Notes under the pieces: model-generated | Databases searched by the model: none | What the model was told of the DNA's origin: nothing | Seen by the model: only the letters and a program-made list of their open reading frames with translations | Program-made: the position numbers and the translations under genes | Shown: piece after piece, positions 1 to 64,000 of the stretch | Layout of the letters: the number at the start of each line of letters is the position of its first letter | Position numbering within the stretch: position 1 is the first letter of the stretch | From: Alphaproteobacteria bacterium | GTDB lineage: Bacteria; Pseudomonadota; Alphaproteobacteria; JAJTHO01; CANGYM01 | DNA length: 64,000 bases | Assembly: GCA_044372405.1 (NCBI GenBank) | Contig: JBILRW010000001.1 | Location: forward strand, 19,260-83,259 | Reading direction: 5' to 3'

Positions 1-2
1 CC

Positions 3-281
3 AATGCGCAGGCAGCCCAGGGGGTTATTGATGATGCCATCGATATCGTCAACAAAAACACCGCGAAAATCGGGGCCCTGCAAAGCCGGTTTACCCAGAT
101 CGACACCAACCTGACCACCGTTATTGAAAACAGTAACGCGGCCAATGGTCAGTTTGTCGATGTGGACTTTGCGGCGGAATCCAGTAACTTTACCAAAAAC
201 AACACCCTGTTGCAGGCTGCCGTGGCTGTTGCCGCCCAGGCCAACCAGCAGTCCCAGCAGTTGCTGCGTCTGATTAGTTAA
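3..281 (+). CDS. Flagellin, C-terminal part (5' end lies outside the window)
   Basis: Frame-3 translation ...IGALQSRFTQIDTNLTTVIENSNAANGQFVDVDFAAESSNFTKNNTLLQAAVAVAAQANQQSQQLLRLIS* matches the conserved flagellin C-terminal D0/D1 helix, with the LQS/R..Q motif and terminal LLR. The stop TAA is at 279-281. Confidence 0.85.
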   Translation, partial: NAQAAQGVIDDAIDIVNKNTAKIGALQSRFTQIDTNLTTVIENSNAANGQFVDVDFAAESSNFTKNNTLLQAAVAVAAQANQQSQQLLRLIS

Positions 282-301
282 TCCTTGGGTCCTAAGTCAC
301 G

Positions 302-340
302 CCCCCGGAGAGGTTTTCCTTTCCGGGGGTTTTTTTATTT
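302..340 (+). terminator. Rho-independent terminator after the flagellin gene
   Basis: Stem CCCCGGA / TCCGGGG with an 11-nt loop, followed by TTTTTTTATTTT. Confidence 0.7.
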
Positions 341-353
341 TCAGGCCCCCAAA

Positions 354-369
354 TGTGACATATGTCACA
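354..369. promoter_or_regulatory. Perfect CRP-type palindrome TGTGAcatatgTCACA
   Basis: Sequence aaaTGTGACATATGTCACAttt, i.e. TGTGA-N6-TCACA, sitting 60 bp upstream of ORF 427-687. Confidence 0.5.
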
Positions 370-426
370 TTTTTTTTGTCTTTTCTGGGGTAGGATGGGG
401 ATAAGGTTTGAAAAGAGGGGTTTTTT

Positions 427-687
427 ATGGCAGGTGCAACAATTCTCGATTTGATGAATAAAAAGGATTTGAATGTCCTTAGTGAGGGCGTTAAATCCGG
501 TGATCCTGTAGCTGTCGCTTTTCTTGAAGCCTGTTTTGATCTTGAACTTGAAAACACCGTGCCCGGCACAGAAGAGGCAACCGCAGCAATGGTGTTGGCA
601 TCCTTTGAAAGAGCCCTTGGGTTAGACCAGGAAAGCCAAGCCGACACCCTGGCTGCCTTGCAAAACGCGTCTTCTCTTTCCCTCTAA
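427..687 (+). CDS. Hypothetical small acidic protein (86 aa) downstream of flagellin
   Basis: ATG preceded by the RBS-like stretch gaaaagagggg. There is no recognisable family. It may be flagellar-associated, judging only from position. Confidence 0.4.
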   Translation: MAGATILDLMNKKDLNVLSEGVKSGDPVAVAFLEACFDLELENTVPGTEEATAAMVLASFERALGLDQESQADTLAALQNASSLSL

Positions 688-714
688 CAGGAACCTCTAA
701 AAACCTCAGTTTCT

Positions 715-802
715 CGTCATTGCGAGCCTCCGTAGGAGGCGTGGCAATCCAGTCTTTCTGGTTCTGGCATTTCTGGATTGCTTCGCTGCGCTCGCAATGA
801 CG
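715..802. repeat. MITE-like palindromic repeat, copy 1
   Basis: 88-bp element with a 13-bp perfect terminal inverted repeat, cgtcattgcgagc ... gctcgcaatgacg, and an internal CCTCCGTAGGAGG hairpin. Near-identical copies sit at 28449-28532 (inverted) and 54984-55068. Confidence 0.8.
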
Positions 803-815
803 ATTGATAGGTGCT

Positions 816-1787
816 CTAACCCACCCTCCCCACCACCACCTGAATCACATCATCAATCCCCACCCCCTCCCGCACGGCCTGATGATTCAGGCCAATACGG
901 TGACGCAGGACCGACGGGGCCAGGACCACCATATCCTCCACCGTGGGCGAAAACCGTCCGTCAATCAACGCCCGTGCCCGGGTGGCCAGCATCAAGGCCT
1001 GCCCCGCCCGAATCCCTGCGCCATACGCCACACAGCGACGCACAACCTCGGGGGCGGAGGGGCTTTCCGGGCGCGTGGCCTGGCACAGGGCGACAATGGC
1101 CTGCACCACGGCTTGACCCAGTGGCATGGCATGGACCGTGGCCTGGAGGTGACGCGTTTGATCCGCTGTTAGCACAGGGACCAGAGGGGGCTCCTCCCCC
1201 GTTGTGGTGGCAATTAAAATGGCTTCTTCGGTTTTCGGATCGGGATAATCCATCTGAATGTGGGCCAAAAAACGGTCCAGCTGGGCCTCTGGCAATGGAT
1301 ACGTCCCCAAATGTTCCAGGGGGTTTTGCGTGGCCAGCACATGAAACGGCGCGGGCAGGGGATACGTTTTCCCGGCCACCGTCACGGCCTTTTCCTGCAT
1401 GGCCTGCAGCAAGGCCGACTGCGTCCGGGGACTGGCCCGATTGATTTCATCCACCAGCAGGATATTGGTAAAGACAGGCCCGGGGACAAACCGAAACGGC
1501 TGCGGCGCGCTCTCTTCATAAACTTCGCTGCCCAAAATGTCGGACGGCATCAAATCCGGCGTACACTGCACCCGGGCCATGGACAGCCCCAACAATTCCG
1601 CCATACACGCCGCCAGTTTGGTTTTGGCCAGCCCGGGCATCCCCACCATCAGGGCATGACCGCCGGATAAAATCGTGGTCAGCAAGTGGGACAACGTCGC
1701 ATCCTGTCCCAAAATATGACGACGCATTTCAGAAAGAACCGCGCGGGCGGAGGCAGCCGCAGCCTGGATTTCGGGGACATCAACCAT
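816..1787 (-). CDS. moxR: MoxR-family AAA+ ATPase
   Basis: 323 aa. Walker A is GMPGLAKT, Walker B is LLVDEINRASP and there is a sensor region. It resembles MoxR/RavA throughout. Confidence 0.85.
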   Translation of the reverse strand: MVDVPEIQAAAASARAVLSEMRRHILGQDATLSHLLTTILSGGHALMVGMPGLAKTKLAACMAELLGLSMARVQCTPDLMPSDILGSEVYEESAPQPFRFVPGPVFTNILLVDEINRASPRTQSALLQAMQEKAVTVAGKTYPLPAPFHVLATQNPLEHLGTYPLPEAQLDRFLAHIQMDYPDPKTEEAILIATTTGEEPPLVPVLTADQTRHLQATVHAMPLGQAVVQAIVALCQATRPESPSAPEVVRRCVAYGAGIRAGQALMLATRARALIDGRFSPTVEDMVVLAPSVLRHRIGLNHQAVREGVGIDDVIQVVVGRVG

Positions 1788-1846
1788 TGGCGAATCAAAC
1801 GGGGTTATGTTAGGGTTAGGCCCAACCTATACCAGACAAGGTCCAA

Positions 1847-2095
1847 ATGCTGAACAAAATTCTTTCCCTCCTCATCCCCCTGATTCTGCCGTGGATTCTG
1901 GCCTGGCTGGGGGATCGGCTGGTGACCTGGATCCGCGCGCGCCGCCCCGTAAAACCCGCCATGAAAATTATCGACGTTCCCATCACCCCCCGCCCCTGGT
2001 GGGCCCGAAAACGCACATTGTGGCTGAGCGCGGCCAGTTTGTTGCTGTTGCTCCTCTCGCTGGGCTACGCCGCCCAAACGGGTATGCGGTTTTAA
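1847..2095 (+). CDS. Hypothetical small membrane protein (82 aa, two predicted TM helices)
   Basis: ATG start. The sequence is hydrophobic, LLIPLILPWILAWL ... LSAASLLLLLLSLGY. The stop TAA lies 2 nt before the ATG of the cca gene, so it could be translationally coupled. Confidence 0.35.
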   Translation: MLNKILSLLIPLILPWILAWLGDRLVTWIRARRPVKPAMKIIDVPITPRPWWARKRTLWLSAASLLLLLLSLGYAAQTGMRF

Positions 2096-2097
2096 GT

Positions 2098-3201
2098 ATG
2101 CACCCCCTGGATTCCGCCCCCAAAATTTTTGAGGCCCTGGGTACGGACACCACCCGCATGGTGGGGGGGTGCGTTCGAAATACGTTGATGGGATACCCCG
2201 TCACCGATGTGGATTTCGCCACCACCCTAACGCCGGACCAAGTCGTTTCGAAATTGCAACATCATGGCCTAAAGGCCCAGGATCGCTACGCCCGCTATGG
2301 CACCATTGTCGCGTATACCCATGGACATACCTATGAAATCACGACGCTGCGGTCTGACCATGCCACCGATGGCCGGTATGCCGATGTCATCTTTACAATA
2401 TCATGGGAACAGGACGCCCAGCGCCGGGATTTTACCATGAATGCCCTCTATCAAGACGCCGGCGGCACCGTGCATGATCCCTTGCTGGGTATGGAAGATT
2501 TGAAAGCCCGTTTTGTGCGCTTTATCGGCAATCCCGAGGAGCGCATTATCGAGGACCACCTGCGCATTCTCCGCTATATGCGTATGGCGGCCTGGTACCA
2601 GGCGGCGGATGTGCCCCTTTCCGAAGAGGCCTTGCTCGCCTGTACCCAAAACCGCCACCGCCTGGCCACCTTATCCGCCGAGCGCATCATGGCGGAAACC
2701 CTGAAACTGCTGGCCGCCCCCCACATGCCCCGGATGCTGGCTGTGATGAAGCAAGGCACCATCACCGCGCCCCATCTGCCGGCCTTTTACGCCGATGAAC
2801 GGGCAGCGCGTCTGATGATGTTTTTTGATTTACCCGTGGATCCGGCCCGGGCGTCGCTGTTGGTTTTGTGCCAAGAACCTGAAAAAGTCTTAACCACCTG
2901 GCCCCTGACCCGCCCGCAACGCCGCTGGTTTCAGCATGCCTTAACCGGCGAAGATTGGGATTCATCCGAAAGCCTTCTGGCCCGGGCCCTTTCCACCGAA
3001 GCCGACGATGCCGCCGCCCGCGCTTTATTTCATCAATGGGTTAGCCGCCGCACGCCGCCCCTAAACGCCCAAGATTTACTGGCCGCAGGCGTGCCCCATG
3101 GGCCGGAGCTCTCGGGCTGTCTCAAACTGGCGCAACGCCTCTGGCAGCGTGATGCGGGGATGACGCGGGGGGATTTGCTCGCGCGGGTGCTGGGGGTTTG
3201 A
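2098..3201 (+). CDS. cca: CCA tRNA nucleotidyltransferase / poly(A) polymerase family
   Basis: Motifs GGCVRNTLMG, DVDFATT and RRDFTMNALY mark the class-II nucleotidyltransferase head. The start is taken at the internal ATG 2098, because the long N-terminal ORF extension overlaps the divergent moxR region. Confidence 0.8.
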   Translation: MHPLDSAPKIFEALGTDTTRMVGGCVRNTLMGYPVTDVDFATTLTPDQVVSKLQHHGLKAQDRYARYGTIVAYTHGHTYEITTLRSDHATDGRYADVIFTISWEQDAQRRDFTMNALYQDAGGTVHDPLLGMEDLKARFVRFIGNPEERIIEDHLRILRYMRMAAWYQAADVPLSEEALLACTQNRHRLATLSAERIMAETLKLLAAPHMPRMLAVMKQGTITAPHLPAFYADERAARLMMFFDLPVDPARASLLVLCQEPEKVLTTWPLTRPQRRWFQHALTGEDWDSSESLLARALSTEADDAAARALFHQWVSRRTPPLNAQDLLAAGVPHGPELSGCLKLAQRLWQRDAGMTRGDLLARVLGV

Positions 3202-3212
3202 CAATTCGGTCT

Positions 3213-3662
3213 TTATCCTGGAAAATTTTCCTCACTGCCCTCTTGATCCAGGCCATTATGAATCTTAATTAACGTCTCAACTTTTTGCATTAAGTCGTTA
3301 ACTTTTTGAGCAAGAGCTTGTAATTTTTTGAGCACGGCATCTTTTTCCACGTCGTGAATGCTGTGTTTTAACAAGCAAAAGGCAAAAAATGTTTTTACAT
3401 GCAACCAATTGCGAATCGTTCTTGAAGCGGCATCGTTCAGTTCATTTGAGAAATCACTGTAGGAAAGATCTGCTTCTGTGTAGCGGATCACAATTTGTGC
3501 ATTATACAAAAACCAGTAAATAAATTCTTTGTAATTAATGTCTGGCTCTAACTCTGCGGCCTCTTCGGAAAAAAAATCATGGATCTCTCCAAAGTCTATA
3601 AGGGCTTGAACAAACCACTGGTCTTCTAATAAGGGGGTATCTTTATTTTTCTTAGATGCCAT
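3213..3662 (-). CDS. Hypothetical protein in an AT-rich islet next to tRNA-Ser
   Basis: 149 aa from the ATG, with a GAGGGA RBS. The GC content is clearly lower than the neighbours. I recognise no family. Confidence 0.5.
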   Translation of the reverse strand: MASKKNKDTPLLEDQWFVQALIDFGEIHDFFSEEAAELEPDINYKEFIYWFLYNAQIVIRYTEADLSYSDFSNELNDAASRTIRNWLHVKTFFAFCLLKHSIHDVEKDAVLKKLQALAQKVNDLMQKVETLIKIHNGLDQEGSEENFPG

Positions 3663-3789
3663 ACGAACAATTCCCTCATAAACATACAAGCCTAATGAAG
3701 ATACCAAGCCCCTGTTAAAAAATCAATAATTCAAAATTTATGGGCATTTGACAAGCCCCCCCACCCTGAATTAGGATACCCCCCTTAAC

Positions 3790-3879
3790 GGATGGGTGGC
3801 AGAGCGGTTGAATGCACCGGTCTTGAAAACCGGCAACGTCGCAAGGCGTTCGTGGGTTCAAATCCCACCCCATCCGCCA
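3790..3879 (+). tRNA. tRNA-Ser (anticodon TGA)
   Basis: GGATGGGTGGCAGAGCGGTTGAATGC...CTTGAAAACCGG..., a long variable arm, the T-loop GTTCAAATCC and a 3' CCA. Confidence 0.85.
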
Positions 3880-3881
3880 AA

Positions 3882-5120
3882 ATGATGGGTTTTTTTCGGA
3901 TGATGTCTTTTTCTTTTTCCCCGCAGCCTGTATTAACGGCCGCCCATGAAAAGCAGCTGTCGGTGGCCTATGATGATTTGCGCCACCAGATTGCCGAGGG
4001 GGCGCTGGCCTGTCTGGACATACCACGGTGCCAGGACGCCCTTAATCACCCTGATGTGGGGGATGCCAAGCATCGCTTAAGCACGGGCGAGACCTTGGTT
4101 ATTGTGGGCGTGGGGGGATCCAGCCTGAGTGCGCGGTTGCTGGATCGTTTCGCATCCCTAACGTTTCCTGATGCCCGCCGCCCTGCCCTGGTGTATTGGG
4201 ATCGGATTGAGCCGTATCATCTGGCGGGGCAATTGCGGCACCTGGACATGATCCAGGCGCGGTTTTTGATTGTCTCAAAATCGGGGGACACACTGGAAAC
4301 CCTGGTTCTGACGGCGTTTTTAGAGGAAGCCGCGCAAAAAGCCAAGGTTTCCCTGGCAGATCGCGCGGTTGTGATTACGGAGGCGCGGCCCAACCGTCTT
4401 CGTGACTGGGCGCAGCAGCGGGGCATCCCAACCCTGCCCCATGATTCGGATATTGGCGGGCGGTTTTCGTTTTTTTCCTTGGTGGGTATGCTGCCGGCGT
4501 TGTGTTTGGGCCTTTCACCCCAGGCGATTTTTGAGGGGGCCAGGGCTTATCTCCAGACCTTAAAACCCCAGGATGATCTTTATCGTAGCGTGGCGTGGCA
4601 CGTGCAGCACGAGGCCAAAAGCACCCACGTTCTGTTCACCTACGCCGAGCGTCTGTCCGATTTTGCCCGCTGGCACCGCCAGTTATGGGCGGAAAGCCTG
4701 GGCAAGGACCGCAACGGCACCACGCCCACCGTGGGCACCGGTAGCTTGGACCAGCACAGCCAGCTGCAAATGTACCTGGATGGGCGGAAGGATAAACTCT
4801 TCACGTTCCTGGTGGAATCCTACGGGCAAAGGGGCCCGACGCTGGAGGGGCCCAACCCCCTGATGGCGGGCATTGAGGCCACAGAGGCCGCCGTGATTTA
4901 TCACGCCCAGCAACAGGCCACCATGGATGTGATCCACGAACGCGGGCACCCCACGCGGGTGATGACCTTTAATCCCCTGGATCAGGCCAGTTTGGGGGCC
5001 GCCGCCGCCCATTTCATCGCCGAAACCCTGCTCACCGCCGCCATGTGGAACATCCCCCCCTTTGGCCAACCCGCCGTGGAGGAGGGAAAACAGAAAACCT
5101 TGGCGTTTTTAAAGAGGTGA
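3882..5120 (+). CDS. pgi: Glucose-6-phosphate isomerase
   Basis: PGI-like motifs VIVGVGGSSL, SKSGDTLETL and GGRFSFFSLVGMLPA. The start is placed just after the tRNA, since the upstream ORF extension overlaps the tRNA. Confidence 0.7.
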   Translation: MMGFFRMMSFSFSPQPVLTAAHEKQLSVAYDDLRHQIAEGALACLDIPRCQDALNHPDVGDAKHRLSTGETLVIVGVGGSSLSARLLDRFASLTFPDARRPALVYWDRIEPYHLAGQLRHLDMIQARFLIVSKSGDTLETLVLTAFLEEAAQKAKVSLADRAVVITEARPNRLRDWAQQRGIPTLPHDSDIGGRFSFFSLVGMLPALCLGLSPQAIFEGARAYLQTLKPQDDLYRSVAWHVQHEAKSTHVLFTYAERLSDFARWHRQLWAESLGKDRNGTTPTVGTGSLDQHSQLQMYLDGRKDKLFTFLVESYGQRGPTLEGPNPLMAGIEATEAAVIYHAQQQATMDVIHERGHPTRVMTFNPLDQASLGAAAAHFIAETLLTAAMWNIPPFGQPAVEEGKQKTLAFLKR

Positions 5121-5135
5121 GGGGGGCTGCTACCC

Positions 5136-5399
5136 CTAACCCCACCGAATTTTACACCCCAAAATAATCAAGGACAGCAATAATGTCACGGCATTGGACG
5201 CCACCACGGGCGTGCTGCCAATTAAAATACCATACACCAGCCACGCCGCCACCCCCACACAAAACAAAACATACATGGCCAGGGAAATGGAACGGGTATC
5301 CTTGGTTTTCAGCACGTGCAAAACCTGGGGCACAAACGATAACGTCGTGCACAGGGCGGCGAAGAAGCCGAGGAGAGACGTGAGATCAAAGGTTGTCAT
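5136..5399 (-). CDS. SemiSWEET / PQ-loop small sugar transporter (about 87 aa)
   Basis: MTTFDLTSLLGFFAALCTTLSFVPQVLHVLKTKDTRSISLAMYVLF..., a three-TM protein with the PQ motif. Confidence 0.6.
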   Translation of the reverse strand: MTTFDLTSLLGFFAALCTTLSFVPQVLHVLKTKDTRSISLAMYVLFCVGVAAWLVYGILIGSTPVVASNAVTLLLSLIILGCKIRWG

Positions 5400-5467
5400 T
5401 CTGATTTTTCTTGGGTTTGTGGGATTTGGTAGTCTGCGATGCGGTTGGAGCCGTGAGAATTGATGTT

Positions 5468-6946
5468 TCACCCCACACTATAAGCCTCTTTGGCCCCCTG
5501 CACCCGCTCAATCATCCGGGTGGAACTATGCCCCGCCAGGGTCGGAAACACATCCACACGGCCCCCACGGGCCAGGATTTCCGGGGCGCCGACGATGGTG
5601 TCCAGGGTGTAATCGCCACCCTTGACCAGATAATCCGGGGCGATGGTGTGAATCAGGGCGGCGGGGGTGTCTTCGCCAAACAGCACCACGGCATCCACGG
5701 ATTCCAGGGCGGCCAGGATTTTTTGGCGGGTCACTTCATCGTTGATGGGGCGGGTGGGGCCTTTTAGCCGTTTAACAGAGGCATCGCTGTTCACCCCCAC
5801 AATCAAGCGGTCACACCGCGCCCGGGCAAAGGCCAAAAGCTGAACATGCCCCAGATGCAAAAGATCAAAACACCCGTTGGTAAAGCCCACGGACAGCCCC
5901 TGATCCCGCCAGGTTTTCACATAATCCTGGATATCGTCGGCATCGGTAAGTTTTAAATCAGAAACCGTTTCGGGGTGCGTTTGGCGATAGGCCCGGCGCA
6001 CCTCAAAGGGGGTCACGGTGGCCGTGCCCCGTTTCTGCACCACCAAACCCGCCGCCGTATTGGCCAAATCCATGGCGGTTTCCAACGATTGCCCAACAGC
6101 CAAGGCCATGGCCAGAAACGCCACCACGGTATCCCCCGCCCCCGTCACGTCATACACCGACAAAGCCCGCGTGGGCCGGTGATAAATATGATGATCCCAC
6201 AGGCCGGTCATGCCCTGTTCACTGCGGGTGGCCACCATCCCTTTCAGGTTGTGCTTTTTTATCAGAGATTGACAGGCAGCAATGACCTGATCATCGGTGG
6301 TAACGGGCATATCCGAGGCCTCCGCCAGTTCCTGACGGTTCGGCGTAATCAGCGTTGCACCCCGATATTTGCTGTAATCGTTACCCTTGGGATCCACAAT
6401 CACGGGAATGTTTTGGGTTTTGGCCTCGGTTATCACAAATTGACAAACGCCCGGGGTTAGCAATCCCTTCCCATAATCGGAAAGGACGACGAGAGATGCC
6501 TGGGGTATGGCCTGCTTTAAAACCGCCATCACCGCCGCTTCTGTATCCGACATTAACGGATTTGTGCGTTCCTGATCCACACGCAAAACTTGTTTCGATT
6601 GCAAAACATAGCGGGTTTTCAGGGACGTTGGCCGCCCGTCTTCGGATAAGAAGATCGGGTGAATGGTTTTATAGGGGGCCAACTGATCGGCCAGGGTTTG
6701 CGCGGCGGGATCTTCCCCCCAAAGGCTGATCAGGGTGCACTGTCCCCCCATGGCGGCAATGTTGGCCGCGACGTTGGCGGCGCCGCCCAGGGAAAAAACA
6801 GCCTGCTGGTGTTCAAAAACGGGAATGGGGGCCTCCGGCGATAACCGATGCGCCGTGCCGTAAACATATTGATCCAAAATCACATCGCCCAGGCACAAAA
6901 CCCGCGCCTGAGTAAACATCTCAATGGAAAATCCGGAATCAGGCAT
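5468..6946 (-). CDS. hldE: Bifunctional D-beta-D-heptose 7-phosphate kinase / heptose 1-phosphate adenylyltransferase
   Basis: N-terminal pfkB-type sugar kinase (GGAANVA, DVTGAGD) plus C-terminal cytidylyltransferase (GCFDLLHLGH). The start could instead be the internal M10. Confidence 0.85.
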   Translation of the reverse strand: MPDSGFSIEMFTQARVLCLGDVILDQYVYGTAHRLSPEAPIPVFEHQQAVFSLGGAANVAANIAAMGGQCTLISLWGEDPAAQTLADQLAPYKTIHPIFLSEDGRPTSLKTRYVLQSKQVLRVDQERTNPLMSDTEAAVMAVLKQAIPQASLVVLSDYGKGLLTPGVCQFVITEAKTQNIPVIVDPKGNDYSKYRGATLITPNRQELAEASDMPVTTDDQVIAACQSLIKKHNLKGMVATRSEQGMTGLWDHHIYHRPTRALSVYDVTGAGDTVVAFLAMALAVGQSLETAMDLANTAAGLVVQKRGTATVTPFEVRRAYRQTHPETVSDLKLTDADDIQDYVKTWRDQGLSVGFTNGCFDLLHLGHVQLLAFARARCDRLIVGVNSDASVKRLKGPTRPINDEVTRQKILAALESVDAVVLFGEDTPAALIHTIAPDYLVKGGDYTLDTIVGAPEILARGGRVDVFPTLAGHSSTRMIERVQGAKEAYSVG

Positions 6947-8147
6947 GGGCGAGATGACGATATTTCAGGGCTTGCAGACCGGGCAGGGGTTTGCCCTCTA
7001 ACCATTCCAAAAAGGCACCGCCCGCCGTGGAGACAAAGGTCAAATCCCCCATGACGCCGGCCACATTCAAAACAGACAGGGTATCGCCCCCACCGGCGAT
7101 GGTGGACAGGTGGCCCTGACGGGTGCGCTCGGCCAGGGTGTGGGCGATAAACAAACTGCCGCCGGCAAAGGGCGTGACCTCAAAGGCGCCCACGGGGCCA
7201 TTCCAAATCACCGTTTTACAAAAATCAAAAACATGGGACCAGGCCTGGCGCGTCAGCGGGCCAATGTCCAAAATCAGGTCCTCGGCCCCAACATCATCAC
7301 AGGCCACCGTGCTGACATCGACGCCGGCCTCTAAGGACCCCGCCACCACGGCATCCACGGGCAAATGCAACGTACAGCCGCAATTGGCAGCCATGCTCAT
7401 AATTTCCCGGGCCAAGGGGGCCAAATCGGGCTCAACCAAGGACCGCCCCACAGGTTTTCCCAGGGCAAACAAAAAGGTATTGGCCATGGCCCCGCCGATG
7501 CACAGGTGATCGACTTTGGTCATCAGGTTTTTCAGCAGGTCAATTTTCGTGGAAACCTTGGATCCCCCCACCACGGCGCAGGTGGGGCGGGCGGTGTGTT
7601 CCACGGTGGTTTCCAGGGCCTCCAGCTCTCTTTGCAACAACCGCCCCGCAAAGGACGGCAGCAAACGGGCCAAGGCACACGTGGACGTATGGGCGCGGTG
7701 GGAACTGGCAAAGGCATCATTGACATAGGCCTGGCCCACTTCGGCCAATTTTTGCCCAAAATCCATGCAGTTGGTTTCTTCGCCCGGGTAAAAACGGACG
7801 TTTTCCAGCAGGACCAAAGACCCTGGCGGATGCTGCTTTAACGCGCTGGCCGCCAGCTGTGTGATGTCACGGGGATCAAAAATAACGGCGTATCCTGGCA
7901 GCAAGGTTTTTAAAATCTCCGCCACGGGGGCCAGGGAGAAACGCAAATCCCACGTTCCCTTGGGCCGCCCCAAATGGGAAATCAGATAAACCGTTTTGCC
8001 GTGATCCAAAAGTTCCCGCAGCGTTGGCAGGACCGATGTCATGCGGGTGGTGTCGCTGACAATCCCATTATGCATAGGCACATTCAAATCGGCACGCACC
8101 ACAATGCGTTTCAGGGATTCGGGGATGTGTTCCAGGGTTAAGATCAT
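6939..8147 (-). CDS. pgk: Phosphoglycerate kinase
   Basis: RADLNVP, SHLGRP and GGGDT motifs over a full length of 402 aa. Confidence 0.9.
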   Translation of the reverse strand: MILTLEHIPESLKRIVVRADLNVPMHNGIVSDTTRMTSVLPTLRELLDHGKTVYLISHLGRPKGTWDLRFSLAPVAEILKTLLPGYAVIFDPRDITQLAASALKQHPPGSLVLLENVRFYPGEETNCMDFGQKLAEVGQAYVNDAFASSHRAHTSTCALARLLPSFAGRLLQRELEALETTVEHTARPTCAVVGGSKVSTKIDLLKNLMTKVDHLCIGGAMANTFLFALGKPVGRSLVEPDLAPLAREIMSMAANCGCTLHLPVDAVVAGSLEAGVDVSTVACDDVGAEDLILDIGPLTRQAWSHVFDFCKTVIWNGPVGAFEVTPFAGGSLFIAHTLAERTRQGHLSTIAGGGDTLSVLNVAGVMGDLTFVSTAGGAFLEWLEGKPLPGLQALKYRHLAHA

Positions 8148-8285
8148 GACCCTTTACCTATCACGATGCCGCCCTGGGCGCAAGATTTTGCGAAAAGGGG
8201 TCCCGTGGTTTGTAAATCCAGTGACATGCCCTTAAAAATCCGTTACACCAACGGGCATGATCGTGTTTACAATGGGAGTTCATCT

Positions 8286-9011
8286 ATGAGCCAAAAAATC
8301 GCCCTCGTCACCGGTGGCACCCGCGGTATCGGGGCCGGCATTTCACTTGCGCTAAAGGCCGCCGGTTATACGGTGGCCGCCAATTATGCCACCAACCATG
8401 ACGCGGCCCAGGCGTTTTCTAAGGATACGGGCATTCCCGTTTATTCCTGGGATGTGGCAGATTTTGCGTCGTGCCAGGACGGTGTTCGCCGCCTGGTTTC
8501 GGATTTGGGGGAGGTTTCCATTCTGGTCAACAACGCCGGCATCACCCGGGACATGATGTTTCACAAAATGCCGCCAGAGGCCTGGTCCGCCGTCATCGGC
8601 ACCAATTTAACATCGTGTTATAATATGTGTTCCTTGATTTACCCGGGCATGCGGGAACGCGGGTATGGCCGGATTGTTAATATCAGTTCTGTTAACGCGC
8701 AGCTGGGCCAGTTGGGCCAGGTGAATTACAGCGCGGCCAAGGCGGGGATTATCGGCCTGACCCGGGCCTTGGCCTTTGAGGGGGCCGCCAAAGGGGTGCT
8801 GGTCAACGCCATTGCCCCCGGTTACATCAACACCGATATGGTGGCGGTCATTCCCGAAACTGTGAAACAAAAAATCATCGCCCAAATCCCCGTGGGCCAC
8901 CTGGGCGAGGTCAGCGACGTCGCCCGCACGGTCCTGTTTTTGGTCAGCGAAGACAACCAGTTCCTTACCGGCACCACGATTAATGTGAATGGGGGGCAGA
9001 ATCGGGTTTAG
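8286..9011 (+). CDS. phaB: Acetoacetyl-CoA reductase (SDR family)
   Basis: MSQKIALVTGGTRGIG...NNAGITRD...NISSVN...YSAAKAG, which is very close to Cupriavidus (Ralstonia) PhaB. The start is at the internal ATG 8286. Confidence 0.8.
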   Translation: MSQKIALVTGGTRGIGAGISLALKAAGYTVAANYATNHDAAQAFSKDTGIPVYSWDVADFASCQDGVRRLVSDLGEVSILVNNAGITRDMMFHKMPPEAWSAVIGTNLTSCYNMCSLIYPGMRERGYGRIVNISSVNAQLGQLGQVNYSAAKAGIIGLTRALAFEGAAKGVLVNAIAPGYINTDMVAVIPETVKQKIIAQIPVGHLGEVSDVARTVLFLVSEDNQFLTGTTINVNGGQNRV

Positions 9012-9044
9012 GGGGGGCAGGCATCTTTACTAAAAAAGACTTTT

Positions 9045-9060
9045 TGTGACATTTGTCATA
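9045..9060. promoter_or_regulatory. Near-perfect CRP-type palindrome TGTGAcatttgTCATA
   Basis: TGTGA-N6-TCATA, 60 bp upstream of the ATG of ORF 9121. Confidence 0.4.
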
Positions 9061-9120
9061 TAAAATACGTTCCGAATTGATTACTCTGGCTTTTTTAATA
9101 AAGCATTTCGGAGTTTTTTT

Positions 9121-9837
9121 ATGCCAACGGCGATTATTATTCTGGGGCAACCTGGCAGTGGGAAAAGCACCCTGATTCCTGAAGTGGCTGCCCGCCTTGA
9201 AAAAGAAACAGGTTTGAAGTTTCTAAACTTAGACAACGACCGTACTTGGACATCAGAAGCAAGAAATAAAAAAGCTCAAGAAGAAGGTTTTTCCAGTGCT
9301 GATGACCCAGCGTTTGTAAAAAATTGGGGTTTAAAAATTTTGCAAGCCATCATGGCGGAAAACGCCGAGGATTTAAAACAAAATCCCGAGGCAATTGGCC
9401 TGATTCACCTGCCAGACAAAAATCCATATCAAATCATCGCAGGTAAGCCCGTATTGGAATTAACGATGGATCAATATAGGAATCTAGGGGTTGAGGTTTT
9501 GGATTATGTTGTTTTGACCTTTGATGGACCTAATAATAATTTTATTGATGAATTCTGGTGCCGCTTTGAGGGACGTGGGGCGAACAATCCACAACAGGCA
9601 AAGTTGGATGAGGATAAATATTCTGAGGAAAATTTGTTGTTTCGGCGCACCTGTTGTAATAAGGCTGCAGAGCAGTTTATAGGAACGAATATTCCCCTTA
9701 AAGCCACTAAAGATGAGGCTGTATCGTCAATTGTTGGTGCGGTAGCAACGGTTTTGAAAAAACAGGGTCTGGTTTATCAAACACCGCTTGAAAAGTTATG
9801 GGACGCTATGCGGGGCAATATGGGGTATAGGCACTAA
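9121..9837 (+). CDS. Zeta-toxin-like P-loop kinase (PezT/zeta family)
   Basis: Walker A ILGQPGSGKST is followed by ...LDNDRTW, which parallels PezT GGQPGSGKT...IDNDTF. The region is AT-rich and no epsilon/PezA-like ORF lies upstream. Confidence 0.5.
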   Translation: MPTAIIILGQPGSGKSTLIPEVAARLEKETGLKFLNLDNDRTWTSEARNKKAQEEGFSSADDPAFVKNWGLKILQAIMAENAEDLKQNPEAIGLIHLPDKNPYQIIAGKPVLELTMDQYRNLGVEVLDYVVLTFDGPNNNFIDEFWCRFEGRGANNPQQAKLDEDKYSEENLLFRRTCCNKAAEQFIGTNIPLKATKDEAVSSIVGAVATVLKKQGLVYQTPLEKLWDAMRGNMGYRH

Positions 9838-10000
9838 TCGCCCCGCTTGGACGGGGGCAAATAGGGGGATGGAAACCTCGTAAAAGCGGTCCATGACCCC
9901 CCACCAACTCAAACCCAATAGGGCGGCCGAGGGTGATTGATCCCCCCTCTACCCCCCCCTTTCCGCCAGAACCTGAAGAATTTCCCGAAAGGCCGCGTGA

Positions 10001-10204
10001 ATGGGGGCGGGGCCGGGGAGGGTGGCCAGGGCGGCCTCGGCAGGGTGCTCGATTCTCTGGCTGCCGTCCTACGCCCCTGATCTGAATAAAATTGAAAACT
10101 CTTGGGCCACCATCAAACATTACGCCAGAAAATTCCTCGCACGATTCGGCGCAACCCTAAAATGGGCCATCCTCAGAGCCATCGCAACCTTCCAAAAAAA
10201 CTAA
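10001..10204 (+). pseudogene. IS630/Tc1-mariner family transposase, C-terminal remnant
   Basis: ...ILWLPSYAPDLNKIENSWATIKHYARKF... matches the IS630 C-terminal block (LPPYSPDLNPIE). Only about 67 codons remain and there is no N-terminal part. Confidence 0.65.
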
Positions 10205-10337
10205 CCTTAGTGCGGTAGGCAATATGCTGCGTGTCTTGGTAGAAAAGATTCATTTGCGATAAGGCGGTTTATGGCTGATGTCTGTGAAAAAAAGGTGGCA
10301 GCCTTTGGGGGGATTTGTTAAGGTCGCCTTCCTTTGT

Positions 10338-10421
10338 GCGGTCGTGGCGGAATGGTAGACGCGCAGCGTTGAGGTCGCTGTGGGGAGACCCGTGGAAGTT
10401 CGACTCTTCTCGACCGCACCA
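10338..10421 (+). tRNA. tRNA-Leu (anticodon GAG)
   Basis: GCGGTCGTGGCGGAATGGTAGACGC...CAGCGTTGAGGTCGCTG..., a long variable arm, the T-loop GTTCGACTC and a 3' CCA. Confidence 0.85.
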
Positions 10422-10476
10422 CGGGTGGACATCAAAAAAAGAGGGTTTACAAGATGTTTTGAGTGACGTTTAAACC

Positions 10477-11706
10477 TTATACCATCCACACCGGCACGGC
10501 ATCCATATCCTTTCCTAACGGCAAAACAGTGGGCGTAAAGCATAGGACAGCACCATAGCCCATGGGTTTGCCCAGGTTTTCAAGAACACCAAAGCTTTTG
10601 AGCGCGTTTTTATCAGGGGTGGACGTTTTTTTGATCTCGATGGGGTGCAGGATGCCGTTTTGTTCCAACAACAGGTCAATTTCCCGTTTTTCTTTATCGC
10701 GGTAAAAATAAAGCGGTGCAGCTTGGCCGTTGTGCCAGAACGATTTGATGATTTCCGAAACGACCCATGTTTCCAGCATTGCCCCCGCCATGGCCCCATT
10801 TTCCAGGGTTTCTGGCGATGTCCAGCGGGTCAGATAGGCACATAGACCCGTATCCATGAAATACAATTTCGGTGTTTTGATCAGCCGTTTGGTTTGGTTG
10901 GTGAAATAGGGCTCCAGCAGCGTGATAATACCAGAGCCCTTGAGTGCGTTCAGCCAGGCTTTGGCCACGGTTTCCTTAATCCCCACATCCTGAGCCATAT
11001 CGGCATAATTCACCAGCTGTCCCGTACGGGCGGCGGCCACCTGCATAAATTTGTAAAAATCCTCGATGCTGGACACGTCCAGATAGGTGCGAATGTCTTG
11101 CTGGATATAGGTGCTGAGATACGATTCGTAAAAATCCCCCCAAAGGTCCGCGTCCGCCCCCACCATAGCGGGATAAGAGCCACGCCAAATGCGGTAATAA
11201 ACCTCGGCACGGGTCAAAGGTGTCGCCGTTTTTTGGCGTTCCCGATGCAGCGCGAGTGAGGGCACATAGGGTGGACTTTCCGGCCTGCCGGTTTCCTCGG
11301 CCAAGGAGATCCCCTGCAACTTGCGTATGCCCACGCGACCCGCCAGGGATTCCGTGACATTCTTCATCATTTCAAAATGCTGGGATCCCGTCAGCCAGAA
11401 TAACCCGGGCTTTCCCGCCTTATCCACCGCCATTTTGATATAGGGGAACAGCTCCGGTGCGTATTGCACTTCATCAATCAGTACGGGTAGGTCCAGCCGT
11501 TCAATAAACGCCGCCGGATCTTCCTTGGCAGCGGCGCGTATGCCCAGATGATCCAGGGTGATGGTGGAACGTATGCCGTGCTCCAGCGTTTCCAGCAGCG
11601 TTGTTTTGCCCACTTGGCGCGGCCCCGTCAGCAGCACAGCACCGAAATGTTGGCTGGCTTTCAAGAGACTCCGCACAAGTGTCCGGGGTATATGGGCTTT
11701 TTCCAC
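10477..11706 (-). CDS. AAA-family ATPase with a DUF4143 domain
   Basis: Walker A GPRQVGKTT. The overall architecture matches the widespread ATP-binding proteins often found in islands next to tRNAs. Confidence 0.75.
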   Translation of the reverse strand: MEKAHIPRTLVRSLLKASQHFGAVLLTGPRQVGKTTLLETLEHGIRSTITLDHLGIRAAAKEDPAAFIERLDLPVLIDEVQYAPELFPYIKMAVDKAGKPGLFWLTGSQHFEMMKNVTESLAGRVGIRKLQGISLAEETGRPESPPYVPSLALHRERQKTATPLTRAEVYYRIWRGSYPAMVGADADLWGDFYESYLSTYIQQDIRTYLDVSSIEDFYKFMQVAAARTGQLVNYADMAQDVGIKETVAKAWLNALKGSGIITLLEPYFTNQTKRLIKTPKLYFMDTGLCAYLTRWTSPETLENGAMAGAMLETWVVSEIIKSFWHNGQAAPLYFYRDKEKREIDLLLEQNGILHPIEIKKTSTPDKNALKSFGVLENLGKPMGYGAVLCFTPTVLPLGKDMDAVPVWMV

Positions 11707-11999
11707 GTGCTGACCAATCTGTTATTTTTTATAAGATTAGTCGAAAATGGTTAACGGTTCAATGCCAGAGTGGTTTAACAGAACGCAAAATGTTCAAGGG
11801 CAACATTTTTTATGGGATCAAAAATCCGTCACCACCATACGCCCATCGGATTTTCGAACAATCCATTCGGTGGGTGGGGTTTCGGTCGGTAAGTCATTTT
11901 CTTTTTTTTGCGTGGGTGGCTGTGTTTCCTCGGCAGGTGTGTTAGTGTCGGTGGTCATATCAATCCTTTGATCATTTCATACATAGATAAAGTACCATA

Positions 12000-13286
12000 A
12001 TGTCCGCCCCCAAACCACCCCGATTTGCTGTGGATCACAGCGTCACCCTTCGTCGGTTGGTGCTGGAGATTTACGGTGATGTCCTAAAACGCAAACAAAC
12101 GCTGGAGGACACCTGCGCCCAGCATCCCAGTTTCGCCCGCTACACCCCCCAAGATCGGGGCTTTGTCATGTTGCGCTTAAAAACCCTGTTTCGGTATCGG
12201 GGGGCGTTTATGGCCATGATTCGAGCATTTTCGCCCAAAACGACGGATCATGAGACCATTTTACATTTGGCCCTGACGGAGGCTCTGTGCCTGGATACGC
12301 CCGTATATGCCATTTCTCAGTGGGCCAAGGGGGCATCGAAACCCTACGCCCGGGGCTATGTCCATGCCCTGATCCAGCGGGCGGTGCGTTTGGGGGAGGG
12401 TTGGCGTGATCTTTATTTAACAGCCCAAACCCTGATGCCCACCTGGCTCTATGATCGGTTGAGCGTTCAGTATGACGAGGCCACGCTGGATGCTATGGCC
12501 CGGGTATGTTTAAGAATGCCGCCGCTGGACATCACGTTGGCGGCTCCTGGCGGGGTAGGGGAGGGGGGGGATCCCTTTCTGGTGCCCTGGTCGTACCGTT
12601 ATTCTGAGTCGCCGGCTGTGACGACACTTCCCGGGTATGACCAAGGATTGTGGTGGGTTCAGGATGTGGCGGCCAGTTTCCCCGTCATGGCCCTGGGCGA
12701 TGTAACGGGAAAAACCGTTTTGGATATGGGCGCGGCCCCGGGCGGAAAGACCATGCAGTTAGCGTCCCGGGGGGCGGCTGTCACTTCCCTGGATTATGCG
12801 CCGGATCGGATGAAACTGCTAAAGGAAAACCTGGGGCGAACGGGATTAACGGCGGAGGTTGTCTGCGCCGATGCCTTGACATGGAATCCGCCTCAGCTTT
12901 TCGATGCTGTGCTGCTGGATGCGCCGTGTTCGGCCACGGGGACGCTGCGCCGCCATCCGGAATTGCCGTGGATTCGGGATGGATCCCAGATCGGGGCGTT
13001 ACAGGCAGGGCAGGGGGCTTTGCTTCATCGCGCCCTGGATGCCGTTAAACCTGGCGGTAAGGTTGTATACGCTGTGTGCTCACTACTCAGGGAAGAAGGG
13101 CCCGATGTGATCCAGGCGTTTCTGGCGGGGCGGCCGGATTGCCTCTTGCAGCCCATAACAAACCAAGATAGCATGATCCCTGATTTTGCCCTGAAAGACG
13201 GCTATCTGCAGACCCATCCCCGTCAGGCTGCTGATGCGGGGGGTATGGATGGTTTTTTTGCGGCATGTCTTTTGAAAACATCCTGA
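12000..13286 (+). CDS. rsmB: 16S rRNA (cytosine967-C5)-methyltransferase (Sun/RsmB family)
   Basis: The SAM-binding motif DMGAAPGGKT, and the catalytic motifs DAPCSATG and PGG.VVY...CS. Confidence 0.85.
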   Translation: MSAPKPPRFAVDHSVTLRRLVLEIYGDVLKRKQTLEDTCAQHPSFARYTPQDRGFVMLRLKTLFRYRGAFMAMIRAFSPKTTDHETILHLALTEALCLDTPVYAISQWAKGASKPYARGYVHALIQRAVRLGEGWRDLYLTAQTLMPTWLYDRLSVQYDEATLDAMARVCLRMPPLDITLAAPGGVGEGGDPFLVPWSYRYSESPAVTTLPGYDQGLWWVQDVAASFPVMALGDVTGKTVLDMGAAPGGKTMQLASRGAAVTSLDYAPDRMKLLKENLGRTGLTAEVVCADALTWNPPQLFDAVLLDAPCSATGTLRRHPELPWIRDGSQIGALQAGQGALLHRALDAVKPGGKVVYAVCSLLREEGPDVIQAFLAGRPDCLLQPITNQDSMIPDFALKDGYLQTHPRQAADAGGMDGFFAACLLKTS

Positions 13287-13292
13287 TGATTT

Positions 13293-13964
13293 GTGATTGT
13301 GTGGTTTGTGATTGTGGTTCGTCTGGCGCCGTCTTTGTTATCCGCTGATTTTGCCAACCTGGCCCGGGATATTGCGGCGTTGGCGGCCGCGGGGGCGGAT
13401 TCTTTACACCTGGATGTGATGGATGGGCATTTTGTGCCCAATATGACCTTTGGCCCGCCGGTGATTGCGGCGCTGCGGCCCTTAACCTCGCTGCCGCTGG
13501 ATGCCCATTTGATGATCACAAATGCCGAAGAAACGGTGGAATCCTACATCGCTGCTGGTGTTAATCATATTACGGTCCACGCAGAGGCCTGCACGCATCT
13601 GGATCGTTTGCTTACGGTGATAAAATCTCGGGGAGTGACCGCGGGCGTGGCGCTGAATCCCGGGACATCGCCGGAGGTTTTACGGTATCTGCCCCAGGTG
13701 GATTTGGTGCTGGTGATGACGGTGAATCCGGGCTTTGGCGGGCAGAGTTTTCTGGAATCTCAAATGGAAAAAATCGCGTGGGTTCGGGATTTTCGCACCA
13801 AGAGGGGGCTGTCTTTTGATATTCAGGTTGACGGCGGCATTACGCATCAAAACATCGGCCGCGTGGTGGCCGCGGGGGCCGATGTGATTGTGGCGGGCAG
13901 TGCGGTTTTTAAGGGGGGAATCACCCAAATTCCCCACAATATCGCCCGGTTGCGCCATGGTTGA
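13293..13964 (+). CDS. rpe: Ribulose-phosphate 3-epimerase
   Basis: ...LAPSLLSADF...HLDVMDGHFVPN...MTVNPGFGGQ...DGGI.... The start is uncertain, because several in-frame GTG codons (13293-13314) follow the rsmB stop. Confidence 0.8.
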   Translation: MIVWFVIVVRLAPSLLSADFANLARDIAALAAAGADSLHLDVMDGHFVPNMTFGPPVIAALRPLTSLPLDAHLMITNAEETVESYIAAGVNHITVHAEACTHLDRLLTVIKSRGVTAGVALNPGTSPEVLRYLPQVDLVLVMTVNPGFGGQSFLESQMEKIAWVRDFRTKRGLSFDIQVDGGITHQNIGRVVAAGADVIVAGSAVFKGGITQIPHNIARLRHG

Positions 13965-15594
13965 GACGGTTCAGCACTTTGATGCCCACATTACGCTGCC
14001 GGATTTTGAGGTCAGCCCTGTGCGCGCGCATCTGATGCAATCGGCGTTGCACCTATCCCCGTATCGTTGGATGCTCCGGCGGGGGGGGATGCCGGAGGTT
14101 ATAGGCTCCCCCCCTGATTTATGGTCCGGGAGTGCTGAGGATGGCCAGGCCTTAATCGATGGCATTTACAAACTGCGCGGCCAGGATTTTGCGGTGGGGG
14201 CGTCCCCCTGGCGTCGCGGTGGGCTGCCGCTGGAGGCCTCAAATTTCATTTGGCTGCGGGATTTGCATGCGGTGGGGGGGGATGAGGCCCGTCAGGTGGC
14301 CCGCCGTTTGACAGAATCCTGGATGCGGGAACATTCGGGATTAACGGGGCTCCCTTGGAAGTCCTACATCGCGGCGGAGCGGGCCGTTCTGTGGCTGCAG
14401 CATTATTCTTTTTTTGCCGCCGGGTCCGATGAGGCGTTTCAAGAGTCCCTGAGTCAATTCCTGATTTTCCACCTTTACCGCCTGCGGGCCCATTATTATG
14501 CGCGGTATGCCGATGATGATCCTTTGCTGATGATCAAGGCCATGATGACCATCACAGGATGTCTGAAGGGATACGAAACCTGGTTTGAAACCCTGGAATC
14601 CTGCCTGGAGGAATACCTGTCCCAAAATGTTGATGAACGGTTCGAGGGTCGCCGCATGAGTCCCTCCGCCCAGTTGGAAACGGTAATTCATCTTTTGGAT
14701 ATCCGGCTGCTTTATCAGGCCAAAAAGCAGCGAGCCCCCGTGTATCTGAAAGACATGCTGTGCCAAATGGCGGCGGTGTTAAAGCGGGCCCAGATGGGGA
14801 CGGGGACCTTGCCGGCGTTTCATGCGACGCCGCGCTATGATCGTTCGTGGTTGCAAAGTTTGCTCACCATGGCGGGGCAGTCGTGCCAGGTGGTGCAGCC
14901 GTATCAGGGTCGTGTGATGGGGCTCGAAAAAATCGTTTGCAAAAATACCTGCGTCATTATGGATTGCCGCCTGCCCGAAACGGGCCAGCGGTATCATGCC
15001 AGCCCGCTGGCGTTTGAACTCAGCATCGGAAAAAATCTGCTGATCACCAACTGCGGCTATAGCGCCACGTTGTCGCCGGAATGGAAGCAGGGCCTGCGCG
15101 GCACGGCGGCCCACAGCACGCTGTCTATGGATGATGCCGATGCCTTTGATTACGGCGCCTCGGGGGAAAAGACCCTGTCCCGCATTGAAACGGACGTTTC
15201 CGAGGACACCGGCCGCATCACCTTAAAAGCCCGCCACGATGGGTATTTCGGCCGTTTTGGCGTGTTGCATGAACGCACGTTGACATTATCCCGCAACGGA
15301 GACCATCTCACGGGGCATGATGGGCTAAAGGGGGCCCAGGGTCATGCCTTTTGCGTGCGTTTTCACCTGCCCCCGCACATTCGGCCGCTGCTGGAGGCTG
15401 GGAAAAACCGCGTTTACCTGGATGCCGTCAACCAGGACATCTGGACCCTGACCTGTCCCGTCCTGCCCATTGCGCTGGAGGAAAGCGTCTTCATCGATAC
15501 CGAGGGCGCCATCCGCCCCACCACCCAAGTCGTCATCCGCGGCACCACCGGCGCCGGACAGACGGATATTCATTGGGTATTGCAGAAGGCGTGA
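13957..15594 (+). CDS. Heparinase II/III-family protein
   Basis: 546 aa, similar to the conserved alphaproteobacterial heparinase II/III-like proteins. The ATG overlaps the end of rpe. Confidence 0.6.
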   Translation: MVETVQHFDAHITLPDFEVSPVRAHLMQSALHLSPYRWMLRRGGMPEVIGSPPDLWSGSAEDGQALIDGIYKLRGQDFAVGASPWRRGGLPLEASNFIWLRDLHAVGGDEARQVARRLTESWMREHSGLTGLPWKSYIAAERAVLWLQHYSFFAAGSDEAFQESLSQFLIFHLYRLRAHYYARYADDDPLLMIKAMMTITGCLKGYETWFETLESCLEEYLSQNVDERFEGRRMSPSAQLETVIHLLDIRLLYQAKKQRAPVYLKDMLCQMAAVLKRAQMGTGTLPAFHATPRYDRSWLQSLLTMAGQSCQVVQPYQGRVMGLEKIVCKNTCVIMDCRLPETGQRYHASPLAFELSIGKNLLITNCGYSATLSPEWKQGLRGTAAHSTLSMDDADAFDYGASGEKTLSRIETDVSEDTGRITLKARHDGYFGRFGVLHERTLTLSRNGDHLTGHDGLKGAQGHAFCVRFHLPPHIRPLLEAGKNRVYLDAVNQDIWTLTCPVLPIALEESVFIDTEGAIRPTTQVVIRGTTGAGQTDIHWVLQKA

Positions 15595-15687
15595 GGGGGG
15601 ATTGATACGACAGGCAGTCCCTGTGATACTCGGGGGAAGGGGGGGGTGAAAAAGGCCTCTTATGCAAACGATGTAGATTGATAAGGG

Positions 15688-15730
15688 CACTTTCAAAGCA
15701 CTTTCAAAGCATGTCACTTTCAAAGCATTG
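15688..15730. promoter_or_regulatory. Triple direct repeat ACTTTCAAAGCA upstream of higBA (candidate operator), with a TTGACA -35-like hexamer right after it
   Basis: gcACTTTCAAAGCACTTTCAAAGCAtgtcACTTTCAAAGCATTGACAttttt, 50-90 bp upstream of the higB ATG. Confidence 0.45.
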
Positions 15731-15780
15731 ACATTTTTATCAATTTATGGCATAAAGAGTGCTATTGACGGACAACCTTA

Positions 15781-16125
15781 ATGAAAACCATACGCCCTAT
15801 TTCTTGGGTATCGGCGGCTCGAAAATCTTTTTGTGATTTTCCTTTGGGGGCGCAAGAGATCATTCTCTCTTCTCTCACCATGGCTGCTGAGGGAGGCATG
15901 CCCCCTTTGGCCAAGCCTTTTAAAGGTATGGGTTCTGGGGTTTTTGAAATTGCTCTTCCTTATCAAGGGGATGCGTACCGATGTGTTTATGCGGTCAAGC
16001 TGGCGGATGCGGTTTGGGTGGTTCATGCCTTCCAAAAAAAGTCTAAAACAGGCATCAAAACGCCGCAACAAGAGGTTGATCTGATACGAAAACGACTGAA
16101 ATTGTTAAAAGAGGCACTATCATGA
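15781..16125 (+). CDS. higB: HigB-like toxin (Gp49/DUF891 family, RelE/ParE superfamily)
   Basis: 114 aa, with ...RCVYAV...VWVVHAFQKKSKTG.... Confidence 0.75.
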   Translation: MKTIRPISWVSAARKSFCDFPLGAQEIILSSLTMAAEGGMPPLAKPFKGMGSGVFEIALPYQGDAYRCVYAVKLADAVWVVHAFQKKSKTGIKTPQQEVDLIRKRLKLLKEALS

Positions 16126-16430
16126 CCCCAGAAGAACCTTTGGACCTCATCCACGGCAGCGGCAATGTGTTTCAGGATTTTGGCTATTCCGATGCGGATA
16201 TTCGCCAGGCCAAGGCCTTGCTGGCGGCAAAAATTCTGATCCGTATGGAACAGCAAGGGCTGTCTCTGCATCAGGCAGAATCCTTAACAGGGGTTCCCCG
16301 ACTGGAATTTTCCCGTATCGTCAAAGCCGATCTTTCCCGCTTGACCCTGGACCGATTGCTGTATATCTGCAACCGCTTGGGTACCCAGGTGGGATTTAGT
16401 TTGAGGGAAGAGGGTCACGCGGCCCACTGA
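16122..16430 (+). CDS. higA: HigA-like HTH (XRE-family) antitoxin
   Basis: 102 aa with an HTH (LSLHQAESLTGVPRLEFSRIV). It overlaps higB by 4 nt (ATGA). Confidence 0.75.
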   Translation: MTPEEPLDLIHGSGNVFQDFGYSDADIRQAKALLAAKILIRMEQQGLSLHQAESLTGVPRLEFSRIVKADLSRLTLDRLLYICNRLGTQVGFSLREEGHAAH

Positions 16431-16619
16431 TTTCAATCCGTATGATAAAAAGGGGGAGAAGGGGTAAAAATCCAAAAAAAATCAAATGGCCTTCCTACTA
16501 TGCTCCCCAAGGGGTAGTAAGAAGGCCGAAAAATGACGGTCTACAGCGATGCAGAATACGCTGGATAGTGTGGACCGAAACTACCGCAAACCTCCGAGAT
16601 CTCGGAGGTTAGGTATGAA

Positions 16620-16955
16620 ATGGAAAAGGCAATAATCTCTGCCTTCGAAGAGAAGTTCTTCGAAGAGAAGTTCTTCGAAGGGTGGGTAGTCAAAAACTCT
16701 ACAAATCCACGGACATCCTGGTCCGTGAAAGTGATTTGTGTGCTTCTGCCTCCTCCTATCCGTTTCCAAAGAACGCCTTGGGGGAGCTGTTCCCAATCCT
16801 CCAATCCCAAGGCGTCTTTAGTGCCGAAAAAAGATTTTCTCGTATTAACGAAAAATTTGATAATCATGATAGTAACCTCAAAAACGACAACGAACGTTAA
16901 CAAGGTGGTCAAGTGCAATAAAATCAAGGGGATAATATGCACTAGGCTAGTATGA
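16620..16955 (+). CDS. Orphan hypothetical ORF in an AT-rich islet. It contains the tandem repeat EEKFFEEKFF, and a 133-aa antisense ORF makes the coding strand uncertain
   Basis: A GGAGG lies about 14 nt upstream. There is no family resemblance. It overlaps an equally plausible minus-strand ORF at 16541-16942. Confidence 0.2.
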   Translation: MEKAIISAFEEKFFEEKFFEGWVVKNSTNPRTSWSVKVICVLLPPPIRFQRTPWGSCSQSSNPKASLVPKKDFLVLTKNLIIMIVTSKTTTNVNKVVKCNKIKGIICTRLV

Positions 16956-17046
16956 ATTTAGCCTAATATATATATATGTCAAGAATTTTATGCGTATTTT
17001 CGTGCCGTTTTTTATCTTTTGTTTAAGGGGAAAACTGCTATAGTTT

Positions 17047-19980
17047 TTGTCCCTTTCGTCAAAAAATAATGTGATTATGACGCAGCCTTCTTCCCTTGCC
17101 TTTTTGTCCAATGCCAATCCGGCGTTTTTGCAGTCGCTGTATGAAAATTATGCGAAAAATCCGGATTCTGTGGATGCGTCGTGGCGCGCGCTGTTTGATG
17201 ATTTGCGGGATGAAGTCGCCGCCAACAACAATCTCTCACCATCCTGGGGTAGCAAACTGACCCTGAAAGATGACGATCTGGACGTCCCCGGCCCCGTCAC
17301 TGCGAAAAAAGACAATAAAGACAAAGGCGCCCCCGCAGATAAAAATGCCCCCATCTTGCCCGCCGATGCCGTGGCGCGTGCGGACGCTGAGGCCATGGTG
17401 CACGATTCCATCCGCGCCCTGATGTTGATTCGGGCCTACCGGGCGTGCGGGCACTTTTTGGCCAAGCTGGATCCCCTGGGGCTGACCGAAACCGCCAACC
17501 ATCCTGAGCTGGACTATCGGACCTATGGCTTTTCTGAGGCCGACTTGGACCGCACTATCTATATAGACAATGTGCTGGGTCTGACCAAACCCACCCTGCG
17601 CCAGATTTTATCGGTGTTGCAGCAAAGTTACAGCGGCACCATTGGCTTTGAATTTATGCACGTTCAGGATCCAGCGGCGAAATCGTGGTTGCAGGAACGG
17701 ATTGAGGGCACGCGTCCCCAAAATCTGTTTTCGGCTGAGGAGAAAAAAGAGATTTTGCGCGACCTGACCCGCGCCGAAGGCTTTGAGAAATACCTGCACT
17801 TAAAATACACGGGCACGAAACGTTTCGGCCTGGACGGGGGCGAAAGTGTCATTGCGGCGCTGGAGGCGTGTCTTAAAGCCTCGGCCAAACTGGGCACAAA
17901 AGAGGTTGTGTTGGGTATGGCACACCGCGGCCGTCTGAACGTGCTGGCCAACATCATGGATAAACCCATGGTGAAGATTTTTTCGGAATTTCAGGGCAAT
18001 GCTGCCCATCCCGATGATGTTCAGGGTTCGGGGGATGTGAAATATCACCTGGGAACCTCCGTGGATCGCCAAATTGCGGGGCAGACGGTCCATTTATCCC
18101 TGACCGCCAACCCGTCCCACCTGGAGGCCGTGAATCCCGTGGTGGTCGGCAAAGTCCGGGCCAAGCAAGCCCTGCGTGGTGATAAAGAGCGCAAGCAAGT
18201 CCTGGCCATTTTGCTGCACGGCGATGCGGCGTTTGCGGGTCAGGGATTGGTGCCCGAAACCATTGGATTGTCCGAGCTCAAAGGCTATCGCACCGGCGGG
18301 ACCATGCATTTTATTGTGAACAATCAGATTGGGTTTACGACCTCGCCCAGCTATGCGCGCTCGACCCCCTATTCCACCGATGTGGCGCAAATGGTGAAAA
18401 GCCCCATTTTCCACGTCAACGGCGATGACCCAGAGGCCGTGGTGTGGGTGTCCCAGCTGGCCGAAGAATTCCGCCAGACTTTCGCCAAAGATGTCGTGGT
18501 GGATGTCCTGTGTTACCGGCGTTTTGGGCACAACGAAAGCGACGAGCCCGCCTTTACCCAGCCCAAAATGTACAACAAAATTGCCAAACAGCCCTCAACG
18601 CGCACCCTGTACGCGGAACAACTCATCGCGCAGGGCGTTTTGAATCAGGCCGAAGCTGATGGCATGACAGCCGCCTATAACGCCCAGATGGACGCGGCCT
18701 TTGATCAAAGCAAAACCTTTAAAACCAGCAAAGCCGATTGGCTGGAAGGCGCCTGGTCCGGCATGGATACCGCCAAAGACGAAGAAGACCGCAAGGGCAA
18801 CACCGATGTATCGTTGGATGTTTTAAAGCAGGTAGGCAAAGCCCTGGCTTCTGTCCCTGCCACCTTTGACCTAAACCCCAAAATCAAACGCCAGCTGCAG
18901 GCCAAAGCCGCCATGTTTGAGAGCGGCGAGGGCTTTGACTGGGCGACCGCCGAGGCTCTGGCGTTTGGCACGCTGTTGCTGGAGGGATACAACGTCCGTT
19001 TGTCCGGGCAAGATTGTGGGCGCGGCACGTTTTCCCAGCGTCATGCCGTGTTGCATGATCAAACCAATGAAGACCGCTATCTGCCCCTGAATGGTATCCG
19101 AGAGGGCCAGGTCCAGGCGGAAATTATTGACAGCCCGCTGGCGGAGGCCTCTGTTCTGGGCTTTGACTACGGCTACTCCCTGGCGGACCCCAAAACGCTG
19201 GTCCTTTGGGAGGCGCAATTTGGCGATTTCGTCAACGGTGCCCAGGTGATTATTGATCAGTTTATTTCGTCTGCCGAATCCAAATGGCTGCGGATGTGCG
19301 GCCTGGTCATGCTGCTGCCCCATGGGTTTGAGGGGCAAGGGCCCGAGCATTCTTCGGCCCGGCTGGAGCGTTTTCTTCAGGCCTGCGCCGAGGACAACAT
19401 GCAGGTGGCCAATTGCAGCACGCCTGCCAACTATTTCCATATCCTGCGCCGTCAGATGCGCCGGAATTTCCGGAAGCCGTTGATTATCATGACACCCAAG
19501 TCGCTGCTGCGGCATAAATTGTGTGTCTCCAGCTTGGCGGACATGGGGCCAAACACGTCCTTTCACCGCGTGTTGCCGGAAACAGATAAGGGGTTGGTCC
19601 CCGATGCGAAAATCCGCCGTGTGGTCCTGTGCAGTGGCAAGGTGTATTATGATTTGTATGAGGCCCGCGCCGCCCAAAAAATCAATGATGTGGCCATTGT
19701 GCGTGTGGAGCAGTTTTATCCCTTCCCCCACAACAGTCTGAAAACGACCCTAACCCGTTATCCAAACGCTGAGGTTATTTGGTGCCAGGAAGAGCCCGAA
19801 AACATGGGCGCCTGGACGTTCCTGGATCGCCGGATTGAGGGGGTTTTGACGGACCTCAATCACAAAACAAAACGCCCCCGCTATGTGGGTCGCCCGGCGG
19901 CGGCGTCCCCGGCGGTGGGCACCATTACCCAACACAATCAACAGCAACAGGCGCTGGTGGCGGAGGCTTTGGGGAAGTGA
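17047..19980 (+). CDS. sucA: 2-oxoglutarate dehydrogenase E1 component
   Basis: 977 aa with a typical SucA N-terminus (...FLQSLYENYAKNPDSVDASWRALF) and ThDP-binding regions. The start may be the internal ATG at 17077. Confidence 0.9.
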   Translation: MSLSSKNNVIMTQPSSLAFLSNANPAFLQSLYENYAKNPDSVDASWRALFDDLRDEVAANNNLSPSWGSKLTLKDDDLDVPGPVTAKKDNKDKGAPADKNAPILPADAVARADAEAMVHDSIRALMLIRAYRACGHFLAKLDPLGLTETANHPELDYRTYGFSEADLDRTIYIDNVLGLTKPTLRQILSVLQQSYSGTIGFEFMHVQDPAAKSWLQERIEGTRPQNLFSAEEKKEILRDLTRAEGFEKYLHLKYTGTKRFGLDGGESVIAALEACLKASAKLGTKEVVLGMAHRGRLNVLANIMDKPMVKIFSEFQGNAAHPDDVQGSGDVKYHLGTSVDRQIAGQTVHLSLTANPSHLEAVNPVVVGKVRAKQALRGDKERKQVLAILLHGDAAFAGQGLVPETIGLSELKGYRTGGTMHFIVNNQIGFTTSPSYARSTPYSTDVAQMVKSPIFHVNGDDPEAVVWVSQLAEEFRQTFAKDVVVDVLCYRRFGHNESDEPAFTQPKMYNKIAKQPSTRTLYAEQLIAQGVLNQAEADGMTAAYNAQMDAAFDQSKTFKTSKADWLEGAWSGMDTAKDEEDRKGNTDVSLDVLKQVGKALASVPATFDLNPKIKRQLQAKAAMFESGEGFDWATAEALAFGTLLLEGYNVRLSGQDCGRGTFSQRHAVLHDQTNEDRYLPLNGIREGQVQAEIIDSPLAEASVLGFDYGYSLADPKTLVLWEAQFGDFVNGAQVIIDQFISSAESKWLRMCGLVMLLPHGFEGQGPEHSSARLERFLQACAEDNMQVANCSTPANYFHILRRQMRRNFRKPLIIMTPKSLLRHKLCVSSLADMGPNTSFHRVLPETDKGLVPDAKIRRVVLCSGKVYYDLYEARAAQKINDVAIVRVEQFYPFPHNSLKTTLTRYPNAEVIWCQEEPENMGAWTFLDRRIEGVLTDLNHKTKRPRYVGRPAAASPAVGTITQHNQQQQALVAEALGK

Positions 19981-20621
19981 TAACTGTATTTTTATACATT
20001 GTTGTCATTTTTTTTGGAATATGGTCATTTTTGCTTTACAGAAAAGCACCTCTCACTAAAGAGCTGAGACGACGAAAAATCATCATCGCTCTGTTTTTGA
20101 TAGGTGTATTTTTGGTTTCTACGTTTATATACTTTGTAAGTATTGACCCTGTTCCTAAGAGAACCGAAGAGCAGGAAAAAAAACTTCAGGAAGAATGGAA
20201 GCAATATCTTCAAAAAGTTGAAACAATACGCCGTCAAAAAGAGGCCGCCGTTGAAAAAGACGGTATCGAAAAGAACTTTCTTGCTGCCGTAGACCTCAAA
20301 GAAAAACCTTGGATCAGTGTTTTTGTTTGGGAAGATGTGGCTGTTTTATATCCCAAAACTGTTTTTGATAAGAACTGTGTGTTTCAAGTTTTTTATAACA
20401 AAAATGAATTTGTATGGGACTCCAGCGGTGTTTACACGTCAAACGAACATCCTGAGAAAAAGATAGAATGGGGAAAATTTGTTGAAATCGAAACCTATCC
20501 CTCTAAAGCCTTCGATCTTCTTAAAAAGGACATCCATCATCTAAATCTACGTGTAAAAGGCTTGCCCCTCTGTGTTGAGGAAATAGATTACATTAAAATA
20601 GAAACTCGTTCATCAAAATGA
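19977..20621 (+). CDS. Hypothetical membrane protein (two N-terminal TM helices). It has a GTG start overlapping the sucA stop and no internal Met
   Basis: A 214-codon open frame in AT-rich DNA. GTGA overlaps sucA and ATGA overlaps the next gene. Confidence 0.45.
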   Translation: MITVFLYIVVIFFGIWSFLLYRKAPLTKELRRRKIIIALFLIGVFLVSTFIYFVSIDPVPKRTEEQEKKLQEEWKQYLQKVETIRRQKEAAVEKDGIEKNFLAAVDLKEKPWISVFVWEDVAVLYPKTVFDKNCVFQVFYNKNEFVWDSSGVYTSNEHPEKKIEWGKFVEIETYPSKAFDLLKKDIHHLNLRVKGLPLCVEEIDYIKIETRSSK

Positions 20622-21028
20622 AAGCCCATCTTCCCCTTCGTTGGCAGCAGCAGTTATCGTCCTTTGAGCAGGCTTACCAAGCCTTTTTGCGTCGCTTTCA
20701 GGGTTATGGGGAAATGCCAAACGATGAGGCGCAACAAATGGCCCTGGTTCAGGCCTTTGAGGTTGTGTTTGAAACCGCGTGGAAAACCCTGAAATCCCGA
20801 TTGGAACATGAGGGCTTCACCGATGTGGCCACCCCGCGCCGGGCCCTGCGCCAGGCGTTTCAACTGGGGTGGATCACGGGAGGAGCAATCTGGCTGCGCG
20901 CCCTGGAATACCGGAATCTTTCGGTTCATACCTATCATCAGGATGTTCTGGATCAACTGACCGCCTTCATCAGCCAGGAATTTTCCCCTGTTTTGCAGGG
21001 TTTTCATGACCATTTTCCGCGCTCATGA
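20618..21028 (+). CDS. HEPN-domain protein, HI0074 family (nucleotidyltransferase substrate-binding protein)
   Basis: ...FEVVFETAWKTLKSRLEHEGFTDVATPRRALRQAFQLGWITGGAIWLRALEYRNLSVHTYHQD... closely parallels the HI0074 family, including the R-x4-H HEPN motif (RNLSVH). Confidence 0.75.
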   Translation: MKAHLPLRWQQQLSSFEQAYQAFLRRFQGYGEMPNDEAQQMALVQAFEVVFETAWKTLKSRLEHEGFTDVATPRRALRQAFQLGWITGGAIWLRALEYRNLSVHTYHQDVLDQLTAFISQEFSPVLQGFHDHFPRS

Positions 21029-21276
21029 TAAATCAGCCTTACCCTTATGGCCTGTCCTCCGATGCACGAAAACAATGGTTTGCCCTGCTTGAGCAGGTTC
21101 AGGACGAGCCTTGCTTGATTAAGGGTAAAAGCCCTCACCACGCCGTCCTGGTTTCCCAAGACGATTGGGAATCCATCCAAGAAACCCTTTACCTGCTCTC
21201 CATTCCCGGTATGAGGGATTCTTTGATTCAGGGCCGGGAGATACCGCTTTCTTTGTGTGTAGAGCTGAAACCATGA
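21025..21276 (+). CDS. Phd/YefM-family antitoxin
   Basis: 83 aa with ...HAVLVSQDDWESIQETLYLLSIPGMRDSLIQGRE.... It overlaps the HEPN gene by ATGA. Confidence 0.7.
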   Translation: MINQPYPYGLSSDARKQWFALLEQVQDEPCLIKGKSPHHAVLVSQDDWESIQETLYLLSIPGMRDSLIQGREIPLSLCVELKP

Positions 21277-21338
21277 CGTGGCGGATTGTTTTGACCAAAG
21301 ATGCCGAAAAAATCCAAAAGTCCCGTGTTTATTTATGA
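21273..21338 (+). pseudogene. Truncated RelE/ParE-like toxin remnant (21 codons)
   Basis: MTWRIVLTKDAEKIQKSRVYL* resembles the RelE/ParE N-terminus (M.W.I.FT..A.KDL.KL). Its ATGA overlaps the Phd stop. The rest is lost or frameshifted. Confidence 0.5.
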
Positions 21339-21368
21339 TTATTTTTCCATCCAACTTATGGCGAAACT

Positions 21369-21779
21369 CTATTCGTGTTCTTGTTCCCGTGAGGTGGCGT
21401 AAATCCCTACACATATTTCAATGCCGAACTGTCCCGCACGTTCAACAAGCTTTGAAGGCAAGCACAGAAAAAACGCGACCGTATCCTCGTACCACCAGCC
21501 ACCGAACCGCAACTCTATTTCTTGAACACCGGGAAAACACCGTAATCGACGAAGTTCCTCCTCTTGTTCTTCCAAAAAAATGATTGCCCTTTCGATTTGA
21601 ACTGTAATCGTGTCTTCATCGTCGGATATATCCAAGTGCAAACCCTGGATTGGCTTTTCTTGTCCAGGACAGTTTTTGTTGTAAAAAGTCGATGCATATT
21701 TACGCCATACAAAAGATGTTTTCAAAAAAGATTCAACGTCAAAACTTTCTCCGGAAACAGATAAAAAACAACCAGCCAT
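21369..21779 (-). CDS. DUF4279-like hypothetical protein
   Basis: AT-rich, and convergent on the toxin-antitoxin remnant. The pattern FLSVSGESFDVESFLKTS...IELRFGGWWYEDTVAFFLCL...ICVGIY resembles DUF4279. Confidence 0.45.
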   Translation of the reverse strand: MAGCFLSVSGESFDVESFLKTSFVWRKYASTFYNKNCPGQEKPIQGLHLDISDDEDTITVQIERAIIFLEEQEEELRRLRCFPGVQEIELRFGGWWYEDTVAFFLCLPSKLVERAGQFGIEICVGIYATSREQEHE

Positions 21780-21863
21780 AATTTTAATTCCATAGTTTTT
21801 TATTATATGACTTACGCAAATGAACCACAAGTTATTAAAAAAATGGATAAACCATTTATGCCC

Positions 21864-22736
21864 TCACACCGGATCCTGATGCACCATAACATCGGCGTGG
21901 GGATACAGGGTTTCCAGTTTGTTTTCCAGGCTATCTGCAATGGCGTGGGCCTGAAACAGGGTTTGGTGACCGTTCAGGTCCAGGTGAACCTGAATAAAAA
22001 TTTTACTGCCAGAGGCCCGGGTTTGCAGGCGGTGATACCCCTGAACCCCCGGGTGGTTTTGGATGATGTGAATGATTTCAGCCTCTTCATGGGGGGGCAG
22101 GGCGTGGTCCATCAGGCGGTGATAGGCGGGTTTGACGACGTGCGTGATGACGTGCCATAACACATACAGCGCAATCCCAATCCCCAGCAGCCCATCAACG
22201 GCCACCCATCCCGTAACGGATGCGACGAGAATAGCGGCAATCACCCCGGCATTAGTCAAAACATCACTAAGATAATGCGCATGATCCGCCCGCAAAATGA
22301 CAGACCGCGTGCGTTTCATCATGATTTTCTGATAAAGGATCAGGCTGAGGGTCATAACAATGGACACCCCCATAACAGCCAGCGCCCACCCATCGTTTTG
22401 TAGTGGCGTGGGGCGAATCAGCTGTTCCATCCCCTGAAAAAGAACAAAAACCGCAATCCCACTGATGAAGGCCCCTTGCAACAGGCCCATAATGTCCTCA
22501 ATACTATGGTGTCCAAAACGATGGTCGTCGTCGGCGGGCTTGGCCGCATACCCCGCCGCCAGGGCATTGCCCAGGGACATCAGCGCATCCATCAACGAAT
22601 CCAGCATGGACGCAAACACACTGACGGACCCCGACACGCTCCAGGCGGTAATTTTCAGGGCGACCAAGCTTAACGCCATGGCCATGGCCACCAAACTGGT
22701 ACGCCGGGCGATATGGCTGTGTTCACAAGACTTCAT
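21864..22736 (-). CDS. Cation diffusion facilitator family transporter
   Basis: TM domain with conserved HxxxD-type metal sites, and a C-terminal cytoplasmic domain. Confidence 0.8.
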   Translation of the reverse strand: MKSCEHSHIARRTSLVAMAMALSLVALKITAWSVSGSVSVFASMLDSLMDALMSLGNALAAGYAAKPADDDHRFGHHSIEDIMGLLQGAFISGIAVFVLFQGMEQLIRPTPLQNDGWALAVMGVSIVMTLSLILYQKIMMKRTRSVILRADHAHYLSDVLTNAGVIAAILVASVTGWVAVDGLLGIGIALYVLWHVITHVVKPAYHRLMDHALPPHEEAEIIHIIQNHPGVQGYHRLQTRASGSKIFIQVHLDLNGHQTLFQAHAIADSLENKLETLYPHADVMVHQDPV

Positions 22737-23266
22737 AAAATCTCATAATACAAATGCGTGGCAAAAATCGTTTTTACGCACCCGCGATGCGCAAGGGCAG
22801 GGTCTTTGACAGGGGGCAGGGATGCCTTGCGTCGCAAAAGGTTCTGTTTCGACCACAGGCTGTCGGGAATAGTATTTTTGACGTTCAGCGCGTGGTTGAG
22901 GCTTTGGCAAACATCAGCCGGCAAGCCATCCAGAAAAAAAACAATCCGTCCGTCGGCCCATCCCATTTGCCAGGCCAGGGGTGGAATCTTCGGAAAAACG
23001 GGGGGCACCAGAGGCCACAGATCCTTATAAATTTGGGACAGGCTGGTGGGTTTCTGGCCCTCCCACGACAAATCTTCCCGGGTAATGCCCAGAACTGCAG
23101 TGCGGGAGGCCATTTTGGTTAAGGCACTGGATTGCTGGATAATGACACTTTCCCCAGACGGCGCGGGCAGTGCCTTGGGTTTTTGCAACCACCAGGCCAC
23201 CAGGCCCAGCCCCACAATCCCCGTCAGAACAATCGCCACGATAATAAGTTTGGAGAGCCTACGCAT
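22733..23266 (-). CDS. Hypothetical membrane-anchored protein
   Basis: N-terminal TM helix. It overlaps metF upstream by 8 nt and the CDF transporter downstream by 4 nt. Confidence 0.5.
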   Translation of the reverse strand: MRRLSKLIIVAIVLTGIVGLGLVAWWLQKPKALPAPSGESVIIQQSSALTKMASRTAVLGITREDLSWEGQKPTSLSQIYKDLWPLVPPVFPKIPPLAWQMGWADGRIVFFLDGLPADVCQSLNHALNVKNTIPDSLWSKQNLLRRKASLPPVKDPALAHRGCVKTIFATHLYYEIL

Positions 23267-24110
23267 CCGGCATCCCCCGCAGCGCCTGAACAGCTGCCCG
23301 CACCAGGGGCCAGCGATTCAGCGTGTAAAAATGAAAATCCCGAACACCGCGACGATATAATGTCTCGCATTGCGCAATCAACAGATGGGCGGCCAGGTGG
23401 TGCGTGGCGGGGTCTTCATCAAAGCCCGAAAATCGGCGCTGGGCCCAGTCGGGAACAGAGGTACCACAAAAGGCGGCAAAGGCCTTGGCCTGGGGAAAGC
23501 TGTGCATGGCCAGTAACCCGGGGACAATGGGAATCGTGACGCCTGCCCTTTGGGCGCGTTCCACAAAACGGCTATACACATCGACATCAAAGAAAAATTG
23601 CGTAATGGCCCGGGTGGCCCCGATATCCTGCTTGCGCTTTAAAAGATCAATGTCCTGATCCAAAGAGACAGACTCCGGATGTTTTTCCGGATAGGCGGAA
23701 ACGTTCATGGTAAACGGGTGACGCGCCAACAATCCCGTCATTAAATCCGTGGCGTAGGTATAGCCCTCTGGATGAGGCTGATAAGCCATGCCTCTTTCAG
23801 GCATATCCCCCCGTAGCGCCACGAGAGCACGAACACCGTGCTGCCAATAATCCTCGGCAATGGCATGAATATCGTCCTTAGCAAGGCCCACACAGGTCAA
23901 ATGCGGCGTGACGTTTTTGGCCCCTTTTTTGATCATTTCCAGTACAATATCCCGGGTTTTTTCCCGGGTGCTGCCGCCTGCGCCAAAGGTTACGGACACA
24001 AAATCGGGGGACAGGGGCAACAGATGATCCACGGCGTCCCATAGCTGGTCCGTTTGCGCCTCAGTTTTGGGGGGGAAAAATTCAAAAGAATATCGTAAAA
24101 ACGCTGGCAT
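23259..24110 (-). CDS. metF: 5,10-methylenetetrahydrofolate reductase
   Basis: SFEFFPPKT...VTFGAGGSTR.... The start is taken at ATG 24110, since the ORF's first codon is TTG. Confidence 0.85.
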   Translation of the reverse strand: MPAFLRYSFEFFPPKTEAQTDQLWDAVDHLLPLSPDFVSVTFGAGGSTREKTRDIVLEMIKKGAKNVTPHLTCVGLAKDDIHAIAEDYWQHGVRALVALRGDMPERGMAYQPHPEGYTYATDLMTGLLARHPFTMNVSAYPEKHPESVSLDQDIDLLKRKQDIGATRAITQFFFDVDVYSRFVERAQRAGVTIPIVPGLLAMHSFPQAKAFAAFCGTSVPDWAQRRFSGFDEDPATHHLAAHLLIAQCETLYRRGVRDFHFYTLNRWPLVRAAVQALRGMPDA

Positions 24111-24180
24111 GATCGCTATCAAAGTGTTAAGAAACAACCTTTAGCACACCCTTTCCCCCGATGCAAAGCTCATCAGTCCT

Positions 24181-24984
24181 ATGAAACGCTTCTTTTTTCT
24201 TTTGTTCTTTTTGGGTTTCTTGGCACCTGCCCGGGCAGAAACGGCCGTTCCTGATGCTGTGCCCGAACCTGTGGTGGCCGATATTTGTCAGGATATGGAC
24301 GCCTTTGACCCGTGGGAGGGCTGGAACCGCAACATTTTTGCCTTTAACCTGTTCATGGATGATTATTTGATTAAGCCCTTGGCGCAGGGCTATGATTTTG
24401 TGCGGCCTGGTTTTATGAAGAATCCCATTGATAATTTTCTTGGGAATTTGAATGAGCCTTTGAATTTTCTTAATAACCTCCTTCAGGGGGAATTTACGCG
24501 GGCCGGGGATTCCTGGGCGCGATTTTTTGTGAATTCAACGTTTGGCCTTCTCGGTATCTTTGACGTGGCTGGCTATGAAAACGTCGAGGAAGCCCCCGAA
24601 GACTTCGGCCAAACCCTGGCTGTTTGGGGTGTTGGCCATGGGGCCTATTTTATCATTCCTTTCTATAAACCCAGCACGGTACGGGATGCCTTTGGGGAAA
24701 TCGTGGTGGATGGATTTCTTTTGGATCCCTGGCGTTATGTCGCCGATAATAACGATGCCATGGCTTGGTATTACGCACGTATGGGCGTTGAAATTTTAGA
24801 GGCCCGCGTGGACAATCTGGAACTTTTCGATAATTTACGAGAAACAGCCGCGGATGATGAAAGTTTCTATGCGTTGATTCGCTCTATCTCTTGCCAAAAA
24901 CGCCAAGCTGAGATAAACAACGGAAGGTTTGAGGCGGATACCTCGGCCTCCTTTGAACAAGATCTTTTGAGTGATCAACCGTAA
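24181..24984 (+). CDS. mlaA: MlaA/VacJ-family lipoprotein
   Basis: A signal peptide and the motif DPWEGWNRNIFAFN. Confidence 0.85.
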   Translation: MKRFFFLLFFLGFLAPARAETAVPDAVPEPVVADICQDMDAFDPWEGWNRNIFAFNLFMDDYLIKPLAQGYDFVRPGFMKNPIDNFLGNLNEPLNFLNNLLQGEFTRAGDSWARFFVNSTFGLLGIFDVAGYENVEEAPEDFGQTLAVWGVGHGAYFIIPFYKPSTVRDAFGEIVVDGFLLDPWRYVADNNDAMAWYYARMGVEILEARVDNLELFDNLRETAADDESFYALIRSISCQKRQAEINNGRFEADTSASFEQDLLSDQP

Positions 24985-25013
24985 CCCCAATTGTTTTTTT
25001 GAGTCGTTGTTCT

Positions 25014-25628
25014 ATGCGTTCTGTTTTTTTTCTTTTTCTTTGTTTGGTGCTTGCGTCTTCGGGGGCTTGGGCAGAAACTTTTGATAAAAAACAAAGCATG
25101 GACTACATTGCTGGGTTGGCCAAAAAGGTGGTGGTGATTGCCAAGGAAGACACGGATAAAAAAATTCAGGATGAAAAGGTTGCAACGTTACTGAATGAAA
25201 ATTTAGCCTATGAACGCATCGCCCGTTTTGTTTTGGGCAAATATTGGCGTACGGCGCGTGAGGAACAAAAAAAAGAGTTTATTGATCTTTACGCAAAATC
25301 CCTTCGTCTGGCCTATTCCCGTCAGGTTTTGTCTGTGGATTTAAAGGATGTGGACGTTTATGACGCTCTCCTTTCGCCTCAGGGTGAGTTGGTGACCGTG
25401 AAAACAAAGGTGGTGGATCCCAATTCTGGGCAGCCTGTGGCCATTGACTGGCGTTTGCTTTCTTTTCCGGAAGGCTATAAAATTGTGGATGTACTCATTG
25501 AGGGCATCAGCGTGGCGTCGTCTCAGCGGTCTGAGTACGCGTCCATCATCCAACGTGGGGGGGGCAACGTCGAGGCTGTTTTGGCTAAGCTACGTCAGGA
25601 TACCCAGGCCGTCCCTGAAAATCAGTGA
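25014..25628 (+). CDS. mlaC: MlaC/Ttg2D phospholipid-binding periplasmic protein
   Basis: A signal peptide, and a toluene-tolerance Ttg2D-like sequence. Confidence 0.75.
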   Translation: MRSVFFLFLCLVLASSGAWAETFDKKQSMDYIAGLAKKVVVIAKEDTDKKIQDEKVATLLNENLAYERIARFVLGKYWRTAREEQKKEFIDLYAKSLRLAYSRQVLSVDLKDVDVYDALLSPQGELVTVKTKVVDPNSGQPVAIDWRLLSFPEGYKIVDVLIEGISVASSQRSEYASIIQRGGGNVEAVLAKLRQDTQAVPENQ

Positions 25629-27493
25629 AAACCTTTAGCCTGCGCCGCCTTTCCCATGCTGTAATTGTGGTCGTGTTTGTCTTTCTGATCGGGTGTTCAA
25701 CGTTTATTATTTTGAGTTTAAACAGCCTCAGCCGAATGGCGGAGCATGCCCGTTTTGAGGCCATACCCCAAGCTTTGGATCAACATCAAAAAGCCCGTAT
25801 TGTCGAGCAAATGCGGGCGCTTCTGGATGTTATGTTGACAACGGGTGATTTGAAAAAAATTGACATTGTTCAGGAAAAGCTTGTTTTTTTGAGTGCGCAG
25901 ATGACGGATCGCTATCTCGATCCCTCTCTTCGCGCCCTTATGCTGCATATTCCGACAGAGACGCGTCGTTTGGCCTCAAAAGCGCGAACCATTGTGGCCA
26001 AGAACAATGAAATTATTAATCAAAAACAAAAAATTGGCGAAAAAATTGATAGGCTTCGCCCGTTAATAGAGCAAACACAGGCAGAATTGTGGCTGCAAAT
26101 GAAAAATAATCCCCATCAAAGGTCGGATGATTCCTTCAGGCTTTATAAGCGCATGGAAACGCTGATGTCGACCTTCGATAAAATGGCCATCTCTTTGACC
26201 CAACTGATGATTTTGGCCAACCCCAGAGCGATAGAAATCGAACAAAGCCATTATCGGGCTATGACGGATTTGCTTTTGTATCTCAAGCCGAAACTTCCTC
26301 CGCTTTCTTACCAAAAAGACCTTGATATTTTAATCGAACATTTGGGTGGAGTTGTCTACTTATTTGATTTAAAGCAAGAAAACATAAGTTTTTTGGTCCA
26401 GCTTTCCAAGGAACATAGGGCCCTGAACCAAAACTTATCGTCGCTGCAGACCCAATTAACCCAAACGGGGGTTGATTTGGCCAAACGGGTCACGGATTCC
26501 TTGGAATATCAGGCCCGTGAGGGCTTTTTGGCATCCATGGTTATCTTTTTTATTTTGGCAGCGTTGTTTTGTCTGATTGCCCTGACGCTCTTATATGGCA
26601 TTGTCAAGCCCATGGGGCGGGCCAGTTATGTTTTGCGCAACCTTAATACGTTTAATCCCCAGCAGGATTTAATGCATTCAGACTTAACAGAGATCGAATC
26701 GATCAATCAGGGGGTGATTCAGCTGGCTTCGGCCCTGAAAACAACGGAAGAGGCCAACGAGCGCCTTGTCACCATGGCCCAGCTACAAAGTACGTTTACG
26801 GCCACCGTTTCCCACGAATTGCGCACGCCCCTAACATCGATTCGTGGTTTTGTTCATATTATTCAAAAAGATCTTAAAAATATTTTGGGGGAGGTCAAAC
26901 CGTCAAAATACACATCCCGCATCGCTTCTAATTTAGGGGTGATTCAGGCAGAAAGCGAGCGGTTAAGTCTGCTCATCAATGATGTTTTGGATATGACCAG
27001 TCTTTCTTCTGGTCGTATGGCCTGGCGCGACGAAGAAACCCAGCCTGCTGAGGTCATTCGCTATACGCTGGCGGCCATGAATGGGCAAAAATTACAGCAT
27101 CCGCATATCGTTTTGGATCAGGAGATCGAGGAACTTCTACCCATGATCATAGTGGATCCGCATCGGCTGCAGCAGGTATTGATGAATCTTTTGCACAACG
27201 CCTATAAATTTACGGAACAGGGGCGCATTGTTTTGCGGTGTTGGGCAGAAAAACAACGGGTTTATTTTTCCGTTCAGGATACGGGTATGGGGATTCCCAA
27301 AGAAGATTTTTCAAGAATTTTTGAGCAATTTCAACAAAGTGGATCTCTTAGAGATAAGCCCCGTGGGACAGGGCTGGGACTGGCCATTTGTCGGCAGATC
27401 GTTGAGCACTATGGAGGGACGCTCACCGTTTCCTCTAACGTGGGGCAGGGGAGTACCTTTACGTTTTTTATTGGACAAAACACCCGAAAATAA
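25625..27493 (+). CDS. Sensor histidine kinase
   Basis: N-terminal TM and periplasmic segment, the H-box SHELRTPL and HATPase motifs (GTGLGLAI). The GTG start overlaps the mlaC stop. Confidence 0.8.
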   Translation: MKTFSLRRLSHAVIVVVFVFLIGCSTFIILSLNSLSRMAEHARFEAIPQALDQHQKARIVEQMRALLDVMLTTGDLKKIDIVQEKLVFLSAQMTDRYLDPSLRALMLHIPTETRRLASKARTIVAKNNEIINQKQKIGEKIDRLRPLIEQTQAELWLQMKNNPHQRSDDSFRLYKRMETLMSTFDKMAISLTQLMILANPRAIEIEQSHYRAMTDLLLYLKPKLPPLSYQKDLDILIEHLGGVVYLFDLKQENISFLVQLSKEHRALNQNLSSLQTQLTQTGVDLAKRVTDSLEYQAREGFLASMVIFFILAALFCLIALTLLYGIVKPMGRASYVLRNLNTFNPQQDLMHSDLTEIESINQGVIQLASALKTTEEANERLVTMAQLQSTFTATVSHELRTPLTSIRGFVHIIQKDLKNILGEVKPSKYTSRIASNLGVIQAESERLSLLINDVLDMTSLSSGRMAWRDEETQPAEVIRYTLAAMNGQKLQHPHIVLDQEIEELLPMIIVDPHRLQQVLMNLLHNAYKFTEQGRIVLRCWAEKQRVYFSVQDTGMGIPKEDFSRIFEQFQQSGSLRDKPRGTGLGLAICRQIVEHYGGTLTVSSNVGQGSTFTFFIGQNTRK

Positions 27494-27529
27494 TGTATAT
27501 TTATCAAGTTTTTTAGATGACGATCTTTT

Positions 27530-28225
27530 ATGCCTTTGAATCGAACTCTGGATGCTATTGATATTTTTGCTGCCTTAACTCCCGAAGATCGGGGCCGTAT
27601 TGCTGCGTTATGCCAATGGCGGACTTTTGAAGAAGATCACTATATTTTGGATAAAAACGATCAGGAAACGGATATTTATTTTATTACCGAGGGCAGTATT
27701 CGGATTTTGAATTATTCATTGGCGGGTCGCGAGGTCAGCTATGCCGATGTTGGTGTGGGTGCTTGTTTTGGGGAGCTTTCAGCCCTGGATGGACAGCCAC
27801 GTTCAGCGGCCGTGATTGCCAAAACAACAACCCAGGTGGCGGTATTATCGGCAGCCCAGTTTCATGGTATTTTAGAGGCCTATCCTAGCATTACTCTGGC
27901 TCTCCTTAAAAAATTGGCGTCTTTTTTGCGGTTTGCGTCGCTCAGGATTTTTGAAATGAGTACCCAGCAATCCCAACACCGGGTGGCTTTGGAATTGCTC
28001 CGTTTGATGGAAATGGTGGGCCACAAAGGGGAACAGGATGGGCTGATGGTGCTGTCCCCCGCCCCCAAACAAATGGATTTGGCCAACCGCATCGGGGCCA
28101 CACGGGAAACGGTGGCCCGGGCGTTTCGGAAATTCACCGAAGAGGGCATTGTGGCCCGTGTACCTCGGGGGTTAAGGATTACGAATGAACCCGCGTTACG
28201 GGCCCTGGCGGAAAGCGTTGAATAA
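27530..28225 (+). CDS. Crp/Fnr-family transcriptional regulator
   Basis: cNMP-binding domain (FGELSALDGQPRSA) plus a C-terminal HTH (RIGATRETVARAFRKF). Confidence 0.85.
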   Translation: MPLNRTLDAIDIFAALTPEDRGRIAALCQWRTFEEDHYILDKNDQETDIYFITEGSIRILNYSLAGREVSYADVGVGACFGELSALDGQPRSAAVIAKTTTQVAVLSAAQFHGILEAYPSITLALLKKLASFLRFASLRIFEMSTQQSQHRVALELLRLMEMVGHKGEQDGLMVLSPAPKQMDLANRIGATRETVARAFRKFTEEGIVARVPRGLRITNEPALRALAESVE

Positions 28226-28448
28226 CGGGTTCAAAGGGTATACACTTAAGAAGGCTGGCGTGTTCGAGGCCCATCACGTTCCTCGGTCCATATGTATAAG
28301 AATGGGAGCTGTCCCTGTCTTAACCGTGGTTAAGGTATTACGGCGCCCCCCTGGTCATCGGCACCAGGCAACACGATGGCCACGGCACGCTGGCTCTAAA
28401 GCGTTTAAATGTATTGTTTTTTTTATGGAAATCTTATTCTGTAACCCT

Positions 28449-28532
28449 CGTGCGAGCGCAGCGAAGCAATCTAGAAATACCGTCACTGCAAAGACTGGAT
28501 TGCCACGCCTCCTACGGAGGCTCGCAATGACG
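28449..28532. repeat. MITE-like palindromic repeat, copy 2 (inverted relative to copy 1)
   Basis: Its reverse complement aligns almost base-for-base with 715-802. Confidence 0.8.
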
Positions 28533-28808
28533 TTGTCCGTAAGTTTTAAAACAAACTATCAATTTCCTGGCCGCGACCGTTGTCTTGGTCGCTGACCTGA
28601 AATTCGTCGGTGCGCCAGTGGGGGCTGTCTTTGCGCGTTTTGCGCTGGACGGCCTCCCGATGGGTCCCTTTGTCATTTTTTGTGGGGTTGGCCCCCTTTA
28701 GGTTAGAAACCGGCACCACCAACGCAGACGCGAGGGAGGGGATGATGAGCATAATGTCCTATTGTGGCGCGAAAGGGTTAACGGGTGGTAAAAGAAGACC
28801 TTCGGGAT

Positions 28809-30143
28809 CTACCCCTTCTTCCCCCGTGTATCGAAGGGATTGTCCCGCGTGCGAAGGATAATCCGCAGCGGAATGGGCCCTAGTTTCAGGTTTTCGGCCA
28901 GGCTTTTGCGCAGGTAACGCAGGTAATCGGGGGGGACCTCGTCGCTGCGTGTCGTGAAAATCACAAACGTGGGGGGACGGGTTGATGCCTGAGTGGCGTA
29001 TTTCAGGCGAATGCGGCGGCTTTTGACCACCGGCGGCGGGTGATGCGTGGTGGCATAACCCAGCCATTGATTCAGCAGCGCGGTGGGCACGCGTTTATTC
29101 CATAAATCGTATAAAGTGCGGCTTTTTTGAAACAGTTGGGCCACGCCTTCCCCCTGTTTGGCCGATAAATACACAACTGGCAGTTCGGCCACATCGTGAA
29201 ACAAAATAGAAGATTGTTTTTTTAAATACTGCGTGATCTGCTTTTTTTGATCGTCCGGCACCAAATCCCACTTGTTCAGCGCCATGATGACGGGGCGGCC
29301 CTCGCTCAGCGCATCCGAAACGATGGACAAATCCTGCTTTTCAATCCCCTGAACGGCATCCACCACGACAATGGCGATGTGGCAGAAATCCATGGCGTGT
29401 TTGGTTTCGCTGGCCGCTTTGTGTTCGATGACATCCCGGTGGGCTTTTTTCTTACGTAGGCCTGCTGTGTCGCTCAAACGAAACGTATTGCCTGATATGA
29501 CCTTGGTTGCGTGAATGGTATCCCGGGTCATTCCTGGCAATTCTCCGGTCAATGTGCGCTCGTACCCTAGCAGGGCATTGAGAAGGGTAGACTTACCGGC
29601 ATTGGGGCGACCCAGAAGGGCGATTTTCAGGGTATCTTCTGGCTTTTGTATTTCTAAGATATCCTTAGTATTTCTTTTAAGTATGTCTTCTTTTAGCGCA
29701 GCAATACCATGGCCGGTTCGGGCAGAGAGGGACAAAATCAGGTCAGCATCATGAATGTCATCTGAAGTATTGCCTCGAATGTCCGCCTTATTTTTGATAA
29801 GAAAAACAGGTTTTTGCTCTTTTTTCAGGCGGCGAAAGCATTCCTTGTCTTCCTCAGAAATACCTTCAGCGGCATCGACGATAAAAATGACCAAATCAGA
29901 CTCAGCAATACCATTAAGTGTGGCGCGCATCATGTCCTTGGCTAAGGTTGTTTTGCTGTAAAGATCCATGCCGGGGGTATCAATCAGGCAGATATCTTGC
30001 CCATCCCAGGTGGTATAAACATCCTTCCAATCCCGTGTCACGCCAGGTTCGTCGTGAACAATGGCGACAGGACGTCCGATCAGGCGGTTAATCAGCGTGG
30101 ATTTGCCCACATTCGGGCGTCCCACCAGGGCAACAGTTATCAT
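28809..30143 (-). CDS. der: Ribosome-biogenesis GTPase Der (EngA)
   Basis: Two GTPase domains (GRPNVGKST and GRPNAGKST) and a KH-like C-terminus. Confidence 0.9.
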
Positions 30144-30166
30144 AATAATGAAATCACATTAAAAAA

Positions 30167-30715
30167 TCAAGGAATGAGCGCGTTAAAAAGAGGATTTTTT
30201 TCTTGACGGGCCACGGGGTCGCCTTCGTTAAGGGGCTTTTTAGCCTCTTTCAGGGCCTTCAGGCGTTCATATTCGCCTTTGGGGACAATCACTTTATCTG
30301 CATTCGGCAAATTCAGCGTTTCGCTGACGAGGTCTTTGTTTTCCGTTTCATCGGTTTTCAGGCGTTCCCGAATCATGGGGTCAGGCACGGTTAGGGCGGT
30401 TGCTTTGTCCAAAAGCGCCTGCTCGCCCCCGTCCAACATGGCCACGGATCGCATGGTTTTGGGTTCAGGCTGGGATGGTATGCCGGTAATCACGGAAGCA
30501 CCCCGACTTTGGGACGAGGTCGGTCCCGAAGCCAGGCTTCCCGGGGAAGGGAGGGTCTGAGGGTCTTTTACATTTTCAGGGACGGCCAACGGTTCCCGTT
30601 TTAAAATGGCAAACTCATCGGGTTTATTGCGGGCAATGCCGAGCATCGAGGCACGGTCTTCGCCGGCGCACGCCGTCAAACCCAGGATTAGCATAACGGC
30701 AGGAAGGAATCGCAT
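30167..30715 (-). CDS. DUF3035-like lipoprotein
   Basis: Lipobox LGLTAC. Its position downstream of lspA is conserved in alphaproteobacteria. Confidence 0.55.
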   Translation of the reverse strand: MRFLPAVMLILGLTACAGEDRASMLGIARNKPDEFAILKREPLAVPENVKDPQTLPSPGSLASGPTSSQSRGASVITGIPSQPEPKTMRSVAMLDGGEQALLDKATALTVPDPMIRERLKTDETENKDLVSETLNLPNADKVIVPKGEYERLKALKEAKKPLNEGDPVARQEKNPLFNALIP

Positions 30716-30716
30716 G

Positions 30717-31199
30717 TTAAGCCTTTTTGTCTTGGATGATTTGACTATAAAGCAACAAACCGACGCCGACAACAATAGAACTATCGGCTAAATTAAAGGC
30801 TGGCCAATGGTGTTTTCCGACATAAAGGTCTAAAAAATCAAAGACGGCGCCGTACAACAGCCGATCCCGCATGTTCCCCAATGCCCCCCCGATGATCAGG
30901 GATAGGGCCCAGCGCTCCAGCTTTTTTTCGGTTTTATAAAGCCAGACCCCCAGCCCCGTCACCAAACCCCCCGTAATGCCCAGCAAAAGCTCAGGGTGAG
31001 AGTCCCGAAAAATACCAAAGCTAACGCCCGTATTCCAGACAACATTCAGATTAAATCCCGGGATGATGGGGTAAAACGATGTCTCTCGCGAAAAAAGAAA
31101 GTTCATGACCTGGGTTTTTAACAACACATCTGCCACCGCAATGACCAAAGCCAGACCCAGATGCAGGGCAAAACGCTGGAAGCGATAACGCTCCATCAT
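30717..31199 (-). CDS. lspA: Lipoprotein signal peptidase II
   Basis: LspA motifs NTGVSFG and FNLAD. Confidence 0.85.
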   Translation of the reverse strand: MMERYRFQRFALHLGLALVIAVADVLLKTQVMNFLFSRETSFYPIIPGFNLNVVWNTGVSFGIFRDSHPELLLGITGGLVTGLGVWLYKTEKKLERWALSLIIGGALGNMRDRLLYGAVFDFLDLYVGKHHWPAFNLADSSIVVGVGLLLYSQIIQDKKA

Positions 31200-34009
31200 A
31201 CAGATTCCTGTATGACAGAAGCGCAACGGGGACATAGACCCGGCGTGGCATGATTTTCGGGGGTGAGATCATCGTGACGCCAGCATCGCGCGCATTTCTT
31301 TTTTGCTGATTTTGATATCGAAACAATCGGGGTCCCTTTTGTTTCGATTTCGATATAATCAATATGAGAAACGATGGTAACTTCGGTGAGGTCAAAAAGT
31401 TTGGCCAGTGTATGATCCTGAGGAGACAGCGTCAAGGTCACCTGGCCTTCTAAATTGGCTTTAATTTCACCATTTTTTCTTGACTGTTCAAGGGATTGAA
31501 GCACGGAGCCGCGCAGCCTTAAGAGGGCCTCCCCTTGTTCGGCCAAGGAAGGGTTGTGCCAATCCTGGGGCAGGGGAGGAGTGTCTAGCAGATGCACGCT
31601 GCCTTCTTGGTGATCAAGCAGGTAGAGTTCCTCCGTCGTAAAGCAGAGGAGGGGGGCCAACCAACGAAGAAGAGTATTATACAAATGGCGCAAAACGGTG
31701 CGTGTCGCCCGACGTTTGGGGCTTTGTGTGGACTCACAATACAAAACGTCTTTGCGAATATCAAAATAAAAGGACGACAACGTCCAGCTGCAAAAGGTAT
31801 GAAGTTTCTGATAAAATTCAGAAAAAGCGAATGTCGTTTGTAGCGCCTGCCAGTCATTGTCCAGGTCTTTCAGCTGATGCAAAACCCATTGCTCAAGCGG
31901 CGGCATCGCATCAGCCTTAATCGTTTCGGTGTCGCACCAAGATTTCAGATTACCGTGCAGAAAGCGCATGGTGTTTCGGAAACGCCGATAAATATCCGCG
32001 TAGTGATCAAACAGGGCCTTTTGCACGTGCACATCGTTGCTGCTGTCTGAAAACACCGCCCATAACCTGAGAATATCCGCGCCGTAGTCCTTCACAATAT
32101 CTTGGGGGGCGACGACATTTCCCAGGGATTTGGACATTTTCCGCCCCTGATGGTCCAAAACAAAGCCATGGGTGATAAGGTTTTTATAAGGGGCCTGGCC
32201 CAACAGTGCCGATCCCACCAGCAAAGACGACTGAAACCAGCCCCGATGTTGGTCCGAGCCTTCCAGATACACGTCCGCCGGAATTTGGTTGTCCTCAAGG
32301 GCAAAGGTAAAGGTGGTCCCGCTGTCAAACCACACGTCCAAGATATCATGGGATTTTTCGTAGTCGCCTGGGTTCAAATTCAGGCCCTCACAAAATTTTT
32401 CCAGGGGGGTCTCAAACCACACATCACATCCTTTTTTGGCAATGGCCTTCGCCACGCGATCAATAAAGGTGTTGATCAGCGCGGGATCTTTAGGAATTTC
32501 TCCTGTTTCTTTGTGCCGTAAAATGGTGACGGGAACGCCCCACAGTCGCTGACGGGACAGACACCAATCGGGGCGCGAGGCCACCATGGATGTTAAGCGT
32601 GTGCGACTCTTTGAGGGAAAAAAGCCCACGCGGTGCAAGCTGCGTAGCGCGGTTTCCCGCAAACTGAGGCCCTGATCCATGGGCTGATCCATGGTGACAA
32701 ACCACTGGGGGGTTAACAAGGTGATCAAGGGAGCTTTGGAGCGCCACGAATGGGGGTACGTATGGCGAAAATCCTTGGCCGCGAGGAGGCGGTTTTTGGC
32801 CGTGAGCTCTTCAAGCACAGAAGGCGTGACTTTAAAGACGTGTTGACCGGCAAAATTGGGGACATTCTGGGTATAAAACCCCTCCCGCGTCACAATTTGG
32901 GGGAAATGGTCCCGCAAATGGGCAATGGATTCCAGGCGATGCTGGAGGTTAGGATCAGATTCCAGCGGGGAGCGCATCAATAAAAAATCGTCTTCTCCAT
33001 GAGCAGGAGCAATGTGGACGATGCCGGTGCCTTGGTCTTCAGTAATAAACGTGGCAGGGTAGACGCAGGAATACTCAGAGTGCCATTCGTTGTTTTCTAA
33101 AGGAAAAGGCCGCTCACAAAGGGTGCCGACCAAAGAATGACCAGGAATTTCTTGTAGGGCTTTCAGGGTGAGGCTGCAGCTTTCAGAAAAAGCGGCCGCG
33201 CGCGTCGTTAACACCACAAAATGACATCCGTCATCATTCTGGAGCAAAGTATAGGATAAATCGGGATGCACGGCCAGTCCGGCATTGGCGGGCAGTGTCC
33301 ACGGCGTTGTGGTCCAGGCCACCAGGGATGTTTCGGGCGGCAGGGCTCCCTCGATAATGGGAAACGTGACGTACACTTCTGTGGATGTTTTTTCGTGGTA
33401 TTCAATTTCGGCCTCGGCCAGGGCCGTCTGTTCCACGGTGGACCACCAAACGGGGCGAACACCTTGAACCACCAGGCCTTTTTCCCATAGCTTACCAAAG
33501 GCGCGCACGATGGCGGCCTCGTTTCTAAAATCCATGGTTAAATAGGCTTCATCCCAGGCCGCATCAATGCCCAGGCGTTGAAATTCCTGTTTTTGGTGGG
33601 TAAACCACTGCTCGGCATAGGCGCGACATTCCCCGCGAAACTCTTGCACGGAAACATCCGCTTTTTTCTTTTTTTTGGCCTGGTACTGCTCCTCAATCTT
33701 CCATTCAATGGGCAGGCCGTGGCAATCCCACCCCGGGCGAAAATTGACCTGACGCCCCATCATTCGGTGGTATCGATTGGTGGTATCCTTTAAAATTTTT
33801 CCCATGGCATGGCCCAGATGAATGGGTCCATTGGCGTAAGGGGGCCCATCGTGCAGGACAAAAGGCCGTTCCCCTGCATTGTGCTGGCTGAGGGTATGAT
33901 ACAGGTTTTGGGACTGCCAGCGCTCAAGCAGTTCCGCCTCTTTGCTGGGCAGGCCGGCCTTCATGGGCAGCGGTGTTTCCGGTAAAAAAAGGGTATGACG
34001 ATAATCCAT
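31196..34009 (-). CDS. ileS: Isoleucine--tRNA ligase
   Basis: HIGH (PYANGPIHLGH) and KMSKS motifs over roughly 940 aa. The start is taken at MDYRHTLFLPET. Confidence 0.9.
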   Translation of the reverse strand: MDYRHTLFLPETPLPMKAGLPSKEAELLERWQSQNLYHTLSQHNAGERPFVLHDGPPYANGPIHLGHAMGKILKDTTNRYHRMMGRQVNFRPGWDCHGLPIEWKIEEQYQAKKKKKADVSVQEFRGECRAYAEQWFTHQKQEFQRLGIDAAWDEAYLTMDFRNEAAIVRAFGKLWEKGLVVQGVRPVWWSTVEQTALAEAEIEYHEKTSTEVYVTFPIIEGALPPETSLVAWTTTPWTLPANAGLAVHPDLSYTLLQNDDGCHFVVLTTRAAAFSESCSLTLKALQEIPGHSLVGTLCERPFPLENNEWHSEYSCVYPATFITEDQGTGIVHIAPAHGEDDFLLMRSPLESDPNLQHRLESIAHLRDHFPQIVTREGFYTQNVPNFAGQHVFKVTPSVLEELTAKNRLLAAKDFRHTYPHSWRSKAPLITLLTPQWFVTMDQPMDQGLSLRETALRSLHRVGFFPSKSRTRLTSMVASRPDWCLSRQRLWGVPVTILRHKETGEIPKDPALINTFIDRVAKAIAKKGCDVWFETPLEKFCEGLNLNPGDYEKSHDILDVWFDSGTTFTFALEDNQIPADVYLEGSDQHRGWFQSSLLVGSALLGQAPYKNLITHGFVLDHQGRKMSKSLGNVVAPQDIVKDYGADILRLWAVFSDSSNDVHVQKALFDHYADIYRRFRNTMRFLHGNLKSWCDTETIKADAMPPLEQWVLHQLKDLDNDWQALQTTFAFSEFYQKLHTFCSWTLSSFYFDIRKDVLYCESTQSPKRRATRTVLRHLYNTLLRWLAPLLCFTTEELYLLDHQEGSVHLLDTPPLPQDWHNPSLAEQGEALLRLRGSVLQSLEQSRKNGEIKANLEGQVTLTLSPQDHTLAKLFDLTEVTIVSHIDYIEIETKGTPIVSISKSAKKKCARCWRHDDLTPENHATPGLCPRCASVIQESV

Positions 34010-34025
34010 TGCCATTGCGTGCATC

Positions 34026-34949
34026 TTAAGATCTGGCGAGTAACTGTCGGGCTTGCTGACAATCCCTCTCTATACACGTTTTCAGATCGTGAAGCGACGG
34101 AAATTTCTTTTCGGGGCGTAAAAAGTGGTGAAAGGAAACCGTCAAGGTTTCCCCGTACAAATCATTTCGAAAGTCAAACAAATGGACCTCCAGCAATTCC
34201 TGCTTCCCAGCAACGGTGGGTCGGAAGCCAATGTTGGCCACACCATTATAAGTGTTTTGATGCCACTGGACGCGAACGGCGTAAACCCCGGAAAGAGGGC
34301 GCAGAAATGATCCCATATCGATGTTTACCGTGGGAAAGCCCAAAGTGCGGCCCCGCTGGTCGCCCGGAATGACGGTGCCTGTGATGGCGTAAGGGCGACC
34401 TAGCAACGCGTTGGCTTTTTCGATCAGGCCGTCATGGAGAAAGCGGCGAATGGTGGTGGAGGCGCAAAGAACGCCGTTTTTATCGGTCCAGGGGGCGGCA
34501 ACGGTGACGCCAAAACCCAGGCGCTCCCCCAGGTTTTTCAGGGTTTGAGTATTACCAGAGCGTTGATGACCAAAGACAAAATCGGGTCCCACAACAACAT
34601 GCCCTACGTGCAGACCCTGAACGAGAAAATTCTGTGCAAAACGTTCAGGGGATTGCTGTGCGAAGGTGGTGTCAAACCGTTGACACCACAAAAAGTCCAA
34701 GCCCATATCGCCAAGATATTGGTTTTTTTGATTTTTTGAGGTAAGGTGAAACGGCGTCTGGGGATTTTGAAAAAAATCACGGGGGTGAGGGTCAAAGGTT
34801 ATTGCGCCAAAGAAACGAAAATGATCAAATTGTTTTGATATAGAAATGATATGGGCGTGACCCTTGTGCACACCATCAAAATTGCCCAGGGCCACGCTGG
34901 CACCAGGATGCTGAAAATCGGGAAAACCAGACTCTTGATAAATTTTCAT
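34026..34949 (-). CDS. ribF: Bifunctional riboflavin kinase / FMN adenylyltransferase
   Basis: GNFDGVHKGH and the C-terminal riboflavin kinase motifs. Confidence 0.85.
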   Translation of the reverse strand: MKIYQESGFPDFQHPGASVALGNFDGVHKGHAHIISISKQFDHFRFFGAITFDPHPRDFFQNPQTPFHLTSKNQKNQYLGDMGLDFLWCQRFDTTFAQQSPERFAQNFLVQGLHVGHVVVGPDFVFGHQRSGNTQTLKNLGERLGFGVTVAAPWTDKNGVLCASTTIRRFLHDGLIEKANALLGRPYAITGTVIPGDQRGRTLGFPTVNIDMGSFLRPLSGVYAVRVQWHQNTYNGVANIGFRPTVAGKQELLEVHLFDFRNDLYGETLTVSFHHFLRPEKKFPSLHDLKTCIERDCQQARQLLARS

Positions 34950-35073
34950 GCTGAAGATAGAAAAAAGTTGTTAAATAACAAGGTGTGAAAGAGGGTTTAC
35001 GTGGCTTTGGGAACTATGTTAGAAAGGGAATGGTTTTACCATAACATACTTTTTGAAGAGAGATCTTTGGCGC

Positions 35074-35733
35074 ATGAGCAATAAAAAACAACAAGATTCC
35101 GAAGAAATCAAGGATTTGCTGCGTGAGGTTGAGGATGACATGGCCCTTGAATCACTCAAGGATTGGGTCAAGCGAAATGCGGGCACGGTTGTGGCCGTTG
35201 TTTTGGCGGTGATTTTGGTTGTCGGGGGTGGCTCGTGGTATCGAACGTCTCAAGACGGTAAGGCTTTAAAAGCCGAGGAAACCTTCACAGACCTGGTTTA
35301 TCCTGAGACGAACCCCAAGAAAGGCCCCATCAATGAGGCGGCCCTTCCCTCTTCCACGGGGTATCAAACGTTGGTATCCCTGGCTGAAGCCAAACGCCAC
35401 CTGGACCATGATCGCCCTTCAGAGACGGTGGATGTCTGGCAAAAGGCCCTAAAAACAGCCCCCCTGCCCTTGCGCAATCTTTTGGTGGTGGCGCTCGGGA
35501 ATGCTCAAAGATCTGAACAGACCAAGGGTGTTCCGGAAGAAAGTCTGGCGGCTTTGGCCCAAAGTAAAGTTTCTCCCTGGCGTTTTTTGGCGCAGGAGCG
35601 TTTTGCCTTTGAGCGCTATGCCGCAGGTGATTTGACCGCCGCTAAAAAATCCTGGGAGGCTCTTTCAAAAGCGGAAGAAGCCACCCCTGGCGTTCGCGAT
35701 CGTGCCCAAACCATGCTGAAGAGTTTTCTATGA
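35074..35733 (+). CDS. YfgM-like TPR/membrane protein
   Basis: A single TM helix and a TPR-like C-terminal domain. It sits immediately upstream of bamB, as in the E. coli yfgM-bamB arrangement. Confidence 0.55.
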   Translation: MSNKKQQDSEEIKDLLREVEDDMALESLKDWVKRNAGTVVAVVLAVILVVGGGSWYRTSQDGKALKAEETFTDLVYPETNPKKGPINEAALPSSTGYQTLVSLAEAKRHLDHDRPSETVDVWQKALKTAPLPLRNLLVVALGNAQRSEQTKGVPEESLAALAQSKVSPWRFLAQERFAFERYAAGDLTAAKKSWEALSKAEEATPGVRDRAQTMLKSFL

Positions 35734-37025
35734 ATCGCCGTTGTCCCTGGGGTTTTCCCCTAAGCCTGGTTTTGGGTTTATCGCTGTTTTTGGGGGCCTG
35801 CGCTTCGTCGGAGGAGCCGGAAAAAAAACATGAAGGCGAGCGCATTCCGGTTTTTGAGTCTCGTCAGGATACCTTAAAGACCGAGGAAGGGGCCCGTGTT
35901 TCGCTGCCCGATCCTTCAGATAAAACGTCATGGCCCATGGTGTCTGGCAATGCCACCCATGTCACGGGTCATGGGGCGTTGACCGATGTCCCCAAGCGTT
36001 TGTGGGATCGTGCTTTGGATGGTTTTGAAGCGGGAGACGAGGCAAGTCTCTCCCAACCCGTTGTGGACAATGGCCGTTTGATGGTCATGGATGCGGCTGC
36101 CACGGTTTTTGCCTTGGATTTGAAAACCGGCAACCCCCTGTGGAAGACCTCCTTGGCCCCTGAGGCCCAAATGGATGTCGTTTTAGAAGGTGGCGGGGTG
36201 GCCATTATGGGATCAACGGTGTTGGCCACAACGGCATATGGTGAAATTCTGGCGCTTAGCGCCGAAACGGGTGAGATTCTTTGGCGCCTGGCTTTGCCAG
36301 CGGCGGCAGCCTCTCCACCAACGCTTCAGGATAGTTATGCTTATTTGACCACAAAATCCAATCAAGTCGTGGCCGTTTCTGTGGCGTCTAAAACGATAGC
36401 TTGGGTTTATAGCGGTTTGCAGCAGTCAACGGGAATTGCGGGGGGGGCAGCTCCGGCGGTGTTTGATCAGACGGTGGTAGCGGCCCTTTCTTCGGGTGAG
36501 GTTGTGGCCATTCATAGGGATACAGGGCGGTCCTTATGGTTTGATACGTTGACAGAGGAAGCGACCCTGGGTCTTTCCGATATCATTGCGGATCCGGTTC
36601 TGGCCTATAATCTTGTTTTTGCTGCCCCTGTGGGGGGCGGGCATTTGACGGCGCTGAGTCTGGCCACGGGCGCCCGCGTTTGGCAGCATTCCTTGGGGCT
36701 TGTTTACCCCCCCGCTGTTGCGGGGAATGGACTTTTCCTGACAACTTCAGATCAAAAGGCGCTGGCCTTAACCTTAAAGGGCGAGGTTGTCTGGAAAGTC
36801 TCTCTTCCCATCGAAGAAGACCAAACGTGGTTTGGCCCCCTGCTTGCGGGATCCAAGGTTTTGGTGGTGAGCAACCGGGGCGATATTCAGGTCCTCAGCC
36901 CCTTTACGGGGGAAACGTTGGGCAGTTTGTCTTTGGGGAAGGACATTGCGGCGTCTCCCCTGATTGTGCAAAAAACCCTGTTTGTTCTTACAAAAGACGG
37001 CCGTGTTTTGGCCTATGGCTCCTGA
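35730..37025 (+). CDS. bamB: Outer membrane protein assembly factor BamB (PQQ-repeat beta-propeller lipoprotein)
   Basis: Lipobox LGAC, and repeated PQQ-like propeller blades. Confidence 0.8.
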   Translation: MNRRCPWGFPLSLVLGLSLFLGACASSEEPEKKHEGERIPVFESRQDTLKTEEGARVSLPDPSDKTSWPMVSGNATHVTGHGALTDVPKRLWDRALDGFEAGDEASLSQPVVDNGRLMVMDAAATVFALDLKTGNPLWKTSLAPEAQMDVVLEGGGVAIMGSTVLATTAYGEILALSAETGEILWRLALPAAAASPPTLQDSYAYLTTKSNQVVAVSVASKTIAWVYSGLQQSTGIAGGAAPAVFDQTVVAALSSGEVVAIHRDTGRSLWFDTLTEEATLGLSDIIADPVLAYNLVFAAPVGGGHLTALSLATGARVWQHSLGLVYPPAVAGNGLFLTTSDQKALALTLKGEVVWKVSLPIEEDQTWFGPLLAGSKVLVVSNRGDIQVLSPFTGETLGSLSLGKDIAASPLIVQKTLFVLTKDGRVLAYGS

Positions 37026-37654
37026 CGTTTTGATCCAAAAAAGGCGCAGTCGTCACGAATCAGGCAACGCTGACAAAGGGGCGTTCTGGCTTTACAGGTA
37101 TACCGACCGTGAAGAATCAGCCAATGATGGGCATTTTTCTTGTATGACTCGGGTATAACTTTTAAAAGTATGTCCTCAACAGACTGGGGATTTCTCCCTG
37201 GGGCCAATCCCGTGCGCTGGCAAACCCGAAAAATATGGGTGTCCACAGCAATGGTGGGCTGGCCAAAGGCTGTATTCAAAATAACGTTGGCGGTTTTTCG
37301 TCCCACACCGGGGAGGCCCTCCAGGGCTTCCCGGTGATCAGGGACTTGTCCCTGATATTGCTCGCATAAAAGGTGACATGTTTGCAAAAGATGTTTGGTC
37401 TTGCTGCGAAACAGTCCCAGCGTTTTTAAAAACGAGGTCAGCGTCTCTTCTCCCAGAGCCAAAATAGCCTCCGGCGTGTTAGCCGCAGCAAACAGGGGCT
37501 TTGTGACGATGTTGACCTGCTTATCGGTGCTTTGGGCTGACAGCATAACAGCCACCAGCAGGGTAAACGGCGAATCATAAACAAGTTCAGTCTTGGGATC
37601 AGGACAGGATATTTGAAAACGCTCAAAAATCCTGCCAATGGCCTCAGGCGTCAT
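37013..37654 (-). CDS. nth: Endonuclease III
   Basis: HhH-GPD fold (LPGVGRKTANV) and the C-terminal 4Fe-4S cluster loop (CKARTPLCQRC). Confidence 0.9.
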   Translation of the reverse strand: MTPEAIGRIFERFQISCPDPKTELVYDSPFTLLVAVMLSAQSTDKQVNIVTKPLFAAANTPEAILALGEETLTSFLKTLGLFRSKTKHLLQTCHLLCEQYQGQVPDHREALEGLPGVGRKTANVILNTAFGQPTIAVDTHIFRVCQRTGLAPGRNPQSVEDILLKVIPESYKKNAHHWLILHGRYTCKARTPLCQRCLIRDDCAFFGSKRQEP

Positions 37655-37656
37655 AA

Positions 37657-38799
37657 TTAAACGGCGAGCAGAAGGCGCTCGGGATCCTCCAGGATTTCTT
37701 TGATTTTGACCAGGAAGGTGACGGCTTCTTTGCCGTCAATAATGCGGTGATCATAGGACAGGGCCACATACATCATGGGGCGAATAACAATCTGGTTATT
37801 CACCACCACCGGGCGTTGTTCTACCTTGTGAAGGCCCAAAATACCGGATTGTGGTGTATTCAAAATGGGGGTGGATAGTAAAGATCCATAAACACCACCA
37901 TTGGTGATGGTAAAGGTTCCCCCGCTCATGTCGTCGATGGACAGCTTACCATTACGGGCTTTGAGGGCCAAGTCGGCAATGGTTTTTTCAATGCCGTCCA
38001 GGCTGAGGGCATCTGCATCCCGCACCACAGGGACCACCAGGCCCGCATCGGTGCCCACGGCAACCCCAATATCATAGTGGTTTTTGTAAATAATTTCATC
38101 GCCCTCAATCTGGGCATTGACGGAAGGGATGTCTTGCAGGGCAGCAATGGCGGCCTTGACGAAAAAGCCCATAAACCCAAGCTTAATGCCGTGTTTCTTT
38201 TCAAAAACATCCTTATGACGGGCGCGTAGGTCCATGACTCGGGTCATGTCAATTTCGTTAAAGGTGGTCAGTATGGCTGCGGTATTTTGGGCTTCCTTCA
38301 GGCGTTCGGCAATGCGAGCGCGAAGGCGGGTCATGCGACGGCGCTCTTCCCGGGGGGCCGATGGCGTGGCAGCCGCAGAAGGCTGGGCCAAGTGGGCCAA
38401 AACATCGGATTTTAAAATTTGGTTGTTTTTCCCTGTTCCCGATACATTGGCAGGGGAGAGGTTGTTTTCCGCCATGATTTTTGCGGGGGCAGGGGGAACA
38501 GCGGGGGCAGGGGATGGGGAAACGGCGGGGGTGGCGGCTGTTTTGGGGGGGCTGGCAGTGGCACCGGCCTCAATGGTGCCCAGGGTGGCTCCAATGGCCA
38601 CGGTATCACCAGCTTTAAAGACGCAGGAGGATAAAACACCCGCCGCAGGGGCAAAAACCTCAACGGTCACCTTGTCGGTTTCCAGCTCGGCCAGGGCTTC
38701 GTCCAGGGCAACGGCATCACCAACATTCTTAAACCACTTAGCGATGGTTGCTTCGGTAATGGATTCGCCGAGGGCAGGAACAACAACAGGGGTCGTCAT
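37657..38799 (-). CDS. sucB: 2-oxoglutarate dehydrogenase E2 (dihydrolipoyllysine succinyltransferase), single lipoyl domain
   Basis: Lipoyl motif ETDKV, an Ala/Pro linker, and the catalytic motif SYDHRIIDG. Confidence 0.9.
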
Positions 38800-38811
38800 A
38801 ATGGTGTATCC

Positions 38812-39759
38812 TTAGTTACTGAGGGCACGAATCATCGCAGAAAAAAGCATCTTGTCAAGAACCAGAGCCGTGAATAAAGCAAACAAATAAAGCAAGGAGT
38901 ACCCAAACAAACGACGGGCGGCTTTGTTTTGCTCCTCAAGATTGGTGGTGATTAAAGGATGGGCCAAGGATAAAAAACGAAGGCCGAGAAGTAAGGCGAT
39001 GGCGCCGTATCCCCAGGAAACGTATCCCAGTAAGGCAGGCATCAACGAAATACCAGTTAGCAGAATAGTATAAACAATAATGTGGGTCACTGTAGAGGGT
39101 CTTCCCTTGACCACAGGCAGCATAGGAACGCCAACACGGGCATAATCATCGGCCCGATAAAGAGAAAGCGCCCAAAAATGGGGCGGTGTCCAGAAAAAGA
39201 CAATTAAAAATAAAGACCAGGGCAATAGGCTATCCACGTTTCCCATGAGTGCCGCCCACAAAATCACGGGGGGAAGGGCCCCTGCCGCGCCGCCAATCAC
39301 AATGTTTTGGCTGGTGGAGCGTTTTAAAACAACAGTGTAAAGACCGGCATAAAAAACAATCGAAAAGGCCAACCACAGGGCCCCGTACCATCCCACAGAC
39401 AGCCCCATCAGGCCCACAGAAAAAAACGCCAGACTGACTGAAAAAAAGAGGGCATCATCAAGGTGAACTTTGCCCGAGGGAATGGGGCGCTCCGCCGTTC
39501 GTTGCATTTGCGCATCAATATCGCGGTCATACCACATATTAAAAGCTCCCGCCGCGCCGCTGCCCAAGGCAATGCAAAAAAGGGCCATAAGACAAGAAAA
39601 GAGATCAACCTCACTTAAAAACGGTACTGTGCAAACCGCTGTAAAAACAACAAGCTGAATGACCCTGGGCTTTAACAGCTGGCCGTAAGGAGAAAGCGTG
39701 GCCAGGGAAAGGCGGAGCTCGGTAAAAAATGGATTTTGCGTGGTTTTCAGGGTAATCAT
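38812..39759 (-). CDS. ctaB: Protoheme IX farnesyltransferase (heme O synthase)
   Basis: UbiA-family motifs (NMWYDRDID). The start is taken at the internal ATG MITLKTT. Confidence 0.8.
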   Translation of the reverse strand: MITLKTTQNPFFTELRLSLATLSPYGQLLKPRVIQLVVFTAVCTVPFLSEVDLFSCLMALFCIALGSGAAGAFNMWYDRDIDAQMQRTAERPIPSGKVHLDDALFFSVSLAFFSVGLMGLSVGWYGALWLAFSIVFYAGLYTVVLKRSTSQNIVIGGAAGALPPVILWAALMGNVDSLLPWSLFLIVFFWTPPHFWALSLYRADDYARVGVPMLPVVKGRPSTVTHIIVYTILLTGISLMPALLGYVSWGYGAIALLLGLRFLSLAHPLITTNLEEQNKAARRLFGYSLLYLFALFTALVLDKMLFSAMIRALSN

Positions 39760-40148
39760 ACGGGCAAAATTCCCAAAAGCGATGCGACGCCTAAAACAAT
39801 AGCCGCAGTGATGCATACAATAGAGACCATAAACGGTACCATTCTTCGGGAGGGCTGAGAAGAGGTGTACCCTAAAACATAAAAGAGACGCGCGGCAAAC
39901 CAAAACCATCCCAAAGCAGCTGCGGCGAAGCCCTGGCCCTGTCCAGACAAAATCCATAAAAGCGGCAAAAAAACAACGGAGGATTCGATGGTGTTTTGCT
40001 GGGCACGAAAAATAGCCTCAAACCGGGGGTGGCCACGCGTTTCAGGAGGAATAACACCGAATTTATGGCGGGCGCGCCCCACCCAAAAAGCCAAAGCGAT
40101 GATAAACGCGCAGGTGAGAAGCGTGATGAGTGTGGGATGAAAGGGCAT
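39756..40148 (-). CDS. MAPEG-family membrane protein
   Basis: 130 aa with four TM helices and MAPEG-like spacing of conserved residues (RARHKFG ... FVLGY). It overlaps ctaB by 4 nt. Confidence 0.5.
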   Translation of the reverse strand: MPFHPTLITLLTCAFIIALAFWVGRARHKFGVIPPETRGHPRFEAIFRAQQNTIESSVVFLPLLWILSGQGQGFAAAALGWFWFAARLFYVLGYTSSQPSRRMVPFMVSIVCITAAIVLGVASLLGILPV

Positions 40149-40157
40149 AAGAAACCT

Positions 40158-41762
<1,605 letters not shown>

Positions 41763-42569
41763 TTAAAGGGGTTTTGAGGAGAGTTTTTCAGTCACTTTGC
41801 CGCCTTTTTCTTTGATCCAGGCGTCAAAGGCAGCGGGTGAAACGGCCTTAATAGCAATGGGCATAAAGGCGTGACCGACACCGCAGATTTCTGAGCACTG
41901 GCCGTAGTACATGCCCTCTTTTTCAATCAACGTCCAGGTTTCATTCAGACGGCCGGGAACGGTATCAGTTTTCACGGCCAAAGACGGCATGGCCCAGCTG
42001 TGAATGACATCCGCAGATGTTAAAATGAACTTTATTTTGGTACCCACGGGCAAAACCAAGGGGTTATCCACATCCAAAAGGCGTTTTTGCCCGGGTTTTA
42101 AGTCTTTTTCTTCAATCATGTAAGAATCAAACGTAAACCCCCCATGATCAGGGTAACCGTATTGCCAGTACCATTGATGACCTGTGACTTTAACGGTAAA
42201 GGCCGCGTCAGGGGCAACATCCGTAAAATAAAGGAGCCGCATAGACGGGACGATAATCGCCACCAAAATCAGGACAGGAATGCCAGTCCAAATCACTTCC
42301 AGTAAGGTATTATGGGATGTTTTTGACGGAACGGGGTTTTTAGAGGCCCTAAAACGAAACGTGACATAAACCAACAAAAGCAAAACAAAAATCGCAATGG
42401 CAAAAATAAGATAGGTCATGGCCCCATGAAACTCATGAACACGATGGGCAACAGGCGATAAAGGGGGCTGAAAAGACAGGCCCCAGGGTTGAGGTTCAGC
42501 AGAAAAAGAAGGGGTTGGCCCAAAACCTATTAAGCTCAAGATAAAAACAAGAAGACAACGCATGGACAA
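41763..42569 (-). CDS. ctaC: Cytochrome c oxidase subunit II
   Basis: CuA site HSWAMPSL...CSEICGVGH. Confidence 0.9.
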   Translation of the reverse strand: MSMRCLLVFILSLIGFGPTPSFSAEPQPWGLSFQPPLSPVAHRVHEFHGAMTYLIFAIAIFVLLLLVYVTFRFRASKNPVPSKTSHNTLLEVIWTGIPVLILVAIIVPSMRLLYFTDVAPDAAFTVKVTGHQWYWQYGYPDHGGFTFDSYMIEEKDLKPGQKRLLDVDNPLVLPVGTKIKFILTSADVIHSWAMPSLAVKTDTVPGRLNETWTLIEKEGMYYGQCSEICGVGHAFMPIAIKAVSPAAFDAWIKEKGGKVTEKLSSKPL

Positions 42570-42655
42570 GGAATCTCCTTAATCACGACAGGGGCAAGGG
42601 GACCTGAAATCCTCTTTATTGTTGTAACGGCAGGCCATTTAGGGCGCAAGCCTTT

Positions 42656-43231
42656 TTATTTCAATGACTTTTTCTTTGTCGAGGGATCCGTCAAGGACAG
42701 CTTAATGATTTTATCAGGTTGGCTAACGGCACCATTATTAAAGGGATCACCTTTTTTAATGGTATCAACAAAATTCATGCCGTCTACAACTTCACCCCAC
42801 ACAGTGTATTGACCGTCAAGGTGGGGGGCCGGTGCCAGAACGATAAAAAACTGGCTGTCGGCACTGTCGGGACTCATGGCGCGCGCCATGGAAACGGTGC
42901 CACGCAAATGAGGCGCACTGGAAAATTCCGCCGCTAAATTTTGTCCCGAACCCCCTGTGCCGTCGCCTTTGGGATCCCCTGTTTGGGCCATAAAGCCCTC
43001 AATAACACGGTGAAAGATCAGGCCGTCATAAAAACCTTTGGCGGTTAATTCTTTGATGCGGGCCACGTGATGGGGGGCCAGATCCGGACGCAGACGGATT
43101 TTAACAACCCCGTCCTTAAGTTGCATATAAACAAATTCCTGGCCTTGGGGAGACGCTTTAGGGGTTTCGGCCGATGCTTTGGTCACAAAAAAAGCTCCAC
43201 ATAAAAACAAACAAAAAAGAAAAAAGCGCAT
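42656..43231 (-). CDS. ppiA: Periplasmic peptidyl-prolyl cis-trans isomerase (cyclophilin type)
   Basis: A signal peptide and FHRVIEGFMAQTGDP. Confidence 0.85.
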   Translation of the reverse strand: MRFFLFCLFLCGAFFVTKASAETPKASPQGQEFVYMQLKDGVVKIRLRPDLAPHHVARIKELTAKGFYDGLIFHRVIEGFMAQTGDPKGDGTGGSGQNLAAEFSSAPHLRGTVSMARAMSPDSADSQFFIVLAPAPHLDGQYTVWGEVVDGMNFVDTIKKGDPFNNGAVSQPDKIIKLSLTDPSTKKKSLK

Positions 43232-43247
43232 CGCGGTCGACCCTCTA

Positions 43248-43865
43248 TTAGGCTTTGGAATAGAACTCCACCACTAGGCTGGGCTCCATCCGTACAGGAT
43301 AAGGAACATCGGCCAGTTTCGGCGCGGCCACAAAACGACAGGAACAGGTGGTTTTGTTGACCTCTAAATAGCTGGGAACATCGCGTTCCGTATTTTGCAG
43401 GGCCTCAAGAATGCGGATGTTTTCGCGGCGACTCTCACGGATGGCAATCACATCGCCCTCCTGAACTTGGTAGGAGGCAATGTTGACAACCTTACCATTC
43501 ACCGTGACGTGTTTGTGGCTGACCAGCTGCCGGGCGGCAAAGATCGTTACGGCAAAACAGGCGCGGTAAACAACAGCGTCCAAGCGGCTTTCCAGCAAAC
43601 CAATCAGATTTTCGCTGGTGTCACCCTTGCGGCGGACGGCTTCGTCAAACAAACGGCGGAATTGGCGCTCGTTAATGCGACCGTAATAGCCTTTCAGCTT
43701 TTGTTTGGCCATCAGCTGGATACCGTAATCGGTGGGCTTGCTGCGGCGCTGTCCGTGTTGGCCAGGACCATAGGCACGGGCGTTAAAGGGGCTTTTGGGG
43801 CGTCCCCATAAATTAATGCCCAAACGGCGGTCGATTTTGTACTTTGTCGTGACAATTTTTGTCAT
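43248..43865 (-). CDS. rpsD: 30S ribosomal protein S4
   Basis: 205 aa with a typical S4 N-terminus and an S4 RNA-binding domain. Confidence 0.9.
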
Positions 43866-43917
43866 GCGCGCGCATCCTAAAAAGTTAAAACAAGGAAAGC
43901 ACTATAAAACCTGGGTT

Positions 43918-44649
43918 CTATTTGTCAAATGCTTTTCCATCCCCTTTTCCATCCCCCATCAACAATGACCGAAACACCCCGTGCAGCGTCTGAAGTTCCT
44001 GATACGAAAACTGGCCGCGCATCAGCATGGTACGGAGATTCCGGATCATAATCCCCCGTTTTTCGGGGACGTGGAGGAATCCCGTTTGGGTCAAAACGGC
44101 CTCCCACGTTTCAAAAAAATAAACCCAATCTTTTTTGGGGGCGGGGGTGTGGGGATTTTCCGGGGGGGCAGGGGGGATGTTCCGAAGACCCCATAGCGCA
44201 TAAGCAAATACAAAAACAGCCTGGGCCAGATTCAGCGACGCAAACGCGGGATTTAAATCCAGTGTCACCGTGGCATCGGCCAGGGCCACATCATCGTTGG
44301 TCAGGCCGGCCTTTTCCGGGCCAAACATCAGGCCCACGGGGTGATTTTGGGCTTTGGCGGTAAGAATTTCGCACGCTTCCTGCTGGCTAAGGGACGGTTT
44401 TGCCAGCGTGCGCGGGCGGGCGGTGGTGGCGATGACGTAGGAAAGATCGGCCAGGGCGTCCTCCAGCGTTGGAAAAACGGAAACGGAAACGTAGTCTATG
44501 CCGCCGGCGCTGGCGCTTTGGGCGGCTTCGCTGGGCCATCCATCCCGGGGGGCCACCAGGCGCAGATATGTTAAACCGCAGTTGACCATAGCCCGTATGG
44601 CCATGCCGATGTTTTCGCCCATTTGGGGGCGCACCAGAATGATAGTCAT
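43918..44649 (-). CDS. SpoU/TrmJ-family tRNA/rRNA 2'-O-methyltransferase
   Basis: MTIILVRPQMGENIGMAIRAMVNCGL... (the TrmJ N-terminal motif). The start is taken at the internal ATG. Confidence 0.7.
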   Translation of the reverse strand: MTIILVRPQMGENIGMAIRAMVNCGLTYLRLVAPRDGWPSEAAQSASAGGIDYVSVSVFPTLEDALADLSYVIATTARPRTLAKPSLSQQEACEILTAKAQNHPVGLMFGPEKAGLTNDDVALADATVTLDLNPAFASLNLAQAVFVFAYALWGLRNIPPAPPENPHTPAPKKDWVYFFETWEAVLTQTGFLHVPEKRGIMIRNLRTMLMRGQFSYQELQTLHGVFRSLLMGDGKGDGKAFDK

Positions 44650-44707
44650 ATTCGGCGTGAGCAGGGCAGGGGACAAGAGGGAGGACGTACCGGCCATGGG
44701 CTCTATG

Positions 44708-45193
44708 TTAATGAGCAGCGTTGGCGGCGAGGTTTTTGCGAATCTGGTCTTCCCAGCGGTCGCCATTATCCAGGAGTTTTTCTTTGGTATAATAAAGCTC
44801 TTCCCGGGCTTCCACGGCGAATTCAAAGTTTGGCCCCTCAACAATGGCATCCACGGGACAGGCTTCCTGGCAAAAGCCGCAGTAAATGCATTTGGTCATG
44901 TCAATGTCATAGCGCGTGGTGCGGCGGCTGCCGTCGGGGCGGGGTTCGGCCTCAATGGTGATGGCCTGGGCGGGGCAGACGGCCTCGCACAGTTTGCAGG
45001 CGATGCAGCGTTCTTCACCGTTTTCATAGCGGCGCAGGGCGTGCTCGCCCCGGAAACGGGGGCTTAAGGGCCCCTTTTCGTTGGGATAGCTCAGCGTCAC
45101 CTTGGGCTTAAAGAAATAAGACAGGGACAGGGCCATACCCTGAACCAGTTCCCATAAAAACCATGTGCGTGCTGTGCGGTGAAGGAGAGACAT
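44708..45193 (-). CDS. nuoI: NADH-quinone oxidoreductase subunit I (2x[4Fe-4S])
   Basis: Almost diagnostic NuoI sequence ([26 protein letters not shown]; two CxxCxxCxxxCP motifs). There are no adjacent nuo genes. Confidence 0.85.
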
Positions 45194-45361
45194 AATCGAC
45201 TTTACAATGCCATGACAGAAAACATATAGTCTATTTCTTTTCAGGTACGCAAGCCCTTATGGACCCCAACCTTCACACACGACGTAAAAATCGGGCCGTT
45301 TTGATTCTTTTGATTTTTGTTATTGTATTGTTTTATTTTATGACGCTGCATCGGATGAGTC

Positions 45362-45910
45362 ATGGGACCTAAGCATTCTAGAACGGTGGGGCCCCTTGTG
45401 GCTTTGGTGGTGGTCATGGTGGGCCTGACCTTTGCCTCGGCCCCCCTTTACCGTTTGTTTTGTCAGGTGACGGGATTTGCGGGGACACCCAAAATCGGGG
45501 GCCAGCCGTCCTTTACCGAAACAGACGTTGCTCAAGACAAAAGTCGTGCCCTGACCATTCAATTTAATGCCGATGTCAGCCCCGATTTATCCTGGCAATT
45601 CCATCCGGATCAACGCGGTATATCTGTTCATGTGGGGCGTCCGTTTTTGATTTATTATGATGCTAAAAATATCGGGGATCGCCCCATAACAGGGACAGCG
45701 ACGTTTAATGTCACCCCCTTAAAAGTCGCGAAATACTTTCACAAAGTAGAATGTTTTTGTTTTAAAGAACAAATGATCAATCCCGGGGCGTCAAAAAAAT
45801 TTCCTGTGAGTTTTTATGTGGATCCCGCCCTGTTAAAAGATTCTTTTATGGATGATCTCACCACCATCACATTGTCCTATACCTTTTTTGAGAAAAAAAA
45901 GGGTTCATGA
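45362..45910 (+). CDS. ctaG: Cytochrome c oxidase assembly protein CtaG/Cox11
   Basis: An N-terminal TM helix and the CFCF copper-binding motif. Confidence 0.85.
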   Translation: MGPKHSRTVGPLVALVVVMVGLTFASAPLYRLFCQVTGFAGTPKIGGQPSFTETDVAQDKSRALTIQFNADVSPDLSWQFHPDQRGISVHVGRPFLIYYDAKNIGDRPITGTATFNVTPLKVAKYFHKVECFCFKEQMINPGASKKFPVSFYVDPALLKDSFMDDLTTITLSYTFFEKKKGS

Positions 45911-46380
45911 TGTCGGGTTACGTTTTGGCAACGCCCTTGGGACCCCTCAGTCTTCATTGGAATGCCGTTGGGTTTTCTAGGATTTTTTTTGATGATGCGC
46001 TTTCTATCAGCCCTGAAAGTCTCCCACTGGACAACGACGATCAAGCCCTTTGGCTTCAAAAGTTACAGAATTTTTTGACCGGGCAGGGTCCCTGGCCAAA
46101 ATTGCCCTATAGCCTGCCCCAGGCGACATCGCTGCAACACCAGGTTTGGCGAGCTTTGACCACGATTCCGGCGGGCCAGACGCGAACGTACGGCGAAGTG
46201 GCGGCCATGATTGGCTATGGCCATGCGGTGCGGGCGGTGGCCCAGGCGTGCGCGGCGAACCCCTGCGCTGTCGTGGTGCCCTGTCATCGGGTGGTGCCCC
46301 GGGCCGGGGGCGTTGGGGGCTATCGCTGGGGAGAGCATCGGAAAAAGGGCCTTTTGGCCCTGGAAAGTGTTGTTTTTTAG
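45907..46380 (+). CDS. ogt: Methylated-DNA--protein-cysteine methyltransferase
   Basis: The active site PCHRVV and a TYGEVA helix. Confidence 0.85.
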   Translation: MMSGYVLATPLGPLSLHWNAVGFSRIFFDDALSISPESLPLDNDDQALWLQKLQNFLTGQGPWPKLPYSLPQATSLQHQVWRALTTIPAGQTRTYGEVAAMIGYGHAVRAVAQACAANPCAVVVPCHRVVPRAGGVGGYRWGEHRKKGLLALESVVF

Positions 46381-46384
46381 AGGT

Positions 46385-47170
46385 TTAGACCAACTCCCCC
46401 TCCCGCGCGATAATCCCCTCAACCTCCGCCACATCCCCGGGATGATCGATGGAGGCATGGGTTCGACCCCGGTAGTCCACCAAAACCACCTGAATGGGCA
46501 CGCCGGTTTCCAGCAGGCGCAGCTGTTCCAGCTGTTCCACCTGTTCCAGCGGCGTGGGGGGCGTTTCCAGCCAGGCTTTCAGGGCGCCTCGGCTGTATCC
46601 ATAAAGTCCAATGTGGCGATACACAGGCAAATCCCCAGAGGTTGGCACCGTGCGTAAAAAGGGAATGATCTGTTTGGAAAAATAAAGGGCGCGATGGTTT
46701 TGATCAAAGATCACCAGCGTCCCGCTGCTGGGCTTTGTTTTTTTGCTGTCTTGCAGGGCCTGGTACTGGGCCGTATTCAACTGAACGGCCGGCGTCACCA
46801 CGGGATAGGTCCCCAATTGATCCACCAGGGCCTGCATCACCCAGGGCGGCGTTAACACCGCATCCCCCTGAACATTCAGGGCGGAATCTACGGCAATGCC
46901 TTGGCTTTCCAGTGTTTTCAGGCCGGCCTCTACCCGCGCTGTGCCGTTTTCACAGGCGGGATCCGTCATGACCACCTGGCCCCCAAAGGCCCGCACGTGA
47001 TCCGCAATTCGCTCATCATCCGTGGCCACAACGCAATGCTGAACACCCGTGACCTGGGTGGCGCTGCGCCAGACGCGCTGAATCATGCTGACGCCGGCCA
47101 CGGGCACCAGGGGCTTTCCCGGGAATCGCTGGGATCCATAGCGGGCGGGAATGACAATGGCTTTAATCAT
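46385..47170 (-). CDS. kdsB: 3-deoxy-manno-octulosonate cytidylyltransferase
   Basis: [21 protein letters not shown].... Confidence 0.85.
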   Translation of the reverse strand: MIKAIVIPARYGSQRFPGKPLVPVAGVSMIQRVWRSATQVTGVQHCVVATDDERIADHVRAFGGQVVMTDPACENGTARVEAGLKTLESQGIAVDSALNVQGDAVLTPPWVMQALVDQLGTYPVVTPAVQLNTAQYQALQDSKKTKPSSGTLVIFDQNHRALYFSKQIIPFLRTVPTSGDLPVYRHIGLYGYSRGALKAWLETPPTPLEQVEQLEQLRLLETGVPIQVVLVDYRGRTHASIDHPGDVAEVEGIIAREGELV

Positions 47171-48739
47171 GGGGCAAAACCTCCGTAAGAACACAATTGT
47201 TAAAAATATCCAGGGCCTGGCGCAAGAGAGGATCGTCTTTCAGGCTTTCCCGTTGATCCAGGGCCTGATGCTGATAACGCTGGGCCAGCGTGGGGGCGGC
47301 TTCGGCGGTATCCTCGGTGATTATAACCTCCCACTCTGGCCCGCAAAGTTGGGCCACCAGGGATCGTAATGTGGGCAAAAGAGACTTTTGTTTGGTGTTT
47401 TTTAAGCTGACCCCCATTTTTCCCTGCCCATAATCGGTGATCACCCAATCATTCAGCAGCGCATCGGCCAAAAGGCCCTCTTTCCGGTCCCGTACAGCCG
47501 TGACAAAGGCATCAACATCCGGTGGCGGCGTTGGTTTTGGGGGACGAACAGGCGCGGGAGGGGGTGATAAAAACCCTATGAGGTCATCAGAACTTTTTTT
47601 TTTGAGTCTTCGGAAACCTCGGGGGCGCTCAGAACCTGAGAAACATAGCCCAGCCGGATAATCAGCATTTCCATGGCGCGTTCGGGATGGGGGCTCAGCG
47701 AGAGCTCACTTTGACCCTTTAGCAAAATTTGCCAGGCGCGGGTGAGGGTGGGCACCGACAGGCGTGGGCCGAAGGTTTCAAAAAAGGTGGCTTCTTGCTC
47801 GCTCATAACCTCCGCCTGGCGACAGGTGGCGCGGGAAAGTAAATGAACCAGACGCAGCATTTCCTCCAGCAACATCAGGGGGTCCATCCCTTTGGCATAA
47901 AGCCCCGCAAAGGCATCCAGGGCATCAGGCACCTCGCCCGCAAACAAGTGCCCCATCAAATTCAGCAGCGGCTGCGCATCGCACAGGCCCAGCATGTTTG
48001 TGACGAGATCCTCAGAAACACCGGCACTATCGGCCATGGCGATGGCCTGATCCAGCAAAGACAGACTGTCCCGCACGGACCCTTCCGCCGCATGGGCCAA
48101 CATCTGACTGGCCGAATCTGTGAGCGGGATCTCTTCTCTACCGGCAATGGTCTGTAAAAAGGGGGAAAGCACAGAAACGGGAACACGGGGCAAATCAATA
48201 CGTTGACAGCGGGACCGCACCGTCACGGGAATTTTATGCACATCCGTGGTGGCAAAAATAAACAAAACGCTGGGGGGCGGCTCTTCCAGGGTTTTCAGCA
48301 GCGCATTAAACGCATTGCGGGTGAGCATATGCACCTCATCCACAATATAAACCTTGGTCCGGCTGCGCATGGGGCGGTATTTGACGCTGTCAATCAGTTC
48401 CCGAATGTCATCCACGGACGTCCGACTGGCGGCATCCATTTCCAGGACATCCAGATGTTTATCGGCCAAAATATCCCGGCAATGCTCGCAAACCCCGCAC
48501 GGTTCCAGGGCGGGTTCGGTTCCCTGTCCATCGGGTCCAACACAGTTGACCGCCCGGGCCAAAATCCGCGCTGTTGTGGTTTTTCCCACCCCCCGAACGC
48601 CGGTTAATAAGACAGCGTGGGGAATCCGTTTTAACCGAATGGCATTTTGCAACAGGGTGACCAAAGCATCCTGTCCCACCAGATCGGCAAAAATCTGGGG
48701 CCGGTATTTTCGGGCCAAAACACGGTAAAAAGGTTCCAT
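47163..48739 (-). CDS. dnaX: DNA polymerase III subunits gamma/tau, encoded in two frames joined at an A10 tract (47594-47603)
   Basis: N-terminal ORF 47576-48739 (387 aa, Walker [10 protein letters not shown]) ends 5 codons after A10. The -1 frame then runs open through a Pro-rich linker ([15 protein letters not shown]) to a tau-like C-terminus (...[24 protein letters not shown]) ending at 47163. Confidence 0.7.
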
Positions 48740-48931
48740 ACTGTGCCCATTATGCCATACCTTGCGCCCCAGGCCAAGAAGAGAGTTGTCTCGAAGAGAG
48801 AAGAGAGTTGTCTCGCGCGTTCTTTAAAGCGTGTTCTTAAATCAGCAGGTCCTGCCTTTACAAGTCCTTCATTCTGTGGGACTAAAAGGGAGTCTCTGCC
48901 ACGTTCTAAAAAAAACCAAGGAGCCCCCATC

Positions 48932-49705
48932 ATGGCCAAGCAAAACCACCCCTATCATCTCGTGGACCCCAGTCCCTGGCCGTTGCTTTCTTCATGGGCG
49001 GCGGGTGGTCTGGCTGTGGGTGCCCTTTTGTTTTTCAAAGGAATCACGGCCTATGGCCTGTGGCTGGGCCTTTTTTTACTTTTGGCTTGTATGTACGGCT
49101 GGTGGCGCAGTGTGGTGAAGGAGGCCAATACCCCCGGCACCCACACGTCGGTGGTTCAAACGGGCCTTCGTTACGGCGTTGTGCTGTTTATTGCCTCTGA
49201 GGTCATGTTTTTTGTGGCGTTTTTCTGGGCTTATTTTAACGCCCGGTTGTTTCCTGTGGGGGGTGTCTGGCCGCCCGAGGGCATTGTTCCCCTGGATCCC
49301 ATGTCGTTGCCTTTTCTGAATACACTGATTTTACTTCTTTCCGGGACAACCGTCACCTGGGCGCATCATGCCCTGATTCACGGAGACCGCCAGGGATTGC
49401 GTCAGGGATTGCTCTATTCGGTTCTTTTGGGGGTTTTATTTTTGGGCCTTCAGGCCTATGAGTACACCCATGCCACGTTTGGGTTCCGTGACGGCATTTA
49501 TGCGTCAACGTTTTATATGGCCACGGGGTTTCACGGGTTTCACGTATTGATTGGGACGATTTTCTTGCTGGTCTGTTATTTGCGGGCGCGCTCGGGCCAC
49601 TTCACGGCAAAACATCATGTCGGGTTCGAGGCTGCGGCCTGGTACTGGCACTTTGTGGATGTCGTATGGTTATTTTTGTTTGTCTCGGTGTATTTGGGTG
49701 GTTAA
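48932..49705 (+). CDS. ctaE: Cytochrome c oxidase subunit III
   Basis: [17 protein letters not shown]... (COX3 N-terminus) and seven TM helices. A good RBS, AAGGAG, precedes it. Confidence 0.9.
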
Positions 49706-50057
49706 AGAGAGGGCTTCTTTTTTCCGTACCGTATGTCGGGGGACCTGCCCCCGATGTGGCCAGGGACATGTTTATGAAGGGTTTTTTCGCCTAAAGCCCC
49801 AGTGCCCCCACTGTCATTTAGATCTGCGGGGCCATGATATGGGGGATGGTCCGATTTATATTCTTCTGTCCCTTTTGTGTGTGATTGTCCCCCTCAGCGC
49901 GCTGTTTGTGGAGTTTCGGTACGATCCGCCCTTTTGGGTTCATATCGTGCTCTGGCCGTTTATGGTTGTGGGCTTGATTCTGGCGCTTCTCAGGCCTGTA
50001 AAATCAGTATATTTGCACCAGCAGTACCTGCATCGCTCCCTTAAAGAGGACGATTAA
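49698..50057 (+). CDS. DUF983 family protein
   Basis: CxxC...CxxC (CPRCGQG...CPHC) followed by two TM helices. It follows coxC, as is typical in alphaproteobacteria. The start (GTG 49698 or ATG 49659) is uncertain. Confidence 0.6.
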
Positions 50058-50061
50058 CACC

Positions 50062-50781
50062 ATGAACCGACTGAAATCTATTCTGTTTTGGGGATTCTTT
50101 TTGGGGGTTCAGGGGGTGTTGCTGAGTTTGAGCCAATGGCAATGGGATCGTCTGGACCAAAAAGAAAAAGCCATAGAACTCAGAGATAAACGATGGTCAT
50201 CCCAGGCCATGCCAGTAGAACAAGCGATTTTGCAAGGCGGTATGACCCCCGAATGGTCCCACGTCATGGTGTGTGGCCAGGTCAAACCGGAACTGTATGC
50301 TAAGGTCAGCTATCTGGCAGGGCTGCCCAAGGCCGCCTTTTCGTTGGCCGTTCCCATGCTGGCGGATTTAGGGTCGTTAGGAAATCGAAACATTATTTTG
50401 GACGTCGGCTATTTTTATTTTGATCAAGAAACGAATTTTGAATCCCTTCGGACTTCAGAGCAGGCGCCTGAAAAGCAATGTTTTTCAGGGAATATTATGC
50501 CGATGCCCCCTCGGTCCCGGTGGAATTTTGGGGGAAGCAGCGCTAAAGACACCTACTCTTATTTCGATGTCGATATGATGGCCAGCCGCTGGTCCCTAAA
50601 GCCCTATGTGCCCCTGGTGGTGCGTCTGGATCAGGTTTTGCCGCTTTATCAGGGACAGATTATGTCCTACGCTTCAACCCCGCCTGAAATCAACAATCCC
50701 CACCGGGGCTATGCCCTCACATGGTTGGCGTTGGCGGTGCTTTGGCCGGTGATCATGGGGCTGCGTTTTTGGCGGCGATGA
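50062..50781 (+). CDS. surf1: SURF1-family cytochrome oxidase biogenesis protein
   Basis: N- and C-terminal TM helices and a SURF1-like periplasmic domain. Confidence 0.75.
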   Translation: MNRLKSILFWGFFLGVQGVLLSLSQWQWDRLDQKEKAIELRDKRWSSQAMPVEQAILQGGMTPEWSHVMVCGQVKPELYAKVSYLAGLPKAAFSLAVPMLADLGSLGNRNIILDVGYFYFDQETNFESLRTSEQAPEKQCFSGNIMPMPPRSRWNFGGSSAKDTYSYFDVDMMASRWSLKPYVPLVVRLDQVLPLYQGQIMSYASTPPEINNPHRGYALTWLALAVLWPVIMGLRFWRR

Positions 50782-50843
50782 ACAAAGTGGGTGAAAAAAC
50801 GCTTGTCAAATCCCCGCCGCTGCTGTTATGTCAACCCCTGATG

Positions 50844-50935
50844 CGGAGAGGTGGCCGAGTGGTCGAAGGCGCACGCCTGGAAAGTGTGTATATGCCAAAA
50901 GCGTATCAAGGGTTCGAATCCCTTTCTCTCCGCCA
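50844..50935 (+). tRNA. tRNA-Ser (anticodon GGA)
   Basis: Near-identical in layout to E. coli tRNA-Ser(GGA): ...GCACGCCTGGAAAGTGTGTAT..., a long variable arm and a 3' CCA. Confidence 0.85.
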
Positions 50936-51141
50936 GGTTTTTTGGTGGGTGTAAAAACCGTAACTCCCCAGCCCCCTATGCCGGCATAAAATACGGATGT
51001 TAAATGACTTTGTTTTTTCTAAGCGCCATTTTCGTGTTTGGGAGGTCAAAAACAGCGTTTTTGTCTCTAATTTGGTAAAATGCTAAAAATAAAACCATTG
51101 AAAATCAATAGCTTCAAGGTTTTTTCAGGAGGGCTGGGTAG

Positions 51142-52110
51142 TTATTTTCTGCGGGCTTTAATGATGCCTTTGGTTTGCGGGACAGGCTTTTCTTGTGTCG
51201 ATTTACGCCGAGTTTTTTTGGGCTTTGCTGTGGCTTTTTCAGGTTTTTCGGGTGTTGCTGCTGCTGTGCTGTTTTTCGGCGGACGTCCGGGCTTTTTGGG
51301 GGCGGGGCTGAGGAGTGTTTTAAGGGATGGTTTGGTTTTTTTGACGCTTTTTGTGATGGTTTTCTTTTTGGGTGTGGGCGCGGCAACAACCGTATCGTCA
51401 ATGTCTATACCAAACAGCGCCGCCATATCATCGTCGGCCATAATACGGTCGGTATCCGGTTTGGCCGTACCCGTCATCGGGATGTTTTTGCCTGCGGCGG
51501 AGATTAATTCATTTTCATTCACGGCGCGTAGGGTAAAGAGCAGCTCTGGCTGTTTATCCAACCGTGCCCCAACACCATACAGCGCCGCTGCCACGTGTTT
51601 GCACATATCCGCCCAATCGGGGCAACTGCACGACAGGCTGATCTCTTTGGGGGAAGGAAACAGACCGTCACCCTTGCGGCACACCCGTTCCATGACGTTT
51701 TGCGATAGTTTTCCTTGCAGCAATTCCACCAATGATCCGACCGAACCTGCCGCGTCTTTACAGATTTCTTCCCAATCTTCTTTTTTTAATTCCTTGATTT
51801 TTATTGTTATTTTGTATATTTCCGATCCGATAACCAGCGCTGTAACCTCGCCCTTACTCACCTGTAAATCGGCCACCGATCCGTTACGGACATAGGTGCG
51901 CCCACGGGGCAGGCGGCTTTCATAATCACTGTAATGTTCAAGATTTTCACACCACGATTTGCCCCAGAAACTTTTGGCAATGGTGCGACCCTCAATCACG
52001 ACGGGGGTGATTTTTTGTCCCTGCTGGCGCAGCTTTTCCAGTTTTTTCTGCCCCTCGGCGCGGCGCTGTGCCACGGATACGTATGGCCCCCATTGTCTTC
52101 CCCAACTCAT
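51142..52110 (-). CDS. SWIM zinc-finger protein with a Lys/Pro/Ala-rich, histone H1-like C-terminal tail
   Basis: The SWIM motif CSCPDWADMCKH. The C-terminal tail is about 80 aa of AKP/KK repeats. It lies immediately downstream of the SNF2 helicase, separated by a 3-nt gap. Confidence 0.75.
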   Translation of the reverse strand: MSWGRQWGPYVSVAQRRAEGQKKLEKLRQQGQKITPVVIEGRTIAKSFWGKSWCENLEHYSDYESRLPRGRTYVRNGSVADLQVSKGEVTALVIGSEIYKITIKIKELKKEDWEEICKDAAGSVGSLVELLQGKLSQNVMERVCRKGDGLFPSPKEISLSCSCPDWADMCKHVAAALYGVGARLDKQPELLFTLRAVNENELISAAGKNIPMTGTAKPDTDRIMADDDMAALFGIDIDDTVVAAPTPKKKTITKSVKKTKPSLKTLLSPAPKKPGRPPKNSTAAATPEKPEKATAKPKKTRRKSTQEKPVPQTKGIIKARRK

Positions 52111-52113
52111 CGC

Positions 52114-54876
52114 TTAAGCCTCCTTCAGGGCAGCGCTTAGATCCAGCGCCACCAGGTTTAACAGTTCAGTATTGCTCATCTCGGTCAGGTTGATTTCACC
52201 GCCGCCGCCGCCTTCTAAAAACGCACCCGCCAATTGTTTTTTCGATTCAATCATCTCATCTATTTTATCTTCAATTGTGCCTTTGCAAACAAATTTATGT
52301 ACCAGAACATTTCTTTTTTGGCCAATACGAAAGGCACGATCGGTGGCCTGGTTTTCCACTGCCGGATTCCACCAGCGGTCAAAGTGGATCACGTGGGATG
52401 CGGCGGTGAGGTTTAAGCCCGCGCCGCCGGCTTTGATGGAAAGCACAAAAAACGGTACGGTTTCATCTTCCTGAAATTGACGCACCAGGTCTTTGCGCTT
52501 GGCAACGGCGGTTTCGCCGTGCAGCACCAATCCTGGGCGGCCAAAAATACCACTCAGGAACGCGGCCAGCGGTGCCGTGGTTTCCTTAAACTGGGTGAAC
52601 ACCAGTACCTTTTCCTGTTTTTCGGCGATGGTTTCGGCAATATCCCGCAGACGCGCCAGCTTGCCGCTGTCATTCTCCCGCCACAAGCCATCGCCCAACC
52701 ACTGCGACGGATGATTGCAAATCTGCTTGAAACGCATCAGGAATGACAGCACGAGGCCTTTGCGGGCAATGCCGTCGTGGGCTTTTTCCAGCTGCTCGAC
52801 CATATCGTCCACAGCCTGCTGGTACAGCGCCGCCTGCGCCCGGCTGAGGGAACAGAACGCTTTCACCTCTGTTTTATCGGGTAGATCGGCAATGATACTT
52901 TTATCGGTTTTCAGGCGGCGCAGAATATAGGGACGCACCAGATTGCGTAACGGGGCGTACGAGGGTTGCGGCAGGTTATCGAGGTGCTTAACAAAGCCAT
53001 TAAAATCCTTGGCACCGCCCAGCAGCCCTGGGTTAGCAAAATCAAAGATCGACCACAAATCGCTGAGGCGGTTTTCAATGGGCGTACCGGTCAGCGCAAT
53101 ACGGGATTGAGCTTTCAGGGCTTTCACGGCCTTGGTTTGCTTGGTGCCGGGGTTTTTAATGGTCTGGGCCTCATCCAGCACCGCCAGCCTCCAGGACATT
53201 TCCATCAGCCACGGCAGACGCAGCAGCGTGCCATAACTGGTGATCACCAGATCGATTTCGCGCAACAGCTGTTCTGGTTTTGTTTTTAAATCCTCTGCCG
53301 ATAAGGCGGAAGGGTGGGCAATTAGGGTGCGCAGCGACGGCGCAAATTTTGCCGCCTCTGCTTCCCAGTTTCCAAGGAGCGAGGCCGGTGCAACGAGAAT
53401 GCTGGGCTTATGCTCTTTGGCTTTTTGCTGTTTTAACACCAGCAGCAGGGATAAGACCTGTATCGTTTTCCCTAAACCCATATCATCGGCCAGACACGCC
53501 CCAAGGCCCAGTTGCGAGAGTAAATGCAGCCACGCTACCCCCGCCTGCTGATACGGACGCAAGGTGGCGTTTAGGGCTTTGCCGGGATTCACCTGTCCCC
53601 GTGCATCAGGACTGCGCAGCTGCGCCAGCGTTTCATCCAGCCATTTTCCGGCGTTTACCTCGGCCCAGGATACCGTGTCCGCCGTGTCCGCCTGACCGGT
53701 GATGCTGGCACCGGATAACAGGCGCATGGCTTCGGCAAACGATAGTCCTTCTTCAGCAGCGGCGTTTTGCACCGCCTGAAATTTATCCAGTGTGGCTTGC
53801 AGGGCGGCGCGATCGACCTCTATCCACTTGCCGCGCACCAGGGCCAAACCATCCGACTGCGAGAGAATTTCCTTGATTTCCCTGCGGGTGAGTGTTTCCC
53901 CCTCCAGCGTCACCTCCATATCAAAATCCAAAAGCGCGTCCATGCCCACGGTTGAGGGGGATTTACTGCCCACAGTGGCTTTTACTTTCGGGCGCGGTGG
54001 TTTGTTCATGCGCCAATTGGCGGGCATCCTCACAATCACCCCGGCCTCTTCCAACGAAGCAGCGTCTTTCAAAAATTGAAGGGCATCTTGGGGTTTCCAG
54101 CGCAGCGGATGGAAAATCTCGCTGCTGCTTACAATGGCTTTCAGCCACGCACACGCTTCCGCGGCCCGCTGTACTGGCAATAGCAAAGTTAGCAGACTGG
54201 CTTTGTTTTCAAGGCCAGCGTATTCTTTGAGTGCCTGCCCTAATGGCACATGCCGCGCCTGCCCGCCGGCGGATAGTCCTGTGGTATAGGTGGCCATAAA
54301 GGCAAAGGGCCAGTTTTCATCTTTGCGGTTTTCCGCCAAATTAAAATGCACCCGGCCAACGGTATGCCAGGCAGGATTGCGCTGTTTCAAAAAATCGGCC
54401 ACCGATAATCCGGCAGCAGTGCGTTCAACCAGCAGCGCCGCGTTCATATCGGCCCATAACGTCGCCAACACATCGGGGGTCAGGTATTCACCGCCCTTCA
54501 TGGGCGGGGCATCGTCGATGAACTGGCTGAGTACCCCCGGCGCCGGCGTTGATACCAAGGTAATTTCGCTTTCGGGCAGGGCCCGCAGGGCGTCGATATA
54601 GCGCGTTCCCAGTTCCCGCCACCAAGCAAACAGCGGCGGCAGGATCGTTGCACCCTCGGTGGTGGCAAGGTGCAGCAATCCATGACCGCACCCTTTGGTA
54701 AATGCCGCCTCCAGCCGCTCAGCAACAGCTGCTTCAAATGGCGCGGCATTTTCCGCTCGCTCTAGCAATACATGCCCGTGCGGGGTTACAAGGGGTACGA
54801 AGGCTATAGGTTTCAAACGCGCAACCCTTGAAGATACGTCCGTAATGAATAAAACGTGTTTCTCGTTTTTGTACAT
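52114..54876 (-). CDS. SNF2-family helicase/ATPase with a large N-terminal accessory domain
   Basis: DEXH box LADDMGLGKTIQ... and helicase-C motifs. The first 92 codons of the raw ORF (up to 55152) run through MITE copy 3 and are rejected. The start is taken at ATG 54876. Confidence 0.75.
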   Translation of the reverse strand: MYKNEKHVLFITDVSSRVARLKPIAFVPLVTPHGHVLLERAENAAPFEAAVAERLEAAFTKGCGHGLLHLATTEGATILPPLFAWWRELGTRYIDALRALPESEITLVSTPAPGVLSQFIDDAPPMKGGEYLTPDVLATLWADMNAALLVERTAAGLSVADFLKQRNPAWHTVGRVHFNLAENRKDENWPFAFMATYTTGLSAGGQARHVPLGQALKEYAGLENKASLLTLLLPVQRAAEACAWLKAIVSSSEIFHPLRWKPQDALQFLKDAASLEEAGVIVRMPANWRMNKPPRPKVKATVGSKSPSTVGMDALLDFDMEVTLEGETLTRREIKEILSQSDGLALVRGKWIEVDRAALQATLDKFQAVQNAAAEEGLSFAEAMRLLSGASITGQADTADTVSWAEVNAGKWLDETLAQLRSPDARGQVNPGKALNATLRPYQQAGVAWLHLLSQLGLGACLADDMGLGKTIQVLSLLLVLKQQKAKEHKPSILVAPASLLGNWEAEAAKFAPSLRTLIAHPSALSAEDLKTKPEQLLREIDLVITSYGTLLRLPWLMEMSWRLAVLDEAQTIKNPGTKQTKAVKALKAQSRIALTGTPIENRLSDLWSIFDFANPGLLGGAKDFNGFVKHLDNLPQPSYAPLRNLVRPYILRRLKTDKSIIADLPDKTEVKAFCSLSRAQAALYQQAVDDMVEQLEKAHDGIARKGLVLSFLMRFKQICNHPSQWLGDGLWRENDSGKLARLRDIAETIAEKQEKVLVFTQFKETTAPLAAFLSGIFGRPGLVLHGETAVAKRKDLVRQFQEDETVPFFVLSIKAGGAGLNLTAASHVIHFDRWWNPAVENQATDRAFRIGQKRNVLVHKFVCKGTIEDKIDEMIESKKQLAGAFLEGGGGGEINLTEMSNTELLNLVALDLSAALKEA

Positions 54877-54983
54877 CCCAAGATTATCAGCCTGGGAAAG
54901 TTTCCCGAAAAACAAAAACATAAGATAACGCATCGGGTTGTTCAATACAAAAAATAAAAAATCCTTTAAAGGCAAAAAGTTAA

Positions 54984-55068
54984 CAACTGCGAGCCTCCGT
55001 AGGCGGCGTAGCAATCCAGTTTTCCCCCTGGCAGCCTTTCTGGATTGTGTCGCTGCGCTCGCATGACG
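54984..55068. repeat. MITE-like palindromic repeat, copy 3
   Basis: ...ctgcgagcctccgtaggcggcgtagcaatccag...gctgcgctcgcatgacg, about 85% identical to copy 1. Confidence 0.75.
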
Positions 55069-55219
55069 AAGGTTCTGGGTAAGTCTTGTTTTGTTGTAAT
55101 GCCTCCACCCTCGGGGACAAGGGCTGGGGAGAGGGGTCTGGCCCGTACCCATATTCTGAAAGATCGAAAAAAATCCCGCCGTACCTTTTGGGCGGGCGGG
55201 ATTTTAAGAGAAAGTGAGC

Positions 55220-55438
55220 CTAACACTCTCTTTCTCTTGATGAGGCTCTTTCTATCTCAATCAAAAAGGCCTCGACGTCGTCCAGGAGACTTTCGTTCCC
55301 GCGGCCACGTTGTTCGCCTCCTTGGTCTAAATCCGAAAATTTAATGGAAAATTCTCGAATTTTTCTTGCCGGAAGACTGGCAAGCTTGGCCTTGCAGACT
55401 CCGAGCATGATTTCCCTTACTTCATAATAATCAATCAT
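55220..55438 (-). CDS. Hypothetical small protein (72 aa)
   Basis: Open frame only; there is no family resemblance. Confidence 0.2.
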   Translation of the reverse strand: MIDYYEVREIMLGVCKAKLASLPARKIREFSIKFSDLDQGGEQRGRGNESLLDDVEAFLIEIERASSREREC

Positions 55439-55606
55439 TGAATTTAAAGGCCTTGACGGCTTTATGACAGAATGCCCCCATTATGCGCTGCGCTGCGCTG
55501 CGCTGCTTTGCAAGCATTTTGTTCACAATTGCCAAAAAATTTTTGGGTTGCCAAAGGAGTGGGGTGCGCTATACCTGAACGTCTGTTGTGGAGACGATGA
55601 AGGCCC

Positions 55607-56560
55607 ATGCCCCAAAAACCACCGCTAACGCTGCTGATGGCCAGTCCCCGGGGGTTTTGCGCGGGGGTGGATCGCGCTATTTTAATTGTGGAGCGGGCGC
55701 TGGAAAAATACGGCCCGCCTGTGTATGTGCGTCATGAAATTGTCCACAATCGCCACGTGGTCCAGTCGCTACGGGACAAAGGCGCCGTGTTTGTGGATGA
55801 TCTGGCTGCCGTGCCCCCGGATCGCCCCGTGGTTTTTTCCGCCCATGGTGTGTCAAAGGCGGTGGTGTCGGAGGCCGACACCAAAAACCTCTTCACCCTG
55901 GATGCCACCTGTCCCCTGGTTTCCAAGGTTCATCATGAGGTCATCCGTTGGCATACCAAGGGTTGCCATCTCATTTTTATCGGCCATCGCGGCCATCCAG
56001 AGGTTGAGGGCACCATGGGCCAGCTGCCCCCCGGGGCCATGACCCTGGTGGAGACGCTGGCAGATGTGGGGCAACTGACGTTTGTCCCGGAGACGCCCCT
56101 GGCCTATGCCACCCAGACGACCTTATCCCTGGATGAAACGGCGGCCATTGTGGCGGCGCTGCGGGATCGTTTTCCCCAGGTTCAAGGTCCCAAAAAAGAA
56201 GACATTTGTTACGCAACCACCAATCGGCAAGAGGCCGTGAAGCAACTGGCCCCCCGCTGTGATGCCTTTATCGTGGTGGGGTCAGAGAATTCGTCAAATT
56301 CCCGTCAGCTGGTCCAGGTGGCGTTGGATTATGGCTGCCCCCGCGCGGTGCTGATGGACAGTCCCCATCAACTGCCCTCTTTATCCTTGGGTAGCGGTAT
56401 GACGGTGGGACTCAGCGCCGGGGCGTCGGCGCCGGAAACCTTGGTTCAGGCCATCGTGGCGTCTCTCCAGGATTATTTCGATGTCAAGATAGACGAAGGC
56501 AGTCATACTGATGAAAGGGTATCCTTTCGCCTTCCGGTCATACTTGAGCAGGATGCCTAA
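55607..56560 (+). CDS. ispH: 4-hydroxy-3-methylbut-2-enyl diphosphate reductase
   Basis: ...SPRGFCAGVDRAI...VRHEIVHN.... Confidence 0.9.
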   Translation: MPQKPPLTLLMASPRGFCAGVDRAILIVERALEKYGPPVYVRHEIVHNRHVVQSLRDKGAVFVDDLAAVPPDRPVVFSAHGVSKAVVSEADTKNLFTLDATCPLVSKVHHEVIRWHTKGCHLIFIGHRGHPEVEGTMGQLPPGAMTLVETLADVGQLTFVPETPLAYATQTTLSLDETAAIVAALRDRFPQVQGPKKEDICYATTNRQEAVKQLAPRCDAFIVVGSENSSNSRQLVQVALDYGCPRAVLMDSPHQLPSLSLGSGMTVGLSAGASAPETLVQAIVASLQDYFDVKIDEGSHTDERVSFRLPVILEQDA

Positions 56561-56562
56561 GT

Positions 56563-57522
56563 ATGGCAGTATTTACAAGTCTTTCTAGGGCAGACTTTGA
56601 CCAGGTATCACAAGTATGGCCCATAGGAAAGATAGAGAAATACCAAGGAACGACCTCCGGCGTGGAGAACACCACCTACGTTGTATTTCTAAATAATTCT
56701 AAGTATGTCCTCACCTTGATTGAAAAAAGAACCCAGAAAGAAGATCTTGAGTATTTCTCAGAACTTCAAAAGTATTTCTTTTTAAGAGGTATACCGTGCC
56801 CTACCGTTGTTTTGGCCCACGGGCAAAGGATATGCCAAGAAATACTTGGAAAGACCGCTGTCATGACAACGTTTTTACCGGGCCGTTCTCCCGAAATGAT
56901 CACAACGGAGGCCTGCGCGCAGATGGGGGCTCTTTTGGGTCGGATGCATGGGGCTCAAAGGGATTTTCCCTTGCGTAAGAATAACCCTGTCTCCCTAGCC
57001 TCTTTGGAAGAGATTTGGAATCAATGCAACCGGACGGATGCTTCGGTTGAGGCATCATGGGGCTTACTGAAAGAAGAATTAAGACTACAAAAACAAAAAT
57101 CTTTTGGCCATCTAAGGCAAGGAACGATTCACGCCGATGCCTTTCCGGATAATGTGTTTTTTGACGATCAGGGGCACATCTCTGGGATTATTGACTGGTA
57201 TTTTGCGTGTTATGATTTTTTGCTTTATGATGTGGCGTTAACCCTGGTGGGGTGGTGTTATGATGAGGCCCGTCAATGGCGGCCAGAGCGGGCAGGGGCC
57301 TTTTTACGGGCGTATCTGCAGGCTTTTCCGGAAGGCGCTTTTGAAGACGCCGATTTGCGCGGGATGCTGCGCCGTGCGTGTTTGCGCATTACCATGACCC
57401 GTCTTTACGATCAAGTGCATCCCCGTTTGGACGGTCTGGTGGTGCCCAAAAGCCCCTTGGATTTTCTAAATTTTTTGCAGGAACATCGCGCGGCCCCCGT
57501 GCTGCATGACGGGTTATCCTGA
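56563..57522 (+). CDS. thrB: Homoserine kinase type II (APH-like fold)
   Basis: The kinase motifs HADAFPDN and DW, and the conserved ispH-thrB-rnhA gene order. Confidence 0.75.
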
Positions 57523-57962
57523 TGATGCCCCAGGTTACTCTTTATACCGATGGGGCTTGTTCTGGGAATCCAGGGCCTGGGGGCTGGGGGGCTTTATTGC
57601 GCATGGGGGATCACGAAAAAGAACTCTCGGGCGCCGAGGCGAACACCACCAACAATCGCATGGAAATGATGGCCGCCATTGAGGGGCTGAGATCCTTAAA
57701 AAAGCCCTGTACTGTGGACATTTATACAGACAGCCAATACGTTCGCCAGGGCATCACTACGTGGATTCTGGGGTGGAAAAAAAACGGCTGGAAAACCGCC
57801 GATAAAAAACCTGTGAAAAACGAAGAGTTATGGCGTGTCTTGGATGATCTCACTCAGACGCATAACGTACAGTGGCATTGGGTGAAGGGCCACAGTGGAC
57901 ATCCTGAGAATGACCGGGTGGATCTTTTGGCGCGAAACGCAATTTTAAGTTTAAAATCATGA
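57522..57962 (+). CDS. rnhA: Ribonuclease HI
   Basis: [17 protein letters not shown]...[10 protein letters not shown]...[11 protein letters not shown]. Confidence 0.9.
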
Positions 57963-59179
57963 CATTAAAGCATTGGGCATACTTAGGAATACTTGGTTTT
58001 TCCAGTGGTTTGCCCCTTATGGTGACAGGCATGTCCCTGTCTGCACGGCTGACGGATGCTGGTTTTTCTCTTGAAACCCTGGGTCTGTTTGCCTTGGTGG
58101 GGCTGCCCTATGCGTTTAAAGTTTTATGGGCGCCCCTGATTGAAACCTTACCTCTGCCTTTTTTGACGGAAAAACTGGGACAACGGCGTGCCTGGGCTGT
58201 TTTGGCCCAGATAGGCTTGCTGTTCAGCTATGCGGGGATGGCGTTTGTGGGGCCGGAGTCTCATATTGTGCGGTTTGCTATTCTTTGCCTGATTCTGTCC
58301 TTTTTTTCGGCGACGCAGGATGTGGCGTTGGATGGGTACCGGATTGCCTGGCTGGAAAAAAATCAGCAGGCTTTTGGCGCGGGCCTGTTTGTGAATTGCT
58401 ACCGTTTGGCGCTGATGGTTTCGGGGGCGGGGGCCGTGATTGTTTCAGATTATATTGGATGGTCTTCGGTGATGCTGGGATTGATGGGGTTTCAGGGATT
58501 GGGTGTTTTGGCTGTTTTAAGCCTTCCCTTTCAATCAATTACGGTTAATAAGAATGATCATTCCTGGTTTTTTCGGGCCTTTCTTCGTCCGTTGCAGGGG
58601 CTGAAAAACCACAGAGGGTGGCTGGGATTTTTGGCGATTGTGTTAACGTTTCGGTTGCCGGATGCCTATCTGGCGTCCATGAATTATCGGTTTTTGTATG
58701 ATACGGGGTTTTCAAAAGCCGAGATTGCCAGCGTTGTACAAATTTATGGTTTGTCGGCGGCTTTTGTGGGGGGGCTCCTCGGGGGGTGGTTGATGCAGCG
58801 CTTGGGGCTTTATCGGGCTTTGATTGTGGCGGCGGTCCTGCAAATGCTGTCTAATTTTAGTTATGCCTGGATTGATGGGCCATTATTATCGCAACTGGTG
58901 CCTGTTATGACGCTGGAGGAACTGGCCAGCGGTATTGCCACGGCCTCTTTTTTGGGGTTTTTGGCCCTTTTGTGTCAAAAAGAAATGGCGGCTACGCAGT
59001 ACGCTCTATTGACATCGCTCATGGCGTTGACCCGGATGCTGGTGTCGTCAACATCGGGTATCGTCTCGTCGGCTTTGGGGTGGGATCTTTTTTTTGTAAT
59101 GTCCGCAATGCTGGGCTTTGTGGGGTTGGGACTGGTGCTTGTCATGCGTCCTTTTTTCAAGGATTTGATGAGGGATTGA
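57959..59179 (+). CDS. AmpG-family MFS muropeptide permease
   Basis: 12-TM MFS with an AmpG-like N-terminus (LGFSSGLPL...L.WAP). Confidence 0.7.
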
Positions 59180-59209
59180 CCGGCCAAAGACGGTGCGTTA
59201 CAGTGCGCC

Positions 59210-59863
59210 ATGACCACAATTCATCGCTTTCTTCCTAAAACTGTTACCAAAGCCGTCATTTTTTTGCATGGTGTTGGGGCCAATGGGCCTGATTTATTGG
59301 GGCTTTCTTCTTTTTTAAAGTCGGCTTTACCGGAAACCGTGGCCTATATTGCGCCGGATGGATTTGATCCCTACGATATGCTTCCACTAGGCATGATGCC
59401 AGAAAGCTATCAGTGGTTTTCCCTGAAAGATCGCTCTGAGGCGGCCTTAGCCTCGGAACTCAACCGCGCAGCTTCCCGTTTTTTGCGGTTGTTTGAAGAC
59501 ATCCGGGCGGATCTTAACCTTAGTTATTCGGACATCGCTCTTGTGGGGTTTTCTCAGGGGACTATGCTGGCCATAAATAGTGCCCTTCAGTTGCCCTCAC
59601 CCATTGCGGGTGTTGTCGGCTTTTCAGGGGCGTTTATACCGCCAGAGCGCGTGGTTAGTCATCCCCCCTTTTGTCTAATCCACGGAAAAGATGATGAGGT
59701 CATACCCAGTCAAGCTACCCAGCAGGCAGCGCAGGATTTAAAACAATTGGGGTGCTCCGTCAATAGTTTCATCGATGATCATCTCGTTCATTCCATCGAT
59801 GAAAAAGGCATACAAAGGATGATAGGGTATGTCTCTAGATGGTTTGATGGTCATCCCTCTTAA
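59210..59863 (+). CDS. Alpha/beta hydrolase, phospholipase/carboxylesterase family
   Basis: The nucleophile elbow GFSQG, and the HG and DD..V...H catalytic elements. Confidence 0.75.
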   Translation: MTTIHRFLPKTVTKAVIFLHGVGANGPDLLGLSSFLKSALPETVAYIAPDGFDPYDMLPLGMMPESYQWFSLKDRSEAALASELNRAASRFLRLFEDIRADLNLSYSDIALVGFSQGTMLAINSALQLPSPIAGVVGFSGAFIPPERVVSHPPFCLIHGKDDEVIPSQATQQAAQDLKQLGCSVNSFIDDHLVHSIDEKGIQRMIGYVSRWFDGHPS

Positions 59864-60167
59864 ACATTAACGGAGACCGTGGTTAATAATGTGCTTGTGG
59901 GTATTTTTTAATGAAAAATTTACCAAAAACTGTTGTTTTTAGCCTTCATTTGCTGTATGGTATTTCTTGTGTTGTCCTCATGAGGCTTCCCCAGAATTCC
60001 GGGAATCTCAAAAAAAATTTGCTTTTTTTTGTTTTTTTATTAAAAATAAAAAAACATCACAGTAAAAAGCAAAAAATTTTTAGCTTTTTATTAACGTTAA
60101 AAACCCCCCAGGGGCTTTGCGTTAACGTAAGCTCAACGTTCCAATGCCGAAATAAAATAGGGTTTTT

Positions 60168-61568
60168 ATGCGTTATGTAAGCACGCGTGGCCTTGCGCCA
60201 ACATTATCGTTTTCTGAGGTTGTTTTTGCCGGCCTTGCCGAGGATGGCGGTCTTTATGTCCCCGAATCATACCCTGTTTTTTCCGGTGATGCCTGGCGAC
60301 GCCTTCAGGGAAGGCCCTATCGTGAGGTGGCCTTTCATATCATGAGGCCTTACATGTACGAGGCTTTTGGGGATGAGGAATTGCGGGGCATGATTGATCG
60401 GGCCTATGCCGGGTTTTCTCAGCCTGACAATATTGCGCCTTTGGTTCAGGTGGGGCCGCAGGATTGGATTCTCGAGTTATTTCACGGTCCAACGCTGGCG
60501 TTTAAGGACTATGCCATGCAGATGCTGGCGCAAGTGTTTGAGGGGCTTTTGAAAAAACAAAAGCGTCCCTTGACCATCGTGGGGGCAACATCGGGGGACA
60601 CCGGTTCGGCCGCTTTGCAGGCCTGTCGCTCAATTGAGGGGGCTAATGTTTTTATTTTGCATCCTCACGGACGTATATCCGACGTTCAGCGCAAACAAAT
60701 GACAACGGTGATTGCCCCGCATATTCATAACATTGCTTTGCAGGGAACCTTCGATGATTGCCAGACGTTTGTAAAGCAATTGTTTCAGGATCCACAGGCT
60801 CGAAATACCTGGGGGTTGACTGCGGTTAACTCTATCAATTGGGCACGTATTTTGCCCCAAGTTGTCTATTATGCCTATGCAGCCTTGGCATTGGGGGCGC
60901 CGGATCGAAATGTTTCCTTTTCTGTTCCTACAGGGAATTTTGGGAATATGTTTGCGTGCTTTGTGGCGCAAAAAATGGGCCTCCCTTTGGGAAAATGCGT
61001 TGTGGCCAGCAACAGAAACAATATCTTGACCCGATTTTTTCATACGGGGGTCATGGAAGCGCGGGAAGTAGAGCCCTCCGTCAGCCCAAGTATGGATATT
61101 CAAATTTCCAGTAATTTTGAGAGGATGCTGTTTGAACTTCAATTCAGAGACGCAACGATCGTGAAAAAACAAATGGATGATTTCAAAAAAACAGGAAGAT
61201 TTTCGGTTGATTCGGCTGTTCTGACCGATTTTCATACTAAGTTTGACGCTTTCGATATAAGTGACTCTGAAACCACCAATATGATTTCGGTTATGGAACA
61301 AAAAAGGGGATATGTGTGCGATCCGCATACATCCGTAGGTTGCGCTTCTGGACATCAGTGGCGTCTTGGGGGGGGCGAAGGACCTATGGTTGCATTGGCA
61401 TGTGCTCACCCGTCAAAGTTTATGGATGTTGTGGAGCAGGCGACTGGGTATTCCCCAATGATACCCAATCGTCTTAAGGCAACACTTTTGGCACCAGAAA
61501 AGGTTAATGTTTTGCCCAATAATTTTAGCGTTATTCGTGACTTTATTGTTTCAAAAAGCAGCAAATGA
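60168..61568 (+). CDS. thrC: Threonine synthase
   Basis: MRYVSTRG..., the PLP lysine motif FKDY, and GATSGDTGSA. Confidence 0.9.
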   Translation: MRYVSTRGLAPTLSFSEVVFAGLAEDGGLYVPESYPVFSGDAWRRLQGRPYREVAFHIMRPYMYEAFGDEELRGMIDRAYAGFSQPDNIAPLVQVGPQDWILELFHGPTLAFKDYAMQMLAQVFEGLLKKQKRPLTIVGATSGDTGSAALQACRSIEGANVFILHPHGRISDVQRKQMTTVIAPHIHNIALQGTFDDCQTFVKQLFQDPQARNTWGLTAVNSINWARILPQVVYYAYAALALGAPDRNVSFSVPTGNFGNMFACFVAQKMGLPLGKCVVASNRNNILTRFFHTGVMEAREVEPSVSPSMDIQISSNFERMLFELQFRDATIVKKQMDDFKKTGRFSVDSAVLTDFHTKFDAFDISDSETTNMISVMEQKRGYVCDPHTSVGCASGHQWRLGGGEGPMVALACAHPSKFMDVVEQATGYSPMIPNRLKATLLAPEKVNVLPNNFSVIRDFIVSKSSK

Positions 61569-61683
61569 AGAGGAGCAATTTTATTGTTAGCCTCTTGTTC
61601 GCAATGAAAAAGTAATAGTCTTTGTCGTATAGTGTAAGGGTGTGTTCGGACGATAAAAACTGGTTTTTTTTTAAAGCTGCTGT

Positions 61684-62049
61684 ATGAAAAAAATGATCCT
61701 TATTATCGAAGATAATCGCTTGAACTATAAGCTTTTGGCGGATTTTCTGGGGGCTCAAGGTTATGCGACCCAAAACCTTGACAACGGTCGGGATGTGATA
61801 TCCTTTGTTCAAAAAAATAATACATCACTGATTTTGCTTGATATTCAGTTGCCCGATATTTCTGGGTTTGATGTTATGGATCTTTTGAAAAACGATCCCG
61901 TGGCCAGGTGTATTCCTGTTATTGCGGTAACGGCTTGCGCCCATGCCGAGGAACAGCATCTTGCGAAAATAAAAGGTTTTCAAGCCTATGTCACAAAGCC
62001 TGTTCAGATGAATGAAATGTTGACCCTTATTCAAGGGTATATACCATAA
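61684..62049 (+). CDS. divK: Single-domain response regulator (DivK-like)
   Basis: A receiver domain only, sitting immediately upstream of a PleD-like gene. Confidence 0.75.
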   Translation: MKKMILIIEDNRLNYKLLADFLGAQGYATQNLDNGRDVISFVQKNNTSLILLDIQLPDISGFDVMDLLKNDPVARCIPVIAVTACAHAEEQHLAKIKGFQAYVTKPVQMNEMLTLIQGYIP

Positions 62050-62076
62050 TTTTTCGTAACGGCGGGGAACCAAAAA

Positions 62077-63486
62077 ATGACGGGTCGTATTTTAATCGTA
62101 GATGATCGTCCTGCAAACCTGGGGGTTCTTGAAGCCAAGCTGGTTTCTGAATATTTTGATGTTATGACGGCCACATCAGGACAAGAGGCCCTGGATTTGG
62201 TGAATCGTCAGCTGCCGGATATTGTCCTTTTGGATGTCATGATGCCAGACATGGATGGGTATCAAGTTTGTGAGATTTTGAAAAAAAATCCTAAAACGGC
62301 TTATATCCCTGTGGTTATGGTGACGGCCCTCAATGATGTTAAAGACAGGATTCGTGGCCTGGAAGCCGGGGCCGATGAGTTTTTAACCAAGCCCATCCAT
62401 GACATGCAAATGCTCTCTCGGGTGCGTTCTTTAATTCGATTAAAAGTGTTAGTGGACAGCCTCAGACTTCAACGGACAGCCTCATCGGGCTTGGGCATTC
62501 CTGAAGATCAGCTTGTGGTCTTTCCCACAGATGAGCAAATTCATGGTGTGCGTATTGCCTGTCTGATTGACGATCCGTTGGTAAGGGAAAAGGCAGAGCT
62601 TTTTTTAAAGCAAGACAAACATTCCCTTTCTTTTTTCTCTAATCCTGAGTCGTTTTTGGAAAATCTGAGCAGTAAAAAATATGATTTGGCCCTGGTTTCT
62701 TTGATGTTTCAAGGGGAAGAAACGCTGCGATTATGTTCGCAGGTGCGTAGCAGCGTTGAAACACGTCATTTGCCGATTATTATGATTTCTGAAGACTTTC
62801 AAGAGCGCTTGCTTGCCAAAGCCCTCGATATCGGGGTTAATGATTATATTGTAGAGCCCCTTGATTCCAATGAACTGCGTTTGCGTGTTCGGACTCAGGT
62901 GAAGCGACTCCTTTATCAAAAATTGCTCAGGCTTTCTCACGAAAAATCCATCAATCTTTCTTTGACGGATGAATTAACAAAACTTTACAATCGGCGTTAT
63001 TTTAATGCCCATCTTGACGCCTTGCTTCAGGCAGATAAGTCTCAGATACGCGCTGCCTGTCTTATGATTTTGGATATTGATCATTTTAAATCGATTAATG
63101 ACACCTTTGGTCATGATCAGGGGGATCGCGTTTTGGTTGAGGTGGCCCGTCTGTTACAGGCCAGCACCCGGGATAGCGATTTGGTGGCCAGGCTCGGCGG
63201 CGAAGAGTTTGTGGTGGTGATGGACAATGCCACCTTGGGTACAGGGCTTCGGGTGGCGGAACGCTTACGTCGATCCATTGAAAGTAAATCTTTTCCCCTG
63301 ATCCGAGGTGGCCAGATAAACATCAGTATCAGTATTGGCATTACGGTTTCGGATGCCACAAAAGCTCCTTTAAATCGGGATCAGATGCTTAAAGCGGCGG
63401 ATCTTGCCCTGTATCAGGCTAAGCATGCAGGACGTAATCGTACGGTTGTGGGTTATGTAGATGACCAGGAGGCTTTGGTTTTATAG
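62077..63486 (+). CDS. pleD: Response regulator with two receiver domains plus GGDEF (PleD-like diguanylate cyclase)
   Basis: REC-REC-GGDEF architecture (RLGGEEFVVVM). Confidence 0.8.
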   Translation: MTGRILIVDDRPANLGVLEAKLVSEYFDVMTATSGQEALDLVNRQLPDIVLLDVMMPDMDGYQVCEILKKNPKTAYIPVVMVTALNDVKDRIRGLEAGADEFLTKPIHDMQMLSRVRSLIRLKVLVDSLRLQRTASSGLGIPEDQLVVFPTDEQIHGVRIACLIDDPLVREKAELFLKQDKHSLSFFSNPESFLENLSSKKYDLALVSLMFQGEETLRLCSQVRSSVETRHLPIIMISEDFQERLLAKALDIGVNDYIVEPLDSNELRLRVRTQVKRLLYQKLLRLSHEKSINLSLTDELTKLYNRRYFNAHLDALLQADKSQIRAACLMILDIDHFKSINDTFGHDQGDRVLVEVARLLQASTRDSDLVARLGGEEFVVVMDNATLGTGLRVAERLRRSIESKSFPLIRGGQINISISIGITVSDATKAPLNRDQMLKAADLALYQAKHAGRNRTVVGYVDDQEALVL

Positions 63487-63607
63487 GGGCAATAATCTGG
63501 GGGTGCTTAAATTTGACCCGAAAAAGTCGCTCTCTCCCCTTGTCAAGGGCGGGGGAATCGTCTAGAGATATGGGTCATTATGGTTTTTTTTGAGGTTAAT
63601 GATTTCT

Positions 63608-64000
63608 ATGACAACCCAACAGACTCTTTCTATTATTAAACCTGACGCTGTGCGTCGCAATGTGACGGGTGAAATTAATGCCCGCATTGAAAAATCGGGT
63701 TTAAGAATTGTCGCGCAAAAACGCACGATTTTAAGTCATGCTCAGGTGGAGGCGTTTTATGCGGCTCATAAAGACCGCGCGTTTTTCACCGATCTGTGTG
63801 CCTTTATGATTTCCGGTCCTGTTGTTATTCAAGTTTTGGAAGGCCCAGACGCCGTAAAACGGTACCGCACCTTAATGGGGGCAACCAACCCCAGTCAAGC
63901 CGATGCGGGAACCCTAAGACGGGATTTTGCCGAGTCTATAGAGGCCAACGCCGTTCACGGAAGTGATTCAGAGGAAGCAGCGGAAGAAGAAATTGCCTTT
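63608..64000 (+). CDS. ndk: Nucleoside diphosphate kinase (3' end lies outside the window)
   Basis: [15 protein letters not shown]...NAVHGSDS.... Confidence 0.85.

Follow-up and report, generated by a model that had tools for sequence, protein, structure and literature searches.

The three palindromic repeats in the 64-kb stretch of DNA analysed here (the window) are a rare heterodimer variant, found in a poorly known alphaproteobacterial lineage, and do not amount to an element of a new kind. Most features of the head-to-head (HH) dimers formed by CGTC-tagged REPs are present in them, and they are probably REPIN-like, non-autonomous palindromes of this sort. An earlier note on this DNA had described three dispersed, palindromic, non-coding repeats, which is borne out, as they are discrete elements of about 88 bp with 81–90% identity to one another. 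The same note took them for a novel family, a view overtaken by the occurrence of the same form in at least 120 genome stretches as well as by the match to CGTC REP dimers. The lineage-restricted part is a sequence variant only, namely a unit with the apex CCTCC-GTA-GGAGG together with a shared 20-nt spacer.

Three discrete elements and their gene surroundings

Copy 1 (715–802, forward strand) is a complete HH heterodimer of 88 bp, running CGTCATTGCGAGC-CTCCGTAGGAGG-CGTGGCAATCCAG, a 20-nt spacer and then CTGGATTGCTTCGCTGCGCTCGCAATGACG. Its left unit (715–752) carries the apex hairpin CCTCC-GTA-GGAGG, the spacer occupies 753–772, and the right unit (773–802) reads, on the reverse strand, CGTCATTGCGAGCGCAGCGAAGCAATCCAG, the widespread unit. 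As this right-hand unit is exactly the common one, the window elements are heterodimers of a rare and a common unit. The internal CCTCCGTAGGAGG hairpin reported previously is the apex of one unit, with the loop GTA, a form of GNA. Copy 2, on the reverse strand, has one intact terminus and is better placed at 28445–28532 than at the 28449–28532 first proposed, the coordinates of the other two copies being left as they were; its intact unit lies at 28495–28532, its spacer at 28475–28494 and its degenerate second unit, with the terminus CCCTCGTGCGAGC, at 28445–28474, and its inner stem carries CTAGATTGC. Copy 3 (54984–55068, forward strand) is a decayed heterodimer in which the left unit (54984–55019) is truncated at its 5′ end (CAACTGCGAGC), the spacer spans 55020–55039, the right unit (55040–55068) has lost 1 nt from its terminus, and the small hairpin contains one mismatch (CCTCCGTAGGCGG). 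The 13-bp terminal inverted repeats said to be shared by all three are therefore perfect in copy 1 (CGTCATTGCGAGC / GCTCGCAATGACG) but degenerate or truncated in copies 2 and 3.

A repeat finder aligned the copies pairwise over 82 nt at 90% and over 79 nt at 81–82% identity, and since this similarity stops at the element borders, each copy stands alone and does not belong to a longer duplicated segment. When the 64 kb were searched with a profile of 199 arms from other genomes, the three dimers accounted for all six arms recovered (E values of 2e-9 to 0.016), with nothing else below E = 1, and no other CGTC-type REP was found within the window. The outcome that the earlier note had named as fatal to its proposal, three copies only and these belonging to a longer duplication, is thus not what is observed. 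The folding that it suggested gives, for copy 1, −46 kcal/mol as RNA (z −7.3 against shuffled sequence) and −27.5 kcal/mol as DNA (z −8.0), the predicted fold being a long bulged hairpin.

The window is otherwise ordinary chromosome, with genes for PGK, SucA/SucB, cytochrome oxidase, IleRS, Der, IspH and similar proteins, and no transposase was seen among the window ORFs scanned. Its source is an uncultured alphaproteobacterium, which we count in favour of the CGTC REP reading; the best named relatives of its MoxR protein, from Dongiaceae, Rhodospirillales and Parvibaculum, are less than 60% identical. All three copies are intergenic and near gene ends, as had been claimed. Copy 1 lies between the convergent genes for an 86-aa ORF (427–687, forward), whose stop is 27 nt away, and MoxR (816–1787, reverse), whose stop is 13 nt away. 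Copy 2, also in convergent context, is flanked on one side, at 13 nt, by the stop codon of a 68-aa ORF (28546–28752, reverse) downstream of der, and on the other it comes 44 nt after the end of a 6S RNA gene. Copy 3 precedes by 50 nt the SNF2 start (54933) that a public assembly (L206) calls, and is downstream of a called 72-aa ORF (55220–55438, reverse), whose stop is 151 nt away (152 bp in coordinates).

Gene calling is visibly affected by these insertions. The longest ORF at SNF2 has a false 5′ extension of 73 codons (54934–55152, reverse) that crosses copy 3, just as the earlier note had suspected, and a 136-aa ORF (28185–28595, forward), annotated as a gene in a JGI record, is an artefact crossing both the 6S RNA gene and copy 2. 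Translations of this kind betray the elements by the strings LDCFAALA, LLRRLAMT and RHCE. The 86-aa ORF beside copy 1, on the other hand, is real, since a relative has a counterpart of it with 41% identity (L197, 1076–1354, reverse); the MoxR proteins of the same two strains are 98% identical, and the divergence of the small ORF points to a small protein that evolves fast or else to replacement of a segment beside copy 1. Short-read contigs of the same organism stop inside or at copies 1 and 2.

Anatomy of the unit and the dimer

Each unit consists of a tag, 5′-Y-CGTC, followed by ATTGC, GAG, a small apex hairpin, CG(N)R, GCAAT and the tail CCAG, and the element is made of two such units in inverted orientation, tags outward, around a spacer of about 20 nt. 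Among 541 arms from 190 loci, CGTCATTGC...GCAATCC is common to all. The commonest, 12-nt apex is GAG-C-GNA-G-CGAA, in which N is A in 86 cases, C in 67, G in 25 and T in 24, and GNA is kept in 202 of 218. As DNA, the sequence GC-GNA-GC forms the classic mini-hairpin of very high stability. Longer apexes contain covarying stems, of which 33 are distinct (for instance CCTCC/GGAGG, as in the window, CCGC/GCGG, AGCCC/GGGCT and GGCGC/GCGCC), and in 37% of them the stem has four or more perfect pairs, compared to 9.6% of shuffles.

The sizes defined by 233 end pairs cluster at 70–100 bp; about 226 dimers were recognised among the 541 arms, with spacers mostly of 14–22 nt. The 210 non-redundant elements have the ends Y-CGTC...GACG-R, and C precedes GTCATT in 186 of them. 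An additional outer base pair between Y and R was considered and rejected, as the bases flanking the tags form 85 Watson-Crick pairs where 79 are expected; because they do not covary, Y and R are better regarded as preferences of each unit.

Distribution

The general pattern, defined as TTGCGAGC..GCAATCCAG..CTGGATTGC at suitable spacing, was found, besides the genome stretches mentioned above, in 63 IMG/VR contigs and on 12 plasmids, with at least 40 places on one Novosphingobium replicon. Among the matches listed, the hosts are mostly Alphaproteobacteria, including Bradyrhizobium, Sphingomonadales, Bosea, Methylocystis/Methylosinus, Methylobacterium, and Rhodospirillales and Rickettsiales MAGs, with some Gammaproteobacteria; hosts outside the Alphaproteobacteria comprise Legionella, Coxiellaceae, Berkiellales, Solimonas, Lysobacterales, a cyanobacterial plasmid and a few odd MAGs. 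Their G+C content ranges from 33% to 72%. The form with shared termini and inner stem, CGTCATTGCGAG...GCAATCCAG...CTGGATTGC...CTCGCAATGACG, is abundant in Bradyrhizobium, Sphingomonadales, Methylocystis, Legionella, Coxiellaceae and others, and the consensus of the widespread form can be written cgtcaTTGCGAGCGAAGCGAAGCAATCCAG-(spacer)-CTGGATTGCttcg..ctcgcaatgacg.

The arm of the window subfamily, GCGAGCCTCCGTAGGNGGCGNNGCAATCC, with its apex CCTCC-GTA-GGAGG, is by comparison rare and was found in 7 metagenome stretches. Two of the sequences recovered (L189 and L191) are full relatives of the window elements and have in common with them the spacer type TCTTTC...GGCATTT. A 35–40-nt arm of the subfamily, CGTCATTGCGAGCCTCCGTAGGAGGCGTGGCAATCC, is 100% identical in L188, L190 and L194 (39–43% G+C) and in L192 and L193 (58–63% G+C), joined in these five to unrelated or much longer spacers. 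From the sequences as they stand, this identity across base compositions may hint at horizontal spread or at a very strong sequence constraint.

Tandem arrays also occur, with a period of about 155 nt in an alphaproteobacterial MAG from roe-deer gut (L068, 1–360) and of about 105 nt in a Spirochaetaceae MAG (L150, 1–420); in both, dimers are mixed with extra single ends in a manner that resembles BIME-like clusters. Most of the IMG/VR contigs (L001–L063) are GTA-like or prophage head–tail clusters, with genes for terminase, portal, capsid, DUF2460 and BR0599 proteins, and the repeat sits between these genes. Being structural clusters of this kind, the IMG/VR matches do not count as evidence of a phage origin.

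Neither at gathering nor at permissive thresholds did the window copy or eight general-form loci match an Rfam family. Literature searches with the sequence strings returned unrelated primer matches or nothing, and no paper printing the sequence was found.

Fit to the CGTC-tagged REPs

CGTC-tagged REPs were described by Di Nocera, De Gregorio & Rocco (2013, BMC Genomics 14:522; PMC3733652) and include the Rickettsia RPE-4/-6 and Neisseria units. As described there, each unit has at one end an unpaired CGTC tag, sometimes TGTC or CCTC, then a stem of 8–9 bp starting with AT, a loop of 4–5 nt and a CCA tail. HH dimers with the tags outside and spacers of 20–100 bp predominate, both as homodimers and as heterodimers, mainly in Alphaproteobacteria, near the 3′ ends of convergent or unidirectional ORFs and with no associated transposase (PMC3733652).

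Our elements agree with this description in most respects. The tag is present at both ends of copy 1, at one end of copy 2 and, with a deletion, at one end of copy 3; the stem starts with AT in every unit (ATTGC...GCAAT), and the CCA tail is found in all intact units as GCAAT-CCA-G. The three window copies are HH dimers, about 226 dimers were found among the 541 arms, heterodimers and homodimers both occur, the sites lie between convergent or unidirectional ORFs near their 3′ ends, and the hosts are again mostly Alphaproteobacteria with no linked transposase. The unit is abundant in Bradyrhizobium and Novosphingobium, two genera that PMC3733652 lists as CGTC hosts. Our elements differ in the structure of the stem, which here has five perfect base pairs, an internal loop (GAG / CGNR) and an apex hairpin of 2–6 bp closed by a 3-nt GNA loop. 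PMC3733652 allows that bulged or unusual units possibly escaped the published search, and reports that loops of Bradyrhizobium CGTC-1 vary in length.

This raises the question of whether the form YCGTC-ATTGC-GAG-[GC-GNA-GC]-CGAA-GCAAT-CCAG, here called the ATTGCGAG type, belongs to one of the named families CGTC-1 to -4, a comparison that was made through the peptides and plasmids listed in that paper rather than through consensus sequences. The intragenic peptides listed there (VIPAKAGI, DSRLRGND, VIPGLDPGIH and VIPWLDHGI) are not translations of our unit, and those of CGTC-1, -3 and -4 correspond instead to ATTCCCGC-, ATCCCGG- and ATTCCAG-type units. The plasmids of A. lipoferum are said in the same text to carry CGTC-1 and contain no match to the element, which speaks against identity with this CGTC-1. 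Hosts as different as Bradyrhizobium and Legionella have the ATTGCGAG type in almost unchanged form, and it is also carried by a cyanobacterial plasmid. We tentatively suggest that it might be an uncatalogued fifth CGTC REP family, possibly the most widespread one, and that its GNA hairpin and YCGTC tag could be the recognition signal of an unlinked enzyme acting on single-stranded DNA, a proposal that we hold to be possible rather than likely.

Recent gain of copies 1 and 2

Comparison with relatives indicates that two of the elements were gained recently in this lineage. The site of copy 1 is empty downstream of moxR in three relatives, whose MoxR proteins are 98%, 87% and 70% identical, and in the closest of these the two convergent genes overlap. 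Copy 2 is missing, by alignment, from five syntenic relatives (L200–L204) in which Der is 84% identical. As the same sites are empty in close relatives, copies 1 and 2 are best explained as recent gains, and no arms at all were found in about 87 kb of the relatives’ contigs. For copy 3, the sole relative found has a different upstream neighbour.

The segment absent from the five relatives is a 146-nt insertion (28398–28543, reverse strand), in which the 88-bp element stands between 11 nt (CTTACGGACAA) and an A+T-rich stretch of 47 nt. The empty site in the relatives reads GGCTCT-TTTTT-AAAACAAAC without interruption, the junctions are clean, and TTTAAA lies near both of them. Since the gain comprises 146 nt, more than the 88-bp core, what moves in this lineage may be a longer composite. 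A degenerate outer inverted repeat, ACTTACGCA...TGCGTAAGT, is present in the copy 2 insertion, with its counterpart ttgtCCGTAAG at 28533–28543, and similar sequence stands on both sides of the 88-bp core in L191 and L189. Copy 3 retains a remnant on one side only (aaggttcTGGGTAAGT, 55069–55084, forward), and none was found at copy 1. The outer repeat lies 3 nt from one end of the core and 7 nt from the other, which points to a longer composite element or, alternatively, to an element inserted into a different small palindrome.

The 6S RNA (SsrS) gene next to copy 2 (28249–28400, forward) matches RF00013 with 50.3 bits, above the gathering score of 46.4 (E 1.8e-9), although a gathering-mode Rfam scan of the whole window had missed it. 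Relatives whose proteins are only about 84% identical have the gene with almost 100% identity, and one of its hairpins shows two compensatory pairs. Directly 3′ of the gene the relatives have a T-run, which in the window is displaced by the 146-nt insertion. Other differences from the relatives were seen on gene order only: between heparinase-like and cation-efflux genes the window (about 15600–21850) has about 6 kb of extra genes compared to syntenic relatives (L200), among them that for the 2-oxoglutarate dehydrogenase E1 component, and the ribulose-phosphate epimerase gene beside rsmB in relatives is seemingly missing from the window.

Known systems and the likely mode of spread

The closest analogues outside the CGTC group are the REPINs (Bertels & Rainey 2011, PMC3116915; Nunvar et al. 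2010, PMC2817692). Like these, our elements consist of two inverted REP units around a short spacer that form one long hairpin, and they are non-autonomous, extragenic, free of target duplications and present in tens to hundreds of copies. REPINs differ in having a GTAG tag, where ours is CGTC, and in their link to a RAYT gene, which is present as a single copy with the same REPs on its flanks. A tblastn search with six RAYT/TIRYT proteins, taken from the supplement of PMC3733652, gave no Y1 (RAYT) homologue either in the window or across about 1.4 Mb around the elements, and the plasmids that carry the element likewise showed no match to a RAYT/Y1 gene. Among neighbouring ORF clusters of the sampled loci there was no transposase, the neighbours being only housekeeping or GTA/prophage structural genes. 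In the literature searched, later papers name no enzyme for the CGTC REPs, and the RepRanger 2025 paper and an HUH phylogenomics paper contribute nothing on CGTC units.

On the reading that we prefer, the element is a head-to-head pair of REP-like units, tags outward, analogous to a REPIN, and as single-stranded DNA or RNA the pair folds into one long bulged hairpin or, alternatively, each unit folds alone. It would be a selfish, non-autonomous element that spreads by way of single-stranded DNA, with an enzyme acting in trans that recognises the hairpin and the YCGTC tag and is presumably not encoded beside the copies. Copies would then persist where they are harmless, at 3′ ends. A transcribed hairpin may block 3′ exonucleases or help to end transcripts, although our confidence in any specific function for the element is low.

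Position relative to genes counts in favour of an alternative, that of a host-selected, non-mobile cis-acting RNA, a 3′-end hairpin that terminates transcription or stabilises the upstream mRNA. Crude ORF calls on 120 genome loci allowed 101 elements to be placed, 37 of them between convergent, 56 between tandem and 8 between divergent genes, compared to a baseline of 154, 445 and 139 (chi-square p = 3e-4). The convergent share is therefore 37% versus 21%, with odds ratios of 2.2 for convergent and 0.37 for divergent sites, and the median distance from the upstream stop to the element is 16–25 nt. The hairpins are very stable, and there is a slight excess on the sense strand, seen in G-U pairs (76 versus 57 on the other strand) and in stability (35 versus 20 elements). 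The stability trend is not significant, however (p = 0.13), and heterodimers show no orientation bias relative to transcription (24 versus 16, p = 0.27). Flank composition in 210 elements revealed no T-run after the hairpin and there was no terminator call at copy 1; without a U-tract, the hairpin is not a canonical intrinsic terminator. Selection for such a role also sits poorly with sites that are empty in close relatives, with copy 3 lying upstream of a gene start, and with the lack of any matching Rfam family, and we regard it as unlikely.

The description of the repeats as MITE-like implies a different history, in which they are deletion derivatives of an insertion sequence whose DDE transposase recognises the 13-bp terminal inverted repeats. 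Bacterial MITEs such as Correia, ERIC and Coxiella QMITE1/2 (PMC5896051) are likewise small and intergenic with terminal inverted repeats, and have effects on neighbouring ORF calls and possibly on transcripts. The perfect termini of copy 1, the small size and dispersed multicopy occurrence of the elements and their presence or absence between relatives would all fit this origin, and the TTTAAA near both copy 2 junctions might be taken for a 6-bp duplication, provided that further lineage-specific changes are allowed for. Bacterial MITEs, however, have target-site duplications and usually a parent IS, neither of which was seen: no duplication was detected in 210 non-redundant elements, of which 191–202 lacked a direct repeat of at least 2 nt at offsets 0–2, and in 190 loci no pair of ends 0.2–3 kb apart enclosed cargo as a longer element with the same ends would. 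Transposases are not enriched nearby, and spacers that vary freely between arms that are near-invariant across bacterial classes are unlike descent from one IS. Identity with QMITE1/2 in particular was rejected because these are GTAG-based or 300–400 bp long, QMITE2 being built on a GTAG REP. The hallmark of a classical MITE is thus absent from our elements, and such an origin is improbable.

Very improbable, finally, is a DNA site for a protein, either for docking or integration of IS110-family elements or filamentous phage (as reported for the dRS3 repeats of Neisseria, which are the related CGTC-1 units of that genus) or for a nucleoid protein or gyrase (as in the BIMEs of E. coli). The extreme conservation of about 30 nt in hosts of 33% to 72% G+C would fit a site read by a conserved protein. 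In the loci examined, however, the elements are neither interrupted nor abutted by an insertion sequence or prophage, and such a site would explain how copies are used, not how they multiply.

Significance

Considered as CGTC REP dimers, the window copies belong to one sharply defined palindrome that is common to many Alpha- and Gammaproteobacteria and absent from Rfam. For annotation this has practical consequences, as the elements give rise to false ORFs (the extended 5′ end of SNF2 and the 136-aa ‘gene’) and break short-read assemblies. Since they mark recent, lineage-specific insertions, they are usable as strain markers. The combination of the YCGTC tag and the GNA-triloop hairpin is also a precise handle for seeking the enzyme that mobilises CGTC REPs and, if the reading of the ATTGCGAG type as a fifth family is true, that mobiliser would become testable by phylogenetic profiling on the motif.

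Follow-up and report, generated by a model that had tools for sequence, protein, structure and literature searches.

A dnaX gene split at a conserved A10 run, with tau in the -1 frame, in an uncultured alphaproteobacterial clade

Organization of the dnaX locus

Within the window (the whole 64-kb stretch of DNA analysed here), dnaX is encoded on the minus strand and is split across two reading frames, with the tau-specific portion in the -1 frame. Translation of the 0 frame from an ATG at 48739 yields a 387-amino-acid product ending KKKVLMTS, and the junction, given for the sense (minus) strand, is GAC TCA AAA AAA AAA GTT CTG ATG ACC TCA TAG, in which the uninterrupted run of ten A's (T10 on the plus strand; hereafter A10) exceeds every other homopolymer of the window in length. 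Past the run, the +1 frame reads K-F-TGA, and the -1 frame remains open for 143 codons before reaching a TAA at 47163-47165. The features of the locus are as follows.

47576..48739, minus strand: dnaX 0-frame open reading frame (ORF), gamma-type product with AAA+ domains I-III (ORF reading, Pfam)
47594..47603, minus strand: A10 slippery run, TC-A AAA AAA AAA-G, the candidate recoding site; phase and all-A composition invariant in 7 other lineages
47576..47578, minus strand: 0-frame stop TAG, five codons past A10; in every lineage 1-5 codons past the run
47587..47589, minus strand: +1-frame stop TGA, two codons past A10; in every lineage within 2-3 codons
47163..47594, minus strand: -1-frame tail, 143 codons plus stop, comprising a Pro-rich linker and then the tau C-terminal domain PF12362
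46385..47170, minus strand: kdsB-like cytidylyltransferase gene, ATG at 47168-47170, with an 8-nt overlap with the tau-frame stop (ATGATTAA)

All three clamp-loader domains of DnaX (domains I-III) are complete in the 387-amino-acid product (Pfam PF13177, E = 3.7e-41; PF22608, the lid, E = 1.9e-15; PF12169, E = 2.8e-32), which aligns to residues 3-374 of Escherichia coli DnaX, the clamp-loader core seen in a crystal structure (8giy_B; E = 2.7e-82). The -1-frame tail matches Pfam PF12362, the alphaproteobacterial type of 'DNA polymerase III gamma and tau subunits C terminal' domain, at 47.4 bits (cut-off, 30.2; E = 2.7e-12), and a fusion of the 0 frame and the tail aligns end-to-end with five full-length alphaproteobacterial tau proteins at 45-48% identity. 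With clamp-loader domains I-III and a tau-specific PF12362 extension, the split gene belongs to the DnaX family. These observations bear out much of an initial annotation made from the sequence alone, which had described a dnaX split at A10, a gamma-like 0 frame that stops five codons past the run, a +1 frame that closes after K-F, a tau that can be completed only by a -1 shift (or by an extra A in the mRNA), and a polarity inverted relative to E. coli, where tau is in frame; the tail also aligns with related tau proteins, as that annotation had anticipated. Its suggestions that the true run might be A11, that the polarity resembles that of Thermus and that the inversion is unusual did not hold, for the reasons given below.

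Conservation of the run among relatives

We compared the junction with those of seven relatives (L001-L007) that share 68-96% N-terminal protein identity with the window and were assembled independently (ENA, JGI and Logan) in various studies with various assemblers. The pattern NNA AAA AAA AAA GTN is found in all seven, its A-run terminating in phase 0; a -1 frame follows that is open for 130-145 codons and encodes PF12362. Most pairs of these lineages are saturated, or nearly so, at synonymous sites, yet the run is unchanged, although the lineages share ancestry and the probabilities of run conservation are not fully independent. An eighth fetched contig (L088), the sole match of a metagenome pattern scan for run-length variants, likewise carries A10 in the matching phase. 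More than 140 database sequences of this clade's dnaX are truncated, and none is in-frame. The 24 further cluster members that were read all end exactly in KKKV..., the best seven matches to a fused-protein query are 379-392 amino acids long, and the matches at or below 55% identity are all full length. Database queries with the fused protein and with the tail only recovered no fused form of the clade's dnaX above 55% identity, the tail-only query returning just four stand-alone ORFs (113-132 amino acids).

The initial annotation's alternative of a homopolymer error concealing a true A11 is excluded by the same phase in seven lineages and in 24 of 24 cluster members, with no fused form above 55% identity. 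More broadly, A10-type runs are miscalled by some sequencing platforms, and a miscalled run (true length A11 or A8), or a dnaX that has recently become a pseudogene with a truncated product, would also give a gene that appears split; however, the matching phase of 8 further contigs and of over 140 database sequences, none of them in-frame, the divergence of the flanks to saturation around an unchanged run, and a tail dN/dS of about 0.2 together make artefact or decay extremely improbable. A scan of homopolymers of at least 7 bases across the window found that two long open frames switch at the dnaX run only, which argues that the split reflects neither chance nor a generally error-prone assembly. 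We also rejected a general homopolymer error or a decaying genome, as dnaX is the only window gene broken at a homopolymer and the large neighbouring genes are intact. The other position flagged by the scan, an A8 at 45893-45900, is the overlap between the ctaG stop and the ogt start.

Because long homopolymers are hypermutable in DNA, replication slippage might also toggle the gene between A10 and A11 within populations, turning tau on and off. Every consensus recovered, however, is in the gamma phase, with no ON-phase allele in the databases searched, and the OFF state of such a switch would be lethal, because tau is essential in the bacteria studied; we regard phase variation at the DNA level as having next to no likelihood.

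Selective constraint on tail and run

Across lineages, tail dN/dS ranges from 0.16 to 0.31 (at dS of 0.28-1.8), linker indels preserve the frame, and the residues just past the run are conserved (SSDDL or SPDDL), a combination indicating that the tail is under purifying selection and translated. At the run itself, the three Lys codons are AAA in every lineage (AAA accounts for 70% of Lys codons overall), and the codon ahead of them varies among TCA, CCA, GCA, GAA and ATA, yet always ends in A, the base found at 15% of third positions in the genome. Judged by these codons, selection acts on the full length of the run (all ten A's), not on a heptamer within it. More generally, A/T runs in the window decay by a factor of 0.42 per base up to length 8, and 2 runs of at least 9 were observed against about 15 expected (P about 3e-5), the dnaX A10 being the only one in coding sequence. 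Depletion of long A/T runs has been linked to transcriptional slippage (Baranov et al. 2005; PMC1088944); in this window, G/C runs show the homopolymer cut-off at 8 as well, and its cause could lie partly outside transcription, in DNA replication slippage or in the behaviour of assemblies.

A conserved tail could alternatively mark a genuine fission, in which the clamp-loader ORF and the PF12362 domain would be translated separately, by re-initiation or coupling, and would act in trans. In each relative, gene callers do report PF12362 as an ORF of its own, and GTG or TTG codons occur in the linker of some lineages, but the position of candidate starts is not conserved among lineages, and in the window and L001 no ATG, GTG or TTG separates the run from the conserved KEGLLAD core, the first candidate start (a TTG) falling inside the PF12362 domain. 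Independent initiation of the tail was rejected on these grounds. Furthermore, the -1 frame of all lineages is free of stops from the tail all the way back to the run, with conservation of the very first residues past it, and in E. coli Pol III, tau covalently tethers the clamp loader, polymerase and helicase. Fission is, in our assessment, very unlikely.

Proposed mechanism of tau expression

The explanation that we consider probable is that the locus is a functional, conserved dnaX recoding site, at which programmed transcriptional slippage on A10 allows one gene to yield both gamma and tau. The DNA-templated frame would encode a gamma-type clamp-loader subunit only (domains I-III), and tau would be made only upon a move to the -1 frame at A10. 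RNA polymerase would stutter on the T10 template, generating mRNAs with A8 to A14; transcripts with A11 (and also A8 or A14) would produce tau by normal translation, and those with A10, A9, A12 or A13 would give gamma-like products ending in VLMTS or F, since each of the two non-tau frames meets a stop within 2-5 codons. In characterised systems, the linker and C-terminal domain of tau tether the polymerase and helicase. The A/T homopolymer of at least 9 on the sense strand that Thermus-type transcriptional slippage needs is present here as A10; slippage at the RNA level is itself inferred.

The same tract could instead act on the ribosome: a -1 slip on A_AAA_AAA would produce tau, and non-shifted ribosomes would produce gamma, reversing the outcome known from E. 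coli. All lineages have two overlapping, correctly phased heptamers of the X_XXY_YYZ type (A_AAA_AAA), and the resulting protein would be identical to that from an A11 transcript. In addition, a 2016 review by Atkins (PMC5009743) states that the tau of reversed dnaX genes 'seems' to be derived by ribosomal frameshifting and mentions a candidate in Chlorobium whose stimulators resemble those of E. coli. The clade's junctions, by contrast, offer little of this kind: no Shine-Dalgarno-like element is conserved about 10 nt 5' of the run in the junction alignment, and no hairpin was found either downstream, where the sequences of 7 lineages fold no better than shuffles (z from -0.6 to +1.9), or upstream (z from -1.1 to +1.0). 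With nothing conserved on either side, E. coli-type frameshift stimulators were rejected at this site, and the only Rfam matches in the window were three tRNAs, the scan revealing neither rRNA nor any known RNA element at the dnaX junction.

Three further points weigh against the ribosome as the main agent. A_AAA_AAA is much less shift-prone in E. coli than A_AAA_AAG (PMC5009743); a heptamer needs seven A's, yet all ten are kept, including the wobble base of the variable preceding codon; and the conserved nearby +1 stop is unneeded for a pure -1 shift but expected where mRNAs of several lengths are made. Ribosomal frameshifting as the main mechanism is, on this evidence, rather unlikely, although it could contribute or even dominate, depending on the tRNA-Lys set of the clade and its modifications. 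Alongside transcriptional slippage, the reading that we favour, a ribosomal -1 slip on A_AAA_AAA possibly makes a minor contribution to tau, yielding the identical protein.

Comparison with known dnaX and slippage systems

Inverted polarity, which the initial annotation had treated as unusual or new, was described in 2013 by Antonov et al. (NAR 41:6514; PMC3711429), who reported two-ORF 'reversed' dnaX genes in 17 genomes. Of these cases 12 have poly-A, nine of them exactly A10, with a G and then TGA or TAA stops shortly behind it; these nine genes were assigned to transcriptional realignment, and the GeneTack cluster (COF_239165634) includes Chlorobium, Prosthecochloris, Pelodictyon, Flavobacterium, Cytophaga, Capnocytophaga and Coraliomargarita. 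The gene studied here resembles them in its adjacent ORFs in a -1 relation, with gamma templated and tau apparently recoded, in its junction (A10 and then G, with stops a few codons on, as in Fig. S3 of that study), in the conservation among relatives of the position and direction of the transition, and in a split that public records leave unannotated. It differs from the cases named there (Chlorobi, Bacteroidetes and Verrucomicrobia) in its host, an uncultured alphaproteobacterial clade, and in its PF12362 tail. The arrangement itself is already published, and the alphaproteobacterial lineage is a new addition to a known system.

For Thermus thermophilus dnaX, slippage on an A9 run has been proven experimentally (Larsen et al. 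2000, PNAS 97:1683, as summarised in PMC1088944), and there the DNA template encodes tau in frame, and gamma comes from slippage (PMC1088944, PMC5009743). Both genes have a long A-run at the boundary between domain III and the linker, with non-tau frames that stop nearby, but Thermus combines A9 and a templated tau with gamma from slipped transcripts, whereas A10 and a templated gamma are combined here with a tau that would come from slipped transcripts; the analogy drawn in the initial annotation thus extends to the mechanism only, its polarity having been wrong. E. coli dnaX is similar in the placement of its site just past domain III, in its slippery tract of Lys codons and in its two products with a shared N terminus. 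In E. coli, however, the tract is A_AAA_AAG, flanked by an upstream Shine-Dalgarno sequence and a downstream hairpin, and the shift makes gamma, with tau in the 0 frame, whereas in the present gene there is no in-phase AAG, the G past the run being the first base of the next codon.

Closer in taxonomy is Caulobacter crescentus, another member of the Alphaproteobacteria, which has the same tau layout with a PF12362-type C terminus and likewise two DnaX forms; its gene, however, is uninterrupted, and gamma arises post-translationally through partial proteolysis by ClpXP (Vass & Chien 2013, as cited in bioRxiv 10.1101/2022.11.10.516041), in contrast to the templated gamma and putatively recoded tau described here. 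Outside dnaX, poly-A/T transcriptional frameshifting restores the longer product of Citrobacter rodentium tssM and Shigella mxiE (PMC4256274, PMC1088944), which parallel the proposed system in that a non-templated base must be added at a homopolymer to obtain the longer, functional product and both length variants are made, but these are accessory virulence genes, whereas dnaX encodes an essential replisome subunit and its run is conserved across a deep clade.

Origin and implications

In a scan of GTDB genomes, no split and no A-run of at least 8 was found among the matches listed, 80 more distant alphaproteobacterial dnaX loci (at or below 55% identity), which served as the unsplit outgroup. 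Because the other alphaproteobacterial dnaX genes among these matches are unsplit, the reversed A10 arrangement probably originated independently (that is, convergently) in this clade, an origin that the sequence comparison supports fairly well. No alphaproteobacterial reversed dnaX was found in the literature searched, in which five of the 17 genes of Antonov et al. are unnamed in the available text.

If slipped transcripts are indeed the sole source of tau, the frequency of slippage would set the tau:gamma ratio and with it replisome composition. A more far-reaching proposal, which we consider doubtful and quite unlikely, is that an independent reversed A10 switch replaced a gamma of the Caulobacter proteolytic type, with tau:gamma tuned by the frequency of polymerase slippage. 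It is speculation that this frequency varies with nucleotide pools or growth conditions, such that the run would act as an adjustable regulator and not as a device fixed at 1:1.

An essential replication protein of this clade appears to be unreadable from the genome by standard decoding, such that annotation gives a short 'gamma/tau' gene and an unrelated-looking hypothetical PF12362 protein, and estimates of MAG completeness, pseudogene counts and DnaX comparisons will misread the clade's dnaX. The findings extend known biology rather than changing it, adding an alphaproteobacterial lineage to the few bacteria that seem to recode tau, not gamma. The A10-G-stop design, shared with Chlorobi, Bacteroidetes and Verrucomicrobia, strengthens the case for A10 as a preferred solution, and a fourth lineage with its own route to both DnaX forms makes a stronger case that having both is selected.

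Gene calls in the relatives also cover the boundary with the downstream kdsB-like gene: the 8-nt overlap between it and the tail ORF recurs in five of the six relatives reaching that point, and in L001 it is replaced by a 4-nt gap.

A split dnaX with a templated gamma and a probably recoded tau

The minus-strand dnaX gene is split at an A10 run, with a gamma-type product in the 0 frame and the rest of tau in the -1 frame. The sense strand at the junction (GAC TCA AAA AAA AAA GTT CTG ATG ACC TCA TAG) reads as the initial annotation had given it, including the run, the 387-aa 0-frame ORF and the brief +1 frame.

Features of the split dnaX
48739, minus strand: start ATG
47594-47603, sense strand minus (T10 on plus strand): A10 run, longest homopolymer in the 64-kb window
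47587-47589, minus strand: +1-frame stop TGA (frame reads K-F-TGA)
47576-47578, minus strand: 0-frame stop TAG, ending the 387-aa protein
47163-47165, minus strand: TAA closing the -1 frame after 143 open codons (tau tail)

DnaX domains I-III (Pfam PF13177, PF22608 and PF12169) all lie on the 0-frame product, which matches the crystallised clamp-loader core of Escherichia coli DnaX (residues 3-374; 8giy_B, E 2.7e-82). By these matches the run is placed approximately 10 residues past domain III; the gamma/tau decision of E. coli and Thermus is made in this same linker. The -1-frame tail carries PF12362 ('DNA polymerase III gamma and tau subunits C terminal'; 47.4 bits, E 2.7e-12), and a conceptually fused 525-aa DnaX aligns end to end with full-length alphaproteobacterial tau (45-48% identity). 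We judge the core of the initial interpretation, a templated gamma and a tau needing a -1 change at A10, to be right.

Conservation of the split among relatives

A search of 5.8 billion protein clusters with the fused protein gave seven closest clusters (100, 96, 83, 83, 83, 79 and 68% identity; all 379-392 aa) that matched the N-terminal 73% of the query alone, and all remoter homologs (≤55% identity over the N-terminal part) were tau proteins of full length (530-640 aa) that carry PF12362. Each of the seven truncated proteins has KKKV(LMTS) at its C-terminus, despite a diverged linker just upstream. Their DNA, taken from independent assemblies (ENA, JGI and Logan; contigs L001-L007), reads NNA AAA AAA AAA GTN in every case, the run ending in phase 0 relative to the N-terminal ORF (the run of L002 is A11 only because its preceding codon is GAA), a 0-frame stop 1-5 codons past the run, a +1-frame stop at most 2-3 codons past it, a PF12362-encoding -1 frame open for 130-145 codons, and a kdsB-like cytidylyltransferase gene next after the tail ORF. 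More than 140 member sequences belong to the truncated clusters, with none of the members listed exceeding 392 aa, and 24 of 24 further distinct members end exactly KKKV..., never KK or KKKK. A tail-only query of the clusters returned four matches, all stand-alone 113-132-aa PF12362 ORFs, with no fused protein among them. NCBI labels cluster members 'DNA polymerase III subunit gamma/tau [Alphaproteobacteria bacterium]'; the annotation of dnaX in this clade needs correcting.

The 18 nt past the run (GTYCTGATGMCMTYNTAR; 47576-47593 and homologous sites in L002-L007) show conservation unusual for a linker. The 0 frame reads them as VLMTS*, the +1 frame meets a TGA stop and the -1 frame gives SSDDLI; several substitutions leave the 0-frame residue unchanged.

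The possibility, raised initially, that a homopolymer error conceals an intact A11 gene is refuted by the same run and phase in these independent assemblies, by the uniform KKKV... ends of the further members and by the lack of a fused protein among the clade's matches. Each homopolymer of at least 7 bases in the window was also scanned for a change from one long open frame to another; dnaX was the sole locus to pass, and neighbouring genes (ctaD, ctaG, ogt, kdsB, ctaE, SURF1, sucA, ileS and an SNF2 helicase) are intact, so that, on these comparisons, an assembly prone to errors and a genome in decay can likewise be ruled out for practical purposes. Another site flagged in the scan (45893-45910) has an A8 run directly 5' of the ctaG (Cox11) stop. 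That stop shares the sequence ATGA with the start of an ogt-like methyltransferase gene, and the two genes proved to be unrelated neighbours, not a second split gene.

Probable translation of the tail as part of DnaX

Pairwise dN/dS in the -1 frame of the tail is 0.16-0.31 (0.06-0.12 for the N-terminal part; dS was 0.28-1.8, with pairs involving L001 saturated), and the two other frames contain 5-14 stops. The proline-rich linker varies in length among lineages, in whole codons every time, and the residues directly past the run are conserved (SSDDL or SPDDL). In the window and L001, the stretch from the run to the conserved KEGLLAD core contains no ATG, GTG or TTG, and the first candidate start is a TTG within the domain; the other lineages share no position-conserved candidate. 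Reading back from the run, the -1 frame closes after 5-37 codons, and the frame change is therefore confined to a short interval centred on it. Given the purifying dN/dS, the frame kept across indels, the lack of a conserved start and the closed upstream frame, a separately initiated tail protein is unlikely.

Mechanism of the frame change

In E. coli dnaX, the 0 frame encodes tau, and -1 ribosomal frameshifting at A_AAA_AAG, aided by a Shine-Dalgarno element and a hairpin, produces gamma; in the window dnaX, by contrast, gamma is templated and tau needs the frame change. A -1 ribosomal slip on A_AAA_AAA would yield a tau identical to that from transcriptional slippage and may contribute to it, but no E. 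coli-type stimulators are conserved across lineages: the 70 nt 3' of the run fold no better than shuffles in all seven (z -0.6 to +1.9), and the junction alignment contains no Shine-Dalgarno-like element at a fixed distance. Nor is a nascent-RNA hairpin conserved just 5' of the run (z -1.1 to +1.0). Moreover, seven A's suffice for the ribosomal heptamer, whereas the full run is conserved, and its whole length is clearly under selection because the codon preceding the three lysines (TCA, CCA, GCA, GAA or ATA) always ends in A, the rarest third base in the genome (15%), and all three lysine codons are AAA in every lineage, though AAA accounts for 70% of lysine codons. Every lineage also has near-immediate stops in both non-tau frames, as would be expected from translation of transcripts with differing run lengths, as happens in Thermus.

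A/T runs in the window become geometrically rarer (×0.42 for each added base) between lengths 4 and 8, and their numbers then collapse, with approximately 15 runs of at least 9 expected and two observed (Poisson P ~3e-5), of which the dnaX run is the only one in coding sequence. Baranov et al. 2005 (PMC1088944) read a cut-off near nine as a sign that transcriptional slippage is selected against, and the window's spectrum suggests genome-wide counter-selection of A/T runs of nine or more. The other long run is a T9 in a noncoding stretch (61664-61672); 21 runs are of exactly 8. Eight G/C runs are of exactly 8, versus 13 of length 7 and none longer, exceeding the prediction from decay at shorter lengths; three have the sequence GGGGGGGGAT and two lie inside a single ORF (13888-15594).

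G/C runs of eight
G8: 12563-12570, 14081-14088, 14274-14281, 15639-15646, 25557-25564, 36440-36447, 61368-61375
C8: 9952-9959

Because stimulators are lacking, the full run length is selected, both non-tau frames stop early and long A/T runs are depleted, programmed transcriptional slippage at A10 is the best explanation for the production of gamma and tau from this gene. A10 transcripts would yield gamma ending KKKVLMTS, A9 and A12 transcripts gamma-like products ending K(K)KKF, and A11 transcripts (A8 and A14 too) tau. The sequence comparisons show the split, its conservation and the selection; we infer the RNA-level event and the tau:gamma product ratio.

Relation to known dnaX systems

Thermus thermophilus dnaX has tau in frame and makes gamma via transcriptional slippage at A9 (PMC1088944), so the initial analogy, with tau dependent on slippage 'as the A9 tract does in Thermus', had the polarity wrong; the window gene has gamma in frame and A10. 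In Caulobacter, the studied alphaproteobacterium, gamma is instead a product of ClpXP proteolysis (bioRxiv 10.1101/2022.11.10.516041), whereas here it is templated. The reversed arrangement was described by Antonov et al. 2013 (PMC3711429), who ascribe it to transcriptional realignment. The 17 genes that they found span 12 genera and were not annotated in RefSeq; 12 of them carry a poly-A run, exactly A10 in nine. Sharma 2014 and the Atkins 2016 review also cover the arrangement. The Figure S3 genes of Antonov et al. (two species of Chlorobium, Prosthecochloris, Pelodictyon, two species of Flavobacterium, Cytophaga, Capnocytophaga and Coraliomargarita) all share the window's design of a run, then G, then a nearby stop (TGA or TAA in theirs). 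The window dnaX is thus a new lineage of a published arrangement, and the mechanism is not new. No alphaproteobacterium is among the named cases of Antonov et al., and our literature search found no published alphaproteobacterial example, five of the 17 genes being unnamed in the text at hand; among the matches listed, 80 alphaproteobacterial dnaX loci at greater distance all lack a split and any A-run of at least 8. An independent, convergent origin in this uncultured clade is the most economical reading, which would make it a further, probably convergent, example of the pressure on bacteria to make both DnaX forms, for which they repeatedly settle on A10.

Overlap with kdsB and gene neighbourhood

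An 8-nt overlap (ATGATTAA; 47163-47170) joins the tau-frame stop to the start codon of the kdsB-like gene (46385-47170, minus strand), as in five of the six relatives reaching that point (L002-L004, L006 and L007; L001 has a 4-nt gap). Because this overlap is conserved, kdsB translation may be coupled to ribosomes reading the recoded tau frame, which, if true, would link kdsB expression to the slippage event. The dnaX-kdsB linkage is kept across the clade (L001, L002, L004 and L007 versus window 46385-49705); the upstream neighbour varies.

Upstream neighbour of dnaX
Window and L004: ctaE/COX3
L007: rpoA-rplQ
L001: PRA-CH (hisI-like) gene
L002: DUF1294 gene

In the window, the dnaX-kdsB pair interrupts a neighbourhood of cytochrome c oxidase genes.

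Follow-up and report, generated by a model that had tools for sequence, protein, structure and literature searches.

Two open reading frames on the minus strand were confirmed in the analysed stretch of DNA (the window, 64 kb): a gene for an SNF2-family ATPase (52114–54876, minus strand) followed by a gene for a SWIM zinc-finger protein of 322 aa (51142–52110, minus strand). The former was recognised from its ORF and the Pfam domains DUF3670, SNF2-rel_dom and Helicase_C, the latter from its ORF, a PF04434 match and the homologue alignment. The SNF2 gene lies upstream, and its stop codon is separated from the SWIM ATG by 3 nt, as the first-pass annotation had described for an SNF2–SWIM operon. 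The genes around the pair in the window are dnaX, coxC, SURF1, tRNA-Ser, ispH, thrB and rnhA.

Both of the flanking elements named earlier were found again. The tRNA-Ser(GGA) gene (50845–50935, plus strand) is located 206 nt beyond the SWIM stop codon and borders the variable slot that holds the two genes. The element formerly called a MITE is a 79-nt palindromic dispersed repeat (54988–55066, no strand assigned) upstream of the operon. It occurs in three copies in the window, the other two at 715–796 and 28448–28532, with 81–90% identity, and its core pattern gave 2 matches against 0.03 expected. When the locus was scanned for promoters, terminators and Rfam families, only the tRNA was informative, and the GC and GC3 values of the pair were inside the range of the window's other genes. 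An integrative island at the tRNA-Ser was considered and rejected: no integrase ORF was found between 50936 and 55600, and no direct repeat of the tRNA 3' end was detected. A 16-nt A/T-rich direct repeat around the two genes (51079–51094 and 54944–54959, 14 of 16 positions matching) is of low complexity and probably arose by chance.

The length of the SNF2 protein depends on the start codon. The 920 aa given in the first-pass annotation were reproduced from the ATG at 54876; the true start is probably the TTG at 54816, yielding 900 aa, because the proteins of the relatives begin at this codon (MKPIAF...), sequence identity to them sets in precisely here, and residues 1–22 of the 920-aa version are predicted to be disordered. 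From 54816 onwards the protein is 93% identical over 900 aa to that of a Holosporales genome (L004). In the loci of the nearest relatives (L001, L004, L005), which are Holosporales MAGs, a tetR gene overlaps the SNF2 start. Compared with those copies, the preceding tetR has been lost here and a tRNA-Ser adjoins the pair, in a Holosporales-type genome. Nucleotide homology to the three loci identified a tetR 3'-end remnant of about 28 nt (54817–54844, minus strand), and tblastn of TetR against the window gave no significant match; the rest of the gene is absent.

Domain content and relatives of the SNF2 protein

The Pfam matches of the SNF2 protein were PF12419 (DUF3670, 112 bits), PF00176 (212.7 bits) and PF00271 (70.2 bits). 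Three of the domains proposed for the pair were thus recovered (PF04434, PF00176 and PF12419), and PF08455 gave no match. The DUF3670 segment (53719–54114, minus strand; residues 347–478 of the 1012-aa ORF, E 2.3e-32) is part of a conserved accessory region which occupies the N-terminal ~420 residues (53557–54816, minus strand). The large N-terminal domain noted earlier is real: in single-chain structure prediction it was modelled well (pLDDT 80.9), and no solved structural counterpart was obtained in structure comparison.

The ATPase core, consisting of SNF2-rel_dom and Helicase_C, was located at 52321–53553 (minus strand) by Pfam, by motifs in the translation and by PDB matches. Motif I (GLGKT), motif II (DEAQ) and motif VI (QATDRAFRIGQ) are all intact. 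The earlier label "DEXH LADDMGLGKT" had to be corrected, as LADDMGLGKT is the Walker A sequence (motif I) and motif II reads DEAQ. The ATPase half was closest to SsoRad54/SSO1653 of Sulfolobus solfataricus (PDB 1z63; E 1e-124, 420.6 bits, residues 435–912), the runner-up reaching 247 bits; this is the closest solved ATPase core, and the likeness is limited to that half. No nuclease or other effector domain was recognisable in either protein by Pfam or structure comparison.

Intact SNF2 motifs with Helicase_C, a core nearer to SSO1653 than to RapA, an upstream DUF3670 and an adjacent SWIM gene together correspond to the SSO1653-type module. The same DUF3670–SNF2 arrangement, joined by a CxCxnCxH SWIM module either in a partner gene or within one fused protein, characterises the SWIM-associated SWI2/SNF2 ATPases of bacteria and archaea (PMC5512222); the locus has every defining feature tested, and nothing essential differs. 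The best-scoring curated family was NCBIfam NF058637, the SCO1167/SCO6262 family helicase of Streptomyces, with 587.3 bits over profile positions 269–931 of 932. Since this score falls short of the required 1200 bits and nothing aligns to the first ~270 positions of the profile, the protein belongs to a sister group rather than to that family.

Several other assignments were rejected. RapA/HepA (NF003426) scored 47.3 bits against a cutoff of 576, with the C-terminal lobe only. The Zorya type I protein ZorD (NF041790) scored 299.7 bits against 1500, with no zorA, zorB or zorC neighbours. DISARM DrmD and Dpd DpdE models gave 89.6, 59.8 and 44.7 bits, with cutoffs of 610–950 for DrmD and 500 for DpdE, and no partner genes in the window. 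What ZorD, DrmD, DpdE and BrxH have in common with the protein is the SNF2 ATPase core, and with ZorD the similarity also takes in some of the sequence that directly precedes this core; the nuclease domain of ZorD and the ZorABC, DrmABC/MTase, Dpd and Brx partner genes are absent here.

SWIM protein and its basic tail

PF04434 matched residues 159–178 of the SWIM protein with 22.5 bits (cutoff 19.6). The zinc-binding motif CxCx6CxH, present as CSCPDWADMCKH (51595–51630, minus strand), comprises C161, C163, C170 and H172, which were invariant in 95 homologues. In a structure comparison of the predicted model the SWIM core fold matched ZSWIM8 and Shu2, and no solved structure was matched by sequence, even at E up to 1. 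The sequence identity to the eukaryotic SWIM proteins Shu2/SWS1 and ZSWIM8 is 16% or less, and these have no polybasic tail of the kind described below. The partners also differ, being Rad51 paralogues for Shu2/SWS1 and a cullin ligase for ZSWIM8.

Between the folded core and the tail lies a short D-x-x-A-L-F-G motif (residues 228–234; 51409–51429, minus strand). In the homologue alignment A231 and F233 were invariant, and D228, L232 and G234 were conserved at 90% or more. The model places the motif in an isolated helix (227–233) within a low-confidence region, and it may serve as a docking peptide.

The C-terminal tail (residues 235–322, ~88 residues; 51142–51408, minus strand) is disordered and polybasic, with pLDDT below 50 for residues 234–319, a pI of 11.1 and a net charge of +21. 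It is composed of 24% K, 15% P, 14% T and 10% A. The AKP/KK repeats reported earlier turned out to be compositional bias, no significant tandem repeat being detected. The C-terminal tails of linker histone H1 and of bacterial H1-like proteins such as Chlamydia Hc1 are disordered, rich in Lys, Pro, Ala and Thr, and of high positive charge; the proportion of K in H1 tails is roughly 40%. The description of the tail as H1-like therefore holds for its composition only: the disorder, the positive charge and the four residue types are alike, but K amounts to 24% instead of roughly 40%. Linker-histone identity was rejected, as neither a winged-helix globular domain, nor a Pfam linker-histone match, nor true repeats were found.

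Nor is the lysine-rich tail peculiar to this SWIM protein or special to this genome: 92 of the 93 close homologues and 118 of the 139 diverse ones have a basic tail with pI above 10. Its sequence is not conserved among the homologues though its basic character is. A degenerate AT-hook core, KKPGRPPK, is present in the tail, and the relatives among Holosporales MAGs carry the canonical KKRGRPPK. A few family members have clear AT-hook arrays. As a family feature, however, the AT-hook was not found: GRP was counted in 11 of the 139 tails, where shuffling predicts 11.5, and is therefore not enriched. RNA or acidic proteins would be equally plausible ligands of a basic disordered tail.

Pairing and mobility of the cassette

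The SNF2 gene was immediately upstream of the SWIM gene, on the same strand, in every one of the 83 related loci, and in Bradyrhizobium the two genes overlap by 4 nt. Clustering of all ORFs of the 83 loci revealed no family present in more than five of them, and hence no conserved third gene. Only a RecD2-like helicase, beside Bradyrhizobium-type copies, recurred mildly. The two proteins also occur fused, as a single 1168-aa SWIM–DUF3670–SNF2–Helicase_C protein in Fulvitalea and as a SWIM–DUF3670–SNF2 ORF in a Wolbachia WO prophage region.

The SWIM-associated SNF2 family has been known since 2002 and is the prokaryotic group closest to the eukaryotic chromatin remodellers. The pair is a member of this family and is otherwise ordinary for it. 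The SWIM core is represented by at least 6,114 cluster representatives (clusters at 50% identity), and sequence conservation is very high, about 60–70% across phyla, which fits interaction with a conserved cellular target without saying which. No functional study or experiment on any member was found in the literature searched; the first-pass annotation had called the pairing widespread and functionally undefined, in agreement with these results. The module ranks among the largest SNF2 families of bacteria, but for none of its members is a biological role known. New here are the strict two-gene unit acting as a mobile cassette and, as family-wide features, the polybasic disordered tail and the D-x-x-A-L-F-G peptide.

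The pair is a self-contained, horizontally mobile accessory cassette. The conserved core synteny which the earlier annotation had set against its own reading was not observed. The closest housekeeping relative has SURF1–tRNA-Ser–ispH without the pair, an empty site, and the slot is variable between relatives, with different content in the syntenic slot of locus L087. Nucleotide homology to L001, L004 and L005 spans only 54844 to 51146, ending at the borders of the two genes, and close homologues reside on conjugative plasmids: of the 116 plasmid records in which a homologue was detected, 77 are conjugative or mobilizable. Only about 0.16% of plasmid records carry a homologue. Bradyrhizobium copies are found among transposases and recombinases and adjoin the RecD2-like helicase, Holosporales copies lie beside IS1, IS630 and IS66 fragments, the copy on pHG1 is near toxin–antitoxin genes and a restriction endonuclease, and Streptomyces plasmids carry distant SWIM homologues. 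At most genomic loci the neighbouring genes are of an ordinary metabolic or regulatory kind, with no mobile-element genes within two genes, and in the window no transposase or integrase is located beside the cassette. Among sequenced phages the SWIM core gave one distant match, whereas the N-terminal region of the SNF2 protein gave no match.

Proposed mechanism and alternatives

The reading we favour, to which we assign about an even chance, is a two-subunit double-stranded DNA translocase, anchored by its SWIM subunit and encoded on mobile accessory DNA, with a role in recombination, repair or the handling of acquired DNA. The ATPase activity of SsoRad54 depends on dsDNA, on which the protein translocates without separating the strands (PMC2677860, PMC1616948); it alters duplex topology and stimulates strand exchange by RadA (PMC2677860), and its catalytic core translocates on duplex DNA (PMC1616948). 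The RadA interaction has no demonstrated bacterial (RecA) counterpart. The SNF2 protein would be a motor of this type, ATP-dependent on double-stranded DNA, and the SWIM protein its obligate partner. Gene fusion and translational coupling suggest that the two form a physical complex, in which the SWIM zinc-finger core probably docks on the conserved N-terminal/DUF3670 region of the motor. The disordered polybasic tail would tether this complex to duplex DNA without sequence specificity. Pulling against its anchor, the motor would twist the DNA or draw it into loops and remove proteins bound to it, in the manner of eukaryotic SNF2 remodellers and of Rad54; the motor-plus-anchor principle is set out in PMC1616948 (section 8). 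Its output would be mechanical, given that neither protein carries a nuclease or another effector domain. Among the fold relatives of the SWIM core, Shu2 as a partner of Rad51 paralogues speaks for this reading. The cassette spreads horizontally as accessory DNA and occurs on conjugative plasmids, within IS-rich surroundings and, in this genome, in a variable slot by the tRNA-Ser. Rather than a housekeeping function, the likeliest role would be recombination, repair or the processing of DNA that is mobile or newly acquired.

An anti-phage role had been put forward for such pairs. In an anti-phage or anti-plasmid system the SNF2 motor would scan or track foreign DNA, as in ZorD, DrmD, DpdE and BrxH, the SWIM protein would act as sensor or tether, and host nucleases would do the killing. 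The ATPase core is hit by the PADLOC models for ZorD and DpdE, the SWIM protein weakly matches the candidate PDC-S62 (E 4.6e-6), the cassette is accessory, patchy and horizontally mobile, and the surroundings on pHG1 would be in keeping with defence. The NCBIfam defence models, however, stayed far under their cutoffs (ZorD 300 against 1500 bits, DrmD 90 against 950, DpdE 45 against 500), and no partner genes of the four systems are in the window. No defence family recurred more than twice among 210 first and second neighbours from ~55 loci (Pfam and PADLOC on first neighbours, Pfam on second neighbours). The pair is without an effector domain, sequenced phages almost never carry it, and 60–70% identity across phyla appears unusually high for a defence gene. 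Defence is therefore considered unlikely. Unlikely to much the same extent is a service to the mobile element itself, by which the pair would help incoming plasmid or island DNA to establish, e.g. through the removal of silencing nucleoid proteins or of restriction complexes, or through a stimulation of recombination and integration. The large share of conjugative or mobilizable plasmids, the transposases, recombinases and RecD2-like helicase around Bradyrhizobium copies, the IS fragments beside Holosporales copies and the fusion in the WO prophage region argue for it, as does the presence of SWIM-associated SNF2 ATPases in mobile systems (Iyer et al. 2017, PMC5512222). Against it, most loci lack mobile-element genes within two genes, carriage by plasmid records is rare and by phages essentially nil, and no transposase or integrase adjoins the cassette in the window.

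A RapA/HepA-like factor which recycles stalled or post-termination complexes on RNA polymerase was judged quite improbable. RapA is the best-studied bacterial SNF2 protein, and a target that is itself conserved, such as RNA polymerase, would be consistent with the high degree of conservation; B. subtilis HepA and YwqA have been discussed as RNA-polymerase-interacting translocases (PMC7385302). Nevertheless, the RapA model matched the C-terminal helicase lobe only (47 bits against 576), the N-terminal region gave no RapA-like domain match, and, in contrast to a core transcription factor, the gene is accessory and the closest relative lacks it. Less probable still is a secreted nucleomodulin of an intracellular, Holosporales-type bacterium, remodelling host chromatin with an H1-like AT-hook tail targeting host DNA. 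The canonical AT-hooks of the nearest relatives point in this direction, and for other intracellular bacteria a host-directed function of their SNF2 proteins has been proposed speculatively (PMC3319617). In contrast, the cassette and its basic tail, at 55–68% identity, are common in free-living soil Bradyrhizobium, Bryobacterales and Cupriavidus, the window contains no secretion signal or secretion-system linkage that was seen, and GRP is not enriched across the family.

The favoured translocase can be extended to a true prokaryotic remodeller, a proposal we regard as distinctly doubtful. The SWIM protein would then be a linker-histone-like anchor, the motor would strip nucleoid proteins, RecA filaments or stalled complexes, and D-x-x-A-L-F-G would recruit the pair to a conserved host machine, e.g. 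the replication sliding clamp. Sliding-clamp binding motifs end in L-F, and the peptide may resemble them. If this were true, the family would be a plasmid-spread bacterial counterpart, and possibly an ancestor, of eukaryotic recombination accessory factors of the Rad54/Shu2 type. Close homologues are borne on plasmids of tractable hosts (Cupriavidus necator H16 pHG1, Bradyrhizobium), and the function is therefore open to testing by deletion.

Organization and borders of the SNF2-SWIM operon

The operon is encoded on the minus strand and consists of an SNF2 ATPase gene (52114-54876, 920 aa from ATG, within an open frame reaching 55152) and a SWIM zinc-finger protein gene (51142-52110, 322 aa), with 3 nt between the SNF2 stop and the SWIM start. 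The Pfam domains DUF3670 (PF12419), SNF2-rel_dom (PF00176) and Helicase_C (PF00271) were detected in the SNF2 ORF, and residues 159-178 of the SWIM ORF matched the SWIM zinc finger (PF04434); PF08455, which had been proposed together with these families, gave no match. The ATPase motifs GLGKT, DEAQ and QATDRAFRIGQ are intact, and the LADDMGLGKT stretch labelled DExH in the first-pass annotation is actually the Walker A motif. A tRNA-Ser(GGA) gene is located on the plus strand at 50845-50935, 206 nt beyond the SWIM stop. The ORFs, the Pfam matches and the tRNA position thus bear out the operon with its 3-nt gap and tRNA-Ser flank.

A 79-nt palindromic element was found upstream of the operon at 54988-55066, and other copies were located at 715-796 and 28448-28532. 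These three dispersed repeats of about 80 nt share 81-90% identity and the core TGCGAGC...AATCCAG...CTGGATT...GCTCGCA. The family looks like a REP/MITE-type element of the source genome, and MITE-like repeat is a fair name for the flank that had been called a MITE.

In L001, L004 and L005, contigs from Holosporales/alphaproteobacterial MAGs that carry the nearest relatives of the pair, the SWIM and SNF2 proteins are 80-82% and 91-93% identical to those of the window, respectively. The SNF2 gene of all three encodes 900 aa starting with MKPIAF and is preceded by tetR, the stop of which overlaps the SNF2 start. The equivalent codon in the window is TTG at 54816, and the protein identity starts exactly there; residues 1-22 of the 920-aa version were predicted to be disordered. 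The nucleotide homology to the three contigs (85.5%) extends from 54844 to 51146, where it ends, and comprises both genes and a 3'-terminal tetR stretch of about 28 nt. Nowhere in the window was a tetR gene found. Because the relatives start at the 54816 codon and the homology ends in the 3' end of tetR, the true SNF2 product is likely to be 900 aa long and the window's lineage has, on this comparison, lost the regulator.

A 72-aa ORF without a Pfam family, conserved in L086, a contig of the same species, is encoded between ispH and the palindromic repeat (55220-55438, minus strand). After it, a terminator-like hairpin with a T-run was seen by eye near 55160-55200, which is absent from the list of the terminator scan, and a perfect pentanucleotide repeat (TGCGC, 4.6 copies) occupies the intergenic positions 55484-55506 upstream of ispH. 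On the plus strand, a 271-aa ORF (51080-51895) runs antisense to the SWIM gene; it is most likely no gene and results from reading the Lys/Pro-rich tail codons on the opposite strand.

Conservation of the pair and its mobility

The locus set comprised 80 loci with a SWIM relative, found by scanning a single genome of each species, and L001, L004 and L005. In 83 of the 83 loci, a full-length SNF2 homologue was located directly upstream of the SWIM gene on the same strand, and these homologues were collinear from about residue 12-30 to 920. After clustering of all ORFs, SNF2 and SWIM were the only widespread families; a third conserved gene was not found, as no further family occurred in more than 5 of the 83 loci. 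Two fusions were detected: a 1168-aa SWIM-DUF3670-SNF2-Helicase_C protein encoded on the Fulvitalea axinellae plasmid pFA2 and a SWIM-DUF3670-SNF2 ORF of a Wolbachia WO prophage region. The strict adjacency, the translational coupling and the fusion argue that the SNF2 and SWIM proteins would work as one machine.

No enrichment was seen among 210 proteins encoded one or two genes away from the pair in about 55 loci (first neighbours searched against Pfam and PADLOC, second against Pfam only). A RecD2-like helicase was the commonest neighbour (about 5 loci, all Bradyrhizobium-type), ahead of response regulators and serine recombinases (3 each) and IS66 transposases (2). Bradyrhizobium-type copies are repeatedly preceded, at a short distance, by the RecD2-like helicase (OB_YrrC, HHH_RecD2, AAA_30, SH3_13) together with a small hypothetical ORF, at 3605-5806 of L084 (the plasmid p26S5a locus) and in about 5 genomic loci, e.g. 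L029, L039, L040, L041 and L071; the two may be a lineage-specific extension of the module. Some genomes hold more than one copy, since L037 and L038 are separate loci of one MAG (MFD05377.bin.2.157) and the Bradyrhizobium plasmid AP014686.1 matches the SWIM protein in two places.

The genes flanking the pair in the window (dnaX, coxC, DUF983, SURF1, ispH, thrB, rnhA, ampG) were present in none of the 83 loci; in the nearest relatives the pair is surrounded by IS1, IS630 and IS66 fragments, a Fic protein and an AlkB fragment. The closest housekeeping relative, L087, was obtained by a metagenome search with the window IspH (identities: IspH 79%, ThrB 71%, RnhA 84%, SURF1 57%) and keeps the order SURF1, tRNA-Ser, ispH, thrB, rnhA. 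Its tRNA-to-ispH slot contains a single 221-aa ORF, which we take to be a hydrolase, and the SNF2 and SWIM genes are absent. The pair was also absent beside ispH in the remaining 79 IspH loci, and the arrangement of L086 was identical to that of the window. The tRNA-Ser following SURF1 differs in isoacceptor, GGA in the window vs GCT in L087 (643-735); the two align well in the T-arm region only and the sequence past the tRNA is unrelated.

After two Holosporales-type matches, the next-best SWIM relatives (59-68% identity) belong to Bryobacterales (Acidobacteriota), Hyphomicrobiales, Gemmataceae, Myxococcales and Holophaga, a spread which departs from organismal phylogeny. In PLSDB, a homologue was encoded on 116 plasmid records, 56 of them conjugative and 21 mobilizable. 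Close plasmid-borne homologues (50-63% identity) were found in Bradyrhizobium, Mesorhizobium, Azospirillum, Burkholderia and Cupriavidus necator H16 (pHG1). The pair of Bradyrhizobium p26S5a lies amid transposases and a recombinase, and the pHG1 pair, genes E6A55_RS33090 and RS33085, has ParDE toxin-antitoxin genes and a restriction endonuclease gene nearby. Sequenced phages almost never have the module: they gave one distant SWIM-core match and no match to the SNF2 N-terminal region. In GC and GC3 the two genes do not stand out from the rest of the window, and neither an integrase nor a tRNA-derived direct repeat marks the insert. The pair is, by these comparisons, an accessory, mobile cassette. 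The outcome taken to speak against the initial reading, a pair kept in core synteny everywhere and unconnected with variable regions, is clearly at odds with the empty slot of L087 and the plasmid copies.

Protein features and the proposed function

For SNF2 residues 435-912, the best solved match was the catalytic domain of Sulfolobus SsoRad54 (E 1e-124 vs 4e-72 for the next), and the likeness is confined to this ATPase half of the protein. SsoRad54 is a dsDNA-dependent ATPase which alters the topology of the duplex and stimulates strand exchange by RadA (PMC2677860), and its core binds duplex DNA and moves along it without separating the strands (PMC1616948). Membership in the curated NCBIfam families was rejected, as the scores were well under the cutoffs for SCO1167/SCO6262 (587 vs 1200 bits), RapA (47 vs 576 bits) and the defence helicases ZorD (300 vs 1500 bits), DrmD (90 vs 950 bits) and DpdE (45 vs 500 bits).

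The first ~235 residues of the SWIM protein are 55-68% identical across phyla, with about 70 invariant positions in 95 sequences, among them the zinc-finger residues C161, C163, C170 and H172 as well as positions of the Arg/aromatic-rich block FWGKSWCxNLExYSDYxxRLPRGRxYVRNG. Searched exhaustively with HMMER, residues 1-240 gave 6,114 cluster representatives at E ≤1e-3 and 1,121 at ≤1e-30; in the best 150 matches listed, a tail follows the core, which begins at the N-terminus or close to it. The tail of the window protein has 88 residues (K 24%, P 15%, T 14%, A 10%), a pI of 11.1 and a net charge of +21. A tail pI above 10 was determined for 92 of 93 close homologues (median 75 aa) and 118 of 139 diverse representatives (median 130 aa). 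Because the basic character is kept despite the unconserved sequence, the tail is a family-wide polybasic disordered region. Its description as histone H1-like holds for the composition only; neither a linker-histone domain (Pfam) nor a significant tandem repeat was found. The AT-hook is canonical in Holosporales relatives (KKRGRPPK) and degenerate in the window (KKPGRPPK). GRP arrays occur in a few distant members, and GRP is not enriched across the family (11 observed vs 11.5 expected). Among the cluster representatives, P0246 has a tail built from 14 or more GKVGRPAKAT units in tandem, which together form an array of AT-hook-like GRP cores, and P0307 and P0295 contain repeated RGRPR/RGRPP motifs. 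The nearly invariant D-x-x-A-L-F-G peptide between core and tail looks like a candidate short docking motif.

The best-supported reading is a putative two-subunit dsDNA translocase, in which the SNF2 protein would act as an SsoRad54-type motor and the SWIM subunit as an adaptor, its polybasic tail tethering the complex to DNA. By pulling against this anchor, the motor could twist DNA, form loops or remove proteins bound to it; motor against anchor is a general principle of SNF2 remodellers (PMC1616948). For the biological role, we infer as options an accessory of recombination or repair, defence, or a function benefiting the carrying mobile element. The anti-phage role suggested initially has little support, because the pair is without an effector domain and its neighbourhood is not defence-rich, no defence family being found more than twice among the 210 neighbours. 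A RapA-like role is unlikely for an accessory pair that lacks the defining features of RapA. It is very unlikely that the proteins act on host chromatin, because the same cassette with the same kind of tail is common in free-living soil bacteria.

Relation to earlier work and minor observations

The 2002 description of the SWIM domain by Makarova et al. reportedly already noted that SWIM modules are associated with SNF2 ATPases in bacteria and archaea. The association was restated by Iyer et al. in 2017 (PMC5512222), and our literature search found no functional study of the SWIM-SNF2 family; another bacterial SNF2 protein, B. subtilis YwqA, is itself called poorly characterised (PMC7385302). 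The locus therefore belongs to a known, functionally uncharacterised kind. The first-pass interpretation is partly supported overall, its operon observation being confirmed. New are the delimited cassette borders, the mobility evidence from the empty site and plasmids, the recognition of the basic tail and the D-x-x-A-L-F-G peptide as traits of the whole family, the SWIM-SNF2 fusion proteins, and the identification of tractable plasmid-borne homologues.

Elsewhere in the window, a fragment at 10025-10207 beside a tRNA-Leu gene (10338-10421) was 79% identical, in 61 aa, to an ORF of L004 for a putative transposase, presumably IS630-like; the fragment is probably an IS remnant next to a tRNA gene. 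The AT skew was +0.25 to +0.36 across about 3 kb (39001-42000), far above the remaining window.
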